IMG/VR virus record: IMGVR_UViG_3300031454_000238
Span: 1 to 44,370 of that record
Direction: 5' to 3' (one strand)
From: a virus
Taxonomy: Duplodnaviria; Caudoviricetes
DNA: 44,370 nucleotides
The position numbers were made by a program, and so were the translations under genes. Shown one piece after another: positions 1 to 44,370 of the stretch (the stretch's first letter is position 1; every line of letters starts with the position of its first letter). The notes beneath the pieces were generated by a model. That model searched no databases, had not been told where the DNA came from, and was given only the letters and a program-made list of their open reading frames with translations.

Positions 1-30
1 CTAACCCCGGCAGTAGTCGAGGTTGTCTGA

Positions 31-63
31 GAAGCCGCCCCCTTCAGGGGGCGGAGTGGTCAC
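31..63 (+). mobile_element. Probable right end of an IS200/IS605-family element (subterminal hairpin + TCAC), rest outside the window
   Basis: GAAG-CCGCCCCC-TTCA-GGGGGCGG-AGTGG-TCAC: 8-bp stem (35-42/47-54) followed 5 nt later by TCAC, the layout of IS200/IS605 right ends. Confidence 0.65.
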
Positions 64-190
64 CAGATCGTCGGTGTCAGGCAAGTCAGACCACCACCAG
101 TCGTTCTCGCTGTCCGCGATGTCGCAGAGCGTTACCTGACGATTGATCAGATCGTGGCACCCGTAACTTTCTAGATGCGCCCAGAGGCCG

Positions 191-709
191 TCAATCAGCC
201 GTCCCGCGAACTCCGGCCCCTGACATTGCGCGGCGGCGATCACGAGCATCGCGGGTTGCGTCATCTGCACGGGCCAATTGGCGGGCGCGACCTTCGTTTG
301 TGGTCGCGCCGCGAATGCCTCTTGCGGCGTCGGCAGCGCGACGCACATCGGCGGCGGTCACGGCCTCGCCGTGTTCCTCCCGCACCTGTTGCCATACTTC
401 GCGGCGCGTCTCTGCGTCCGGCAGGCGGGCAAGTTCGCGGGCCTGTCCTTCGTTCTTTGGGGGTGGAAGTGGCGCAGCGTCGGTGTGCGCAATTGCGCAC
501 ACGTCACTCACCGCCTCAGCCGCGACCATGAGATTGTAGGAATACCGCCTGCTCCACCCCCACCGCTCTTGGCAGTACGCCTCGAACGTCTCGTATCCCT
601 GTTCGCGGTACAACCGCCCCTCGCGTATCTCCATCAGGGCGGTGCCAACCTCGATGAAGCCCCGCCGCCGCTCCGACTTCGCCCCCCACAGCGCGAGGGC
701 TTCCCGCAT
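191..709 (-). CDS. Phage DNA-binding protein, DUF3102-like
   Basis: FIEVGTALMEIREGRLYREQGYETFEAYCQERWGWSRRYSYNLM and NEGQARELA motifs. Confidence 0.6.
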   Translation of the reverse strand: MREALALWGAKSERRRGFIEVGTALMEIREGRLYREQGYETFEAYCQERWGWSRRYSYNLMVAAEAVSDVCAIAHTDAAPLPPPKNEGQARELARLPDAETRREVWQQVREEHGEAVTAADVRRAADAARGIRGATTNEGRARQLARADDATRDARDRRRAMSGAGVRGTAD

Positions 710-734
710 GGCCCCGTACGACGCTCGTCACCCC

Positions 735-763
735 TTGACGAGTGATACCACTTCTGGTATCAT
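735..763 (+). promoter_or_regulatory. Sigma70 promoter of the TA operon with palindromic operator; probably leaderless
   Basis: TTGACG (735-740), 17 bp, TATCAT (758-763); inverted repeat TGATACCA-cttc-TGGTATCA (743-762); ATG at 770 with no SD. Confidence 0.75.
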
Positions 764-769
764 GGACGC

Positions 770-1144
770 ATGGGAAAGAACGACCGCGAGTTGTATTGGG
801 TTGGGAGCAGCAGGGACGACTTGCTCGCATTCCCGCGTGAGGTACAGTCGGCGGTTGGTTTCGCCCTTCGCGCCGCGCAAGAGGGCAAGAAGCACGAAAG
901 CGTCGAACCCCTCAAAGGCTACAGGGGTGCGGGTGTCTTGGAAGTCATCAAGCGGTTCAGCGGCGACACCTACCGTTGCGTCTACACGGTACAACTGGCG
1001 AACGCGGCATATGTGCTGCACTGCTTTCAGAAGAAGTCCACCAGCGGTATCAAGACACCCAAGCGCGACCTCGACATGATCGAGCGGCGACTAGCGGAAG
1101 CAATAGCGGAAGACGCCGCAATCACGAAGGAGAAAAGCGCATGA
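770..1144 (+). CDS. RelE/HigB-family toxin (phage Gp49-like)
   Basis: WVGSSRDDLLAFP...KPLKG-like VEPLKG...TYRCVYTV...YVLHCFQKKSTSGIKTPKRDLDMIERRL; ATGA overlap with antitoxin. Confidence 0.9.
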   Translation: MGKNDRELYWVGSSRDDLLAFPREVQSAVGFALRAAQEGKKHESVEPLKGYRGAGVLEVIKRFSGDTYRCVYTVQLANAAYVLHCFQKKSTSGIKTPKRDLDMIERRLAEAIAEDAAITKEKSA

Positions 1145-1479
1145 CGATCACCAAGAGTAGCGGCAATGTTTTCGCAGACCTCTGCTTCGCGGATGCGGAA
1201 GAACGCCTCGCAAAGACCGACCTCGTACTCGCCCTCGATGAGTGCATCCACGCCCGTGGCCTTAGCCAGCGAAACGCTGCCCTCGTCCTCGGCGTCGGTC
1301 AAGGGTCACTCAGCAAACTGCTTGGCGGCGACCTCGACGGCTTTAGCATGGATCGCGTCACACGAATGCTCAACGCTTTCGATCAGGATGTAACCATCAA
1401 TGTCGGCCCGAAGCGCGGCGACTGCGCCCGCACCGTTGTCGAGCGGGAACCCGTTCGGGCTTTCGCAGCCGCCGACTAA
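1141..1479 (+). CDS. XRE/HigA-like HTH antitoxin
   Basis: SSGNVFADL...GLSQRNAALVLGVGQGSLSKLL...FSMDR; start reassigned to ATG 1141 overlapping the toxin stop. Confidence 0.9.
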   Translation: MTITKSSGNVFADLCFADAEERLAKTDLVLALDECIHARGLSQRNAALVLGVGQGSLSKLLGGDLDGFSMDRVTRMLNAFDQDVTINVGPKRGDCARTVVEREPVRAFAAAD

Positions 1480-1509
1480 CGCCCCCGGCGACCCCGAAGG
1501 CCCGTAACG

Positions 1510-1538
1510 CAAAAGGCGACCACAACGGTCGCCTTTTG
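1510..1538. terminator. Bidirectional intrinsic terminator
   Basis: CAAAAGGCGACC-acaac-GGTCGCCTTTTG between convergent genes. Confidence 0.85.
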
Positions 1539-1554
1539 TGGTTCGGTGCAGGTG

Positions 1555-2034
1555 CTACCGTCGGATGGGTTGCGGTTGTGCGAGAGCAGTAGTCGTTAGC
1601 GATACAGGCGTACCGAGCGCAGTAGCGGTAAGAGACACCGGAGTACCGAGGGCTGTGCTAGTTAGCGCGACTGGCGTTCCAAGCGCGGCAGAGGTGGCCT
1701 CAACAGCGCGAGTACTCCACCCTTGCACCGCCACAAACAGAAGGACTCCCACGAGTATCAAGAAAATGAAACCGACTATTTGCACAGTGGCATTGCGCAC
1801 CCCCTGTTGCTTTGGGGGTGGGAGCGACGGAGCCTGCGCAGGCACGAACCGTCGCCACGTCGTTGTGAGAGCCGCGCCTTGACCGGGAACTTGCCCTACC
1901 ACCTCGAATCCCGCTGCGAACATTCCCGGCGCATCCTGCTCATATTGTGATGCCGACGGATACGTGCGCACAACAATTTGTGGCACGAGCGATGATCCTG
2001 TGTTCTGCGGTAACTGCCAACCCGGTGGCTGCAT
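1555..2034 (-). CDS. Single-pass membrane protein with 11-aa ALGTPVxLTxT repeats
   Basis: SD-like GAAGGGGAG before ATG 2034; hydrophobic IVGFIFLILVGVLLFVAV; three repeats near the C-terminus. Confidence 0.6.
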   Translation of the reverse strand: MQPPGWQLPQNTGSSLVPQIVVRTYPSASQYEQDAPGMFAAGFEVVGQVPGQGAALTTTWRRFVPAQAPSLPPPKQQGVRNATVQIVGFIFLILVGVLLFVAVQGWSTRAVEATSAALGTPVALTSTALGTPVSLTATALGTPVSLTTTALAQPQPIRR

Positions 2035-2170
2035 ACTCCCCTTCTCCCCTCTACGTTGTTCGGCCTCCATTCATCAATACGGTACGTACACCGCGTTTGT
2101 GACGCCACTCACAGAAACGCACTCAGACCCGCAGGCACCGCCGCTGGCGCGGGCATGGTGCTCTCCCTTG

Positions 2171-5100
2171 TTAGCCGTTCGGCCTGCCCGCCGCCCGCAA
2201 TCGGGCGGAGATCGCGTCCGCAATGTCGCCACCGATCTCCCGCGACTGCGCACGCGATTGACCGGGAGCCGCCGTGACATTGACGTAAATGTTCGTCTCG
2301 CCGCCACCCTCGCCGCCGCCACGCTCCCGCAGGGCGTCGCGCACGACCGCACGCATCTGCGGCACGGGGCTGGTGATCTCGCCCTCGCGGTTGCCGGGGT
2401 TCTCGTTGCTGAGAATCAGCGCAGGCCCGTCACTCACGTAGGCACCATTCGCGGCGGGGTTGACGGTGTAGCCGAGCGGGGCGTTGAAGTACGAGGCGTT
2501 GCGCCAGCCTGTCTGTTCCGGTGCCACCGTTCCGTACACGCGCCCATCCCCGCCGCTGAACGCGACGTGACCGACGTTGCCGAGTTCGGGGTCGGTGTAG
2601 GGAAAGAACGTCACCGCCCCCTTCGGGCCGAGGCCGGGGGAAAGCGGCTGCTTTCGACTGTGGGTGAAGGCGTCCGGTTCGCGGGCGTACCGCTTGCCCG
2701 CCCCCGCCATCGCGTCCCCGATGAACTTCTCGCACCACAGATAGATGCCGCTCGTGCGGAACGCGGATTGCATGATCGCGTCGCCGTCGGGTGCGGTGCC
2801 GCCCGTGTTCGGCTTCGCATCGGCCATCCATCCGGCGTACTTCGGCTGCAAGCCCCGGATGATGCCGGGGTAGGCGGCCCCGCCGTTGTAGCGCAACAGG
2901 GCGGTGTCCCAGTTGCCGCCGAACTCGTCGTATTTGTTGCGCAGCAGGTTGAACCCGTAGTCGAGGGCCGCGCCATCGCCCGCCGCTGTCTGGATATAGT
3001 CCTGCATCGTGCCGCCGCCTGGTGCCGCGCTGCCGAGAAACGCGGAATGGTAGCGGCGGTCTATCTGTGTGAGGCCGAAGGCGTAGGGGTTGCCGTTCGG
3101 GTCGAGGTCGTATGCCGATTGGCGATACGCGCCGCTCCCGCTCTCCCGGTCAACGAGTGCCGCCGCGAGGTCGCGGGGGATGCGGTGCTTGTCGGCGTAC
3201 TGCGAGATAAGCGGGCGCAGGGCATCCATGCCCCCGCCCGCCGCGCCGCCCGCGCTGTTGCCCCCGGCGAAGGGCGACAGCAGGCCGCGCACGCCCTCCG
3301 TCGCGGTGCTCTTGATCTTCTCCGCAATCGCGGGGCCGATCTTCGACAGTACCCCCGGCAGTTCGGGCATCTTCAGCCCGCTGAGCGTCGTACCGAGCAT
3401 GTCCGTCGCCTTCGAGACGATGCTTTGCGCCCCGGTACCGACGCCGGAGAAGAAGCCACCGACCGCCGATTTCGTGGCATCCCACGCCGCGCCGATAGCG
3501 TCTCCCGGCCCCGCCCCGCGCCCGATGTTCGCCCCGTAGTTGCCGAGGCTCCCCGTCGCTGCGATGCCCGCCGCAAATTGTGCCGATGTGCTACCGGGGG
3601 GCGGGTTCGAGAGGATGCGCTCGGTTTCGGCGTTGTTATAGACCACACTGCCGGCGGGAAGATTGAGCATCATCGGGCCGGAAGCTAAGTACGTGCGGTC
3701 GCCCACGGTGTAGAGTTCGCGCCCCGCTTCCCCGATGAAGGCCGCACCACCGGGGAAGTTGCGCGTGCCTTCCGCCTCGTTGCGTGCGCCGCCCCCGCCC
3801 CCCGGTGCCGCCGTGCGCTTACCCACGGTGATGTTCGGCACGGGCCACGGCGCACCACCGAGGCTCGGATTGCCGAACAGCCCGCCGACCTCATTCAAGG
3901 CCCGCTTGACGCTATTCACGAACATGCCGATGCCGTCCAGCCCGGTTTGAATTGGGCCGAGGAAGGAGTTCACCGCCGCGAGCATGATGCCCTCGATGGC
4001 GTCCCCGAAGGACTTGAAGGGTGCCAGCAGGGCCGCACCGAGCGGGAGAAGGGCGGCGTTCAACGGAACGAGACTGAGAACAAACCGCCCGACCGCTGAA
4101 CTGGCAATCTCATCGAAGACGCGACCGACCTCTCTCACCGTCGGGATGATGTTCTTGTCCAGATAGCCCCATAGGTCGCGCAACTGTGGCAACAGGTCGC
4201 TGAAGATGAACGTCGCAATGCCCCGCAACGCCTCCAACCCCAGTCCCGCGAGGAACATCTGCCAACTCGTCCACGCCGGGAGCAGGGTGCCGCTGATGTA
4301 CGTGGCAAGGTCGCCCAATTTCGGCAGCATGTTCGTGTCGAGGTAGCCCCAGATATTCTGCATCGTCGGGATGAAGTCTTTCACCCAGAAGGCGTGCAGG
4401 TTGCGCCCCGCCGTTTCCGCCGCCGTGATGTTCTTGCCCGGATCGGCGGGGGCGTCATCGGTCAGACCACGCCAGAAATCCATAATCGCAGTCCGGGCGT
4501 TGCGCAGGGCGGTTCCCGCGTCATTGGCGATCTTCTCCACGCCCGTGTAGTAGCGACTCGGCTCCTTGCCCTGTAGTGCCTCCCAGAAGGCAGATACCAC
4601 GGGGGTGGCCTTCTCTATGGCATTCTGGATATTGCCGAACGCCTGCGTCCACACATTTTCGACTTTCAGCGCGTCGGTCGCGGCTTTCTTGGCGTCGGGG
4701 CCGCGCTGCCCCATCGTCTCCTGCTGGTAGGGATCGAGACCCTTCGGCCCCTGATATCCCGCAGCCGCCACGTCCGCAGCCTTTTTTGCCTGCTCAATCG
4801 CCTGCTTGTACCGCTCCGCCTCGGTGATGAGGTTTTGCCAGTACCGGGCCTCTTTCTCCAGCTCCGCCTGCCGCTGCTGCAAGGGCAACAGCGCGTCTTC
4901 CATCGCCCGCGTCAGTCGCTCCTGCTCGGCTTGCAGGGGCGCGAGGGTCGTGCGGCGGTGTTCGTCGTCTATCATTTTCGCCAGATTCAGGATCGCCGCC
5001 TCTTTGTCGAGGATATCGCTCTGTCGCTTGGCCTCGTCATTGATCGCGGCGATCTGATCCTGTGCGCCGCGCTTGCGCATCTCGACCGTGCGGCTCTCCG

Positions 5101-8100
5101 TGGCGAAATACTCGTCGGATGCCGCCTTGCGCAGGCCCAGTTGGTAGCTTGCCTCGGTATTCGCCTCGCGCTGCGCGGCGATATCTTTTGTTCGGGCATC
5201 GAGGGCGGCCTGCGCCCCCTTCAGCTCGGCATCGAGGGCTTTGCCCTGATCGTAGACCGTATCCGCGAGCAGCGTGCGCCGCCGATCAATGTCGCGCAGC
5301 CGCCCCTCGTCCGCGTCACGGGCGATGCGGGCATTCTCGGCGATGCCATCCTTCTCGCTGGCAATCGCGGCAAGGCGACCCGCGAAGCCTTCGGCCGTCG
5401 CCCGTGCCTCCTCCTGCACCGCTCCCTTGCGCCGTTCGATGCCATCCAGTTGCGATTGCAGCGCGTCTTTTTGCAGCGTCAGGGTATCTGCTATGCTTTG
5501 CTTCTCGGCTTCTGCTTGGCGAATCCCCGCCTCGATGGCGTCCTTGCGCGTGTCCGCCGTTTCGCGGATCGCCTTGCTCTGCTCTTCGATGACCGTCAGT
5601 TGTCCTTGCAGATCGGCGCGGTGATCTTCGTCCATCCGCCGCTGAATGATTTGCCGCTCTTGCAACTGCTCCAGCTCGCTTTTGGCGGTCAGACGCTTCG
5701 CCTGATCGGCCCGCACCGCCGCGCTCATCTGCCGGGAGGTCGCGGCGTAGGCGGCGTCAATCCCCGCCTGATCCGCTCCCGGCCCCACCCGCTGCGCGTT
5801 GAGTGATTGCAATTGGTTCGTGTAACCGGTGGTGTCGATTTCGGGGGCGGAGAGGGTGCGCTGCAAGTCCTCGATGCGACGATCCAACGAGCGGTCGCGC
5901 CCGATGCCGTCCATTTGCCTTTTCAGGGCATCGGCCTGCTTGCTCAGCACGGCGATTTCGGCGTCGGCCCCGTCACCGATGGACCGAATCGCGTCGCGCT
6001 GCCCCGTCACCCATCGCTCAATCGCCGTGGTCTCCATGCGCGCCGCTTCGGACACGCCGCGCATGGCGTTCTGCACCGTTTTCGCCTCGGCATCGAGACC
6101 GCGCACCACGCCTTCGGAGGCCTTCTGCGCGGCACTCGCCTGTGCGCTGACCGCCTTGCTCTGCACATCCAGCAGGCGTGTTTGCTCCGCCGTCGCTCGC
6201 GCCGCATCATCCATGCGCTGCCTGATCGGGCGAGCTTCCAGGTCCATCGCCCGGTTCGCCGTTTCCGCCGCGTCGGAGAGCGCACGGATGCGCGTCTGTA
6301 TCTCGTTGACGCGCCCTTCCTCGGCGTCGGCGTTCAACTTCGAGAGGCGGTGCGATTCCGCCTCCAACGCCCTGCCCTCGTTGGCGAAACCGACGTCAAT
6401 CGTGTACTTTTTGTCCGACAACTGCCGCAGAATCGCATCGGCCTCTCGGACGATGCCCTCATAGACGCTCGTGCTGGGCTTTTCCACCTCAATGCGCATC
6501 TTGGCGACGCCGATCTCGGCAAGGCGCGTGTTCCGGGCCGATTCGGTCGGCGTCAGACGTTGCGCGTCCTGAATTGCCCGTGCGTTGGTGCGAATCTGCG
6601 GATCGTAGAAATCATGAACCGCCTGCTGTGCATCCTTGTTCGCTTGCAAGGCAAGGTTCACCTCGTCGAGGTGCTGGCGGAAGGTGAGGATGTTCGCGTC
6701 GGCGATTTTGATGTTGTCCGCGTACAGTTGTGCCGCATCCGCCGCCGCTTGCGCCGCCGCACGGTTGTCCCCGAACAACTTCGGGTCGCTCGTCGGCACC
6801 TTCGCGGCCTTCATCGCGTCATCAATCTGCTTCGAGAGGTCCGCCGTGTCTACGCCGAATGCCGCGAGAATGGCCTTGCCCACGGGCGCGAGGAAGGCGA
6901 GGAACTGACCAAGCAACGCCATCCCGCTCTTCACCGCCGCCGCGATGTGGTCAACAAACGAGGCGAACCACGGCGTCGAAACGAAGGCGGCGATCTTGTT
7001 CGCCGCCTCCACGATGCCCTCGAAGAGCGGGCGGAACGCGGTCGCGCCCGCCAGTTTCAGGGCATCGGTGATCGTGGATATCGCCCCGGTGAAGGTGTGT
7101 GACTGCTTCTCCATCGCCCCCGCGACATCGGGTAGTTGCCCGTAGGCGTGGAAGGCTTGGAAGAGGTCGTTCGCGCTGATCTTGCCCGTTTCCGCGAGTT
7201 TGAGCGTTTCGCCCGTGCTGATATGCAGATAGTCGGAGAGGATTTTCAGCCCCGGCACCCCGGATTCGCCCAACTGGTTGAGTTCCTCGGCGCTCACCTT
7301 GCCCTTCGCGCCTACCTGTGCGATGGCGAGCGTCACCCGATCCACCTGTGCCGACGTGCCACCGAATCGCGCTACCGCGTTCCCGGCGTCGATCACGAGG
7401 GCTTTGCTCTGCTCGGCACTCAAGCCGAGGTTCAGGAAGCGAATCGCGCCCTTCTCCACCTGCTCATAGGAAAACGGGGTCGCATTGGCGAGGGCGAGCA
7501 ATTCTTTCTGGTACGTTGCCGCCTGCTGCTGGCTACCGAGCAGCCCTTCGAGCGCGACCCTGCCCCGATCCAACTGGTCATTGTATCCGATGATCGCCTT
7601 TGTGCCGTTCTCCCACACCGCAGAGACGGCATTCGTGGCGACATTGCTCACGACGTTGCCGATGGCACTACCCTTGATGATCGTGCCGAGGCTCGTGCCG
7701 CCGGACGTGTTCCCCCGCGCCGCGTCGCGTTCGGCACGGGCCGCGTTGTTGGCGGCGGCGATGCGCTCCCGGCTCTCGCGGCTCGCCTCGGCTATCCGCT
7801 CTTGCGACCCGGTGCGCATCGCGGCGGTGGTCTGTTGCGCGGCGGCACGTTCGGCGGCGATCATCTGCCGCGTGCTGTTGGTTGCCGCCGCGACGCGCTC
7901 CCGGCTCTCCGTTTGTGCCGTCGCGATGCGCTCCCGCGACGCCGCCTGCTGCGCGGTGGTGAGGGCGCGTTCCGCCTGCTGCACGGCGGACGTGTCCGGC
8001 GCGACGACCGTCAACCGGGCGACGTGCTGCGACGACGCGAGTTGCCGCATCCGCGCCTCGGCCTGCTCCGCCTTGCGCATAAATTCGGACAGGTCAATTC

Positions 8101-8128
8101 CGAAGGACAAGTTTCCGATCGAAGGCAA
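2171..8128 (-). CDS. Tape measure protein with C-terminal SLT lytic transglycosylase and CHAP/NlpC-P60-like domains
   Basis: ~1985 aa; LANATPFS...GKVSAEELNQLGESGVP tape-measure motif; long coiled coil; RESG...FGLTQI...YNGG (SLT); WCEKF...GHVAFS (Cys/His); start reassigned to TTG 8128 after GAGGA. Confidence 0.93.
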   Translation of the reverse strand: MPSIGNLSFGIDLSEFMRKAEQAEARMRQLASSQHVARLTVVAPDTSAVQQAERALTTAQQAASRERIATAQTESRERVAAATNSTRQMIAAERAAAQQTTAAMRTGSQERIAEASRESRERIAAANNAARAERDAARGNTSGGTSLGTIIKGSAIGNVVSNVATNAVSAVWENGTKAIIGYNDQLDRGRVALEGLLGSQQQAATYQKELLALANATPFSYEQVEKGAIRFLNLGLSAEQSKALVIDAGNAVARFGGTSAQVDRVTLAIAQVGAKGKVSAEELNQLGESGVPGLKILSDYLHISTGETLKLAETGKISANDLFQAFHAYGQLPDVAGAMEKQSHTFTGAISTITDALKLAGATAFRPLFEGIVEAANKIAAFVSTPWFASFVDHIAAAVKSGMALLGQFLAFLAPVGKAILAAFGVDTADLSKQIDDAMKAAKVPTSDPKLFGDNRAAAQAAADAAQLYADNIKIADANILTFRQHLDEVNLALQANKDAQQAVHDFYDPQIRTNARAIQDAQRLTPTESARNTRLAEIGVAKMRIEVEKPSTSVYEGIVREADAILRQLSDKKYTIDVGFANEGRALEAESHRLSKLNADAEEGRVNEIQTRIRALSDAAETANRAMDLEARPIRQRMDDAARATAEQTRLLDVQSKAVSAQASAAQKASEGVVRGLDAEAKTVQNAMRGVSEAARMETTAIERWVTGQRDAIRSIGDGADAEIAVLSKQADALKRQMDGIGRDRSLDRRIEDLQRTLSAPEIDTTGYTNQLQSLNAQRVGPGADQAGIDAAYAATSRQMSAAVRADQAKRLTAKSELEQLQERQIIQRRMDEDHRADLQGQLTVIEEQSKAIRETADTRKDAIEAGIRQAEAEKQSIADTLTLQKDALQSQLDGIERRKGAVQEEARATAEGFAGRLAAIASEKDGIAENARIARDADEGRLRDIDRRRTLLADTVYDQGKALDAELKGAQAALDARTKDIAAQREANTEASYQLGLRKAASDEYFATESRTVEMRKRGAQDQIAAINDEAKRQSDILDKEAAILNLAKMIDDEHRRTTLAPLQAEQERLTRAMEDALLPLQQRQAELEKEARYWQNLITEAERYKQAIEQAKKAADVAAAGYQGPKGLDPYQQETMGQRGPDAKKAATDALKVENVWTQAFGNIQNAIEKATPVVSAFWEALQGKEPSRYYTGVEKIANDAGTALRNARTAIMDFWRGLTDDAPADPGKNITAAETAGRNLHAFWVKDFIPTMQNIWGYLDTNMLPKLGDLATYISGTLLPAWTSWQMFLAGLGLEALRGIATFIFSDLLPQLRDLWGYLDKNIIPTVREVGRVFDEIASSAVGRFVLSLVPLNAALLPLGAALLAPFKSFGDAIEGIMLAAVNSFLGPIQTGLDGIGMFVNSVKRALNEVGGLFGNPSLGGAPWPVPNITVGKRTAAPGGGGGARNEAEGTRNFPGGAAFIGEAGRELYTVGDRTYLASGPMMLNLPAGSVVYNNAETERILSNPPPGSTSAQFAAGIAATGSLGNYGANIGRGAGPGDAIGAAWDATKSAVGGFFSGVGTGAQSIVSKATDMLGTTLSGLKMPELPGVLSKIGPAIAEKIKSTATEGVRGLLSPFAGGNSAGGAAGGGMDALRPLISQYADKHRIPRDLAAALVDRESGSGAYRQSAYDLDPNGNPYAFGLTQIDRRYHSAFLGSAAPGGGTMQDYIQTAAGDGAALDYGFNLLRNKYDEFGGNWDTALLRYNGGAAYPGIIRGLQPKYAGWMADAKPNTGGTAPDGDAIMQSAFRTSGIYLWCEKFIGDAMAGAGKRYAREPDAFTHSRKQPLSPGLGPKGAVTFFPYTDPELGNVGHVAFSGGDGRVYGTVAPEQTGWRNASYFNAPLGYTVNPAANGAYVSDGPALILSNENPGNREGEITSPVPQMRAVVRDALRERGGGEGGGETNIYVNVTAAPGQSRAQSREIGGDIADAISARLRAAGRPNG

Positions 8129-8135
8129 TTTGTCC

Positions 8136-8531
8136 TCATTCCTCGGCAACATCGACAGACGCACCGTGCCGCTCGTCTCGCACCTCGACGCCGGCCGTGG
8201 CGAAGACGCCCATGATCGCGGCGGCAAACTCACTGGGGTCAACATCGGGCGCGGGCGTATCATCGTCGCCCGTTGCGGCGACACGCAGGCCGTCGTAGTC
8301 GGGCAGGAAATCTTCGGCTTCGAGCCACGGCGTCTCTTTGCCGCGATTCATCGAAGCGTTGTAGGTGGCGGCGATGAGCATGGCGAGGAGGCGGGGGGTC
8401 TGCCAGTGGGCGGGCGGGTCGTACGCATAGGAGTACGTGAGCCGCCGCCACTGACGGGGGGTGAGTTGTCGCATGAGGACGCCGGGTTCGGCATGGCCGA
8501 GGTCGCGGGCGATGCGATACGCACGCCGCAC
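8136..8531 (-). CDS. Tail assembly chaperone C-terminal (gpT-like) frame
   Basis: Between chaperone and TMP, in the -1 frame of the upstream ORF; RIARDLG...W...DFLP pattern. Confidence 0.65.
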   Translation of the reverse strand: MRRAYRIARDLGHAEPGVLMRQLTPRQWRRLTYSYAYDPPAHWQTPRLLAMLIAATYNASMNRGKETPWLEAEDFLPDYDGLRVAATGDDDTPAPDVDPSEFAAAIMGVFATAGVEVRDERHGASVDVAEE

Positions 8532-8539
8532 GCTCGGCG

Positions 8540-9022
8540 TTAGGCGAAAGTGTCGCGCTCGTCCTCGTCATTGGTCGTCTGCCCCGCCAGTTCGCGGGCA
8601 ACTTTGGCGATCTTCGCCGTGACGAGCGCGGGCCATGTGCGGGTAATCGTCTTGTAGTCGTGACTGCCAAAGCCGCCGTGGAAGCGCGGCGAGCCGTCTA
8701 CCCGCACCACGCAGTAGAGCACCCACAGGGCGTTGCCGTCGCCCACCTGCACGAATTTCCCGTCGCGGATCACGCTCGTTTCGTTCGAGATACGGGCCGG
8801 GATGTCGCTGTGAGGTGCCTGCACGAGCACCGAGCCGCCCGCACCGAGGCCGCCCCGCGACGCCGGGGGAATGGACACCTTGCGCGTGATGATCTCCGGG
8901 GGGGCGAACATATCGTCGTCGCTGAGCATTCGCTCGGTCTCGCCATCGGGCGGGGCGGATGCGGCGCGAAAGGGGAGGATGGTGCCGTTGTCGGGGGTCG
9001 CGTCGAACGTGTCGTTATCCAT
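8540..9022 (-). CDS. Tail assembly chaperone (gpG-like)
   Basis: Directly after the major tail protein; SD AAGGAG before ATG 9022. Confidence 0.7.
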   Translation of the reverse strand: MDNDTFDATPDNGTILPFRAASAPPDGETERMLSDDDMFAPPEIITRKVSIPPASRGGLGAGGSVLVQAPHSDIPARISNETSVIRDGKFVQVGDGNALWVLYCVVRVDGSPRFHGGFGSHDYKTITRTWPALVTAKIAKVARELAGQTTNDEDERDTFA

Positions 9023-9074
9023 GGTGTGTGCCGCTCCTTTTGATGGGAAAGGGAGCGGCAATCGTGCCGCTCCC

Positions 9075-9548
9075 TTAGGTTGCCGGTGCCGCCGTGATCG
9101 TCAGTGTGCCGGACACCTTGACGCGCACCGCCAATTCCATCGCCGCGCCGGGCGTGAAATCGCTCGTGCCGCATTCGAGGATCGCCCCGGTGAACGCCAT
9201 CGTCATGCCGTCCGCCGTGGCCGCGCCGGTGTTGAGGATTTCGATCCTGAAGTTCACGGCGGGCGCGTTGTCGTTGAACCGCTTCCAAATGCCGCTGGTG
9301 GTGTTCTGCGAGGCGTCCCCCGTCCAGTTGGCGGTGATGCTGACCTCGCCCGCGTCCGCCCAACCGCCGATGAACTCCTTGACGAAACCGACGCTGTCGA
9401 AGTTCGTCGTCTCCGACGTGTCCTTCGTGAGGCGAGGGCTGCCAATCGCCTTGCACTTGGCGAGGGTGGTGAATACCTCCGTTGCCGCGCCGTCACCGAA
9501 ACGAAATCTCACATTGCCAGGAAGACGCCCGGAGCCTACTGTTGCCAT
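9075..9548 (-). CDS. Major tail (tube) protein
   Basis: ETTNFDSVGFVKEFIGGWADAGEVSITANW; SD AAGGAG before ATG 9548; synteny. Confidence 0.88.
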   Translation of the reverse strand: MATVGSGRLPGNVRFRFGDGAATEVFTTLAKCKAIGSPRLTKDTSETTNFDSVGFVKEFIGGWADAGEVSITANWTGDASQNTTSGIWKRFNDNAPAVNFRIEILNTGAATADGMTMAFTGAILECGTSDFTPGAAMELAVRVKVSGTLTITAAPAT

Positions 9549-9552
9549 GTGG

Positions 9553-9581
9553 CACTCCTTTGCACGTAAGGCAAAGGAGTG
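9553..9581 (-). promoter_or_regulatory. Hairpin sequestering the major tail protein SD
   Basis: Perfect 11-bp stem CACTCCTTTGC/GCAAAGGAGTG, 7-nt loop; 3' arm contains AAGGAG. Confidence 0.65.
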
Positions 9582-9650
9582 GGGCCAAGCGGCGCGACTC
9601 CGTTCACGAGAGGCGCGGCCCAAAGGCGGGGCAACTCGTGCCGGGAAGGG

Positions 9651-9752
9651 TTACTTCCCCTGTTGTTTGGGTGGATGCCGTCGTTCGATGGCTTCGCAGA
9701 TAAGCAAAAGCGCACGGCGCACGGCAAGCCATAATTCACGCTCGCCGTCCAA
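9651..9752 (-). CDS. 33-aa amphipathic peptide MDGERELWLAVRRALLLICEAIERRHPPKQQGK
   Basis: SD-like AAGGGGGTGA, TTG start, TAA stop; below the ORF-track cutoff. Confidence 0.5.
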   Translation of the reverse strand: MDGERELWLAVRRALLLICEAIERRHPPKQQGK

Positions 9753-9873
9753 GCGGCATCACCCCCTTTTCCTTGCTCTAACAGGCGAAATAGGGGATAA
9801 TGGAAGCGGACACACGAATGCCCCTTCACCGCTTGCGACGGCTAGGGGGCGCACACCGAAGGAGTAAGCTTCG

Positions 9874-10599
9874 ATGCCCGATCAGTCTACCACCATGACC
9901 ATTCCACTCACACAAGGCCAAGTCGCCCTCGTGGACGCCGAAGACTACGAGCGTGTCTCATACTTAAAGTGGTACGCCTCGCGCACCAAGACCAATTGCT
10001 ACGCGCTCCACAAGTACCGCGATGATGCGGGGAAGTGGACGGTTATCAGCCTGCACCGCTTTGTGATGGACGCACCGTCCGGTGTGCAGGTTGACCACGA
10101 GAACGGCAACGGCCTCGACTGCCAGAAGCACAATCTGCGTTTCGCTACGCACGCGCAGAACCGTCAGAATGTAGGCAGGCGGAGCAACAACACGAGCGGG
10201 TACAAGGGCGTGTCGTGGCACCCCGCCGTCAATCGCTGGATGGCAAGCATCAAAACGCCCGATGGACAATTTGCCATCGGCTATTTCGATGATCCCGTCC
10301 ATGCCGCCCGTGCCTACGATGCGAAAGCCCGCGAGTTGCACGGGGCGTTCGCCCGGTTGAACCTCCCGGACGCCCCGCCGCTTGCGACCCCCGTCGCAGT
10401 GTTGCGAGAAAGCAACACGTCGGGCTATCGCGGCGTCACCTTCCACAAGCAGCACGGAAAGTGGCTTGCGAAGATCAACCACGAGCAACGTTCGCGGCAT
10501 CTCGGCTTGTTCGACACCCCGGAAGTTGCCGCCCGCGCCTATGACGACGCAGCACGCGCACTCAAAGGCGCACGGGCGCGTCTCAATTTCCCCGACTAA
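9874..10599 (+). CDS. HNH homing endonuclease with two AP2 domains
   Basis: VDHENGNGLDCQKHNLR; two SGY(K/R)GV...W.A.I...G.FD.P..AARAYD..AR AP2 repeats; antisense to the late operon. Confidence 0.92.
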   Translation: MPDQSTTMTIPLTQGQVALVDAEDYERVSYLKWYASRTKTNCYALHKYRDDAGKWTVISLHRFVMDAPSGVQVDHENGNGLDCQKHNLRFATHAQNRQNVGRRSNNTSGYKGVSWHPAVNRWMASIKTPDGQFAIGYFDDPVHAARAYDAKARELHGAFARLNLPDAPPLATPVAVLRESNTSGYRGVTFHKQHGKWLAKINHEQRSRHLGLFDTPEVAARAYDDAARALKGARARLNFPD

Positions 10600-10895
10600 C
10601 GCTTGGTCGCCAGATACATCCGCATAGTTTCTTCGCTGGTCGTAGACCATCCGTCATCGAGCGCGACGTAACTCACCACGCCGTCGGCGTTCTTCTCCTC
10701 GCGATACCCGTTAGCCTTGTCGCGTTCGCGCTGCCGCTGTTCGGGCGTCTTGTGCGGGGGCGGGGCTGCCGCCTTCGCCGGGGGCTTCGCCGCCGCCTTC
10801 GGTGCCGCCTTCGGCTTCGGTGCGGGTGCCGGTGCCGGGGTCGGGACAACCGGGGCGTCGAGGGTCGCTACGGGCAGCGTCGGTACCTTGTCCAT
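10596..10895 (-). CDS. Small Pro/Ala/Lys-rich protein
   Basis: SD AGGAGG before ATG 10895; stop overlaps the HNH stop. Confidence 0.6.
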   Translation of the reverse strand: MDKVPTLPVATLDAPVVPTPAPAPAPKPKAAPKAAAKPPAKAAAPPPHKTPEQRQRERDKANGYREEKNADGVVSYVALDDGWSTTSEETMRMYLATKR

Positions 10896-10899
10896 GCTG

Positions 10900-11265
10900 T
10901 TAACCTCCTGTGATGCGTAGGTTGAACGAGCCGATGCTCGCTCCCTCCTGAAGCGGATACCCAAAAAACGGTTCGCTGCTCGCCACCACACCCATGTACC
11001 CCGCGAAGGGCCGCTGCGCCGCAAAGAGCGCGTGCAGGGCGTCGGTACGGGCATCGCAGGCTTGGGGGCCGCTATCCCGCACGCGCACCTGCACCGTGCG
11101 CTCCCGAATCGCCGCGCCATCGAGCGTGCCGTCGGCTTGCGGCCCGCCCGTGCGTGAGAGCGTCACCGAGCGCACGGGCGACGGTTGTTCCTTGTTGTAG
11201 AACACAGTGGTCTCGGTCGGGATAGTGGCACGGATAAACGCATCGAGGTCTTCGAGCAACGCCAT
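10900..11265 (-). CDS. Tail terminator / minor capsid-type neck protein
   Basis: TGG...TVQVRVR motif; synteny after the gp10-like gene. Confidence 0.7.
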   Translation of the reverse strand: MALLEDLDAFIRATIPTETTVFYNKEQPSPVRSVTLSRTGGPQADGTLDGAAIRERTVQVRVRDSGPQACDARTDALHALFAAQRPFAGYMGVVASSEPFFGYPLQEGASIGSFNLRITGG

Positions 11266-11274
11266 CCGTTCCCC

Positions 11275-11454
11275 CTAGAGTTTCGCCGTCTGTGATTTCC
11301 GCTGCTTGCGGGATGGCTCGAAAGAATTCTCGTGTGTATTGCGGTGCTTGGGAGAGCGATCAGGCGGGGCTACACCCTGCTGCCGTGCGCGATTCACCTG
11401 CCGCGCCCATGCGAGGTTCGCCCCGATGTCGCCCTTTCGTGATTTGCTCGCCAT
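11275..11454 (-). CDS. 59-aa basic protein flanked by 20-bp direct repeats
   Basis: MASKSRKGDIGANLAWARQ...AKL*; repeats at 11260-11279 and 11449-11468 (19/20 identical). Confidence 0.55.
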   Translation of the reverse strand: MASKSRKGDIGANLAWARQVNRARQQGVAPPDRSPKHRNTHENSFEPSRKQRKSQTAKL

Positions 11455-11463
11455 GCGTTCCCC

Positions 11464-11817
11464 CTAGACCTTGGCTTTTGCGGCAATTCGTGCCAGCATC
11501 CCGGCCCGCCGTTCGTCCACGGCACTCCGCAAAAAGTGGCTCTGGCCCGTGGGGTGATGCTTCTGGGTGTCTTCCTCGACCAACTCCGCGTAGACGTTGC
11601 TCGGTTGCCCCGTGCGCGGGTTCACGTCGTTATCGCGTCCGAAACTACCGTACACCGTATCGCCCTCCACAGCGGTTCTCGCGCTGTCGTGCAGGGTTTC
11701 GGTGTCGCGTGGCACGCGCTCTTGTGCAAGGCTCATGGTGCCTTCCACATCCTCCTTGACGGCGGCAAGAACGTTTGCCCGCATCCTTGCGAAAATCGCA
11801 GTGTCGAGGGCCATCAC
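11464..11817 (-). CDS. HK97 gp10-like neck protein
   Basis: AQERVPRDTETLHDS...YAELVEE...HFLRSAVDE. Confidence 0.8.
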   Translation of the reverse strand: MMALDTAIFARMRANVLAAVKEDVEGTMSLAQERVPRDTETLHDSARTAVEGDTVYGSFGRDNDVNPRTGQPSNVYAELVEEDTQKHHPTGQSHFLRSAVDERRAGMLARIAAKAKV

Positions 11818-12077
11818 GCACCGTCCTTCCCCGCAAGCAGCGCGGCGACGATCTGATCGGGCCGCATCGCCAGCAGTTCGGGGGTGACGCGGGTTCTTCG
11901 CCCGTTCACCGTCACGGAGCGTTCCCAGTGCGCATCAACGATACGGGGCGTCTCCGGGGGGTCGTAGACAGATCGAGGCCACATCTTGTTATCAACGACC
12001 GCACGCACCATCACCCGATGCCCCGCGCTTTCGAGGGCATCAATTGCGGCAGCGAGGTTGGCGAGTTCGGGCGGCAT
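11814..12077 (-). CDS. Hypothetical protein
   Basis: Start/stop overlaps with both neighbours. Confidence 0.5.
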   Translation of the reverse strand: MPPELANLAAAIDALESAGHRVMVRAVVDNKMWPRSVYDPPETPRIVDAHWERSVTVNGRRTRVTPELLAMRPDQIVAALLAGKDGA

Positions 12078-12673
12078 CACACACCGTCCCACGGCAGGAT
12101 TTCCACCTTGCCGAACACGCGCTCTCGCACCACGTACGTGAGCGTGGGGTCGAGGTGCGACCCGCCAGATTCGGGATGCGCGTGGTTGCGGATCACCCAT
12201 CCGTGCGCTCCGGTGTACGCCTCACGCGCCTTGGGCTGCCGCACGCCGTCGAGCAGCACCACGCGCCGCATATTCACGACGGGTTGCGCAAACCGCACCG
12301 CGAAGTGGTTCCCGTCTATCGCCGCGTCGCTCGTGGTGAAGTCGCGGGGTAGGCGTTCGACCAACCCCGGCACCCACGCGGCCATCGTGTAATAGCCATC
12401 AGCCGCCCCCGTGCGCACCACCATGCGCCGCTCGTAATCGGGGCCGTGGATGATGCCGTCGGCGTCCATGCGCTCCCACGCTTGCGGCCCGATGTCGGCA
12501 CGCGGGATGTACGGCGTTTCGCCGCTCACGCCGCTGGTGAACGTGAGACCGCCCGCAAGCGGCCCCGTGAGCGTGATCGTCGGTTCCGCGCTCTCGCGGG
12601 CATCCGCCTTCATCCCCGCGACCGCCGCGAGAATGCCGCCGAGTGCGGTGCCGAGGGCGTGCCGCCTGTTCAT
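12077..12673 (-). CDS. Hypothetical protein with twin-arginine (Tat)-like signal peptide
   Basis: MNRRHALGTALGGILAAVAGMKADA; SD-like AAGGGGAAG. Confidence 0.55.
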   Translation of the reverse strand: MNRRHALGTALGGILAAVAGMKADARESAEPTITLTGPLAGGLTFTSGVSGETPYIPRADIGPQAWERMDADGIIHGPDYERRMVVRTGAADGYYTMAAWVPGLVERLPRDFTTSDAAIDGNHFAVRFAQPVVNMRRVVLLDGVRQPKAREAYTGAHGWVIRNHAHPESGGSHLDPTLTYVVRERVFGKVEILPWDGV

Positions 12674-12683
12674 CGCTTCCCCC

Positions 12684-13049
12684 TTACAAATATGCCGTTG
12701 TGGGCTGCACCGGAATCGCGCTGGTATCGCGGAACGCCGCCACCACCACGCGCTCAACGCCGTTTACGGTCAACAGATCACCCGCATCGAGGGCGGGGGG
12801 GCCGGGGAAAGCAAATACGGCCTTTTCCTTTGACACGATGACCGTGCCGGAGGTGCCGGTGATGCGCTCGACTTCGCCCGTGACGATGGCGTCATAGTCC
12901 ACCGCCACCCCCGGCGTGCTATCCGCCCACCCGCCACCCCCCGCCGTGACCCGCCGTAGGGAAACGGTGATCCCCTGACCCGCGACGGCGGCGTCCACGG
13001 CGCGGCGAATCGTTGCCGCCGTGGATGCGCCGATCAGTGGCTTCGGCAC
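12684..13049 (-). CDS. Head closure / stopper protein
   Basis: Size, synteny, GDLLTVNG beta-strand pattern. Confidence 0.65.
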   Translation of the reverse strand: MPKPLIGASTAATIRRAVDAAVAGQGITVSLRRVTAGGGGWADSTPGVAVDYDAIVTGEVERITGTSGTVIVSKEKAVFAFPGPPALDAGDLLTVNGVERVVVAAFRDTSAIPVQPTTAYL

Positions 13050-13052
13050 CCG

Positions 13053-13451
13053 CTACCTCCTTGTGTACGCGTCGTCATACTGCACTCTCGCCCGACGCAG
13101 GGGGGGCATCGTCACGGGCGGGCCGGTGTCGGTCGCCGTTGCCGCCAGTCGCGCCCGGTACGCGAGGAAGTCTTGGCGCAACTTGTCCCACGCCCTGACC
13201 CGCCCCGCCAGCCCCACGTTCACGGCCCCGGCGATGCCTACGGAATCCACCTCTTGTGCGAACAGGCCGTAGAGGTGGCTAGCGAGCGCGGATACGCCCA
13301 TCTCGTAGCCGTAGCGGGCAACTTCGGCGGCGATTTCGATGTCGCTGAGGATCGCCGTGTCCGCGTCCGTCACGTCGGCGATTGCGAGATCGAACCGGGC
13401 GCGGGAGGTGTTGTCCCCCGCGCCCGCAACGTAGCTGTACCCTGCAGGCAT
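13053..13451 (-). CDS. Head-tail adaptor
   Basis: ARFDLAIAD...ILSDIEI motif; position after the capsid gene. Confidence 0.7.
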   Translation of the reverse strand: MPAGYSYVAGAGDNTSRARFDLAIADVTDADTAILSDIEIAAEVARYGYEMGVSALASHLYGLFAQEVDSVGIAGAVNVGLAGRVRAWDKLRQDFLAYRARLAATATDTGPPVTMPPLRRARVQYDDAYTRR

Positions 13452-13463
13452 CCTGTGCCTCCG

Positions 13464-13694
13464 TTACACCGTACCGGGCGGGGCCGGTTCTTCGGTGCCG
13501 TCTCGACCTATTTTTCTCCCATTCGGGCCGACGCGGACGCCACCGACAATGTAGGACGCCTTGCCGGGCTCCACCGTGTCGAGGCGGGCGGGTTCGGGTT
13601 CGGGGGCGGCAGCGGCCCGCGCCATCGCCAGTTCCTCGGCGGCTTGCATCGCCGCGTCGTCCGCCACCACGTCGGCAGTCTTCGGGGTTGTCAT
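13464..13694 (-). CDS. Small hypothetical protein
   Basis: SD AAAGGA; directly after MCP. Confidence 0.55.
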   Translation of the reverse strand: MTTPKTADVVADDAAMQAAEELAMARAAAAPEPEPARLDTVEPGKASYIVGGVRVGPNGRKIGRDGTEEPAPPGTV

Positions 13695-13725
13695 CGTGCG
13701 TGTCCTTTCTGCGCTACCCACTCAC

Positions 13726-14781
13726 TTAGGAAATAACAGGAGAGACATAAACCCCGCCCGCACCGACGAAAAGCACCGCCGCCGCCACGCGATCCACGAC
13801 GCCGATGCCGAACTCGCGCCCGTAGCCGCGTGCGTGCAGGGGGAACTGGTCGAACTCGAACGCCAATTCGAGGTTGCCCGTGCCGAGATCGTTGCGGCGA
13901 TAGGCGAGCGGGGACGGCACCCCACCCATCCACCCGACCACGTAGTTCGCGGGTACCCACGGCTTCACCCAGACCTCCGCCGCCCCATAGAGGCCAATCG
14001 CCCGGTTGTTGACGTTGAGCGTGTCGAGTGCGCGGCCCGTGGCATAGGTCGCCGTTTGCGGCTGGGTGATGCGCACGTCCACGTAGGCGGTGAACCCCAC
14101 GAGCGCACGCACCGCCGCTTCCTGCCCCGAATTGATGTACAGGAGCGGCGTACCCGCGCCGAAGTGCTCGATGATCGTGGCGATCTGCGCATCGAGGGCG
14201 GCGGCGGTGAGGGTCGCGGCATTGAGATAGTGCGTATGCATCGCGGCGTTGAACGTCTCGCCGTTCGGCCCCGACGGAATGCTCGCGCTGTCCGCGTTGG
14301 CCAGTGCCTTCACCGCCAGCGAGACGTGATCCACGCGGCGATCCTCGAAGGCGTAGTTCGTGGGGCGGAACAATGCCCGCTTGATCTCGCGCTGGATCGC
14401 CTTGACGTCCGCGATCATCATCGTCTCTACCGTCTTGGCGATCTGATTCCCCGTGGTGCGCTGGAAGAACACCCGCGTCCACTGCAATGCCCCGCCGTAG
14501 AAACGCAACGGCAGACCGAGCGTCGCCCCCGTGGTCATCTTCTGCGCGTCGGGCAGGCCGAATTCGTCCAGTTCCTCCATCACCATCGTGTCCACGCCGC
14601 CGTAGACGCGCTGGCGATCCGTGGTGATCTCCACGAGATCGCCCATCATCTCGCGGGTCGCGGCGTTGTGGACCGCCAGTTGCCCCGCAATCGCGTTGTA
14701 GACCGCCGCCTCGCCGAGGGCGGCAACCGTCGCACCCTGCGCGGCGAGGGTGTCGAAGGAAGAAAGGGTACCGAATGCCAT
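13726..14781 (-). CDS. Major capsid protein
   Basis: 351 aa, SD AAGGAG, position after scaffold and decoration genes. Confidence 0.85.
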   Translation of the reverse strand: MAFGTLSSFDTLAAQGATVAALGEAAVYNAIAGQLAVHNAATREMMGDLVEITTDRQRVYGGVDTMVMEELDEFGLPDAQKMTTGATLGLPLRFYGGALQWTRVFFQRTTGNQIAKTVETMMIADVKAIQREIKRALFRPTNYAFEDRRVDHVSLAVKALANADSASIPSGPNGETFNAAMHTHYLNAATLTAAALDAQIATIIEHFGAGTPLLYINSGQEAAVRALVGFTAYVDVRITQPQTATYATGRALDTLNVNNRAIGLYGAAEVWVKPWVPANYVVGWMGGVPSPLAYRRNDLGTGNLELAFEFDQFPLHARGYGREFGIGVVDRVAAAVLFVGAGGVYVSPVIS

Positions 14782-14821
14782 TTATATACTCTCCTTCTAG
14801 GGAGTAGTGCCGCGAGGCCGT

Positions 14822-15220
14822 CTAATAGACGCTCTGGCGAATGTGAACACGGGTGGCGTCCACCACGTAGCCTATCGGCGAAACGCCGCCCGTGCTGGCA
14901 ACGTCCGCAAGCCCGCCCGGTACGGTGGCGGAGAGGTACAGCTTCGTGCCGGGGATGAGGCCGCTGCCATAGCGAAGATTCACGTCCCACAGGAGCGTGA
15001 CCGCCTCGCCCACGGGGGCGGAGATCGCCGCGAAGCCGATCACGGCGGCGGCGGCGGCGACTGCGGCCCCGCTGCTGCGCATCACGAGGCCGTCGTTGCG
15101 CAGGTAGCACAGGTCGCCCGCCGCGATTGCCTCGCCCGCGAGCATCCCGCTCAGTTTTTGGTTGTTCGCCGGGATCACGCTCGAAAGCGACGGCAGCCCG
15201 GTCTTCGTCAGCTCGGCCAC
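14822..15220 (-). CDS. Capsid decoration/cement protein
   Basis: AGEAIAAGDLCY...GTKLYLS...GGL; position between scaffold and MCP. Confidence 0.75.
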   Translation of the reverse strand: MAELTKTGLPSLSSVIPANNQKLSGMLAGEAIAAGDLCYLRNDGLVMRSSGAAVAAAAAVIGFAAISAPVGEAVTLLWDVNLRYGSGLIPGTKLYLSATVPGGLADVASTGGVSPIGYVVDATRVHIRQSVY

Positions 15221-15237
15221 TGTTGTTACTCCTTAGA

Positions 15238-15858
15238 CTAGAATCGTTTGTAGAGGCCGGTACCCGCGAGTTCGGCGGCGGCGCGTTGGATGTCCTGCTC
15301 CGGTGTGACCGTTGCGGTGTTCCCCCGCCCCGTCGCGGGTGGGCCGCCGTTGCCGCCCTCGGCGCGTTTGAAGTGCGGCTTCTTGTCGAGGATCGCCTTG
15401 ACGATCCCGTGCAAGCCCTTCGGTTCGCCCGCGTCGTCGCGCTCAATTGCCGCAAGGTCGCCGAGGAAGGGCAGCACGTCTTCGGGGTCAATCGCGCCCT
15501 GCTTCGCGGCCTCGGCGCGGGCATTGGCCCGCACCACCAGCGACCACGACGCGGCACTGGTTGCGTCGCGTTCGCGCTCCGCGTTGGCGGCGCGTTCCGT
15601 GGCGAGACTGATCTGCTTTTGCAGGTCGCCGTCCGCCTTCGCCTTGTCCTCTGCGGCGCGACCGTCGGCGGCTTCGCGGTCGGTTCGCCACTTGGCGTTG
15701 TCGCGGGACTGCTTCTCGGCGAGATTGGCCCGTTCTCGCTCCTTCGCCAGTGCGCCCTCCAGTCGCGCCACGCTGCCCGTCGCGTCGGCGTCGCGCCCCG
15801 CGTCGGTCTCGGTTGTGGTCGTGGTCGTGGTCGGGGTCGTAATCGTCTCTTCCGGCAT
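15238..15858 (-). CDS. Capsid scaffolding protein (N-terminus apparently supplied by the HNH insert)
   Basis: Coiled coil, GAIDPEDV...ILDKKPHF; SD GAGGAG. Confidence 0.85.
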   Translation of the reverse strand: MPEETITTPTTTTTTTETDAGRDADATGSVARLEGALAKERERANLAEKQSRDNAKWRTDREAADGRAAEDKAKADGDLQKQISLATERAANAERERDATSAASWSLVVRANARAEAAKQGAIDPEDVLPFLGDLAAIERDDAGEPKGLHGIVKAILDKKPHFKRAEGGNGGPPATGRGNTATVTPEQDIQRAAAELAGTGLYKRF

Positions 15859-16049
15859 CGCGCCAGACTCCTCTCAGGGCATCGCGCCCCGGTAGTTAAA
15901 GATAGGGATCGGCACGAAGCGTCGCGCTCGTGCAGGGGAGGGGTTTTCCTTGCTACAACAAGGGAAACGCGGTACAATCAGGGCAGCGAAATGCCCCTCC
16001 ACTACGCGAATAGTGAGGGGCGCGACACCCGAACCGCTAGGAGGTTCCG

Positions 16050-16649
16050 ATGCATCCCGATGGTATCACGCTACCCTTTGAAGATGCCCGTTTTTGGGCA
16101 AAGGTTGACTTCAACGGCCCCGTTCCCGAACGCTACCCCGAATTAGGCCCGTGCTGGCTGTGGACAGCGGGAACATCCACGCAAGGGTACGGGCGGTTCA
16201 ACTGGAAGGGCCGAATGCAACGCTCCCATCGCGTCGTCTTCATGCGCACTTACCCCCAAACTCCTGAGCCAGAATGTGTTTGCCATCACTGTGACACTCC
16301 CGCCTGCCAGAACCCCGCGCACCTCTTCGCTGGCACGAGAGACGACAATAACAAAGACAAGGCGCACAAGGGTCGCGTCGTGACCCTATCTGGCGATGCG
16401 CATCACTCCCGTGCTCACCCCGAGAGACTAGTGCGGGGCGATGCGCATCATTCTCGTACTCACCCTGAGACACTAGCGCGAGGAGGGCGACACGGCAACG
16501 CCAAACTCACAGAGTCGCAAGTTTACGAGATTCGCCTTCGCTACTCGCTTTCCTTGTTGTCGCTGGCGATGATGGCGAAAGAATACGGTGTGAGCAAGGC
16601 TACAATTCAACGCATTGTGAGCCGAGCAGGGTGGCAACACGTCCCATAA
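16050..16649 (+). CDS. HNH homing endonuclease with C-terminal HTH
   Basis: RFWAKV...CWLWT...GYG...HR...VCHHCDTPACQNPAHL...N; GDAHHSR.HPE duplication; AKLTE...IR...YGVS. Confidence 0.92.
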   Translation: MHPDGITLPFEDARFWAKVDFNGPVPERYPELGPCWLWTAGTSTQGYGRFNWKGRMQRSHRVVFMRTYPQTPEPECVCHHCDTPACQNPAHLFAGTRDDNNKDKAHKGRVVTLSGDAHHSRAHPERLVRGDAHHSRTHPETLARGGRHGNAKLTESQVYEIRLRYSLSLLSLAMMAKEYGVSKATIQRIVSRAGWQHVP

Positions 16650-16653
16650 GCAA

Positions 16654-16740
16654 TGTCGTGACAGTCGCGCCGCCGGTGGCCCCGGTGTCCTGCTCGTGCA
16701 GGCGGAAGTGACGGTGCAAGGCACGGTGAAACAAGGGCAT
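16654..16740 (-). pseudogene. Displaced original 5' end of the scaffold gene
   Basis: SD AAGGAGG, MPLFHRALHRHFRLHEQDTGATGGATVTT; TVTT matches TITT of the current scaffold start; same leader hairpins. Confidence 0.6.
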
Positions 16741-16839
16741 CGCGCCCTCCTTTGCGTGGGGCGTCGCGCCCCGCTATGGGTGTGGATATATGCAGCGGGG
16801 CGGCGTCGCGCCTACCCGCAGAGCAGTTGAAACCCGCTA

Positions 16840-17259
16840 TTAAGCAGGATGTGTGTAACTGAATGACGTAATCGCCACCGTCCCACCGAGTGCTATACTT
16901 ACGCTATTTAACTGCATATCACCGCCGCCGCCTGTGGCGGTGATCGTGCCTTCAAGGCGGCGTAGAGTAGTGGACACGCCGGTCGCGTCACCGGAGAGGC
17001 GCACGCGGAAGTACGCCGCCGTTCCCGTGGCGTCCGCGCTCGTGTCGGAGGCGATGGCCCCCGCCGTTGCGACCGCGCCGCTGACGGTGAACGAGGTCGC
17101 CGCGAGGGTGAGCGTGCCGAGCAGCGTTCCCGTTTGCGCAGCGTCGGGGCCGGGTGCGGTACCCGTGAAAATCTCGATTACCCCCGTCGTGTTGAACGCG
17201 GTGGAGAAGCCGCTGCTGAGGTTAAACGCCTTCAACGCCGTGCTGTGCGCAATCGTCAT
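16840..17259 (-). CDS. Small virion fibre-associated structural protein
   Basis: IFTGTAP...TGTLLGTLTL...ATGTAAYFR...GGGDMQLNSVSIALGGTVAITSF. Confidence 0.7.
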   Translation of the reverse strand: MTIAHSTALKAFNLSSGFSTAFNTTGVIEIFTGTAPGPDAAQTGTLLGTLTLAATSFTVSGAVATAGAIASDTSADATGTAAYFRVRLSGDATGVSTTLRRLEGTITATGGGGDMQLNSVSIALGGTVAITSFSYTHPA

Positions 17260-17262
17260 GAC

Positions 17263-17523
17263 TTACGCCTCCGTTTCTAGCGTCGGGTCGCCATGCGCCG
17301 CCATCTGTTCGGCGCGTAGAATTGCAATCTCCCCAGTGAGAGCGAGGACTTCCGGTGTGTTCTCCGCCCGCAACGCCGCCATACGCCCCGCGTCGGGGGG
17401 TAGGGTGTCCACGTCATCGGGGAGTGCCTTGCGCCACGCCACGCCACGCTTCGCCTTCAAGGAGGCGATTTCGTCGGTGTACTGATCGAACGTCTTTTTC
17501 TTCGGTTCCGGCTTTGCCACCAC
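17263..17523 (-). CDS. Small helical hypothetical protein
   Basis: SD AAGGAGG; tight packing. Confidence 0.6.
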   Translation of the reverse strand: MVAKPEPKKKTFDQYTDEIASLKAKRGVAWRKALPDDVDTLPPDAGRMAALRAENTPEVLALTGEIAILRAEQMAAHGDPTLETEA

Positions 17524-17532
17524 GCCCCTCCT

Positions 17533-17862
17533 TTACACGAACGGTGCCGCAATGACACGAAAACTGCCATACGTCGCGTCCGGTTTCGTGATATCCGGAT
17601 CAACCCACCCCCACTGCCAGGAGCCCACCACATCGCACCTGATCGTCAGCTCGTAGTACCCCACCGTAGTCACCCCGTTGATGACGTGGGCGACCTGCGG
17701 GCTGGCGGGAAACGTGTACGGGGTGGAGGCGGTCTCCTTCGGCGGCAGGATGCGCACGGTAGGAACTGCGGGGTCGTACTCCACGTACGACCCCGCAGCG
17801 GCGTTTACCAAACGACGATAGGTGTAGCCGATGACCACGGTGCCGCCCTCGGTGATATCCAT
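17533..17862 (-). CDS. Small beta-sandwich (BppU-like) structural protein
   Basis: DPAVPTVRI...GYY...GSWQWGW...GSFRV; SD AAGGAG. Confidence 0.6.
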   Translation of the reverse strand: MDITEGGTVVIGYTYRRLVNAAAGSYVEYDPAVPTVRILPPKETASTPYTFPASPQVAHVINGVTTVGYYELTIRCDVVGSWQWGWVDPDITKPDATYGSFRVIAAPFV

Positions 17863-17871
17863 AGATTCTCC

Positions 17872-19983
17872 TTAGTCGTCGCCGCGTATCGTCGCCGTGC
17901 CCGCGTGCGCATTGCGCACGATTGCGATGCCCGCGTGCGCAATGCGCACCATTGCGATGCCCGCGTGCGCAATGCGCACGATTGCGATGCCGTTCGTGTG
18001 GACGTACAGCGGTACGAGGCCCGTGGCGGTGCCAGTCGCCGCGATTACTCGCAACCCCGGCAGCGCGGCGATGCCCCCCGTCGTGTAGCCCGTGTACGTG
18101 CCACCGAGTTGGACGATCATCGGGGCGCGGCGTACCCCCACGCTCCCCGTGACAGTGTTCGGCGGCGTGCGCGTACCGACAATACTGGCGAGGTACGCCG
18201 TTGCCTGCGCGGTAACGGTTCCCGTCACCGGGGGCGGGGTGTAGACGCCGCTCGCCGCCACCGCCGCCGATGCGCGTTGCGCCGCGACCGTCCCGGTTTC
18301 GTTCTGCGGGGTGTACGCCCCCGTCATGGAGGCGACACGAGCGGCAGGCGTCGCGGCGACCGCGCCCGTCACCCCCGGCGCGGCGACCGCCCCCGTGAGG
18401 CCCGCGACCGGGGCGGCAGGGGTGACGGCAATCGTGCCGCCCGCGTTCGCGGGTGCCGCGAACGTGCCGCCGCTTGCGGCTGTGCGCACCCCCGGTGTCG
18501 CCGCGACGGTGCCGCTCGTGGTTCCCGCCGCCGCGACGGTGCCGGATGCGGCAACGACCATCGCCGCCGGTGCCGCGCCCATCGTGCCGGAAGCAGCAGC
18601 GGGGGCCGTATGTGTCCCCGTGAGGCCCGCCACCCGCACCGCAGGCGTCGCCGTGATCGTGCCGCTCGTCGTGACCACCGCCGCCTGCGTCGCCGCGCCG
18701 GTCGCCGCCGAGGCCGAGGCCGGGGAACTCGCGAGCAACCGAGCGGGTGCCGCACCCTGCGTTGCCGACGCCGACGCCGCAGAGACGGACGCGGGGGTAG
18801 TCGCGAGGGACTGCGCGTTCGTCGCGGTCGCGGTGGGATTCGCCGCCCCCCCCGTGCCGATGCTGACCGCCCCCGTGCCTTGCAGGGCGGTGGAGAGCGA
18901 CCCTGACGCGGCGGTGGTAGACGCCGCCGCGCCCGTGAGGGATTGATCGCTCGCCGCCGCAACCTGCGCAAGGCTTGCCGCCGCAACCGATGCCGACGCC
19001 ACAGCAGCCGCGAGGGGCTGCGCGTTCGTCGTGGTGGTGGGATTCGCCGCCCCCCCCGTGCCGATGCTGATCGGTGCCGTGCCTTGCAGGGCGATGGCGA
19101 GGCTTGCGGACGCCGCCGATGCCGAGGAAGCCGCGCCCGTGAGCGGCTGCGCCGATACCCCGACCCGCGACAGGGACCCCGCCGCTATCGAAGCCGAGGT
19201 CGCAGCACCCGCGAGAGATTGCGCGGTCGTGGTCGCGGTGGGGGTTGCGGTACCCCCGGTGCCGATGCCGACCGCGCCCGCGCCTTGCAGGGCGGCGGTG
19301 AGGGAACCGACGGCGGCACTGGCGGAGGCCGCCGCACCCGCCAGCGATTGCTGGCCGATGGTCGCCTGTACGAGGCCCGCGACCACGGCGGTCGCGGATG
19401 CCGCCGCCGAAGCGAGCGACTGCTGCCCCGCCGCGCCCCGGCTGAGGGCGGCAACGGACGCCGACGCCGACGCCGACGCACCCGCGATGCTCTGCGCGTT
19501 ACCGACCGTCTGCGTCAGGGTCGCGCCGATGCCGGAGAAGGAATCCCCCGCCCCCGTGAGCAATCGGGGCGGGGCGGCGTCCCGCGTCGCCGTTCCCGCC
19601 GCCGCCGAGAGGGATGCCGCACTGCCCGCGAGGAGTCGAGGCGTTGCCGCCGCCTGCGCGATGCTTGCCGTCGCTGCGGAGGCCGATGCAGCCGCGCCCG
19701 CCAGCAACCGAGCGGTCGCGGCATTCTGCGTCGCCGTCGCCGTTGCCGCCGACACGCTGCCGCTCGTACTCGCGACCGATTGCCCCGCCACACCCTGCGT
19801 GAGCGTGCCCGTGGATGCGGTCGTCGTGCTACCGGCACCGGTCAGCGCGCCCGCGCCCGCGTCCCCGGCGGCCACATCGTCGGGCAACCCCTCCAAGAAC
19901 CGCGTCGTGTAAGGCTGGAACGCCGCGCCCCGCCCGCCGATACGCTGCGCCAGCATACCGGGGAGTCGCCTCGTGAATGGCAC
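17872..19983 (-). CDS. Ala/Thr/Gly-rich repetitive fibre-like protein
   Basis: 703 aa; LAGAAASAS repeats; three ALQGxGxxxIGTGG.A.PT repeats; C-terminal 10-aa repeats. Confidence 0.7.
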   Translation of the reverse strand: MPFTRRLPGMLAQRIGGRGAAFQPYTTRFLEGLPDDVAAGDAGAGALTGAGSTTTASTGTLTQGVAGQSVASTSGSVSAATATATQNAATARLLAGAAASASAATASIAQAAATPRLLAGSAASLSAAAGTATRDAAPPRLLTGAGDSFSGIGATLTQTVGNAQSIAGASASASASVAALSRGAAGQQSLASAAASATAVVAGLVQATIGQQSLAGAAASASAAVGSLTAALQGAGAVGIGTGGTATPTATTTAQSLAGAATSASIAAGSLSRVGVSAQPLTGAASSASAASASLAIALQGTAPISIGTGGAANPTTTTNAQPLAAAVASASVAAASLAQVAAASDQSLTGAAASTTAASGSLSTALQGTGAVSIGTGGAANPTATATNAQSLATTPASVSAASASATQGAAPARLLASSPASASAATGAATQAAVVTTSGTITATPAVRVAGLTGTHTAPAAASGTMGAAPAAMVVAASGTVAAAGTTSGTVAATPGVRTAASGGTFAAPANAGGTIAVTPAAPVAGLTGAVAAPGVTGAVAATPAARVASMTGAYTPQNETGTVAAQRASAAVAASGVYTPPPVTGTVTAQATAYLASIVGTRTPPNTVTGSVGVRRAPMIVQLGGTYTGYTTGGIAALPGLRVIAATGTATGLVPLYVHTNGIAIVRIAHAGIAMVRIAHAGIAIVRNAHAGTATIRGDD
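17898..17987. repeat. Three tandem 30-bp units, each with an internal inverted repeat
   Basis: TGCCCGCGTGCGCA(T/A)TGCGCAC(G/C)ATTGCGA x3. Confidence 0.9.
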
Positions 19984-20044
19984 GACGCCCCCCTCACACG
20001 CGCAACAACGGTAGCCGGATGCCTTACACTATCGTCTGTGGCAA

Positions 20045-20476
20045 CTATTCATCGTATACACAGTAAACGTCTGCAGGGGAGACGGCCGAGAGGTTCCACA
20101 GCACGAGGCTACCCCCGGCGGGGATCACGATACCGATTGGCCCGAACTCCCACCCGATGCCGCTGCCGATGCTGGCGGGAAAGCCGACCCGTCGCAGAAA
20201 GGCGGCGGGGGTCGTCGGCCCCGTCCCCCATGTGGTCGCGGCAACGCCCGTGCCCGCCACGTCGCCCACGTCTTCGGGGAGGCCCGTCGCGGTGCCGCCG
20301 GGGGTGACGCCGATGGCGGCGGGACGACCGAGGCCGAACGTCGAGGCGGTCGCGGCGGCAATCGTGATGCCGATTTCCAACAGGCGCACCCGGTCGGAGG
20401 CGGCGGCCCGTAACTCCCAACACGCCGCCCCCGTGGTTGCGACGCTCGTTCGTACCGCGACGGCATAGCGAGACAT
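20045..20476 (-). CDS. Probable virion structural protein
   Basis: SD AAGGAG; beta-rich 143 aa within the fibre cassette. Confidence 0.65.
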   Translation of the reverse strand: MSRYAVAVRTSVATTGAACWELRAAASDRVRLLEIGITIAAATASTFGLGRPAAIGVTPGGTATGLPEDVGDVAGTGVAATTWGTGPTTPAAFLRRVGFPASIGSGIGWEFGPIGIVIPAGGSLVLWNLSAVSPADVYCVYDE

Positions 20477-20491
20477 GCGTTGCTCCTTGCC

Positions 20492-20566
20492 CTAATAGCC
20501 ATCCGTGACCGCTTGGGCCAGTTCGTTGGCGTACGTGTTCGGGTACTGTCCGGCGTTGTTATTGAC
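20492..20566 (-). pseudogene. Displaced original 3' end of the GH5 gene 21177-22763
   Basis: VNNNAGQYPNTYANELAQAVTDGY*; last 10 aa identical to the GH5 C-terminus. Confidence 0.85.
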
Positions 20567-20674
20567 TTGTTTTCCCTTGCCACAGCAAGGAAAATCGGCT
20601 ATAATAGATGCACCCGCGCTGCTACTAACAGCCGGGTGCGTGTCACTCCCCGAACCTAGAAGGAGGTTCAGTTC

Positions 20675-21160
20675 ATGCCCCTCAATGGTACGAAAAACTG
20701 CCAAGCCTGTCGCCTCCCCTTTCCCCGTGAGGACTACGCCCAAAAGTGGCGAAACGAGAAGCCGAACGGACGCGAAGCCTACTGCCCATCGTGCATGGAA
20801 GAACTGCGAGAGCGGCGACCGATCAAGCGTGCCGCACCAACCCTTCCCTTTGAGGAACGGTTCTGGCGTCGCGTCGCACGTCCGTCCGATGCGCCCAACG
20901 TGTGTTGGGAGTGGCAGGGCGGGTCTACTATCGGCGGCTACGGCAATTTCGGCACAGGCGAGTGCATCTACCTCGCGCATCGCGTCGCATACGAACTCGC
21001 GGTTGGGCCAATCCCGCCCGGCCTTCTCGTGATGCATTCCTGCGACAACCCGCGCTGCTGCCGTCCGTCGCATCTTTCCGTCGGCACCTATGCCGACAAC
21101 ACTGCGGACATGATGGCCAAGGGACGCGGTAGCAAGGGGCCGCAAAAAGTCAGTCGGTGA
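20675..21160 (+). CDS. HNH homing endonuclease with N-terminal Zn-binding motif
   Basis: CQAC...CPSC; ERFW...CWEWQG...GYG...AHRVAY...VMHSCDNPRCCRPSHL...DN. Confidence 0.92.
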   Translation: MPLNGTKNCQACRLPFPREDYAQKWRNEKPNGREAYCPSCMEELRERRPIKRAAPTLPFEERFWRRVARPSDAPNVCWEWQGGSTIGGYGNFGTGECIYLAHRVAYELAVGPIPPGLLVMHSCDNPRCCRPSHLSVGTYADNTADMMAKGRGSKGPQKVSR

Positions 21161-21176
21161 ACGCCGCTGCCCCTTG

Positions 21177-22763
21177 CTAATAACCATCGGTCACGGCCTG
21201 CGCCAGTTCGGTTGCATATGAAGCGGTGTAAACCCCATCGTTTCCGGAAGTAGCATTCCAGTAATGATGCGCCTCGTAGACAATGTTCGTTGCGCTCACG
21301 AACGGCACCGGGTGGTTCGTGGCGAAGGTTTTGATATCGCCGTAGCGATACCCGCTCACCATGATCGGACGCGCATCGTCGACGCGAATCGCGTTCGCCG
21401 TGGTGTTGGCGATGCCCTCCCACACCTGCGATGCCGTCTTCCCGCCGCTGATGCTCCCTTGCTGTACGGTCCCCATCAGCGCGGTCACGCTCGTGCCGTT
21501 GCCGCCCCCCGCGTAAATCGTCGGCACGAGGTCCTGCACCGCCGCCAATTGCGCGGCGGTGAACGTCCCCTGCACGTCCGTCCACTGCCCCGCGACGAGC
21601 GGCACGCCCCCCTGTGTGGGGTTCTGATCCGCGAAGGCGGCGTTGTAGAACGCCCAATTGAAAGCGAAGTTCCCCACGGTGCCTGCGGGAAGGTAAACGG
21701 AAGCGCGGAGCGTCAAGCCGTTGGCCGACCAGTTGCGGGCGGTGTTCGCGCCCTCGCGCAGGCGATACCCGGTGTAATTTCCCGTGTACGTCCCGGTGAC
21801 CGCCAGCGTCGGTTTGCCGTCCGGTGCGAGCGTCGCGCTCGCGACCATCGCCGCGCCGCTGCCCTCGTAGTTCCACCCGGCGCGACCATTCGTGAAATCG
21901 TAGCGGGTTGTGTTGTTGGCGAACGTTCCCGGCTCCGGGTTGAGGTCGTGCGGCTCGTTCATGATGCCGTAGCCGAGCACAAAATCGCCCGCCGCGTGCC
22001 CGCGCACGAACGTGCCCATGCGCGTCCAGAAGTCCGCGAGGTTCGACGCGGTGGCACTCGTGAGCGGCACCCCGCCGCTGGTCTCGCTCGTATTGCCGAC
22101 GGGCGAGTAGCGACCGTAGTTGTGCAGATCGAGGATGATCTTGATGCCCTTCGCCTTCGCGTCGGCGAGCATCTGCCCCAACTCGGTCAGGCGCGTGGTG
22201 TCGAGGGCCGCGTTGAGCGTCGGCTGCACCCGCTCCCACATCATCGCCAGCCGGGCAAGTTGCACATTATTCGCGCTCAGGTAGTTCCACGAAGCGAGCT
22301 GCGTGGTCGTGAAGTACCGCGCCGGGTCGCGGTTCGCCCCGAACGCCGCCGCCCCGAACTCCCAGCCCGCGACGCCGACGCCGATGCGAGCACTCATGTA
22401 CTGGGCCGCCAACGTCGCCTCGGACGCGGAGACGGCGCGGTTGATCGGGTCGCCGCTGTTCAGGTTCGAGTGCAGCGCGAGGATATACGTACCCCACCCC
22501 TCGCCGCTGCTCCATTGCGTGCCGTAGTGGTTGGCGTTTCTGAGGGCGAGATAGTAGTTGTCGAGCAGGTTGTTCCAACTCGCCTGCTCGCTCCCCGCGT
22601 TGTTCGGGACGCCGAACTCGCCGACGTACCCCGTCGCACCGTACAGGGCGCAGTAGTCCGTGAACGCCGCCAACTCCGCGAGGGTGCGGCGCACCAGGGC
22701 GTCGGTGGGCTTCGGGGGGGGGATCGGCCTGGGTGATACCGATTTGCGGCGTCGGGTCGGCAT
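21177..22763 (-). CDS. Circularly permuted GH5 glycoside hydrolase with inserted beta-sandwich (CBM-like) domain
   Basis: GEFG and WSSG precede GVGVAG, WERVQP, ILDLHNYGRY, MNEPH, YEAHHY; ~170-aa insert after NEP. Confidence 0.85.
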   Translation of the reverse strand: MPTRRRKSVSPRPIPPPKPTDALVRRTLAELAAFTDYCALYGATGYVGEFGVPNNAGSEQASWNNLLDNYYLALRNANHYGTQWSSGEGWGTYILALHSNLNSGDPINRAVSASEATLAAQYMSARIGVGVAGWEFGAAAFGANRDPARYFTTTQLASWNYLSANNVQLARLAMMWERVQPTLNAALDTTRLTELGQMLADAKAKGIKIILDLHNYGRYSPVGNTSETSGGVPLTSATASNLADFWTRMGTFVRGHAAGDFVLGYGIMNEPHDLNPEPGTFANNTTRYDFTNGRAGWNYEGSGAAMVASATLAPDGKPTLAVTGTYTGNYTGYRLREGANTARNWSANGLTLRASVYLPAGTVGNFAFNWAFYNAAFADQNPTQGGVPLVAGQWTDVQGTFTAAQLAAVQDLVPTIYAGGGNGTSVTALMGTVQQGSISGGKTASQVWEGIANTTANAIRVDDARPIMVSGYRYGDIKTFATNHPVPFVSATNIVYEAHHYWNATSGNDGVYTASYATELAQAVTDGY

Positions 22764-22845
22764 GTCTCATCCCTCCCTGTCCCGTGGGTGCTACCGTTTG
22801 CGCGGCGGCGACGGTGGCGATATTTGCCACCACAAATATTTGTTA

Positions 22846-23298
22846 CTATGCGAGAGAGAGCGTCATGGCACCCACGGCGAAATACACGTCCTGGCCATTG
22901 GTAACTGCGGTGCCGGTGATGGGGCCGGAGGCGATGACATTCGCGGCCGCACCGAGCGTGGCACTGTCGAGCACGACGAAGCCCGTGGGGGTCGGCCCGG
23001 TGCCGGTGATCGCCGCGTTGCCCGCCGCGAAGCGGATGATCGCGCCGTTCGCCTTCGTCACCGTGCTGGTCGCGGTGTTCGTGGTCGCGGCGGGCCAGTT
23101 GGCGGCGTTGTTCGTGACGGCGACGCGCCCGTAGTTCGTCCAGTTGGTGGTCGTCACCTCCGTGAAGGTGCCGTTCGCCCGCTGGATATCGGTGTTCGCG
23201 TCGGTGACGAGGGCGACGTAGACGGTCGCGGGGGTGCCGTTGCCGAGGGCGGCGTCGAGCGAGGATGCCTTGCGCGAGTTCGACATGCCGATGGCCAC
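22846..23298 (-). CDS. Small fibre-type structural protein, paralogue of the N-terminal domain of 23352-24938
   Basis: TVYVAL...FTEV...NYGRVAV.N...NWPAA...KANG...F.VGA. Confidence 0.75.
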   Translation of the reverse strand: MAIGMSNSRKASSLDAALGNGTPATVYVALVTDANTDIQRANGTFTEVTTTNWTNYGRVAVTNNAANWPAATTNTATSTVTKANGAIIRFAAGNAAITGTGPTPTGFVVLDSATLGAAANVIASGPITGTAVTNGQDVYFAVGAMTLSLA

Positions 23299-23351
23299 GG
23301 GTCATCTCCTTTCAGGGGGGTGCGGGGAGGCAGATGTCCCCCACGGTGCGA

Positions 23352-24938
23352 CTAGAAGCCGTTCGCCACGGCATCGGACAATTCTTCGGCATAGGTGGCA
23401 CAAAAGTTACCAGATAACCCGCCCTCGCCGCCGCGACCGGCCCCCGGCGCGTTGAACGGCGAGTAGTTCGGGTAGAAGTGCAGGCCGTAGTAGTCGCAGT
23501 TCGGCGCGAAGTCGGTGGTGTGACTCTGCATGAACGATTCGAGACCGCAGTAGAACCACGCCGGGGCGATCACGGGCGGGCCGGTGGGATGCGCGGTCTT
23601 CACGGCATTGACCACGGTGTTGCAGATGCTCTCCCAGTCGGCGGCACTCCCCGCCTTGACGGGCTCGTTCATCAGGTCAAGCGCGAAGATCGTGCCCTTG
23701 CGGAGTGCGTCGAGCGCAAGCCACGTGTTCATCCGCACCCAGAAATCGCTCAGGTACCCGGCGGTGCCGGGCGTCAGGGCCACAATCGCGTTGTTCACGG
23801 TGTAGCGACCGTAGTTGTGGTTGTCGAGGATCACCTTGATCCCGTGGTTGCGGGCGTAGGTGAGGATCGTGTCGAGTTGCGCGAGGCGGGCGGTGTCCAG
23901 CGGGCCGTTGATCGTCGGCTGCATCCGTTTCCACATCATCGGCAGGCGGATCAGTTTGACGCCCTTCCCCTCCAGATAGGCCATGTCCGCGTCGGTGGCG
24001 AACCACCCTTCCGCGCCATACGACGGGGAAGGTTCCTCTGGGGAATCCTGATCCATGATGTACTCGAACCCGGCGAGGTTGACGCCGATCCGGGTGGACA
24101 TGCGCGGCGTCAGCACGGGGCCGGGGGGGTACTCGGTGTTGATGCCCGTCCCGGCAGCGTTGTTGCCCCACGCCACCACGGGGTCAAGTTTGGGGCTAGG
24201 GGTAGCGTAGTAGTCGCTCGATGCGCGACCCGCCTGCCAATAGGTCGCCGTCGCCGTGGGGATGGCGGCGAGTTTGTCGAGATAGCGGTCGAGCGCGTTG
24301 TTCCAGAGCGGCTGCTCGGAGGCGACGTGGTTCGGCCCGCGATGGGGGATACCCAACTCGCCGATGAACATCTTCTTGCCCCACCCCGTGATCCGGGTGT
24401 TCGCGGCGTCGAGGCGCGACCGTATCCGCCGCGTGTAGGCGTCGTCGGTTGCGGCGGCGGGCGCGACCGGAGCGGCAGCGGTACCCGCCGCCCCGATGAT
24501 GAGGCTCGCCGCGCCCACCGCGAAGGAGACGGTGATACCCTGTCCCACGTCGAGGGCGGGGGCGAAATCCACGTAGGCGAGGATGTTCCCGCCCGTCGCG
24601 GCATCGGCGTAGAAGAGGCCGCGTACCGTACCCCACGCGGCGGCGGCGGCACCGAACGAGAACACCGTGCCGTTCGCTTTGATCGCCCCGCTGTTCGCAG
24701 GCGTCGCTGCGGCACTGGCGGCGGCGGCGGGCCAGTTACCCGGCGTGTTCGGCACGGCGATGCGGGCATAGCCGCTGCCGCTCAACTCCGTGAACGTCCC
24801 CGCCGCCTTCGCCGCCGTCACGCCCGAAGCGTCGGTGTAGAGGCCGACGTAGAGGGTAGCCGGGGGCGCGATGTTCACGCCACCCCACCAGAAATCGAGG
24901 GATTTCGTCGCCGCATAGAGCGTGAGTTGCGATCCCAT
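23352..24938 (-). CDS. Fibre-type N-terminal domain fused to a circularly permuted GH5
   Basis: TLYVGLYT...ELSGSGYARIAV...YADAATGGNIL; then IGELG, YWQAG, GVNLAGFE, IRLPMMWKRMQP, ILDNHNYGRY, LMNEP, LHFY. Confidence 0.85.
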   Translation of the reverse strand: MGSQLTLYAATKSLDFWWGGVNIAPPATLYVGLYTDASGVTAAKAAGTFTELSGSGYARIAVPNTPGNWPAAAASAAATPANSGAIKANGTVFSFGAAAAAWGTVRGLFYADAATGGNILAYVDFAPALDVGQGITVSFAVGAASLIIGAAGTAAAPVAPAAATDDAYTRRIRSRLDAANTRITGWGKKMFIGELGIPHRGPNHVASEQPLWNNALDRYLDKLAAIPTATATYWQAGRASSDYYATPSPKLDPVVAWGNNAAGTGINTEYPPGPVLTPRMSTRIGVNLAGFEYIMDQDSPEEPSPSYGAEGWFATDADMAYLEGKGVKLIRLPMMWKRMQPTINGPLDTARLAQLDTILTYARNHGIKVILDNHNYGRYTVNNAIVALTPGTAGYLSDFWVRMNTWLALDALRKGTIFALDLMNEPVKAGSAADWESICNTVVNAVKTAHPTGPPVIAPAWFYCGLESFMQSHTTDFAPNCDYYGLHFYPNYSPFNAPGAGRGGEGGLSGNFCATYAEELSDAVANGF

Positions 24939-24977
24939 GTCGGCCCCTCCCTCGTGTCAAGTCCGTTTCTTGGGCAC

Positions 24978-25005
24978 AAAAAAGGCACAGCCGCGTGACC
25001 GTGCC
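24978..25005 (-). terminator. Intrinsic terminator after the portal gene
   Basis: GGCACGGTC-ACGC-GGCTGTGCC-TTTTTT on the minus strand. Confidence 0.75.
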
Positions 25006-25064
25006 GTACGAGGGAACGGAATGTTGTTAGGCGGGCGGCGCGGACAGGATCGTGAGCGCACCGT

Positions 25065-26603
25065 TCACGCCGCCACCCCTTGCCGTCCCTGCGCCCCCGG
25101 TGGCAGCACCGTGCCGGGGGGCATCGGCTGCACCGCCAACGCGGGCGGCGTGTCGCGCTTCCGCTGCGCTTCCTTTTCCGCCATGATGCGAGAAATGTCG
25201 TCTATACTATAGTCCAAGCGTCGCAAAATTTCCTCCTCGCTGAGGAAATCCGCGACCAGTACCACGCCCTGCGCAACCTCGAACTCGTCAACCGGCAGGA
25301 CGGGCCGTGCCGCGAAGGTGAAGTCGAGCAGGCCCGCCTCGTACGCGCCCGGCGTCGGAAACCCCGGCAGGCCCGCCGCGCCGCCGATGGACAACGCCAT
25401 CTGCAACCCGCGAATCATCCCGGTCTCGCCGTTGCCGCGTGTCTCGAGGATGCGCCCGATGCCGGGGGCGAGGAGCAGTTTCGCGGCCCGTGCCGACAGT
25501 TGCCCGCCCATCTCGTGCAGGCGCAGCAACGCCAGTTCGGGGAGGTCGGCCTCCAACTCGCGCATCATCGCGTCGAGGATGGCGAGGGCGGCGGCGTAGT
25601 TCAGGTTCGGCACGAGCGATTCCAGTTTGCTCATGCCGGGGAGGTAGAAGATGTCGGCGTCCGCTTGGCTCACCGTGCCGATGGGCGTGGTGCCGTCGTC
25701 GGCGAGTTCGGGGGCGGGCATCGGGCGACCGGCGCCGTCGATCTGGTTCGCCGTCACCGCCCACGTCGGCTTGTTGAAGCGGAACAGTTGGCGGTGCAGG
25801 TTCGTCGCCATGCGGTCGGCTTCGGTGATCTTCGTCAGCGCGTGCGTGAATGCCCCGGCACCGCGCGTCTCGCCGATGTCGCGGTGCGGGATGTGGACGA
25901 TGGGGACGAAATCTATCCCCCACTGCGACAGGGGCGTCTCCACGTCCGGCGTGCCGAGGTCTTCGAGGCGCGTCCCCGCATTCCCCCGGTGCCGCCACTG
26001 GCGCAATGCGGCCTTGTCCCATACCTCGGTGTCCGTCCATTGCTCGTCCACACCACCCACGCGCACCGTCACCGCCACGTCTATGCGGCAGGTGGTCACA
26101 TAGCCGCGTTCGTCGGTGGCGAAATCCGTCACCGTCTGGGGGCGCAGGACCTCCATGAAGACGCGCTTGACCACCCCCGCATCGTCGGTGCGCGTCGCCG
26201 CTTTCAGGAAGGCGTCGCCGTACGTGGGCAGGTCGCGGGCGAGGACTTGCTTGCTACTGCTCCAATTCGACCACGTGAATATTTGCGCAATCGCATCAAC
26301 CAAACCGGGAAACGCCGTCTCACCCGCCTCGATGGGCAGGGCGTCGGGGAGGGTCCCGGGCCACAGGAACGTACAGTAGGATTCGGTCACGCGGTTCGCT
26401 ACGGTGCGTAACGGTAAGGTCGTGTCGCTACCCAGCTGGTCGTAGCCGCCCGCGAGCAGCCGTTCGTACACCGAATTGCCATCGCGATACGCGGCGAGGG
26501 CGTCGTACAGTTCGGTGGCGGGCGACGGCCCCGGCCCCGCGACGAACACGGGCGTGCCGAGGGTGCGGGGGAAGAGGCGGCGCAGGAAGTCGAGGACACC
26601 CAC
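25065..26603 (-). CDS. Portal protein
   Basis: 512 aa directly after terL; YGDAFLK, FVPIVHIPH motifs. Confidence 0.85.
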   Translation of the reverse strand: MGVLDFLRRLFPRTLGTPVFVAGPGPSPATELYDALAAYRDGNSVYERLLAGGYDQLGSDTTLPLRTVANRVTESYCTFLWPGTLPDALPIEAGETAFPGLVDAIAQIFTWSNWSSSKQVLARDLPTYGDAFLKAATRTDDAGVVKRVFMEVLRPQTVTDFATDERGYVTTCRIDVAVTVRVGGVDEQWTDTEVWDKAALRQWRHRGNAGTRLEDLGTPDVETPLSQWGIDFVPIVHIPHRDIGETRGAGAFTHALTKITEADRMATNLHRQLFRFNKPTWAVTANQIDGAGRPMPAPELADDGTTPIGTVSQADADIFYLPGMSKLESLVPNLNYAAALAILDAMMRELEADLPELALLRLHEMGGQLSARAAKLLLAPGIGRILETRGNGETGMIRGLQMALSIGGAAGLPGFPTPGAYEAGLLDFTFAARPVLPVDEFEVAQGVVLVADFLSEEEILRRLDYSIDDISRIMAEKEAQRKRDTPPALAVQPMPPGTVLPPGAQGRQGVAA

Positions 26604-27953
26604 CTATGCCGCCTTTCGCGCCCGCCACCCCTGCCGTAGCAGGTTCTCGGTAAAGATGATGACCTGCGCGAACGCATCCGCCTGATCGTCGTGCTCAGCA
26701 TCGGGAAAGGATGCGAGTTCGTCCGCGAAGGGCATGAGCCACGGCACGGCGCGGTCGGGGTGGGGCAGCAGCACACAGCCGCGCTCGCACCACAGCGACG
26801 CTTGCCGCGCCCGCTCGGTCTTGCTTCCCGTGGGCATGAACGCTTTGATCGGCACACCGACGCCTTCGCCCATACTTTGGGTGACGCTCGTTCCCGAACC
26901 GCGATCTTCGACAACAACGGCTTGCAGCAGGCCGTCGCGGTTCCACTCCCGCGCCATCCGTGCGACCTGTGCCACGAGCGCGGGAAATTGCAGACGGTCG
27001 CGCCAGACGTGCTTCACGAGCAGGCGATAGTCGGCGGTCAATTCCGCGACCACGCACGCCGAGTAGTCGCTGGCGGCCTTGTCTTTGAGTGCAGTATCAA
27101 ATGACAACCAACGCGCCACGACGGGCGGCGGCGTGGCGACGTGGTAGCGCGTGGTCGCCGCGTCCCACCAGCGCAGGTCGTAGGGGTGCAGCGTCGTGTC
27201 CGTGACCCACAAGCCGTCGAGGAGTTGCGCCCGCGTGATCGGGTCGAGTTCCGCGAGCGATTCGCGGTAGGCGGCGGCGTCGAGGTAGGGGTTGTCTTCC
27301 AATCGCGCCGGGATGAACCGCCGCCCTTCCGCCTGTTCCACGAAGAACCGTCTGTACACCCACCCGTGACCGACGCCGCCGGGGTTCGACGCCGCACGCA
27401 TCCGCAACGGCACTTCGCTCGTGGCGAGACGACGCAGGCGGGAGAACATGTACTGATATTGCGTCTCGCTGAATTGCGTCAACTCATCGAAACATATGTA
27501 AGTCAATTCACTGCCCTGATACCTATACTTGTCGTTCTCGTGTTCGAGATAACCGAACGTGAGGGTCGCACCGGACGGGAAGTGATAGGTCTTGTCGCGG
27601 TCATTCCACCGGGCATCGGTGCCGCGCAACCAATCGTGCGCCCGATCCATGATGGCACCGGGCAGCGACAGATCGGCGTAGGTGCGGCGAAGGATCAGCG
27701 CGGCGTACCCCGGCACGTCCACGTACTGCAACGCCGCCATGAGTGCCGCCTGAGACTTCCCGCCGCCCGCCGCGCCCCCGAACAACACCTCGCGGTCATT
27801 CGTCCAGAGGAATTGCGCCTGCTTGGGCGTCATCGTCTCCGGCATGTACTCCGTGTGACGCGGATTGAGCAGGCGCAGCACCCGCTCCTGCTGTAGCACC
27901 GGCAACGATGGTAGCAGCGAGAGCCAATCGTCCGGCATCGTCGGTAGGCTCAT
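26604..27953 (-). CDS. terL: Terminase large subunit
   Basis: Walker A GGAAGGGKS, Walker B ICFDE, ASNPGG, nuclease SFDTA and HDDQADA. Confidence 0.95.
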   Translation of the reverse strand: MSLPTMPDDWLSLLPSLPVLQQERVLRLLNPRHTEYMPETMTPKQAQFLWTNDREVLFGGAAGGGKSQAALMAALQYVDVPGYAALILRRTYADLSLPGAIMDRAHDWLRGTDARWNDRDKTYHFPSGATLTFGYLEHENDKYRYQGSELTYICFDELTQFSETQYQYMFSRLRRLATSEVPLRMRAASNPGGVGHGWVYRRFFVEQAEGRRFIPARLEDNPYLDAAAYRESLAELDPITRAQLLDGLWVTDTTLHPYDLRWWDAATTRYHVATPPPVVARWLSFDTALKDKAASDYSACVVAELTADYRLLVKHVWRDRLQFPALVAQVARMAREWNRDGLLQAVVVEDRGSGTSVTQSMGEGVGVPIKAFMPTGSKTERARQASLWCERGCVLLPHPDRAVPWLMPFADELASFPDAEHDDQADAFAQVIIFTENLLRQGWRARKAA

Positions 27954-28431
27954 CTTTCACCCCTACCGCGCCGCTGTGCTTGACGTTCACGTCGCTGACG
28001 CCCTTGCGCCCGCCGGTTTCCTTGGCCGCGTCATCGAGCGCGCCGCGCAACTGCTGCACTTCCGGCGTCTTGAATTGCGGGATGCCACCGAAACCGACGG
28101 CGTAGAAGCCATCGGTTTTCAGGAGATGCACAATCTCCGACGCCAACCACACCGACACGTCGGTACGCCCATCCGCCTCCCGCAAGCCCGCGAGAATCGG
28201 TGCCTCGGTGCGCCGCTGCCGTTCGGCGTCTCGTTCGGCGCGTTCCGCCGCGAGTTGGGGGGCGAAGGCTTCGCGCACGCGCTCGATGATCGGCTTCTTG
28301 GTGCGGGCGTAGTATTTCACGTTATCGAGCGTGCAGCCCACATCGGCGGCGATGGCGGGATACGGATCGTTCGCCGCGATGCGCCGCTGGATGTCGGCGA
28401 TTTGCCGCTCGGTCAGTTGGTTGCGTGGCAT
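27796..28431 (-). CDS. terS: Terminase small subunit (N-terminal HTH)
   Basis: HTH-like N-terminus, VKHSGAV motif, overlaps the terL 5' end. Confidence 0.65.
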   Translation of the reverse strand: MPRNQLTERQIADIQRRIAANDPYPAIAADVGCTLDNVKYYARTKKPIIERVREAFAPQLAAERAERDAERQRRTEAPILAGLREADGRTDVSVWLASEIVHLLKTDGFYAVGFGGIPQFKTPEVQQLRGALDDAAKETGGRKGVSDVNVKHSGAVGVKDEPTDDAGRLALAATIVAGATAGAGAAPAQSASHGVHAGDDDAQAGAIPLDE

Positions 28432-28440
28432 GGTAGACCC

Positions 28441-28489
28441 CGGTGAGTTCGGTGAGTGGCGCGACGCGGCGGTGAGTTGTCCGGTGAGT
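28441..28489. repeat. Four CGGTGAGT direct repeats just upstream of terS
   Basis: Copies start at 28441, 28450, 28470, 28482. Confidence 0.8.
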
Positions 28490-28495
28490 TCCGCC

Positions 28496-28711
28496 CTACC
28501 CCATCCCCGTCCACCGCCACAACCGCACGGCCCACGCCAGCGTGCCATCCGGGTGCGCCGCCGGATTCGCCCGCACCTCATCAAGGCACATCGCCAACGC
28601 TTCGGCAATGGCACCGTGCGCGACGGGGCGGGGGTGATCGTCGGCGTTGCGCAGGGCGGCGGTGGCGGTGGGGTCAATCAACGCAGGCGGGAGACTGTTG
28701 CGCCGTTGCAT
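28496..28711 (-). CDS. Hypothetical protein
   Basis: SD AAGGAG. Confidence 0.55.
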   Translation of the reverse strand: MQRRNSLPPALIDPTATAALRNADDHPRPVAHGAIAEALAMCLDEVRANPAAHPDGTLAWAVRLWRWTGMG

Positions 28712-28758
28712 CGCTGTCTCCTTCGGGCAGGTTTTGCCATGCGCTCATGCGTCACCCC

Positions 28759-28929
28759 CTATGCGGCAAGCCCCACGCGCTTTGCGGCACGCCAGTTGTC
28801 GAGCGATCCGTAGTCCTTGCGGATTTCCATGAGCCGTTGCTTGAGGTGTCGCTCCGGCACGTCCAGTTCGACGCACAACCTACGCACGATCTCGGACACG
28901 GGCAGATACCAGTTCGGATGAATGTCCAT
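28759..28929 (-). CDS. 56-aa hypothetical protein MDIHPNWYLPVSEIVRRL...
   Basis: SD AAGGAGG; first ORF after the late promoter. Confidence 0.55.
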   Translation of the reverse strand: MDIHPNWYLPVSEIVRRLCVELDVPERHLKQRLMEIRKDYGSLDNWRAAKRVGLAA

Positions 28930-28949
28930 GCCAGACCTCCTTTAGGGCA

Positions 28950-28976
28950 CACGAAGAACCCCGCGCAGAGGCGGGC
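28950..28976 (-). terminator. Terminator-like hairpin just downstream of the late promoter
   Basis: CCCGC-CTCTGC-GCGGG-GTTCTT. Confidence 0.5.
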
Positions 28977-29013
28977 AGAACTCAATCGGGGATGGCTGTG
29001 GTAAGTATGGTCA

Positions 29014-29042
29014 ATACTACAGTAAAAAACAGCACACGTCAA
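29014..29042 (-). promoter_or_regulatory. Putative late promoter
   Basis: TTGACG, 17 bp, TAGTAT in an AT-rich island. Confidence 0.7.
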
Positions 29043-29581
29043 CCTTCCGGTTCCCCATCCCTTCGCCGCTCCCGATAGCCCCGCGTCGCCACCCACTCGA
29101 TAAGCACGGCCTTCCATGCTTCCGAGAGGCGGGAATTCACGGTGCCTGCCGCCATGCCGTAGTGCCGCATCACCTCGCCCTCGGTCATCACCGCCTCGGT
29201 CATGGGATGGGCGAGGACAAACAGCGGCGTGCCGCGACGGTCGAGGATGCGCTTATAGCCGACCTCACAGCCGAACCAGACGACCACATGCCCCGCGTGG
29301 GTGTTGTGCGGGTTCGGCTGCATCAGGAGGCCCGCATAGACGGCACGCACGGCGGCGGCGGCTTCCGCGCCCGTGAGGATGCGCCCGCTCACGGTGCGCA
29401 CGCCACGGGCGGCATAGGTCGCTTGCGGGTCGAGGCGGGTGTCGCTGCGCCACGCACTGTTCTCTTCGAGGTACGCCTTCACCGCCTCAATCGGGAAGTC
29501 CCGTTCGGGCGGCAGATCGCGCTTGCGCACGGATTGCACGGGTTGCATCGCTGTGGCCCCCTTCGTGATCGTGGCTACCAT
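29039..29581 (-). CDS. Probable late transcriptional regulator (sigma region 4-like HTH)
   Basis: MTEGEVMRHYGMAAGTVNSRLSEAWKAV; last gene before the late promoter. Confidence 0.6.
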   Translation of the reverse strand: MVATITKGATAMQPVQSVRKRDLPPERDFPIEAVKAYLEENSAWRSDTRLDPQATYAARGVRTVSGRILTGAEAAAAVRAVYAGLLMQPNPHNTHAGHVVVWFGCEVGYKRILDRRGTPLFVLAHPMTEAVMTEGEVMRHYGMAAGTVNSRLSEAWKAVLIEWVATRGYRERRRDGEPEG

Positions 29582-29601
29582 GTTCCCCCGCTCCCCTCGC
29601 G

Positions 29602-30228
29602 CTACTCGCCCGCAGGGCGGAGGGTGAATCCCGCATCCGCTGCTTTCAATTCGGGCGGGCGTGTGTCGTATCGCCCCCGCATTTCCGCCCCCGCCTGTTG
29701 GCCCCACTCGCGGTTCACCGCCACAAGGTCAAGTGCGTAGATTTCCGCCGTGCGCTTGCTGTTCCACCCCTGCGCCCGCCCGGAACGCACCGCGTCGGGT
29801 ACGCTCATGGGCGAAGGGGCGGGTGCTTCCGTCTCCTGCGTGGCCTGCCGCTCCTCGCGTTCCGTGCGCATCCTCAGCTTCTGCTCGCCGTAGGTGATCT
29901 GTGCGTAGGTGAGCCCGGTGCGCTCTCCGATGTCTCCCCGACCGAGGCCATCGGCGTAGTACGCTCGCAACCACCCTAGCCGCTCGTCGTCCCACGTCAT
30001 GCCACCATCGGCGTTTTTCCACCGCCGCCCGTCCGGTGCGCCCACGGTTGACGCCGTCGGTTCCGGGAGGGCGGGCAACAGTTCGGGGGCCATCGCCGTT
30101 CCCGTATCGCCAAGCACGCCCCTAAGCGCGACGATCAACTCTCGGCATTCGCCCTCGGTGAACGTCGCGGCATAGCCGTTCGGGAGCGTGACGCGGTAAC
30201 TCACCACCCGTTGCGCCGTGATCGCCAT
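29602..30228 (-). CDS. Hypothetical HTH-containing protein
   Basis: WDDERLGWLRAYYADGLGRGDIGERTG. Confidence 0.5.
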   Translation of the reverse strand: MAITAQRVVSYRVTLPNGYAATFTEGECRELIVALRGVLGDTGTAMAPELLPALPEPTASTVGAPDGRRWKNADGGMTWDDERLGWLRAYYADGLGRGDIGERTGLTYAQITYGEQKLRMRTEREERQATQETEAPAPSPMSVPDAVRSGRAQGWNSKRTAEIYALDLVAVNREWGQQAGAEMRGRYDTRPPELKAADAGFTLRPAGE

Positions 30229-30245
30229 GCCGCCTCCCCCGTGTG

Positions 30246-30470
30246 CTAGTGGCCCGGTAGCAGGCCATCGCCCGCCCCTAATTCGCGCCGCAACCGCTCC
30301 CGCACCTGCCACGTCCCCCATGCGCTCGTCTCCCGCCCGTACAGCAGCGTGAGAGCGGCATCTACGCACCGCCCGTGTACCAGCCTGCCACCGATGGGAT
30401 GGGCGCGGGCATCGGCGTAGATGATGCCGCCGCAGATTAAACAGAATGGGGGTTCAAGGTGTGTCGCCAT
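30246..30470 (-). CDS. Small Zn-finger protein
   Basis: CLICGG...HGRC. Confidence 0.5.
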   Translation of the reverse strand: MATHLEPPFCLICGGIIYADARAHPIGGRLVHGRCVDAALTLLYGRETSAWGTWQVRERLRRELGAGDGLLPGH

Positions 30471-31905
30471 GCCCTGCCCCCTCCCCGTCATCCCGCTCCC
30501 CGCACGCCGCGAAATCCGCCGCGATCTTGTCGGCGTCGAACGGGAACCGGAGCCGTCGCCCCGTCTCCCACGCTTGCAGGGTGAAGACGACGAAGCGGGC
30601 AAGGTCGGGAAGTTCGAGCGGGGCAACGTCGGCGAGGCGGGCGTCCACGATGCGCCGCACGTCGGTTGCGTTGAGCCACAGCGGCAGCGGGTCGTAGGTG
30701 AGTTCGTCGGCTGCCTCCGGTGCCGCGTGGCCCATCGCCTGCATCGCGGGGAGGCCGAAGGTGTCGGGTTCGTCATCAGCGGATGCGGGAGGCGGCAGCA
30801 CGTCGAGAGAAATGAGTACCGGGCCAAGCACGCACATCGCCTCGTGCAGCGCGGATTCCGCCCGCCCTACCTGTGCAGTCGCGCCCTCGTGGTCGTGGTC
30901 ACTACGGGCCTTGTTGAGCCAATAGATCGCGTTCTCGCGGGCATCCCACGCATCCCGCATCTTGCCCGCGCACCGCTTCAAGGCCGCAAACTGCTCAGCG
31001 GTGTCGTCAGAGTACTCGTCGTCGGATTCGTCCACCGTCTGCGTGTCGCCATCGAGCGCGGTGCTGGCGGCGGCCTCGCGGATGGCGGGGTAGGGGGCCG
31101 TGCTGTCCGACGTGAAGAAGCGTACCGAGGAAGGGTCAAGGAAACCCCGGTACATGTACGAGATGAACGGAGCGGGTGTCGGAGGTGGTACATCGCCAAC
31201 GCCCACAAGTTTCAACGCCGCACCCCCCCCCTGAGCCTCTGTGGTGCGAGGGGGCATCGCCGCCTCCCCCGCCCCTTCCGTCGCTCCTGTGCCATCGGGG
31301 ACGGCGTGCGGGGCATCCTTGCGGGCGGCGTGGTGGGCGGCAAGGGCATCGTGCAAGCGACGGAGGCGAAATGCTTCCACCGTCGCCACCTGATCGCGTT
31401 CGTACGGGCTGGCGACCGTGAACGTCACGCGCCCGTCCAACAGTTTCCGCGCCGCCGCCACCACCGCCGCCGCATCGGGCGCAACCGTGGGCGTCGCGGG
31501 CCACGAGACCACCCGCACCGTGCCGTCGGCCTGTGTGCGCATCGTGGTGCCGGGGTAGTCGGGGAACTCGCCGGAAGCAGCGGGCGCGGGTGCCGGAGCA
31601 TCGCCCGTGTCGAGGGAGGCGATCAGGGACAGCACGGCGTCGCACTCGTTGATCCGCGCCCGGATATCCACCGCATCCTCGTAATTCCGCATCCACAGTG
31701 CCCGCCGCTCGGTGATCTGCGCCGCGAGGGTGCGCAGGGCATCAGGGGCGATGCGGTACGCGAGATCGTCGCAGTCCGCCAGCGCGTTGTTGAGGACTTC
31801 CTCTGCCCTGCTGCCCTGCTTTGCGTCACAGTACGGTTGCCAGAGGCGGCGGTGCATCTCCTGTAACGCCTGTGCCGCGCTCGTGATCGGTGTGTCGTCG
31901 GTCAT
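30454..31905 (-). CDS. Large hypothetical early protein
   Basis: ATGA-coupled start, consistent codon use; no family recognised. Confidence 0.55.
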   Translation of the reverse strand: MTDDTPITSAAQALQEMHRRLWQPYCDAKQGSRAEEVLNNALADCDDLAYRIAPDALRTLAAQITERRALWMRNYEDAVDIRARINECDAVLSLIASLDTGDAPAPAPAASGEFPDYPGTTMRTQADGTVRVVSWPATPTVAPDAAAVVAAARKLLDGRVTFTVASPYERDQVATVEAFRLRRLHDALAAHHAARKDAPHAVPDGTGATEGAGEAAMPPRTTEAQGGGAALKLVGVGDVPPPTPAPFISYMYRGFLDPSSVRFFTSDSTAPYPAIREAAASTALDGDTQTVDESDDEYSDDTAEQFAALKRCAGKMRDAWDARENAIYWLNKARSDHDHEGATAQVGRAESALHEAMCVLGPVLISLDVLPPPASADDEPDTFGLPAMQAMGHAAPEAADELTYDPLPLWLNATDVRRIVDARLADVAPLELPDLARFVVFTLQAWETGRRLRFPFDADKIAADFAACGERDDGEGAGHGDTP

Positions 31906-32093
31906 CGCCCCGCCTCCCCTTCCTGCCTTGCCCGCCGCGCCATCGTCCACGCCACCGTCGCCAGCGCGAGGTTGACGGCGGCGAGGATCACTGTGCGCCG
32001 CGCCGCCCGTTCGTCGCGCCGTCGCCGCTTGCCCTCGGCCTGCTGTGCCGCCCACTCCGAGACGCGCCAGTCAGCCGTGCGTGTGTTCCTCAT
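31902..32093 (-). CDS. Small membrane protein
   Basis: VILAAVNLALATVAW; ATGA overlaps on both sides. Confidence 0.55.
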   Translation of the reverse strand: MRNTRTADWRVSEWAAQQAEGKRRRRDERAARRTVILAAVNLALATVAWTMARRARQEGEAGR

Positions 32094-32512
32094 TGCGCTT
32101 CCTCCTTTTCCCGGACAAAGCCGAGCAGCATATTCCAACTCCCCACGGCGACTTCCACCTGTTCGCGCTTACCGAGCCGCCGCGTCTGGGCCTGTATGCA
32201 CTGCACCTGTCGGTCGTCCGCGTAGGCCACGCCGTTGAGTGAGTCGAGGATTGCTTTGACGTAGTTATCCAAATCGCCGCGCCCCGCCGTGACGACCACG
32301 ACCGCGACGATCACCGGGCCGTCAATCGGGCGAATGCCCGCCTCCCGCGCCCGGAGCGTCACCGCGCCGCAATAGGCGAGATACCGCTGTGCGCGTGCCG
32401 TCCACTTGGAGCGCGTCGTCATGCGTACGTATGGCACCGGGCGACCCTCGACCACGAAGGTGCGTAACGGCACCATCGCGAGCGTGGGCGTCGCGCCCCC
32501 CTCACCCGCCAT
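32090..32512 (-). CDS. rusA: RusA-family Holliday junction resolvase
   Basis: GDLDNYVKAILDSLNGVAYADDRQV. Confidence 0.92.
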   Translation of the reverse strand: MAGEGGATPTLAMVPLRTFVVEGRPVPYVRMTTRSKWTARAQRYLAYCGAVTLRAREAGIRPIDGPVIVAVVVVTAGRGDLDNYVKAILDSLNGVAYADDRQVQCIQAQTRRLGKREQVEVAVGSWNMLLGFVREKEEAQ

Positions 32513-32699
32513 CCCGCACCGCTCCCGCGACGTGGGCCGCGATTGCCGCCGCGACGTCCTCCCCCGCGCCTGACTGCACACAGAGCGCGAGGAGGGCGCG
32601 GTACTCGCTATCGATCCGCACGATGTCTGCGATGCACCCGCGCAGATAGACGGCGAGCGTAGGTTTGTCCATCTTGGCGAGTTGGGCATCGCTCGCCAT
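32502..32699 (-). CDS. Hypothetical protein
   Basis: Fills the gap in the operon; start uncertain. Confidence 0.45.
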   Translation of the reverse strand: MASDAQLAKMDKPTLAVYLRGCIADIVRIDSEYRALLALCVQSGAGEDVAAAIAAHVAGAVRDGG

Positions 32700-32724
32700 C
32701 GTGGGGGAAGGGCCGAGGGTGGTG

Positions 32725-33282
32725 CTATCGCACGATGGACGCGGGGGCATGTAGTACCTCCTCGATAGACCTGCCATCAATGCCGTCCCCAACTGACGAC
32801 CATCCCAACCGCGTTTGTCGCGCAAACAACTCAAGGCGAGGTGCGGGGCTGATAGATTCGATCAGGTCGTAGAACCCCTCCGGTTTGGCACTATGACGTT
32901 TCGGTGCGGCATGGAAATGTGTGGGAGCATAGCGTCGCAGCGGGAACCGACACGCCCCGTAATAGCCCATGAGACAATGCTGCGTGGTGCTGGCAAACCA
33001 CGCGCCGCAACCGCTCGGTTTCACCCACGTCACCGTGGTGAGGTAGCGCACGCCCCACGCCTCGAGAACATCGAATGCGGCACGCAGGAACTGGTTCGTC
33101 GTCCACAACCAGACGTGGGCACCACGAACCAGAAGCGGGGCGATGGGAAGGGCGGTAATCTCGCGCACACTCAGCGTGGGGTAGGGCAAACGGGTTGAAG
33201 TCATCGGGCGCGTTGCGCGTCGCCCGATGACGTGCTGCTCCCACGGGGGATCGCAAAGCACCGTGCCAAATTGTGCGCTCAC
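32725..33282 (-). CDS. MT-A70-family adenine methyltransferase
   Basis: DPPW, YPTLS, WLWTTN, WVKP, HSAKPE, LELFAR. Confidence 0.92.
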   Translation of the reverse strand: MSAQFGTVLCDPPWEQHVIGRRATRPMTSTRLPYPTLSVREITALPIAPLLVRGAHVWLWTTNQFLRAAFDVLEAWGVRYLTTVTWVKPSGCGAWFASTTQHCLMGYYGACRFPLRRYAPTHFHAAPKRHSAKPEGFYDLIESISPAPRLELFARQTRLGWSSVGDGIDGRSIEEVLHAPASIVR

Positions 33283-33494
33283 GTCCCCACCCTCCCCACT
33301 CGTTCCCCTGCCGCCCGCTCCGTCGCCCTCGCCACCGCGAGCAAAGTCGCGTAGGGGATGTACACCGCCCGCGTCTCCGTGCGCGTCTCGCCCTCGCCCG
33401 CGACGATGGTCGCCTCGCCCGTGAGCAGGTCGCAGACGATGTGTTCTATTGAAGGCGTCCCGCCCGATACTGGGGCGGGGGGTGGGAGTGTCAT
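33279..33494 (-). CDS. Hypothetical protein
   Basis: Start/stop overlaps with both neighbours. Confidence 0.5.
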   Translation of the reverse strand: MTLPPPAPVSGGTPSIEHIVCDLLTGEATIVAGEGETRTETRAVYIPYATLLAVARATERAAGERVGRVGT

Positions 33495-33763
33495 GCGTAC
33501 CCCCGCTGCTTCGCGGCCTTTTGCGCTCGCCGCTGCTTCACGAGATCGCAGTATGGGCATTCCTCGATCTGTCCGAACTTGGGGTGTCCCGGCAGCACAT
33601 CCCATCGTCGCCAGCCCCCGTCGTGGCATTTCGTGCAAGCGAACGTCGGTTCAATCGCAGAACGACGCACCGCCTGTTCTTCGATGTGTCGCCGCCCGCG
33701 CTCTGCCGCCGTGTCGGGCGACGCGAGGGGGGCCGGGGCTTCCGGCGTGATCGTCGCGCTCAT
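33491..33763 (-). CDS. Zn-finger protein resembling the N-terminus of DnaC-type loaders
   Basis: CTKCHDGGW...GHPKFGQIEECPYC; no AAA+ domain. Confidence 0.6.
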   Translation of the reverse strand: MSATITPEAPAPLASPDTAAERGRRHIEEQAVRRSAIEPTFACTKCHDGGWRRWDVLPGHPKFGQIEECPYCDLVKQRRAQKAAKQRGYA

Positions 33764-34275
33764 GCCGCCCCGCCCCGGAGTTGCCGCACGTTACCGGGTG
33801 CGAGGGCGGGAAGATCGTCGCCACTGCTCACGCCGATGTGTCCATCCGTGACGGCGCGGGCAGCAACGGCGTACTCCGCCGCGAACTCCTTGCGCAACCA
33901 CGGCACCTGCTTGGCGTCTGAATGGGCAACCGTACCCACGCCCCCGATGGCCCGCAGTGCGCGTGCTGCCGCCACGTCTTCCGGTTCCCACGGCCCCCGG
34001 ATCGGGGTGTACGACCGCGCCGCGCGCAGCACCGCCTGCCACTCGCGTTCACACGCCTCGCCATCCCCGGCGTGGGTGCGAGCATAGCGAATGATCGTTG
34101 CTGGCACGGGGAAAAACTGCTCCTCGATCATGCAGGCACGGCACGCCGCCGCGAACACATCGTCGGGCATGTCGCCCAACAGTTCCCAGTAGGCCTCGAT
34201 GCGCGGCAGCCTGAGTTCTACCCCGAACGTATTCGCCAACTTATCGAGCAGTGGCACGAAGTGCTTTTTGTCCAT
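33760..34275 (-). CDS. Helicase loader/inhibitor-like protein (G39P-like)
   Basis: AYWELLGDMP...FFPVPATI; position after the initiator. Confidence 0.6.
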   Translation of the reverse strand: MDKKHFVPLLDKLANTFGVELRLPRIEAYWELLGDMPDDVFAAACRACMIEEQFFPVPATIIRYARTHAGDGEACEREWQAVLRAARSYTPIRGPWEPEDVAAARALRAIGGVGTVAHSDAKQVPWLRKEFAAEYAVAARAVTDGHIGVSSGDDLPALAPGNVRQLRGGAA

Positions 34276-35167
34276 CGGTCGTTTCCTCGTCTTGCGCGTA
34301 GAACTCCATCAGGGCCGCACGGGTCGCGTCGGTTTTCTGCTCCGGTGAAGCCCGCCCGAACCCGCCCGGTCGTTCCGGTTCCACCGCCAATTCACCCCAG
34401 TGGTTCGCCAGCGCGGGCGGGGTGAGTGATGCATTCGGAAACTTCTTCCGATACCGCACCGCACGCACGGCGATCTCCGGTACCGTTCCCCCCGCGTTGC
34501 CGATCTCTGTAGTCGCTGCGCCGATCTTGCCGCCTTCGCCCGTTGTCAGCGGTGCCGTGAGGTCATACCCGCACGCCGTCATCACGGCATCGAACAGCGG
34601 ACTGCGGGGACGTGGTTGTCTCTGCTCTGGCGGCGTTGCCTTGCTCTTTCGCGGCGGCGAAGCCGTTGCCGGTGCTTGCGGCAGTTCCGCTGCGGGGGGT
34701 AAGGGGGGTGTTTCTCTACTCTCCTCTTCTCTCTTCTCTTCTTCTCTAATCTTCTCTTGTGCGTTACGAGGCGTTACATCGGCGTTACGCTTCGTCTCAC
34801 GGTGCCGTTTTACCCGCTGTGCAACGGCTTCTGGCTTGTCGCTCGGCTTGTCGTATTGCCGCTTATCCCAACCGAGGAAGCGCACCGACACGACTTCCTC
34901 CCCATCCTCTGACGTTTCCCAGCGAACATCGGCGATACGTAACAATGCGAGGTCGTTACAGGTGCGTTTCAGTAGCGTTGCATCGGCGTTACACGTTTCC
35001 ACCGCGAGGAGGAAGGCGTTGCATTCGATCACTTCGCCCCGGTCATCCTGTTCCGAGGCGACGCAGAGCAGGTTGAACCAAACGCGAAATTGACTGTCAT
35101 CGAGGCGGCGCAACTTGGCGTCGTTGCGTGCCTCCGAGAACATGCGGAACCACGGCATTCTGCTCAT
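34241..35167 (-). CDS. Replication initiator (replisome organiser)
   Basis: MPWFRMFSE...DAKL; QRVKRHRE; EKIREEEKREEE linker; internal repeats. Confidence 0.8.
   Translation of the reverse strand: MSRMPWFRMFSEARNDAKLRRLDDSQFRVWFNLLCVASEQDDRGEVIECNAFLLAVETCNADATLLKRTCNDLALLRIADVRWETSEDGEEVVSVRFLGWDKRQYDKPSDKPEAVAQRVKRHRETKRNADVTPRNAQEKIREEEKREEESRETPPLPPAAELPQAPATASPPRKSKATPPEQRQPRPRSPLFDAVMTACGYDLTAPLTTGEGGKIGAATTEIGNAGGTVPEIAVRAVRYRKKFPNASLTPPALANHWGELAVEPERPGGFGRASPEQKTDATRAALMEFYAQDEETTDGQKALRATAR
34715..34995. other. Candidate replication origin in the initiator gene
   Basis: GCGTTAC x3 at 34761-34788, further CGTTAC copies near 34954 and 34987, adjacent polypyrimidine tract 34711-34758. 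Confidence 0.55.
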
Positions 35168-35712
35168 TGCTGCCACTCCTCAACCGTCTTGTTGTACTTG
35201 GCACGGTTGCAGGCGATGCAAGCAGTCACGAGGTTCGTGAGCGCGTTTGTACCGCCGCGACTGATCGGGTGGATGTGGTCGCACTCAAACGGCCCGGCGC
35301 GCGTGCCGCAGTATTGGCACGTCCATTCGTCGCGCCTAAATACGATCAGCCGAATCACGGCCCAATCAGCCCACGGCAACCGTCCCTCACGGGGCTTCCT
35401 TACAAGCCCGCCCCAATCGTGGACGATCAGCCGTCCCTCTGGTGTGCGCTCCAGAAACCCTGCCCTGTCCCCAACGCGAGCGTCAACGAGGGCGGCTATA
35501 AGGATGTCGGGGTCGCCCTCCCATTGCATCGCCTCGGCTATGTCCGATGCGTCGAAATCGGTGATGTCGCCGTCCTCTGCATAACCGAGGCACCACTGCC
35601 ACAGCAGGGTGAGATGCCCGATCACCGTCACCCGCGAGACGCCAAGCAAACGAGCGGCTTTCTTCGTCTTCGGATGTTCCGGCAGTTCTTGGTGAACTTC
35701 GATGTATGCCAC
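35164..35712 (-). CDS. Initiator-like N-terminal domain fused to an HNH nuclease
   Basis: HPKTKKAARLLG...GHLTLLWQW...VHDW, then RRDEWTCQYCG...DHIHPISRGG...NLVTACIACN. Confidence 0.8.
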   Translation of the reverse strand: MAYIEVHQELPEHPKTKKAARLLGVSRVTVIGHLTLLWQWCLGYAEDGDITDFDASDIAEAMQWEGDPDILIAALVDARVGDRAGFLERTPEGRLIVHDWGGLVRKPREGRLPWADWAVIRLIVFRRDEWTCQYCGTRAGPFECDHIHPISRGGTNALTNLVTACIACNRAKYNKTVEEWQQ

Positions 35713-35767
35713 CCGCGCACCCCACACAGACACGAAGGGGCAGCCCGTACGAGCCGCCCCGCGCCAC

Positions 35768-36793
35768 TTAATCCGCCGCCGCCCGACTCCTGCGCACCCG
35801 CCACGCCTCGATGCCCTCGCGTATCGCGTCGTGCTTGCGCTTGCGGAGCGTGACCGGGATCATGCCGAGGGCGTCGCACACCTGCCCCTCGGTCAGTTCG
35901 CGTTCCGCAAGGGCGAGGTACAGTGCCATTTCCTTTATTCGTGCGGTGCGCTCCGCGTCGAAGCGACTGATCTGCATTGCCGCCATGTCGCGGGACTCCT
36001 GCCGCAAATTCGCCCGTGCCGCGAGCGTTGCAAGTTCCGCCTCGCCGAGCTTCGCCCGCAATGCCTCGTTCTCCCGCTCCTGCTTGCGAAAGGCAACTTT
36101 GTAGCCATGTACGCTCTCCGTCTTCGGCGCGGGCGTCGGGGCCGTCTCTAGCAGCGATGGGTTCGCACGCGGGGTCGGTGCCTTCTTCGTCTCCTGCCCC
36201 GACTCCTTACCCGTCACCTGCCTATACGCCGTGTTCATGGCGATCTCTCCCCGCTCCACCGCGCCGAATAGATCGGGCTCGCGGTTCAACACCGCCTTGC
36301 CCTGCTGCACGACGCTCTTGCCGACGCCAGCCATTTCTGCCGCCCTTTCGGTCGCTCGCGGGTTGCGCCTCGTACCGTTCGTCGCTTTCCCAAACCCTTG
36401 GGTCGAATTCGACCCAAGGGTTTTCGTCTTCCCACGACCGCCCTGCATCCCGTGTTCGCCCGCCGCAATCTGCCGCTCATGTGCTTCCCGCTCAAACACC
36501 GCGAGCATCCGTGCGCCTATCGCTCCCCTCTGTGAGGTGGTGAGGTGGCGGCGGGCGAGGTTCGTTCCTACGACGAAAGCCAGCGGGGCGTTTCCGCCAT
36601 AGGTCTCGTACTGTGGCGAGACACCTACCTCTGCGCACGCACGCAGACGGTGCCGCCCGTCTAGCACCATGCCCTCGTAGAGCGTGATCGCGCGCATCAA
36701 CCCGTTCGCACGGATGCTCTCGCGCAACTCGACATACTCCGCGACGGTCATCGGCGGGATGAGATCGGCGTAGGGGTGGATGGGATAGCCCAT
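35768..36793 (-). CDS. ParB/Srx-fold protein with HTH
   Basis: IHPYADLIPPM...LDGRHRLRAC...NLARRHLTTSQR; AAEMAGVG. Confidence 0.8.
   Translation of the reverse strand: MGYPIHPYADLIPPMTVAEYVELRESIRANGLMRAITLYEGMVLDGRHRLRACAEVGVSPQYETYGGNAPLAFVVGTNLARRHLTTSQRGAIGARMLAVFEREAHERQIAAGEHGMQGGRGKTKTLGSNSTQGFGKATNGTRRNPRATERAAEMAGVGKSVVQQGKAVLNREPDLFGAVERGEIAMNTAYRQVTGKESGQETKKAPTPRANPSLLETAPTPAPKTESVHGYKVAFRKQERENEALRAKLGEAELATLAARANLRQESRDMAAMQISRFDAERTARIKEMALYLALAERELTEGQVCDALGMIPVTLRKRKHDAIREGIEAWRVRRSRAAAD
36392..36423. repeat. Perfect 32-bp palindrome inside the ParB-like gene
   Basis: AAACCCTTGGGTCGAATTCGACCCAAGGGTTT. Confidence 0.95.
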
Positions 36794-37680
36794 CAGGCAA
36801 CCTCGCCCTGATCGCCGGTGCGTCGCTTCGGCTTCACCACGAGCCTGGACGAACTGCGAATCACCTCCGGCGTCCGTCCCTCCACAAAGGCGTTGAAGGC
36901 ATAGATCACCCGGTTATAGTCTTCCAGCGTTCCCGCCTTGCGCCCCTGATTGATGATCTGCCGCAGCTTGTAGGCGGGTTCGTCGCGCAAGATCAGTTCG
37001 CCGTTCGTCACGTCCGCGAAAAACGACGCGGCACTCGCGGCGTCCTCGCGGTAGCACGCGAGCATCCCTGCGAGGAATGCCGGGGAGACGATGACCTTGT
37101 TGACGTGCCGGTACTCCCGCCGCAGCCGCGCCACCGTCGCTGTCGCTTCCGGGAACCGCTCGATCAGCGAGGATTCAAGCAGACGCGTGCGCCTCCGATA
37201 GGCGTCGGGGCCGATACCCACGTAGAGATCAAGGATCGCAAGCGCACGCACCACGGGGGCGATGTCCTCCGGCCCTAGGCCGTCGAACAACGACAAGTCG
37301 TCGCCCCGGATGAGGTCAGCCACCGTACGCTGTTGCGCAAGGTCATACACCCCCTCGGCGTCGTCGCGTTCGAGCACCACGAACCACTGCGGGATACCGG
37401 ACTCGATCACCCCGTTCAAGCGGTGCTGCCCATCCACGAGCCGCCCGCCCGCGAAGACCAACATGGAACTGAAAGGCCGCCAGCGTCCCGCGAGCATGTC
37501 CGCAACGTACCCCTTCACCCGCGCCTGCCGGAGGTGCCGGTTCGACCCGTTCTGTTCCAGCCATCGTGCGGCAATGTCGGGCGATACCCGCACGAGGCGG
37601 ACGCGCACCTTGCCGTCGAGCGTCTCGGCCGCGCCCCCCGCCGCATTGACCAACGCCGCCGTTGCCTGTACCATGTCCAT
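36793..37680 (-). CDS. ParB-like (DGQHR-motif) protein
   Basis: VSPDIAARWL...NR...DMLAGRW...LVDGQHRL. Confidence 0.8.
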   Translation of the reverse strand: MDMVQATAALVNAAGGAAETLDGKVRVRLVRVSPDIAARWLEQNGSNRHLRQARVKGYVADMLAGRWRPFSSMLVFAGGRLVDGQHRLNGVIESGIPQWFVVLERDDAEGVYDLAQQRTVADLIRGDDLSLFDGLGPEDIAPVVRALAILDLYVGIGPDAYRRRTRLLESSLIERFPEATATVARLRREYRHVNKVIVSPAFLAGMLACYREDAASAASFFADVTNGELILRDEPAYKLRQIINQGRKAGTLEDYNRVIYAFNAFVEGRTPEVIRSSSRLVVKPKRRTGDQGEVA

Positions 37681-37704
37681 GTCAGATACCCTTTCCTATG
37701 TGCG

Positions 37705-37733
37705 AAACCCGGCTGCCCTTACAGCCGGGTTTT
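37705..37733. terminator. Intrinsic terminator-like hairpin
   Basis: AAACCCGGCTG-6 nt-CAGCCGGGTTTT. Confidence 0.7.
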
Positions 37734-37739
37734 CCTCAC

Positions 37740-38510
37740 CTACCGCGTCGCCTGCTCCGGCTCGGTCGTGATACCCGCGTGGTCGCGGAAGGCCCGGAAC
37801 ACACGCTGTGCCGATACCCGCCCGTCCTCACGCAGACCAACATCGGCGTCGGGCGCGTCCATCGCCAGCACGTCGAGCCAACCCTGCCATTTCATCGGGG
37901 CGGGGCCGACGAACTTCTTGGCTTGCCACAGCACGTTTAGCGGCGTGAACTGCTGCTGGTCGAGCGGGTCATCCGGGTGTACCCACGCCTCCCGCTGAAT
38001 CGGGATGGGGGCCGGGGGGGGCGGCACGGGCGCGATGCCTTGCCGTTGCGCTTCCCGATGCACTGGGGCCATGCGCCGTTCCCGCTCTTGCGGCGTTGGC
38101 GGGACATCTTCGGCGTAGTCGTCGCGCTCGTAGTCGCTGCCGTACAGGTACAACCCGACGCCGAACAGCGTTGCCGCCTTTTTCAGGGCGTCGGTGATGA
38201 CGCCCTTCACGATGTCCTCGCCTGCTTTCGGGTCAACCTTCTGCACGCCGATATGTTCGCGCTCACCGAGGCCGGGAATGCTGAGTTTCACCTGCGCGAG
38301 CATCAGGTCGCCCACATCCCAGATTTTCAGCACCTGCAAATCCCACCGCCCACCCGTGACGGCGTTCAGGCGGTTGATGACCGCGTGGCCCTCGATGTAG
38401 GTGAAAGAGCGGTTCCCGGCCCCCTTACGGGTCTTGAGTGCTTCGGGTGGGAACGGCTCTTTCAGCCGTTGCAGCATCTCTGCTTGTGTTGCGGCGTCTA
38501 TGTCCGTCAT
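37740..38510 (-). CDS. Rad52/Rad22-family single-strand annealing protein (Sak-like)
   Basis: LKEPFP...YIEGHAVINRLN...KGVITDALKKAATLFGVGLYLY. Confidence 0.9.
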   Translation of the reverse strand: MTDIDAATQAEMLQRLKEPFPPEALKTRKGAGNRSFTYIEGHAVINRLNAVTGGRWDLQVLKIWDVGDLMLAQVKLSIPGLGEREHIGVQKVDPKAGEDIVKGVITDALKKAATLFGVGLYLYGSDYERDDYAEDVPPTPQERERRMAPVHREAQRQGIAPVPPPPAPIPIQREAWVHPDDPLDQQQFTPLNVLWQAKKFVGPAPMKWQGWLDVLAMDAPDADVGLREDGRVSAQRVFRAFRDHAGITTEPEQATR

Positions 38511-38692
38511 GCCGCCCCGCCTTGCGCCACGCGCTCGCCGTCCCTCGTGACGTACGCCAGCACCGGCTCGTTGCCCCCGACCATCCACTTCGCATCTTCC
38601 GCCTCGCACTGCTCCCGCATCGCCAGCATCGCCTCCATCGTCGGGCGCATTTCGTAGTAGTCGTAGTCGAGGTCGAGTCTCTTGCTGCTCAT
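38507..38692 (-). CDS. Hypothetical protein
   Basis: ATGA-coupled. Confidence 0.5.
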   Translation of the reverse strand: MSSKRLDLDYDYYEMRPTMEAMLAMREQCEAEDAKWMVGGNEPVLAYVTRDGERVAQGGAA

Positions 38693-38934
38693 TGCGCTGC
38701 TCCGTTCTCGGTAAGCACCCGCGCCTCGTGCGCCGCCTGCTCGCGCAACGCTTCGAGGAAGCGCCGCGCATCCACCATCTGCTCGTACTCGAGCGCATCC
38801 ACCACCGCGAATTGCGGGCGTCCCCAACTCGTGACGACGAGATGCTCGCCGCCGAAATGCACCCGATGCAAGGAGGCCCCAATGTCGCGCTGGAAAAGGG
38901 TGCTGACGACCGTGCGCACTTTCGGTTCGCTCAT
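38689..38934 (-). CDS. Phd/YefM-like antitoxin-domain protein, orphan
   Basis: FQRDIGASLHRV...GEHLVVTSWGRPQFAVV...EYE. Confidence 0.7.
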   Translation of the reverse strand: MSEPKVRTVVSTLFQRDIGASLHRVHFGGEHLVVTSWGRPQFAVVDALEYEQMVDARRFLEALREQAAHEARVLTENGAAQ

Positions 38935-39146
38935 CTTGCCACCCGCCCCGCGACAACCGCCGACACTACCAGCAGCAGCGTCATCGCCCCGTGCGGGTCG
39001 CAGATGCCCCGCCACAGTCGTGCCGCGCACCACGCGCCCGCACAGGCCGCGTAGACGCATCCGTAGATCGCGAGCAAGAGCAGGTCGCGTGCGGCGGGGC
39101 GTGAGGGATGCAGGGCGTCTTCCTCGCCCCAGTTGCGGATGCTCAT
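38931..39146 (-). CDS. Small two-TM membrane protein
   Basis: Two hydrophobic segments; ATGA-coupled. Confidence 0.5.
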   Translation of the reverse strand: MSIRNWGEEDALHPSRPAARDLLLLAIYGCVYAACAGAWCAARLWRGICDPHGAMTLLLVVSAVVAGRVAR

Positions 39147-39646
39147 ACCGCCCCCCATTCGCCCGCCGCGTTCGGGGCCATGCGGATTGCGCCGGGGTAG
39201 TGTTCGCCCATCAGCATGAGGACGTGTGCGGCGTTCGCGCCTTCCACCAGCATCGTGTCCGCGTGAAACTCGCGTGCCGCCTTGCACACCAATCGCTCGG
39301 TGCCGCACACGATCACATCCGCAAGGTAGTAGCGGAGCGGCGTCTGCGTGGGCCGGGGCGCGAAGGCGATGCGCGGCTCCGTGAGGGCGGCGGCTTCGGT
39401 AGTGACCTTGTAGTAGCCCCGGCCCGCGATCAACTCGTCCAGCGTGTTGCGATAGAGGCTTCGCGCCACCCGTTCGCCCGTGAAGGCGTCGTAGGCGAAC
39501 CACTCCGGCCACGACGATTGCCCGGTGGTATCCCACGGGTCGGCGCATTCCTGCTGTCGTACCGTGCAGGGGCGGAGCGGCAGGGTGCCGCTCGCCGTAA
39601 TGCCCGTTCTTCTCTTGTGTCCGTTCAGTGCGTGTGCGATACTCAT
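39143..39646 (-). CDS. Hypothetical protein
   Basis: SD AAAGGA; coupled to the next gene. Confidence 0.55.
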   Translation of the reverse strand: MSIAHALNGHKRRTGITASGTLPLRPCTVRQQECADPWDTTGQSSWPEWFAYDAFTGERVARSLYRNTLDELIAGRGYYKVTTEAAALTEPRIAFAPRPTQTPLRYYLADVIVCGTERLVCKAAREFHADTMLVEGANAAHVLMLMGEHYPGAIRMAPNAAGEWGAV

Positions 39647-39698
39647 GTTGCTTGGTTCCTTTCACGGCCCCGTCGCTGGCAGGCGATTGGGGTCGTTG

Positions 39699-39971
39699 TC
39701 ATGCAGCCGGGGGCCACTGCCCCGCCGCTTCCTCGTGTCCCGCCGCGACCAGTTCGCGTGCGTACCGCAGCACCGCCACCGAGGGCGTCCTGCTCTCGGC
39801 TATTCCCGCGATTGCCTGCATCGCCAGCGAATCCTCCTGCGTGGTGTGCAGCATCGCTTTCGCCAATGCCCGCACCGTACGCATCTCCACCACGGGCTTC
39901 GCACATTCGTCCACCAGTGCCTCCGCCATCTCCAACCGTTCCTGATAGGTCACTTTGCGCTGCACCCTCAT
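39699..39971 (-). CDS. Hypothetical protein
   Basis: SD GAGGGG. Confidence 0.55.
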   Translation of the reverse strand: MRVQRKVTYQERLEMAEALVDECAKPVVEMRTVRALAKAMLHTTQEDSLAMQAIAGIAESRTPSVAVLRYARELVAAGHEEAAGQWPPAA

Positions 39972-40160
39972 TCCCCCCTCGTGTCATGCATGAATCCGGC
40001 GTCGCGTCCGGTATGTTGGTGTCAGCACCGAACGTCTCGGTGCCGGGAGCGTCCACCGCTCCGAGCAGGCAGGTACTTCGGGATGGCGGTGGGTTCGTGT
40101 GGCCCCAGAATGCCAACTCTCCTTCGTGCCCTGTCTGCTCGGAAAGGCCGATGCCCGTGT

Positions 40161-40478
40161 TCATGCCGTTACCTGCTTCCGCTTCGTCGTGCGCTTCGGC
40201 GTGCCGGGTGATGTCAGGGCCACCAGTTGCGCCGTCGGCACGAGCAGCCGCGACCCGACGCGCTTGCACTCCAACTGCCCCCCGGCAATCCAGCCCTCGA
40301 TGCGCTCCCGGCTCACCCCGAACCACCTGCTCGCCGCCGCCACGTTCAGCATCCGGGGGAGGGTGCTGCGCTGGCCTTCCGCGAATCCCGCCGCGAACAT
40401 CTCGGCAAGCAGCGGGCGCATCGCCTCGCGCAGTTCGTCGGCGGTGGTGAGCAGCAGGCCGGGGATGGTCGTGGTCAT
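40161..40478 (-). CDS. Excisionase-like HTH protein
   Basis: MLNVAAASRWFGVSRERIEGWIAGGQL...VGSRLLVP. Confidence 0.75.
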   Translation of the reverse strand: MTTTIPGLLLTTADELREAMRPLLAEMFAAGFAEGQRSTLPRMLNVAAASRWFGVSRERIEGWIAGGQLECKRVGSRLLVPTAQLVALTSPGTPKRTTKRKQVTA

Positions 40479-40708
40479 GCCGCGACCTTCCCTTCTGGGG
40501 TGGAATCAGAACCGTTCTCGTGCTCGACATTCACCACCAGAATATTCATGAGCAGCATAGGATTGCGCATGAAGAAGCCGATCATCCTCTCGACAAGCAG
40601 GCTTCGGGACACGCCATTGTTTTTCGCGGTATCGCGGACGAAACGCGCAAAGTCTGCGTTGATCGAGTAGTTCACTGTGGGTCGCGTCCGCTCTTGGTTG
40701 GTCGTCAT
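40475..40708 (-). CDS. Ribbon-helix-helix protein in the Cro position
   Basis: TVNYSI...VRDTAKNNGVSRSLLVERMI; SD AAGGAGG. Confidence 0.7.
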   Translation of the reverse strand: MTTNQERTRPTVNYSINADFARFVRDTAKNNGVSRSLLVERMIGFFMRNPMLLMNILVVNVEHENGSDSTPEGKVAA

Positions 40709-40727
40709 CTCCGCCTCCTTATGATGG

Positions 40728-40779
40728 AGCATACTATGACGGTGGTGAATTGTCAATGCTTGTCATTACGGACGATAAT
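40728..40779. promoter_or_regulatory. Divergent lytic/lysogenic promoters
   Basis: Minus: TTGACA (40756-40751), 17 bp, TATGCT (40733-40728). Plus: TTGTCA (40750), 18 bp, GATAAT (40774-40779). Confidence 0.75.
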
Positions 40780-40785
40780 ACGGGC

Positions 40786-41250
40786 ATGGGACGAGAGAAG
40801 TTGGGTAGGGCTATCGCAGCGGGGCGCAAGAAGGAGACGCAGGAGGAACTGGCGTCGCGGGCGGGCGTGTCTCAATCGTGGTGGTCCAAATTAGAAGACG
40901 GAGCCTTGCCGAATCCTACGCCCGCCCTCGTTATCCGTGCCGCAGAAGCGGCGGGGGTCAACCCCCGCTATGCGTTGGCCCTGCTGTTTGACATTACGCC
41001 CGCTGATCTTCAGTCCGTGTCGCCCGCCCCACAAAGCCGTTCTGTTGTCGAGCAGATCAAACTACCGCCCGACATTAGCCGGGAAGAACAAGCGGGAATT
41101 GCTGAAAAGGTTCGTCGTCATGTTGATGCAGTGGTTCCGGTGTTTGTGCAAGAGGCGCGAGAGGCACGAACAGGCGACCCAACGAACGTTGCTGTGTTGC
41201 CTGCAAGTGACCCACCGAAGGTTCCACGTCCGCAACGAACTCAAGGGTGA
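40786..41250 (+). CDS. XRE-family immunity repressor, probably leaderless
   Basis: TQEELASRAGVSQSWWSKLEDG; divergent from the early operon. Confidence 0.85.
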   Translation: MGREKLGRAIAAGRKKETQEELASRAGVSQSWWSKLEDGALPNPTPALVIRAAEAAGVNPRYALALLFDITPADLQSVSPAPQSRSVVEQIKLPPDISREEQAGIAEKVRRHVDAVVPVFVQEAREARTGDPTNVAVLPASDPPKVPRPQRTQG

Positions 41251-41385
41251 TCGTGAGCGATTCGCCGCGTTCGGGAAAGGGTATCGGTTCGCGCATCAAT
41301 GCCCCCAAGAAGTAGCACATCTGTTCGGTAAGGTTTGCAGAGTAACAGGGCGCGGTTGTGGGTGTCAAGCGTAAGGGGGTAGGCG

Positions 41386-42402
41386 ATGCAACCACCGATG
41401 ATTCCGCAATCTGTCACGCGCCACTACGCCAACGAGCAGGAATACCACCGCGACGCCAAGCGGCTGACGGCAGCGGGCTTCACGGTGGCGAATCACGGGC
41501 CGGGGCGGAAGCGTGGGAGTACGGTCGTGACGTGGGGACGGATGGTGCCTGTGGGTGCGCCGCCGAAGGTGCCGGGGCAAAGCACGCGTAGCCCCCTCGT
41601 GTGGTTCATCGCGGCGGTGTTCGCGCTCATTGCCGTTGCCGCCTACCGTTCGCCGTCCGGCAACGCTTCTACGCCCTACCCTACCGCCACGATCAATAGT
41701 CTCGCCACGGCAAATGTAGTGGCCCTTGCAGCGAATCCCACGCTCGGTGCAGCGGCAACGAGCAACGCCGGGGAGTTCGCCACGGGAACGGCGGCGGCAC
41801 GACCCGCGACGCCCCCGGTACCGAGCGCGACAACAGCACCGACGCCGGACGCCACGAGTGCGGCGGCGGCAACCCGTGTCGCCGGGAGTTACGCGACAGG
41901 GACGGCCCGCCCCTCACCGACACCCGCCTTGCCCACTCCGATTGCTGACTATGAGGCGGCGTACCCAGTGATAGATGCCGCCGACATGACGAAACGCCCC
42001 GATGCGTACAAGGGCAAGCGGTTGTCCGTGGTGGGCAAGGTGTTTAATGTCCGGGAATCACGGGGCGTGACGACCTTTCAGGTTTGGACGGAACCCTACG
42101 ATTCGCGCTACCCGGTGGTCGTCACCTTCAGTGGCACGAGCAGCATCCGCGATGAAAACGTCGTGCGTGTTTACGGTGTGGGGCTTGGTGATACGGGTGT
42201 CACCAATGCCTTCGGGGCGCGGTTGTCGCAACCCGCGATGAGTGCCGTGCAGATCGGGCCACCGACATGGGCGGACAATGCAGCGACCGCCACCGCGTTC
42301 GGGCACGGGTATAACGCGACCAGCACCGCCGTGTTCGCGCCGCAGCCCGTTTTCGCGCCGCAGCCCGTTATTACCCGCGCCCCGACCTATCCGGGCCGTT
42401 GA
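41386..42402 (+). CDS. Membrane-anchored surface protein (PT-rich linker, OB-fold-like domain); superinfection-exclusion candidate
   Basis: TM LVWFIAAVFALIAVAAY; PDAYKGKRLSVVGKV...VRVYG. Confidence 0.7.
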   Translation: MQPPMIPQSVTRHYANEQEYHRDAKRLTAAGFTVANHGPGRKRGSTVVTWGRMVPVGAPPKVPGQSTRSPLVWFIAAVFALIAVAAYRSPSGNASTPYPTATINSLATANVVALAANPTLGAAATSNAGEFATGTAAARPATPPVPSATTAPTPDATSAAAATRVAGSYATGTARPSPTPALPTPIADYEAAYPVIDAADMTKRPDAYKGKRLSVVGKVFNVRESRGVTTFQVWTEPYDSRYPVVVTFSGTSSIRDENVVRVYGVGLGDTGVTNAFGARLSQPAMSAVQIGPPTWADNAATATAFGHGYNATSTAVFAPQPVFAPQPVITRAPTYPGR

Positions 42403-42514
42403 CCCGCCCCGGCACCGGAGCGGCGGTGAGGGCGCGGGCAGTGTGGGGGCGGGGGAGTCCGTAATGTTCGCACCCACATTCCTGCGTACGGACACTGGTA
42501 GGGAGATCAGGACG

Positions 42515-42548
42515 GTGTACACTCTAGTGTGTACAAAACGGTACACAC
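42515..42548. promoter_or_regulatory. Operator repeats of the MazEF-like operon
   Basis: GTGTACAC (42515-42522) and GTGTGTAC-aaaacg-GTACACAC (42527-42548). Confidence 0.7.
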
Positions 42549-42564
42549 GAAGGGGAGGAACACG

Positions 42565-42816
42565 ATGCCCGAGCGACAGACCATTCAGGTGCCACCGGAC
42601 ACGCACTCGCGGTTGCGGGATATCGCCGATCAGCGGCACGAGACGATGGCAGATACCATCGCTCGCCTCATCGCGCTCTACGATCAGGAGCGGTTCTGGA
42701 ACGAGTTCGCAGAGCAGTCGAATGCCCTACGGAATGACCCGGTGGGGTGGGCGGAATACCAGTCGGAGCAGCGATTGTGGGACACGGCGCTAAAGGACGG
42801 ATTGGAAGATGAGTAG
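42565..42816 (+). CDS. RHH-type antitoxin
   Basis: TIQVPPDTHSRLRDIA...WDTALKDGLE; overlaps the toxin gene. Confidence 0.85.
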   Translation: MPERQTIQVPPDTHSRLRDIADQRHETMADTIARLIALYDQERFWNEFAEQSNALRNDPVGWAEYQSEQRLWDTALKDGLEDE

Positions 42817-43180
42817 CAATCCGGTCGCGCCCACGGTGCGGCGTGGCGAGATTTGGATGGCTGAACTCGAACCCGTCACCGGTCACGAGCAGGGCGGGCG
42901 ACGGCCCTGCCTCGTGATCTCCAACAACCTTTTCAATGGCCTCTCGATGGACATGGTGATCGTGCTTCCGCTCACCGGGACACAGCGCACGCTCAACTCC
43001 CACGTCGGCCTTTCGCCACCCGAAGGCGGACTAACGATAGCCAGTGACGTGCTGTGCGAGCAGATACGTTCCGTGAGCAAGACGCGCCTCGTGCGTCGGA
43101 TGGGCGATGTGTCGGCAGCGAGCATGAATCGGGTGCAATTCGCGCTAAAGATGATACTCTCCCTCGACGCCCGGATGTGA
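42809..43180 (+). CDS. mazF: PemK/MazF toxin
   Basis: RRGEIW...GHEQGGRRPCLVISN...CEQIRSVSKTRL. Confidence 0.93.
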   Translation: MSSNPVAPTVRRGEIWMAELEPVTGHEQGGRRPCLVISNNLFNGLSMDMVIVLPLTGTQRTLNSHVGLSPPEGGLTIASDVLCEQIRSVSKTRLVRRMGDVSAASMNRVQFALKMILSLDARM

Positions 43181-43185
43181 TCCCT

Positions 43186-44370
43186 ATGACCGACACCAAC
43201 ACACCCGACAAGCCACGTCGCCAGAAATCTACGGGATCACAGCGGCTGCTCCCTTCCGGTCGCTACGAGGTGCGCGAGACGCGGGGCGGCAAGACCCTCT
43301 CGCGCACCGGGGCGAGCGTCACCGAGGCGCGGGGGCGGCTGCGCGATGCATGGCGCGACGTGGATCGGGGGGCGCGGAATCTCGGCAGTGCCACGTTCGG
43401 CCCCTACGCGACGGCGTGGCTGGAGACGGCGACGGCGAGCGTCAAGCCCTACACCGCGCACGGGTACGACGCCGCCGTGCGCATCCACCTCATCCCCGCG
43501 TTCGGGGACGCGAAACTGACGGCGATCACGCACAGCGATGTCGTGCGCTGGCTCGTGCGCATGGGCCGCACGCACCGGGCCAACAGCCTGCGCGTCTACC
43601 GCTCGGTGCTGGCGATGATCTGCGAAGCGGCGGTGCGGGACGGCCTGATCGTCGCCAACCCCGCCCGTGGCGCACCGATCCCCCGCGCCGCCAAGGCCGC
43701 CAAGGCCGCGCACCGCCTCACCACCGACGAGGCCCGCCGCCTGCTCGTTGCCGCCCAGTCGCACCCGTTCTGCGGCCTCTGGACGCTCGCTGCCGCGTCG
43801 GGGATGCGCCACGCCGAACTGCTCGGCCTGCGGTGGGAGGACGTGGACTTCGCCGCCGCCCGCATCCACGTCCGCGTGCAGTTGCAGCGCATCGGCGGGC
43901 GGTACGTCCTCTCGCCGCCGAAGTCCGAGCGCGGCACCCGCACCATCGCCATGACCGCCCTCGTGCGCGACGCCCTGCTCGCCCATCGTGCGGCACAGGA
44001 GCGCGAGCGCGTCGCGGCGGGGACGTTCTGGGACGGCTCGCTCGGCTTGTGCTTCACGACCAGTTTCGGCACGCCCGTTAACCAATCCTACGGGCGCGAA
44101 CAGTTGCGCCTGCTGTGCGCGAAGGCCGACGTGCCGTTGGTCGGCCCCCACGCGCTGCGCCACTACGTCGCCACCGCCCTTGCCGACGAGGGCGTGCCGA
44201 TGCACGACGCGATGGCCCTCTTGGGTCACTCATCCCCGGTGATGACGAGCCGCTACACGCACGCCGGGGAAGCGGGAGGCGTCAAGGCGGCGGCGGTGTT
44301 AGAATCCGCGTTAGCACCCGCGCCGCCGCGCCCGAAAACGGGCCGCTACCGCCGCGAACGGCAGCGATAG
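43186..44370 (+). CDS. int: Tyrosine integrase
   Basis: SGMRHAELLGLRW, PKS, HALRH, LGHSS...YTH. Confidence 0.95.
   Translation: MTDTNTPDKPRRQKSTGSQRLLPSGRYEVRETRGGKTLSRTGASVTEARGRLRDAWRDVDRGARNLGSATFGPYATAWLETATASVKPYTAHGYDAAVRIHLIPAFGDAKLTAITHSDVVRWLVRMGRTHRANSLRVYRSVLAMICEAAVRDGLIVANPARGAPIPRAAKAAKAAHRLTTDEARRLLVAAQSHPFCGLWTLAAASGMRHAELLGLRWEDVDFAAARIHVRVQLQRIGGRYVLSPPKSERGTRTIAMTALVRDALLAHRAAQERERVAAGTFWDGSLGLCFTTSFGTPVNQSYGREQLRLLCAKADVPLVGPHALRHYVATALADEGVPMHDAMALLGHSSPVMTSRYTHAGEAGGVKAAAVLESALAPAPPRPKTGRYRRERQR

What the first reader, a model, noticed from the sequence alone, without database searches (positions are those of the whole stretch)
20492..21290. HNH gene inserted in the GH5 3' end, carrying a recoded replacement C-terminus
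Seen: the GH5 ends ...GNDGVYTASYATELAQAVTDGY* (21177). On the far side of the antisense HNH gene is a start-less copy ...NNAGQYPNTYANELAQAVTDGY* (20492-20566). The last 10 codons give identical residues but differ at 6 third positions, all synonymous. The orphan has GC-ending codons like the gene body, while the in-frame copy has A/T-ending ones (GCT ACT, GTT, GCT TCA TAT GCA). Inference: the element invaded the CDS and repaired it without splicing, using a cleavage-resistant terminus. Comparable terminus-replacing endonuclease elements are known in fungal mitochondria; I do not know them as a recurring system in phage structural genes.
Basis: partly seen in the sequence, partly recalled or inferred. 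Interest (0 to 1): 0.88.

Follow-up and report, generated by a model that had tools for sequence, protein, structure and literature searches.

The report
Nuclease cassette swaps glucanase gene end
In this phage a nuclease gene with its own promoter sits backwards between two versions of the last 23 codons of a sugar-cutting enzyme gene; it likely invaded the gene's end, with a substitute end from a related phage keeping the enzyme whole and the original end left stranded, a trick described mainly in fungal mitochondria.

Summary
Observation confirmed. An antisense HNH gene (20675-21160) with a near-consensus promoter and a conserved leader hairpin lies between two versions of the last 23 codons of a circularly permuted GH5 gene. 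The copies differ mostly at third codon positions (15 of 25 changes), so both evolved as working gene ends: diverged alleles, not a decaying duplicate. The attached end has atypical codons (codons 499-517); the stranded end is host-like, abuts the next gene, and the likeness runs into the post-stop spacer, favouring same-locus alleles over a deleted paralogue. Best reading: a splicing-free, terminus-replacing homing-type insertion, like fungal mitochondrial mORFs. Not shown: an empty allele (none found), cleavage, or resistance. The HNH lacks the roughly 50-residue C-terminal part of most relatives, so later repair or decay is a real rival. The trait is rare in this nuclease family: 0 of 80 loci had a 3' duplication; one other phage shows a mirror 5' case. 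This scan's earlier, unchecked notes report the same class on other phage DNA; nine literature searches showed no phage description. New variant of a known kind.

The parts
21177..22763 (-). Circularly permuted GH5 glycoside hydrolase, 528 aa, with an inserted domain at about residues 275-440; the invaded gene
   Evidence: Pfam PF00150 E=1e-18; E49 and E270 invariant in the alignment; GH5 endoglucanase structures matched; unpermuted homologues continue from this C-terminal helix into the helix found here at the N-terminus
21177..21269 (-). Attached (inferred replacement) end: codons 499-528 and stop; atypical codon tract at codons 499-517 (21213-21269)
   Evidence: change-point LLR 14.5 at codon 499; 20 of 21 other genes at most 6.2; predicted helix 516-525
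21130..21179 (.). Inverted repeat with 11-bp perfect arms joining the HNH 3' end to the GH5 stop; one arm resembles the spacer behind the stranded stop
   Evidence: not a canonical terminator
20675..21160 (+). HNH endonuclease, 161 aa: N-terminal CxxC..CxxC finger, HNH_3 core with H121 and N142; only 19 residues after N142
   Evidence: Pfam PF13392 E=4e-14; PHROG 1872; motif; tail-length comparison
20652..20669 (+). Predicted hairpin that holds the HNH ribosome-binding site
   Evidence: fold of 20560-20680, z=-4.05, 0 of 200 shuffles as stable
20610..20639 (+). Leader hairpin shared with HNH cassettes in this and other genomes
   Evidence: 12 hand-picked leaders: 9 of 10 predicted pairs show two-sided changes; no Rfam match
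20570..20605 (+). Sigma-70-like promoter (11 of 12, 20577-20605) inside a palindrome (20570-20594); marks the cassette's end next to the stranded copy
   Evidence: 1 found, 0.3 expected; shared by all three antisense HNH cassettes of the window
20492..20563 (-). Stranded (inferred original) GH5 end: 23 codons and stop, host-like codon use, 15 bases before the next gene's start
20045..20476 (-). Next gene of the operon, 143 aa, no family match

Best explanation
An antisense promoter-leader-HNH cassette sits between two diverged versions of the GH5 gene's end; it likely entered by nuclease-triggered recombination, bringing a substitute end from a related phage that would keep the enzyme whole without splicing and is predicted to escape cleavage, and likely stranding the original end downstream. 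Shown: the anatomy, the cassette's boundaries and promoter-like signals, selection on both copies as coding sequence, the codon shift. Inferred: in a donor phage the cassette lay just behind the GH5 stop, as relatives lie behind other genes; a nick or break near codons 499-505 of the recipient was repaired with homology on the GH5 side and an illegitimate joint on the promoter side; the stranded end now supplies the second homology arm for further homing into empty alleles. Untested: cleavage, target site, allele discrimination, present activity of the shortened HNH.
For: Differences between the copies by codon position 5/5/15 over 23 codons (p=0.006 against even spread) and 0/1/8 over the last 14 (p=0.001): both ends were under purifying selection while they diverged. 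Codon shift only in the attached copy (LLR +6.0 against -4.3), centred on the junction just behind the conserved H-x-Y motif. Likeness continues into the post-stop spacer (10 of 12 bases; 0 of 27 other gene ends reach that score against the stranded spacer, though one reaches 17 of 18 against the attached spacer), and the two copies are closer (33 of 42 bases) than either is to the window's other GH5 (26, 28 of 42). The stranded copy begins one to three codons behind W502 and 4-7 bases from the cassette's palindrome. It is closer than the attached copy to 72 of 103 and 38 of 62 family ends. A 151-base, depth-2 contig was laid on the stranded copy rather than the attached one and runs on into a W-containing GH5 motif without a cassette. 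Same-family cassettes are mobile: present in L109, absent in L100/L101 at 77-80% DNA identity, same leader on two different HNH genes in L099. A mirror 5' case in L051/L049 (differences 4/4/10). The same layout is described for fungal mORFs (PMC3630166, passages).
Against: No empty allele of this locus was found; best homologues are 39-44% identical. The HNH ends 19 residues after its catalytic Asn, while 50 of 57 distinct homologues carry more than 50 and four full-length phage homologues are longer: it may be truncated or dead, and the cut coincides with the junction to the new tail. 0 of 80 and 0 of 26 homologous loci show a 3' duplication; related cassettes are intergenic. Loop spacing does not decide which copy is original: 143 of 155 and 84 of 113 family ends have 7 residues between W and Y, the attached end 9, but the depth-2 contig and 3 of 113 proteins also have 9. 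The attached end is closer in 28 of 103 and 21 of 62 comparisons. Another gene (16840-17259) has an even stronger codon shift with no stranded copy seen.
Confidence: 0.6

Rival explanations
1. Insertion first, repair later: the cassette broke the gene near codon 503-505, and a later recombination with another phage's GH5 allele restored the end, clipping the HNH C-terminus in the process. The end is then a host suppressor, not cargo of a homing element, and the HNH may be a fossil.
For: HNH homology stops at the base of the 21130-21179 hairpin and the C-terminal part of most relatives is missing; 3' duplications are absent from 106 other loci.
Against: Needs a surviving intermediate with a broken gene and a second rare event; convergent junctions of related cassettes abut the upstream stop just as here; catalytic motif, finger and promoter remain intact.
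Confidence: 0.2
2. The stranded copy is the remnant of a third, recently duplicated GH5 paralogue that was deleted when the cassette arrived in an intergenic spot.
For: The window already has tandem GH5 paralogues that end in a similar helix; related cassettes are intergenic and replace local DNA.
Against: Does not explain the codon shift in the intact gene exactly where the remnant starts, nor the shared post-stop spacer; the known paralogue's end and spacer are much less alike.
Confidence: 0.12
3. Target-site duplication at insertion followed by decay of one copy.
For: Direct repeat flanks the cassette (family D11).
Against: Neutral decay would spread changes over all codon positions; observed 0/1/8 and 5/5/15; the odd codons are in the used copy, not the spare one.
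Confidence: 0.04
4. The insert is removed or read through (intron, or a ShiLan-like open frame), so that the stranded end is still translated.
For: The stranded copy's frame is open for 232 codons across the whole cassette.
Against: That frame is out of phase with GH5, which stops on its own; it is the in-register antisense frame of the HNH, open in GC-rich genes (0-5 blocking codons in eight genes), and the promoter part is open in 18% of shuffles; no Rfam intron match.
Confidence: 0.04

Closest known systems
Mobile endonuclease ORFs (mORFs) that form gene hybrids in fungal mitochondria: Allomyces macrogynus atp6; Glomus sp. atp6, atp9, cox2, nad3 (PMC3630166, passages read); partial C-terminal duplications in Endoconidiophora (PMC6279837, passages)
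   Same: Gene body, foreign in-frame C-terminus, endonuclease ORF, displaced native C-terminus; differences mostly synonymous; no splicing needed.
   Different: Phage, not mitochondrion; HNH, not LAGLIDADG or GIY-YIG; antisense with its own promoter and leader hairpin; accessory target gene; native origin and mobility were shown there with relatives and biochemistry, not here.
Free-standing phage homing endonucleases, intronless homing: T4 seg and mob genes (PMC2988022, passages and section 16); Skunavirus HNH genes (PMC12724721, passages); ICP1 HEGs (PMC10448857, passages)
   Same: HNH gene outside any intron; resistance by a co-converted donor allele; hairpin over the ribosome-binding site; several such genes in one morphogenesis region.
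   Different: Those are described as intergenic, with cleavage sites far from the gene; the word 'duplicat' had 0 occurrences in the T4 review and the Skunavirus paper; here a displaced terminus remains.
ShiLan domain, hidden out-of-frame HNH in actinophage methylases (PMC11855218, abstract and outline)
   Same: HNH inside a phage coding sequence with no splicing element.
   Different: There the insert is open in the host frame and nothing is duplicated; here the host gene stops before the cassette.
Prophages that integrate in a gene's 3' end and supply a replacement, such as e14 and phage 21 at E. coli icd (recalled; search gave nothing relevant)
   Same: Replacement 3' end with synonymous differences, original end stranded.
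   Different: Integrase and att-site driven, whole prophage; here a 0.7-kb nuclease cassette.

Membership tests
mORF-type terminus-replacing endonuclease element | Two copies of the gene's C-terminal segment flank an endonuclease ORF | tested here: met
mORF-type terminus-replacing endonuclease element | The inserted copy is in frame and completes the host gene | tested here: met
   528-aa ORF ends like family members; predicted terminal helix
mORF-type terminus-replacing endonuclease element | The displaced copy matches the empty allele of close relatives; the inserted copy is foreign | tested here: inconclusive
   no empty allele found; codon use and family similarity lean this way; one depth-2 contig
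mORF-type terminus-replacing endonuclease element | The endonuclease cleaves the empty allele and not the occupied one | not testable with these tools
   needs a nicking assay
Free-standing HNH homing endonuclease | Intact HNH catalytic motif | tested here: met
   H121 to N142, spacing 21, as for I-HmuI H75/N96 cited in PMC12724721
Free-standing HNH homing endonuclease | DNA-binding domain joined to the nuclease | tested here: inconclusive
   N-terminal CxxC..CxxC finger present (role recalled); C-terminal part of 50 of 57 homologues absent
Free-standing HNH homing endonuclease | Patchy presence at a locus among related phages | tested here: inconclusive
   shown for the relative in L109 against L100/L101, not for this locus
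Free-standing HNH homing endonuclease | Biased inheritance in mixed infection | not testable with these tools
   no cultured phage or host
Group I or II intron with ORF | Ribozyme core and splice junctions | tested here: not met
   no Rfam match at gathering score in the window or at E<=1 in 20400-21400
ShiLan-type hidden HNH insertion | Insert open in the host gene's frame | tested here: not met
   GH5 stops at 21177; the open frame is shifted by one base

The most novel reading that the evidence does not exclude
A family of self-contained cassettes (promoter, uncatalogued conserved leader hairpin, HNH) in phages of soil and rock bacteria homes into coding sequence without any splicing by carrying either the 3' or the 5' end of its target, and so acts as a vehicle that swaps gene termini between phage lineages; here it has exchanged the substrate-side loop and last helix of a virion-block glycoside hydrolase.
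Probability: 0.3. Interest if true: 0.72.

Novelty: new variant of a known kind. Interest (0 to 1): 0.5.

Why it matters
Phage homing endonucleases are taken to survive inside genes only through introns, inteins or gene splitting, and otherwise to sit between genes. A 0.7-kb cassette that keeps its target whole by allele-end replacement would be a further route, with a cleavage site that can be predicted from the two ends and tested directly. It would also explain chimeric gene ends and stranded fragments that annotation misses. The value of this single case is limited by the missing empty allele and the shortened nuclease.

Tried and rejected
Empty-allele hunts that found no close relative: GH5 and the 143-aa neighbour in viral contigs, GH5 alignment in viral, metagenome (53 of 64 parts scanned) and genome (60 of 64 parts) collections, protein searches, 192 genomes of one order; of the 171 GH5 loci only L092 had a weak HNH match, about 3 kb away. 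69 capsid-related loci held no GH5 or 143-aa homologue. Sequencing runs: one DNA holder, possibly the source; no RNA holder listed; no joint across the cassette in its contigs, which shows nothing about absence. Idea that the second HNH (16050-16649) replaced the scaffold gene's 5' end: not supported; two close scaffold homologues start as here and the flanks align no better than background (34.5 against a median of 33.5). The window's exact promoter palindrome was not found in 321 loci. Flexible flank scan: its null reached 122 (99th percentile 68), so scores alone do not decide; L005 (78) and L037 (72) were set aside as long low-complexity alignments. No PDB sequence match for the HNH. The AlphaFold model is weak overall (pLDDT 62.7; loop 504-509 under 50), so no fold search was run. 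Literature searches gave 0 papers, 89 nothing relevant.

Full report
Context. The window is a temperate tailed phage: terminase, scaffold, capsid, tape measure and integrase genes are recognised, with the morphogenesis genes on the minus strand. Three nuclease genes lie on the plus strand inside this operon: HNH-AP2 at 9874-10599, HNH at 16050-16649 and HNH at 20675-21160. The host is unknown; capsid homologues at 40-45% identity occur in 4 of 192 genomes of the order of a Thermomicrobiales genome, a weak hint only.

Observation. The GH5 gene 21177-22763 ends 17 bases from the HNH stop; on the far side of the HNH, 685 bases on, a second copy of its last 23 codons ends 15 bases before the next gene. 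The last 10 sense codons encode the same residues with 6 synonymous third-position differences. Among 83 HNH flank pairs tested for stop-anchored peptide repeats this one scored 62, the next 25. The copy formally ends a 231-codon antisense frame that is best read as a shadow of the HNH.

The two ends are alleles, not a decaying duplicate. Differences fall 5/5/15 on codon positions over 23 codons and 0/1/8 over the last 14 (p=0.006 and 0.001 against an even spread). Both kinds of end occur in natural homologues of the same domain layout. The attached end departs from host codon use (12 of 25 G/C-ending against 422 of 480 in the body, p=4e-6; change point at codon 499, LLR 14.5, exceeded by 1 of 21 other genes), the stranded end does not; the direct contrast between the two ends is not significant (p=0.08). 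The likeness continues 10 of 12 bases into the spacer behind the stops, a score that 0 of 27 other gene ends reach against the stranded spacer, while the window's other GH5 has an unrelated spacer and a more distant end. This points to two alleles of one locus. The stranded end is closer than the attached end to 72 of 103 and 38 of 62 family segments; the attached end is closer in 28 and 21. Most family ends have 7 residues between the W of the H-H-Y-W motif and the next conserved Y (143 of 155, a count that includes the window's own protein; 84 of 113), the attached end 9; but a 151-base contig of depth 2, laid on the stranded copy with 10 differing letters, also has 9 and runs into that W with no cassette. 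The junction is therefore placed only to codons 503-505.

The target. The GH5 is circularly permuted, as are its 15 best hits; unpermuted homologues read on from the terminal helix into the helix that here starts the protein. E49 and E270 are invariant; their roles as nucleophile and acid/base are recalled GH5 knowledge. In the model the junction follows strand 494-499 and precedes a confident helix 516-525, so the end is likely needed. That the protein is part of the virion is inferred from its neighbours, not shown.

The cassette. A sigma-70-like promoter (11 of 12) lies in a palindrome whose edge is 4-7 bases from the stranded copy; a leader hairpin and a hairpin over the ribosome-binding site follow (z=-4.05). 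The three window cassettes share this layout. Twelve leaders that I picked by eye from the window and nine loci fold alike, with two-sided changes in 9 of 10 pairs; relatedness and hand-picking were not controlled, and Rfam has no match. Relatives are mobile and mostly intergenic: L109 has one behind its capsid gene, L100 and L101 lack it. The HNH keeps its catalytic motif but has 19 residues after N142, whereas 50 of 57 distinct homologues have more than 50 and 5 have 25 or fewer; four named phage homologues are longer too. Its last codons lie in an inverted repeat with the GH5 stop.

How general. 0 of 80 viral loci and 0 of 26 further loci with flanks show a duplicated 3' end. In a flexible scan of 75 distinct elements one other compact case appeared: in L051 and the near-identical L049 a 48%-identical HNH lies between a stranded gene start and a replacement start, differences 4/4/10 by codon position; a distant uninterrupted homologue (L330, 51%) shares one motif residue with the stranded start. 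This scan's earlier notes describe the same class in five other genomes; they are unchecked and I did not test them. None lies on this genome or matches this HNH.

Mechanism. Most likely (0.6) a donor phage carried the cassette just behind its GH5 stop; a nick or break in the recipient's gene end was repaired using GH5 homology on one side and an illegitimate joint on the other, which left the donor's end attached and the recipient's end stranded, now available as the second homology arm. The divergence concentrated at codons 499-517 would make the occupied allele a poor substrate. These steps are inferred. The main rival (0.2) is insertion followed by a host repair that clipped the HNH; a deleted paralogue (0.12), duplication with decay (0.04) and splicing or read-through (0.04) fit less well.

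Known systems. The layout is that of fungal mitochondrial mORF gene hybrids (PMC3630166, passages; PMC6279837, passages). Phage free-standing homing endonucleases gain immunity from donor alleles but are described as intergenic (PMC2988022, passages and section 16; PMC12724721 and PMC10448857, passages). ShiLan insertions are open in the host frame (PMC11855218, abstract and outline). Nine full-text searches showed no description of terminus replacement by a phage endonuclease; the library lacks most subscription journals, I saw most hits as listings only and read no supplements, so this is not proof of absence. It works like an mORF; membership is unproven because the empty-allele and cleavage tests are open.

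Verdict. Real feature, new variant of a known kind, already noted elsewhere by this scan. Interest 0.5.

Noticed in passing
window 9767-9876, 15944-16052, 20570-20677; L099, L109, L127, L342-L344, L348, L350, L362: HNH cassettes share a -10 box, a covarying leader hairpin and a short conserved motif before the ribosome-binding site; no Rfam family. In L099 two different HNH genes carry an identical leader and first codons.
   Followed up: partly
L051:2806-2868 and 3498-3785; L049: Mirror case: same-strand HNH between a stranded start and a diverged replacement start of a small zinc-finger gene.
   Followed up: partly
window 16840-17259: The last 43 codons of this virion-protein gene, about 190 bases from the second HNH, show the strongest codon shift in the window (LLR 17.6) with no stranded copy seen; possibly a co-converted target allele.
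   Followed up: no
window 16600-16740 (-): Short ORF with a strong ribosome-binding site whose start resembles leaders of some scaffold homologues, running into the second HNH; a repeated 9-base motif lies on both sides of that cassette. 5' replacement of the scaffold gene was not supported.
   Followed up: partly
window 21177-22763 and 23352-24938: Two circularly permuted GH5 genes in the virion gene block; the second is fused to a Gp80-like N-terminal domain, the first holds an inserted domain of about 165 residues.
   Followed up: partly
window 10596-10599: The HNH-AP2 stop overlaps the stop of the convergent upstream gene; no duplicated end found.
   Followed up: partly
window 9650-9750 (-): A 33-codon hydrophobic and basic ORF with a possible TTG start between the HNH-AP2 promoter and the tail tube gene.
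   Followed up: no
window 17872-19983: 703-aa Ala/Thr/Gly-rich repeat protein with 24- and 68-residue repeats and no family match.
   Followed up: no
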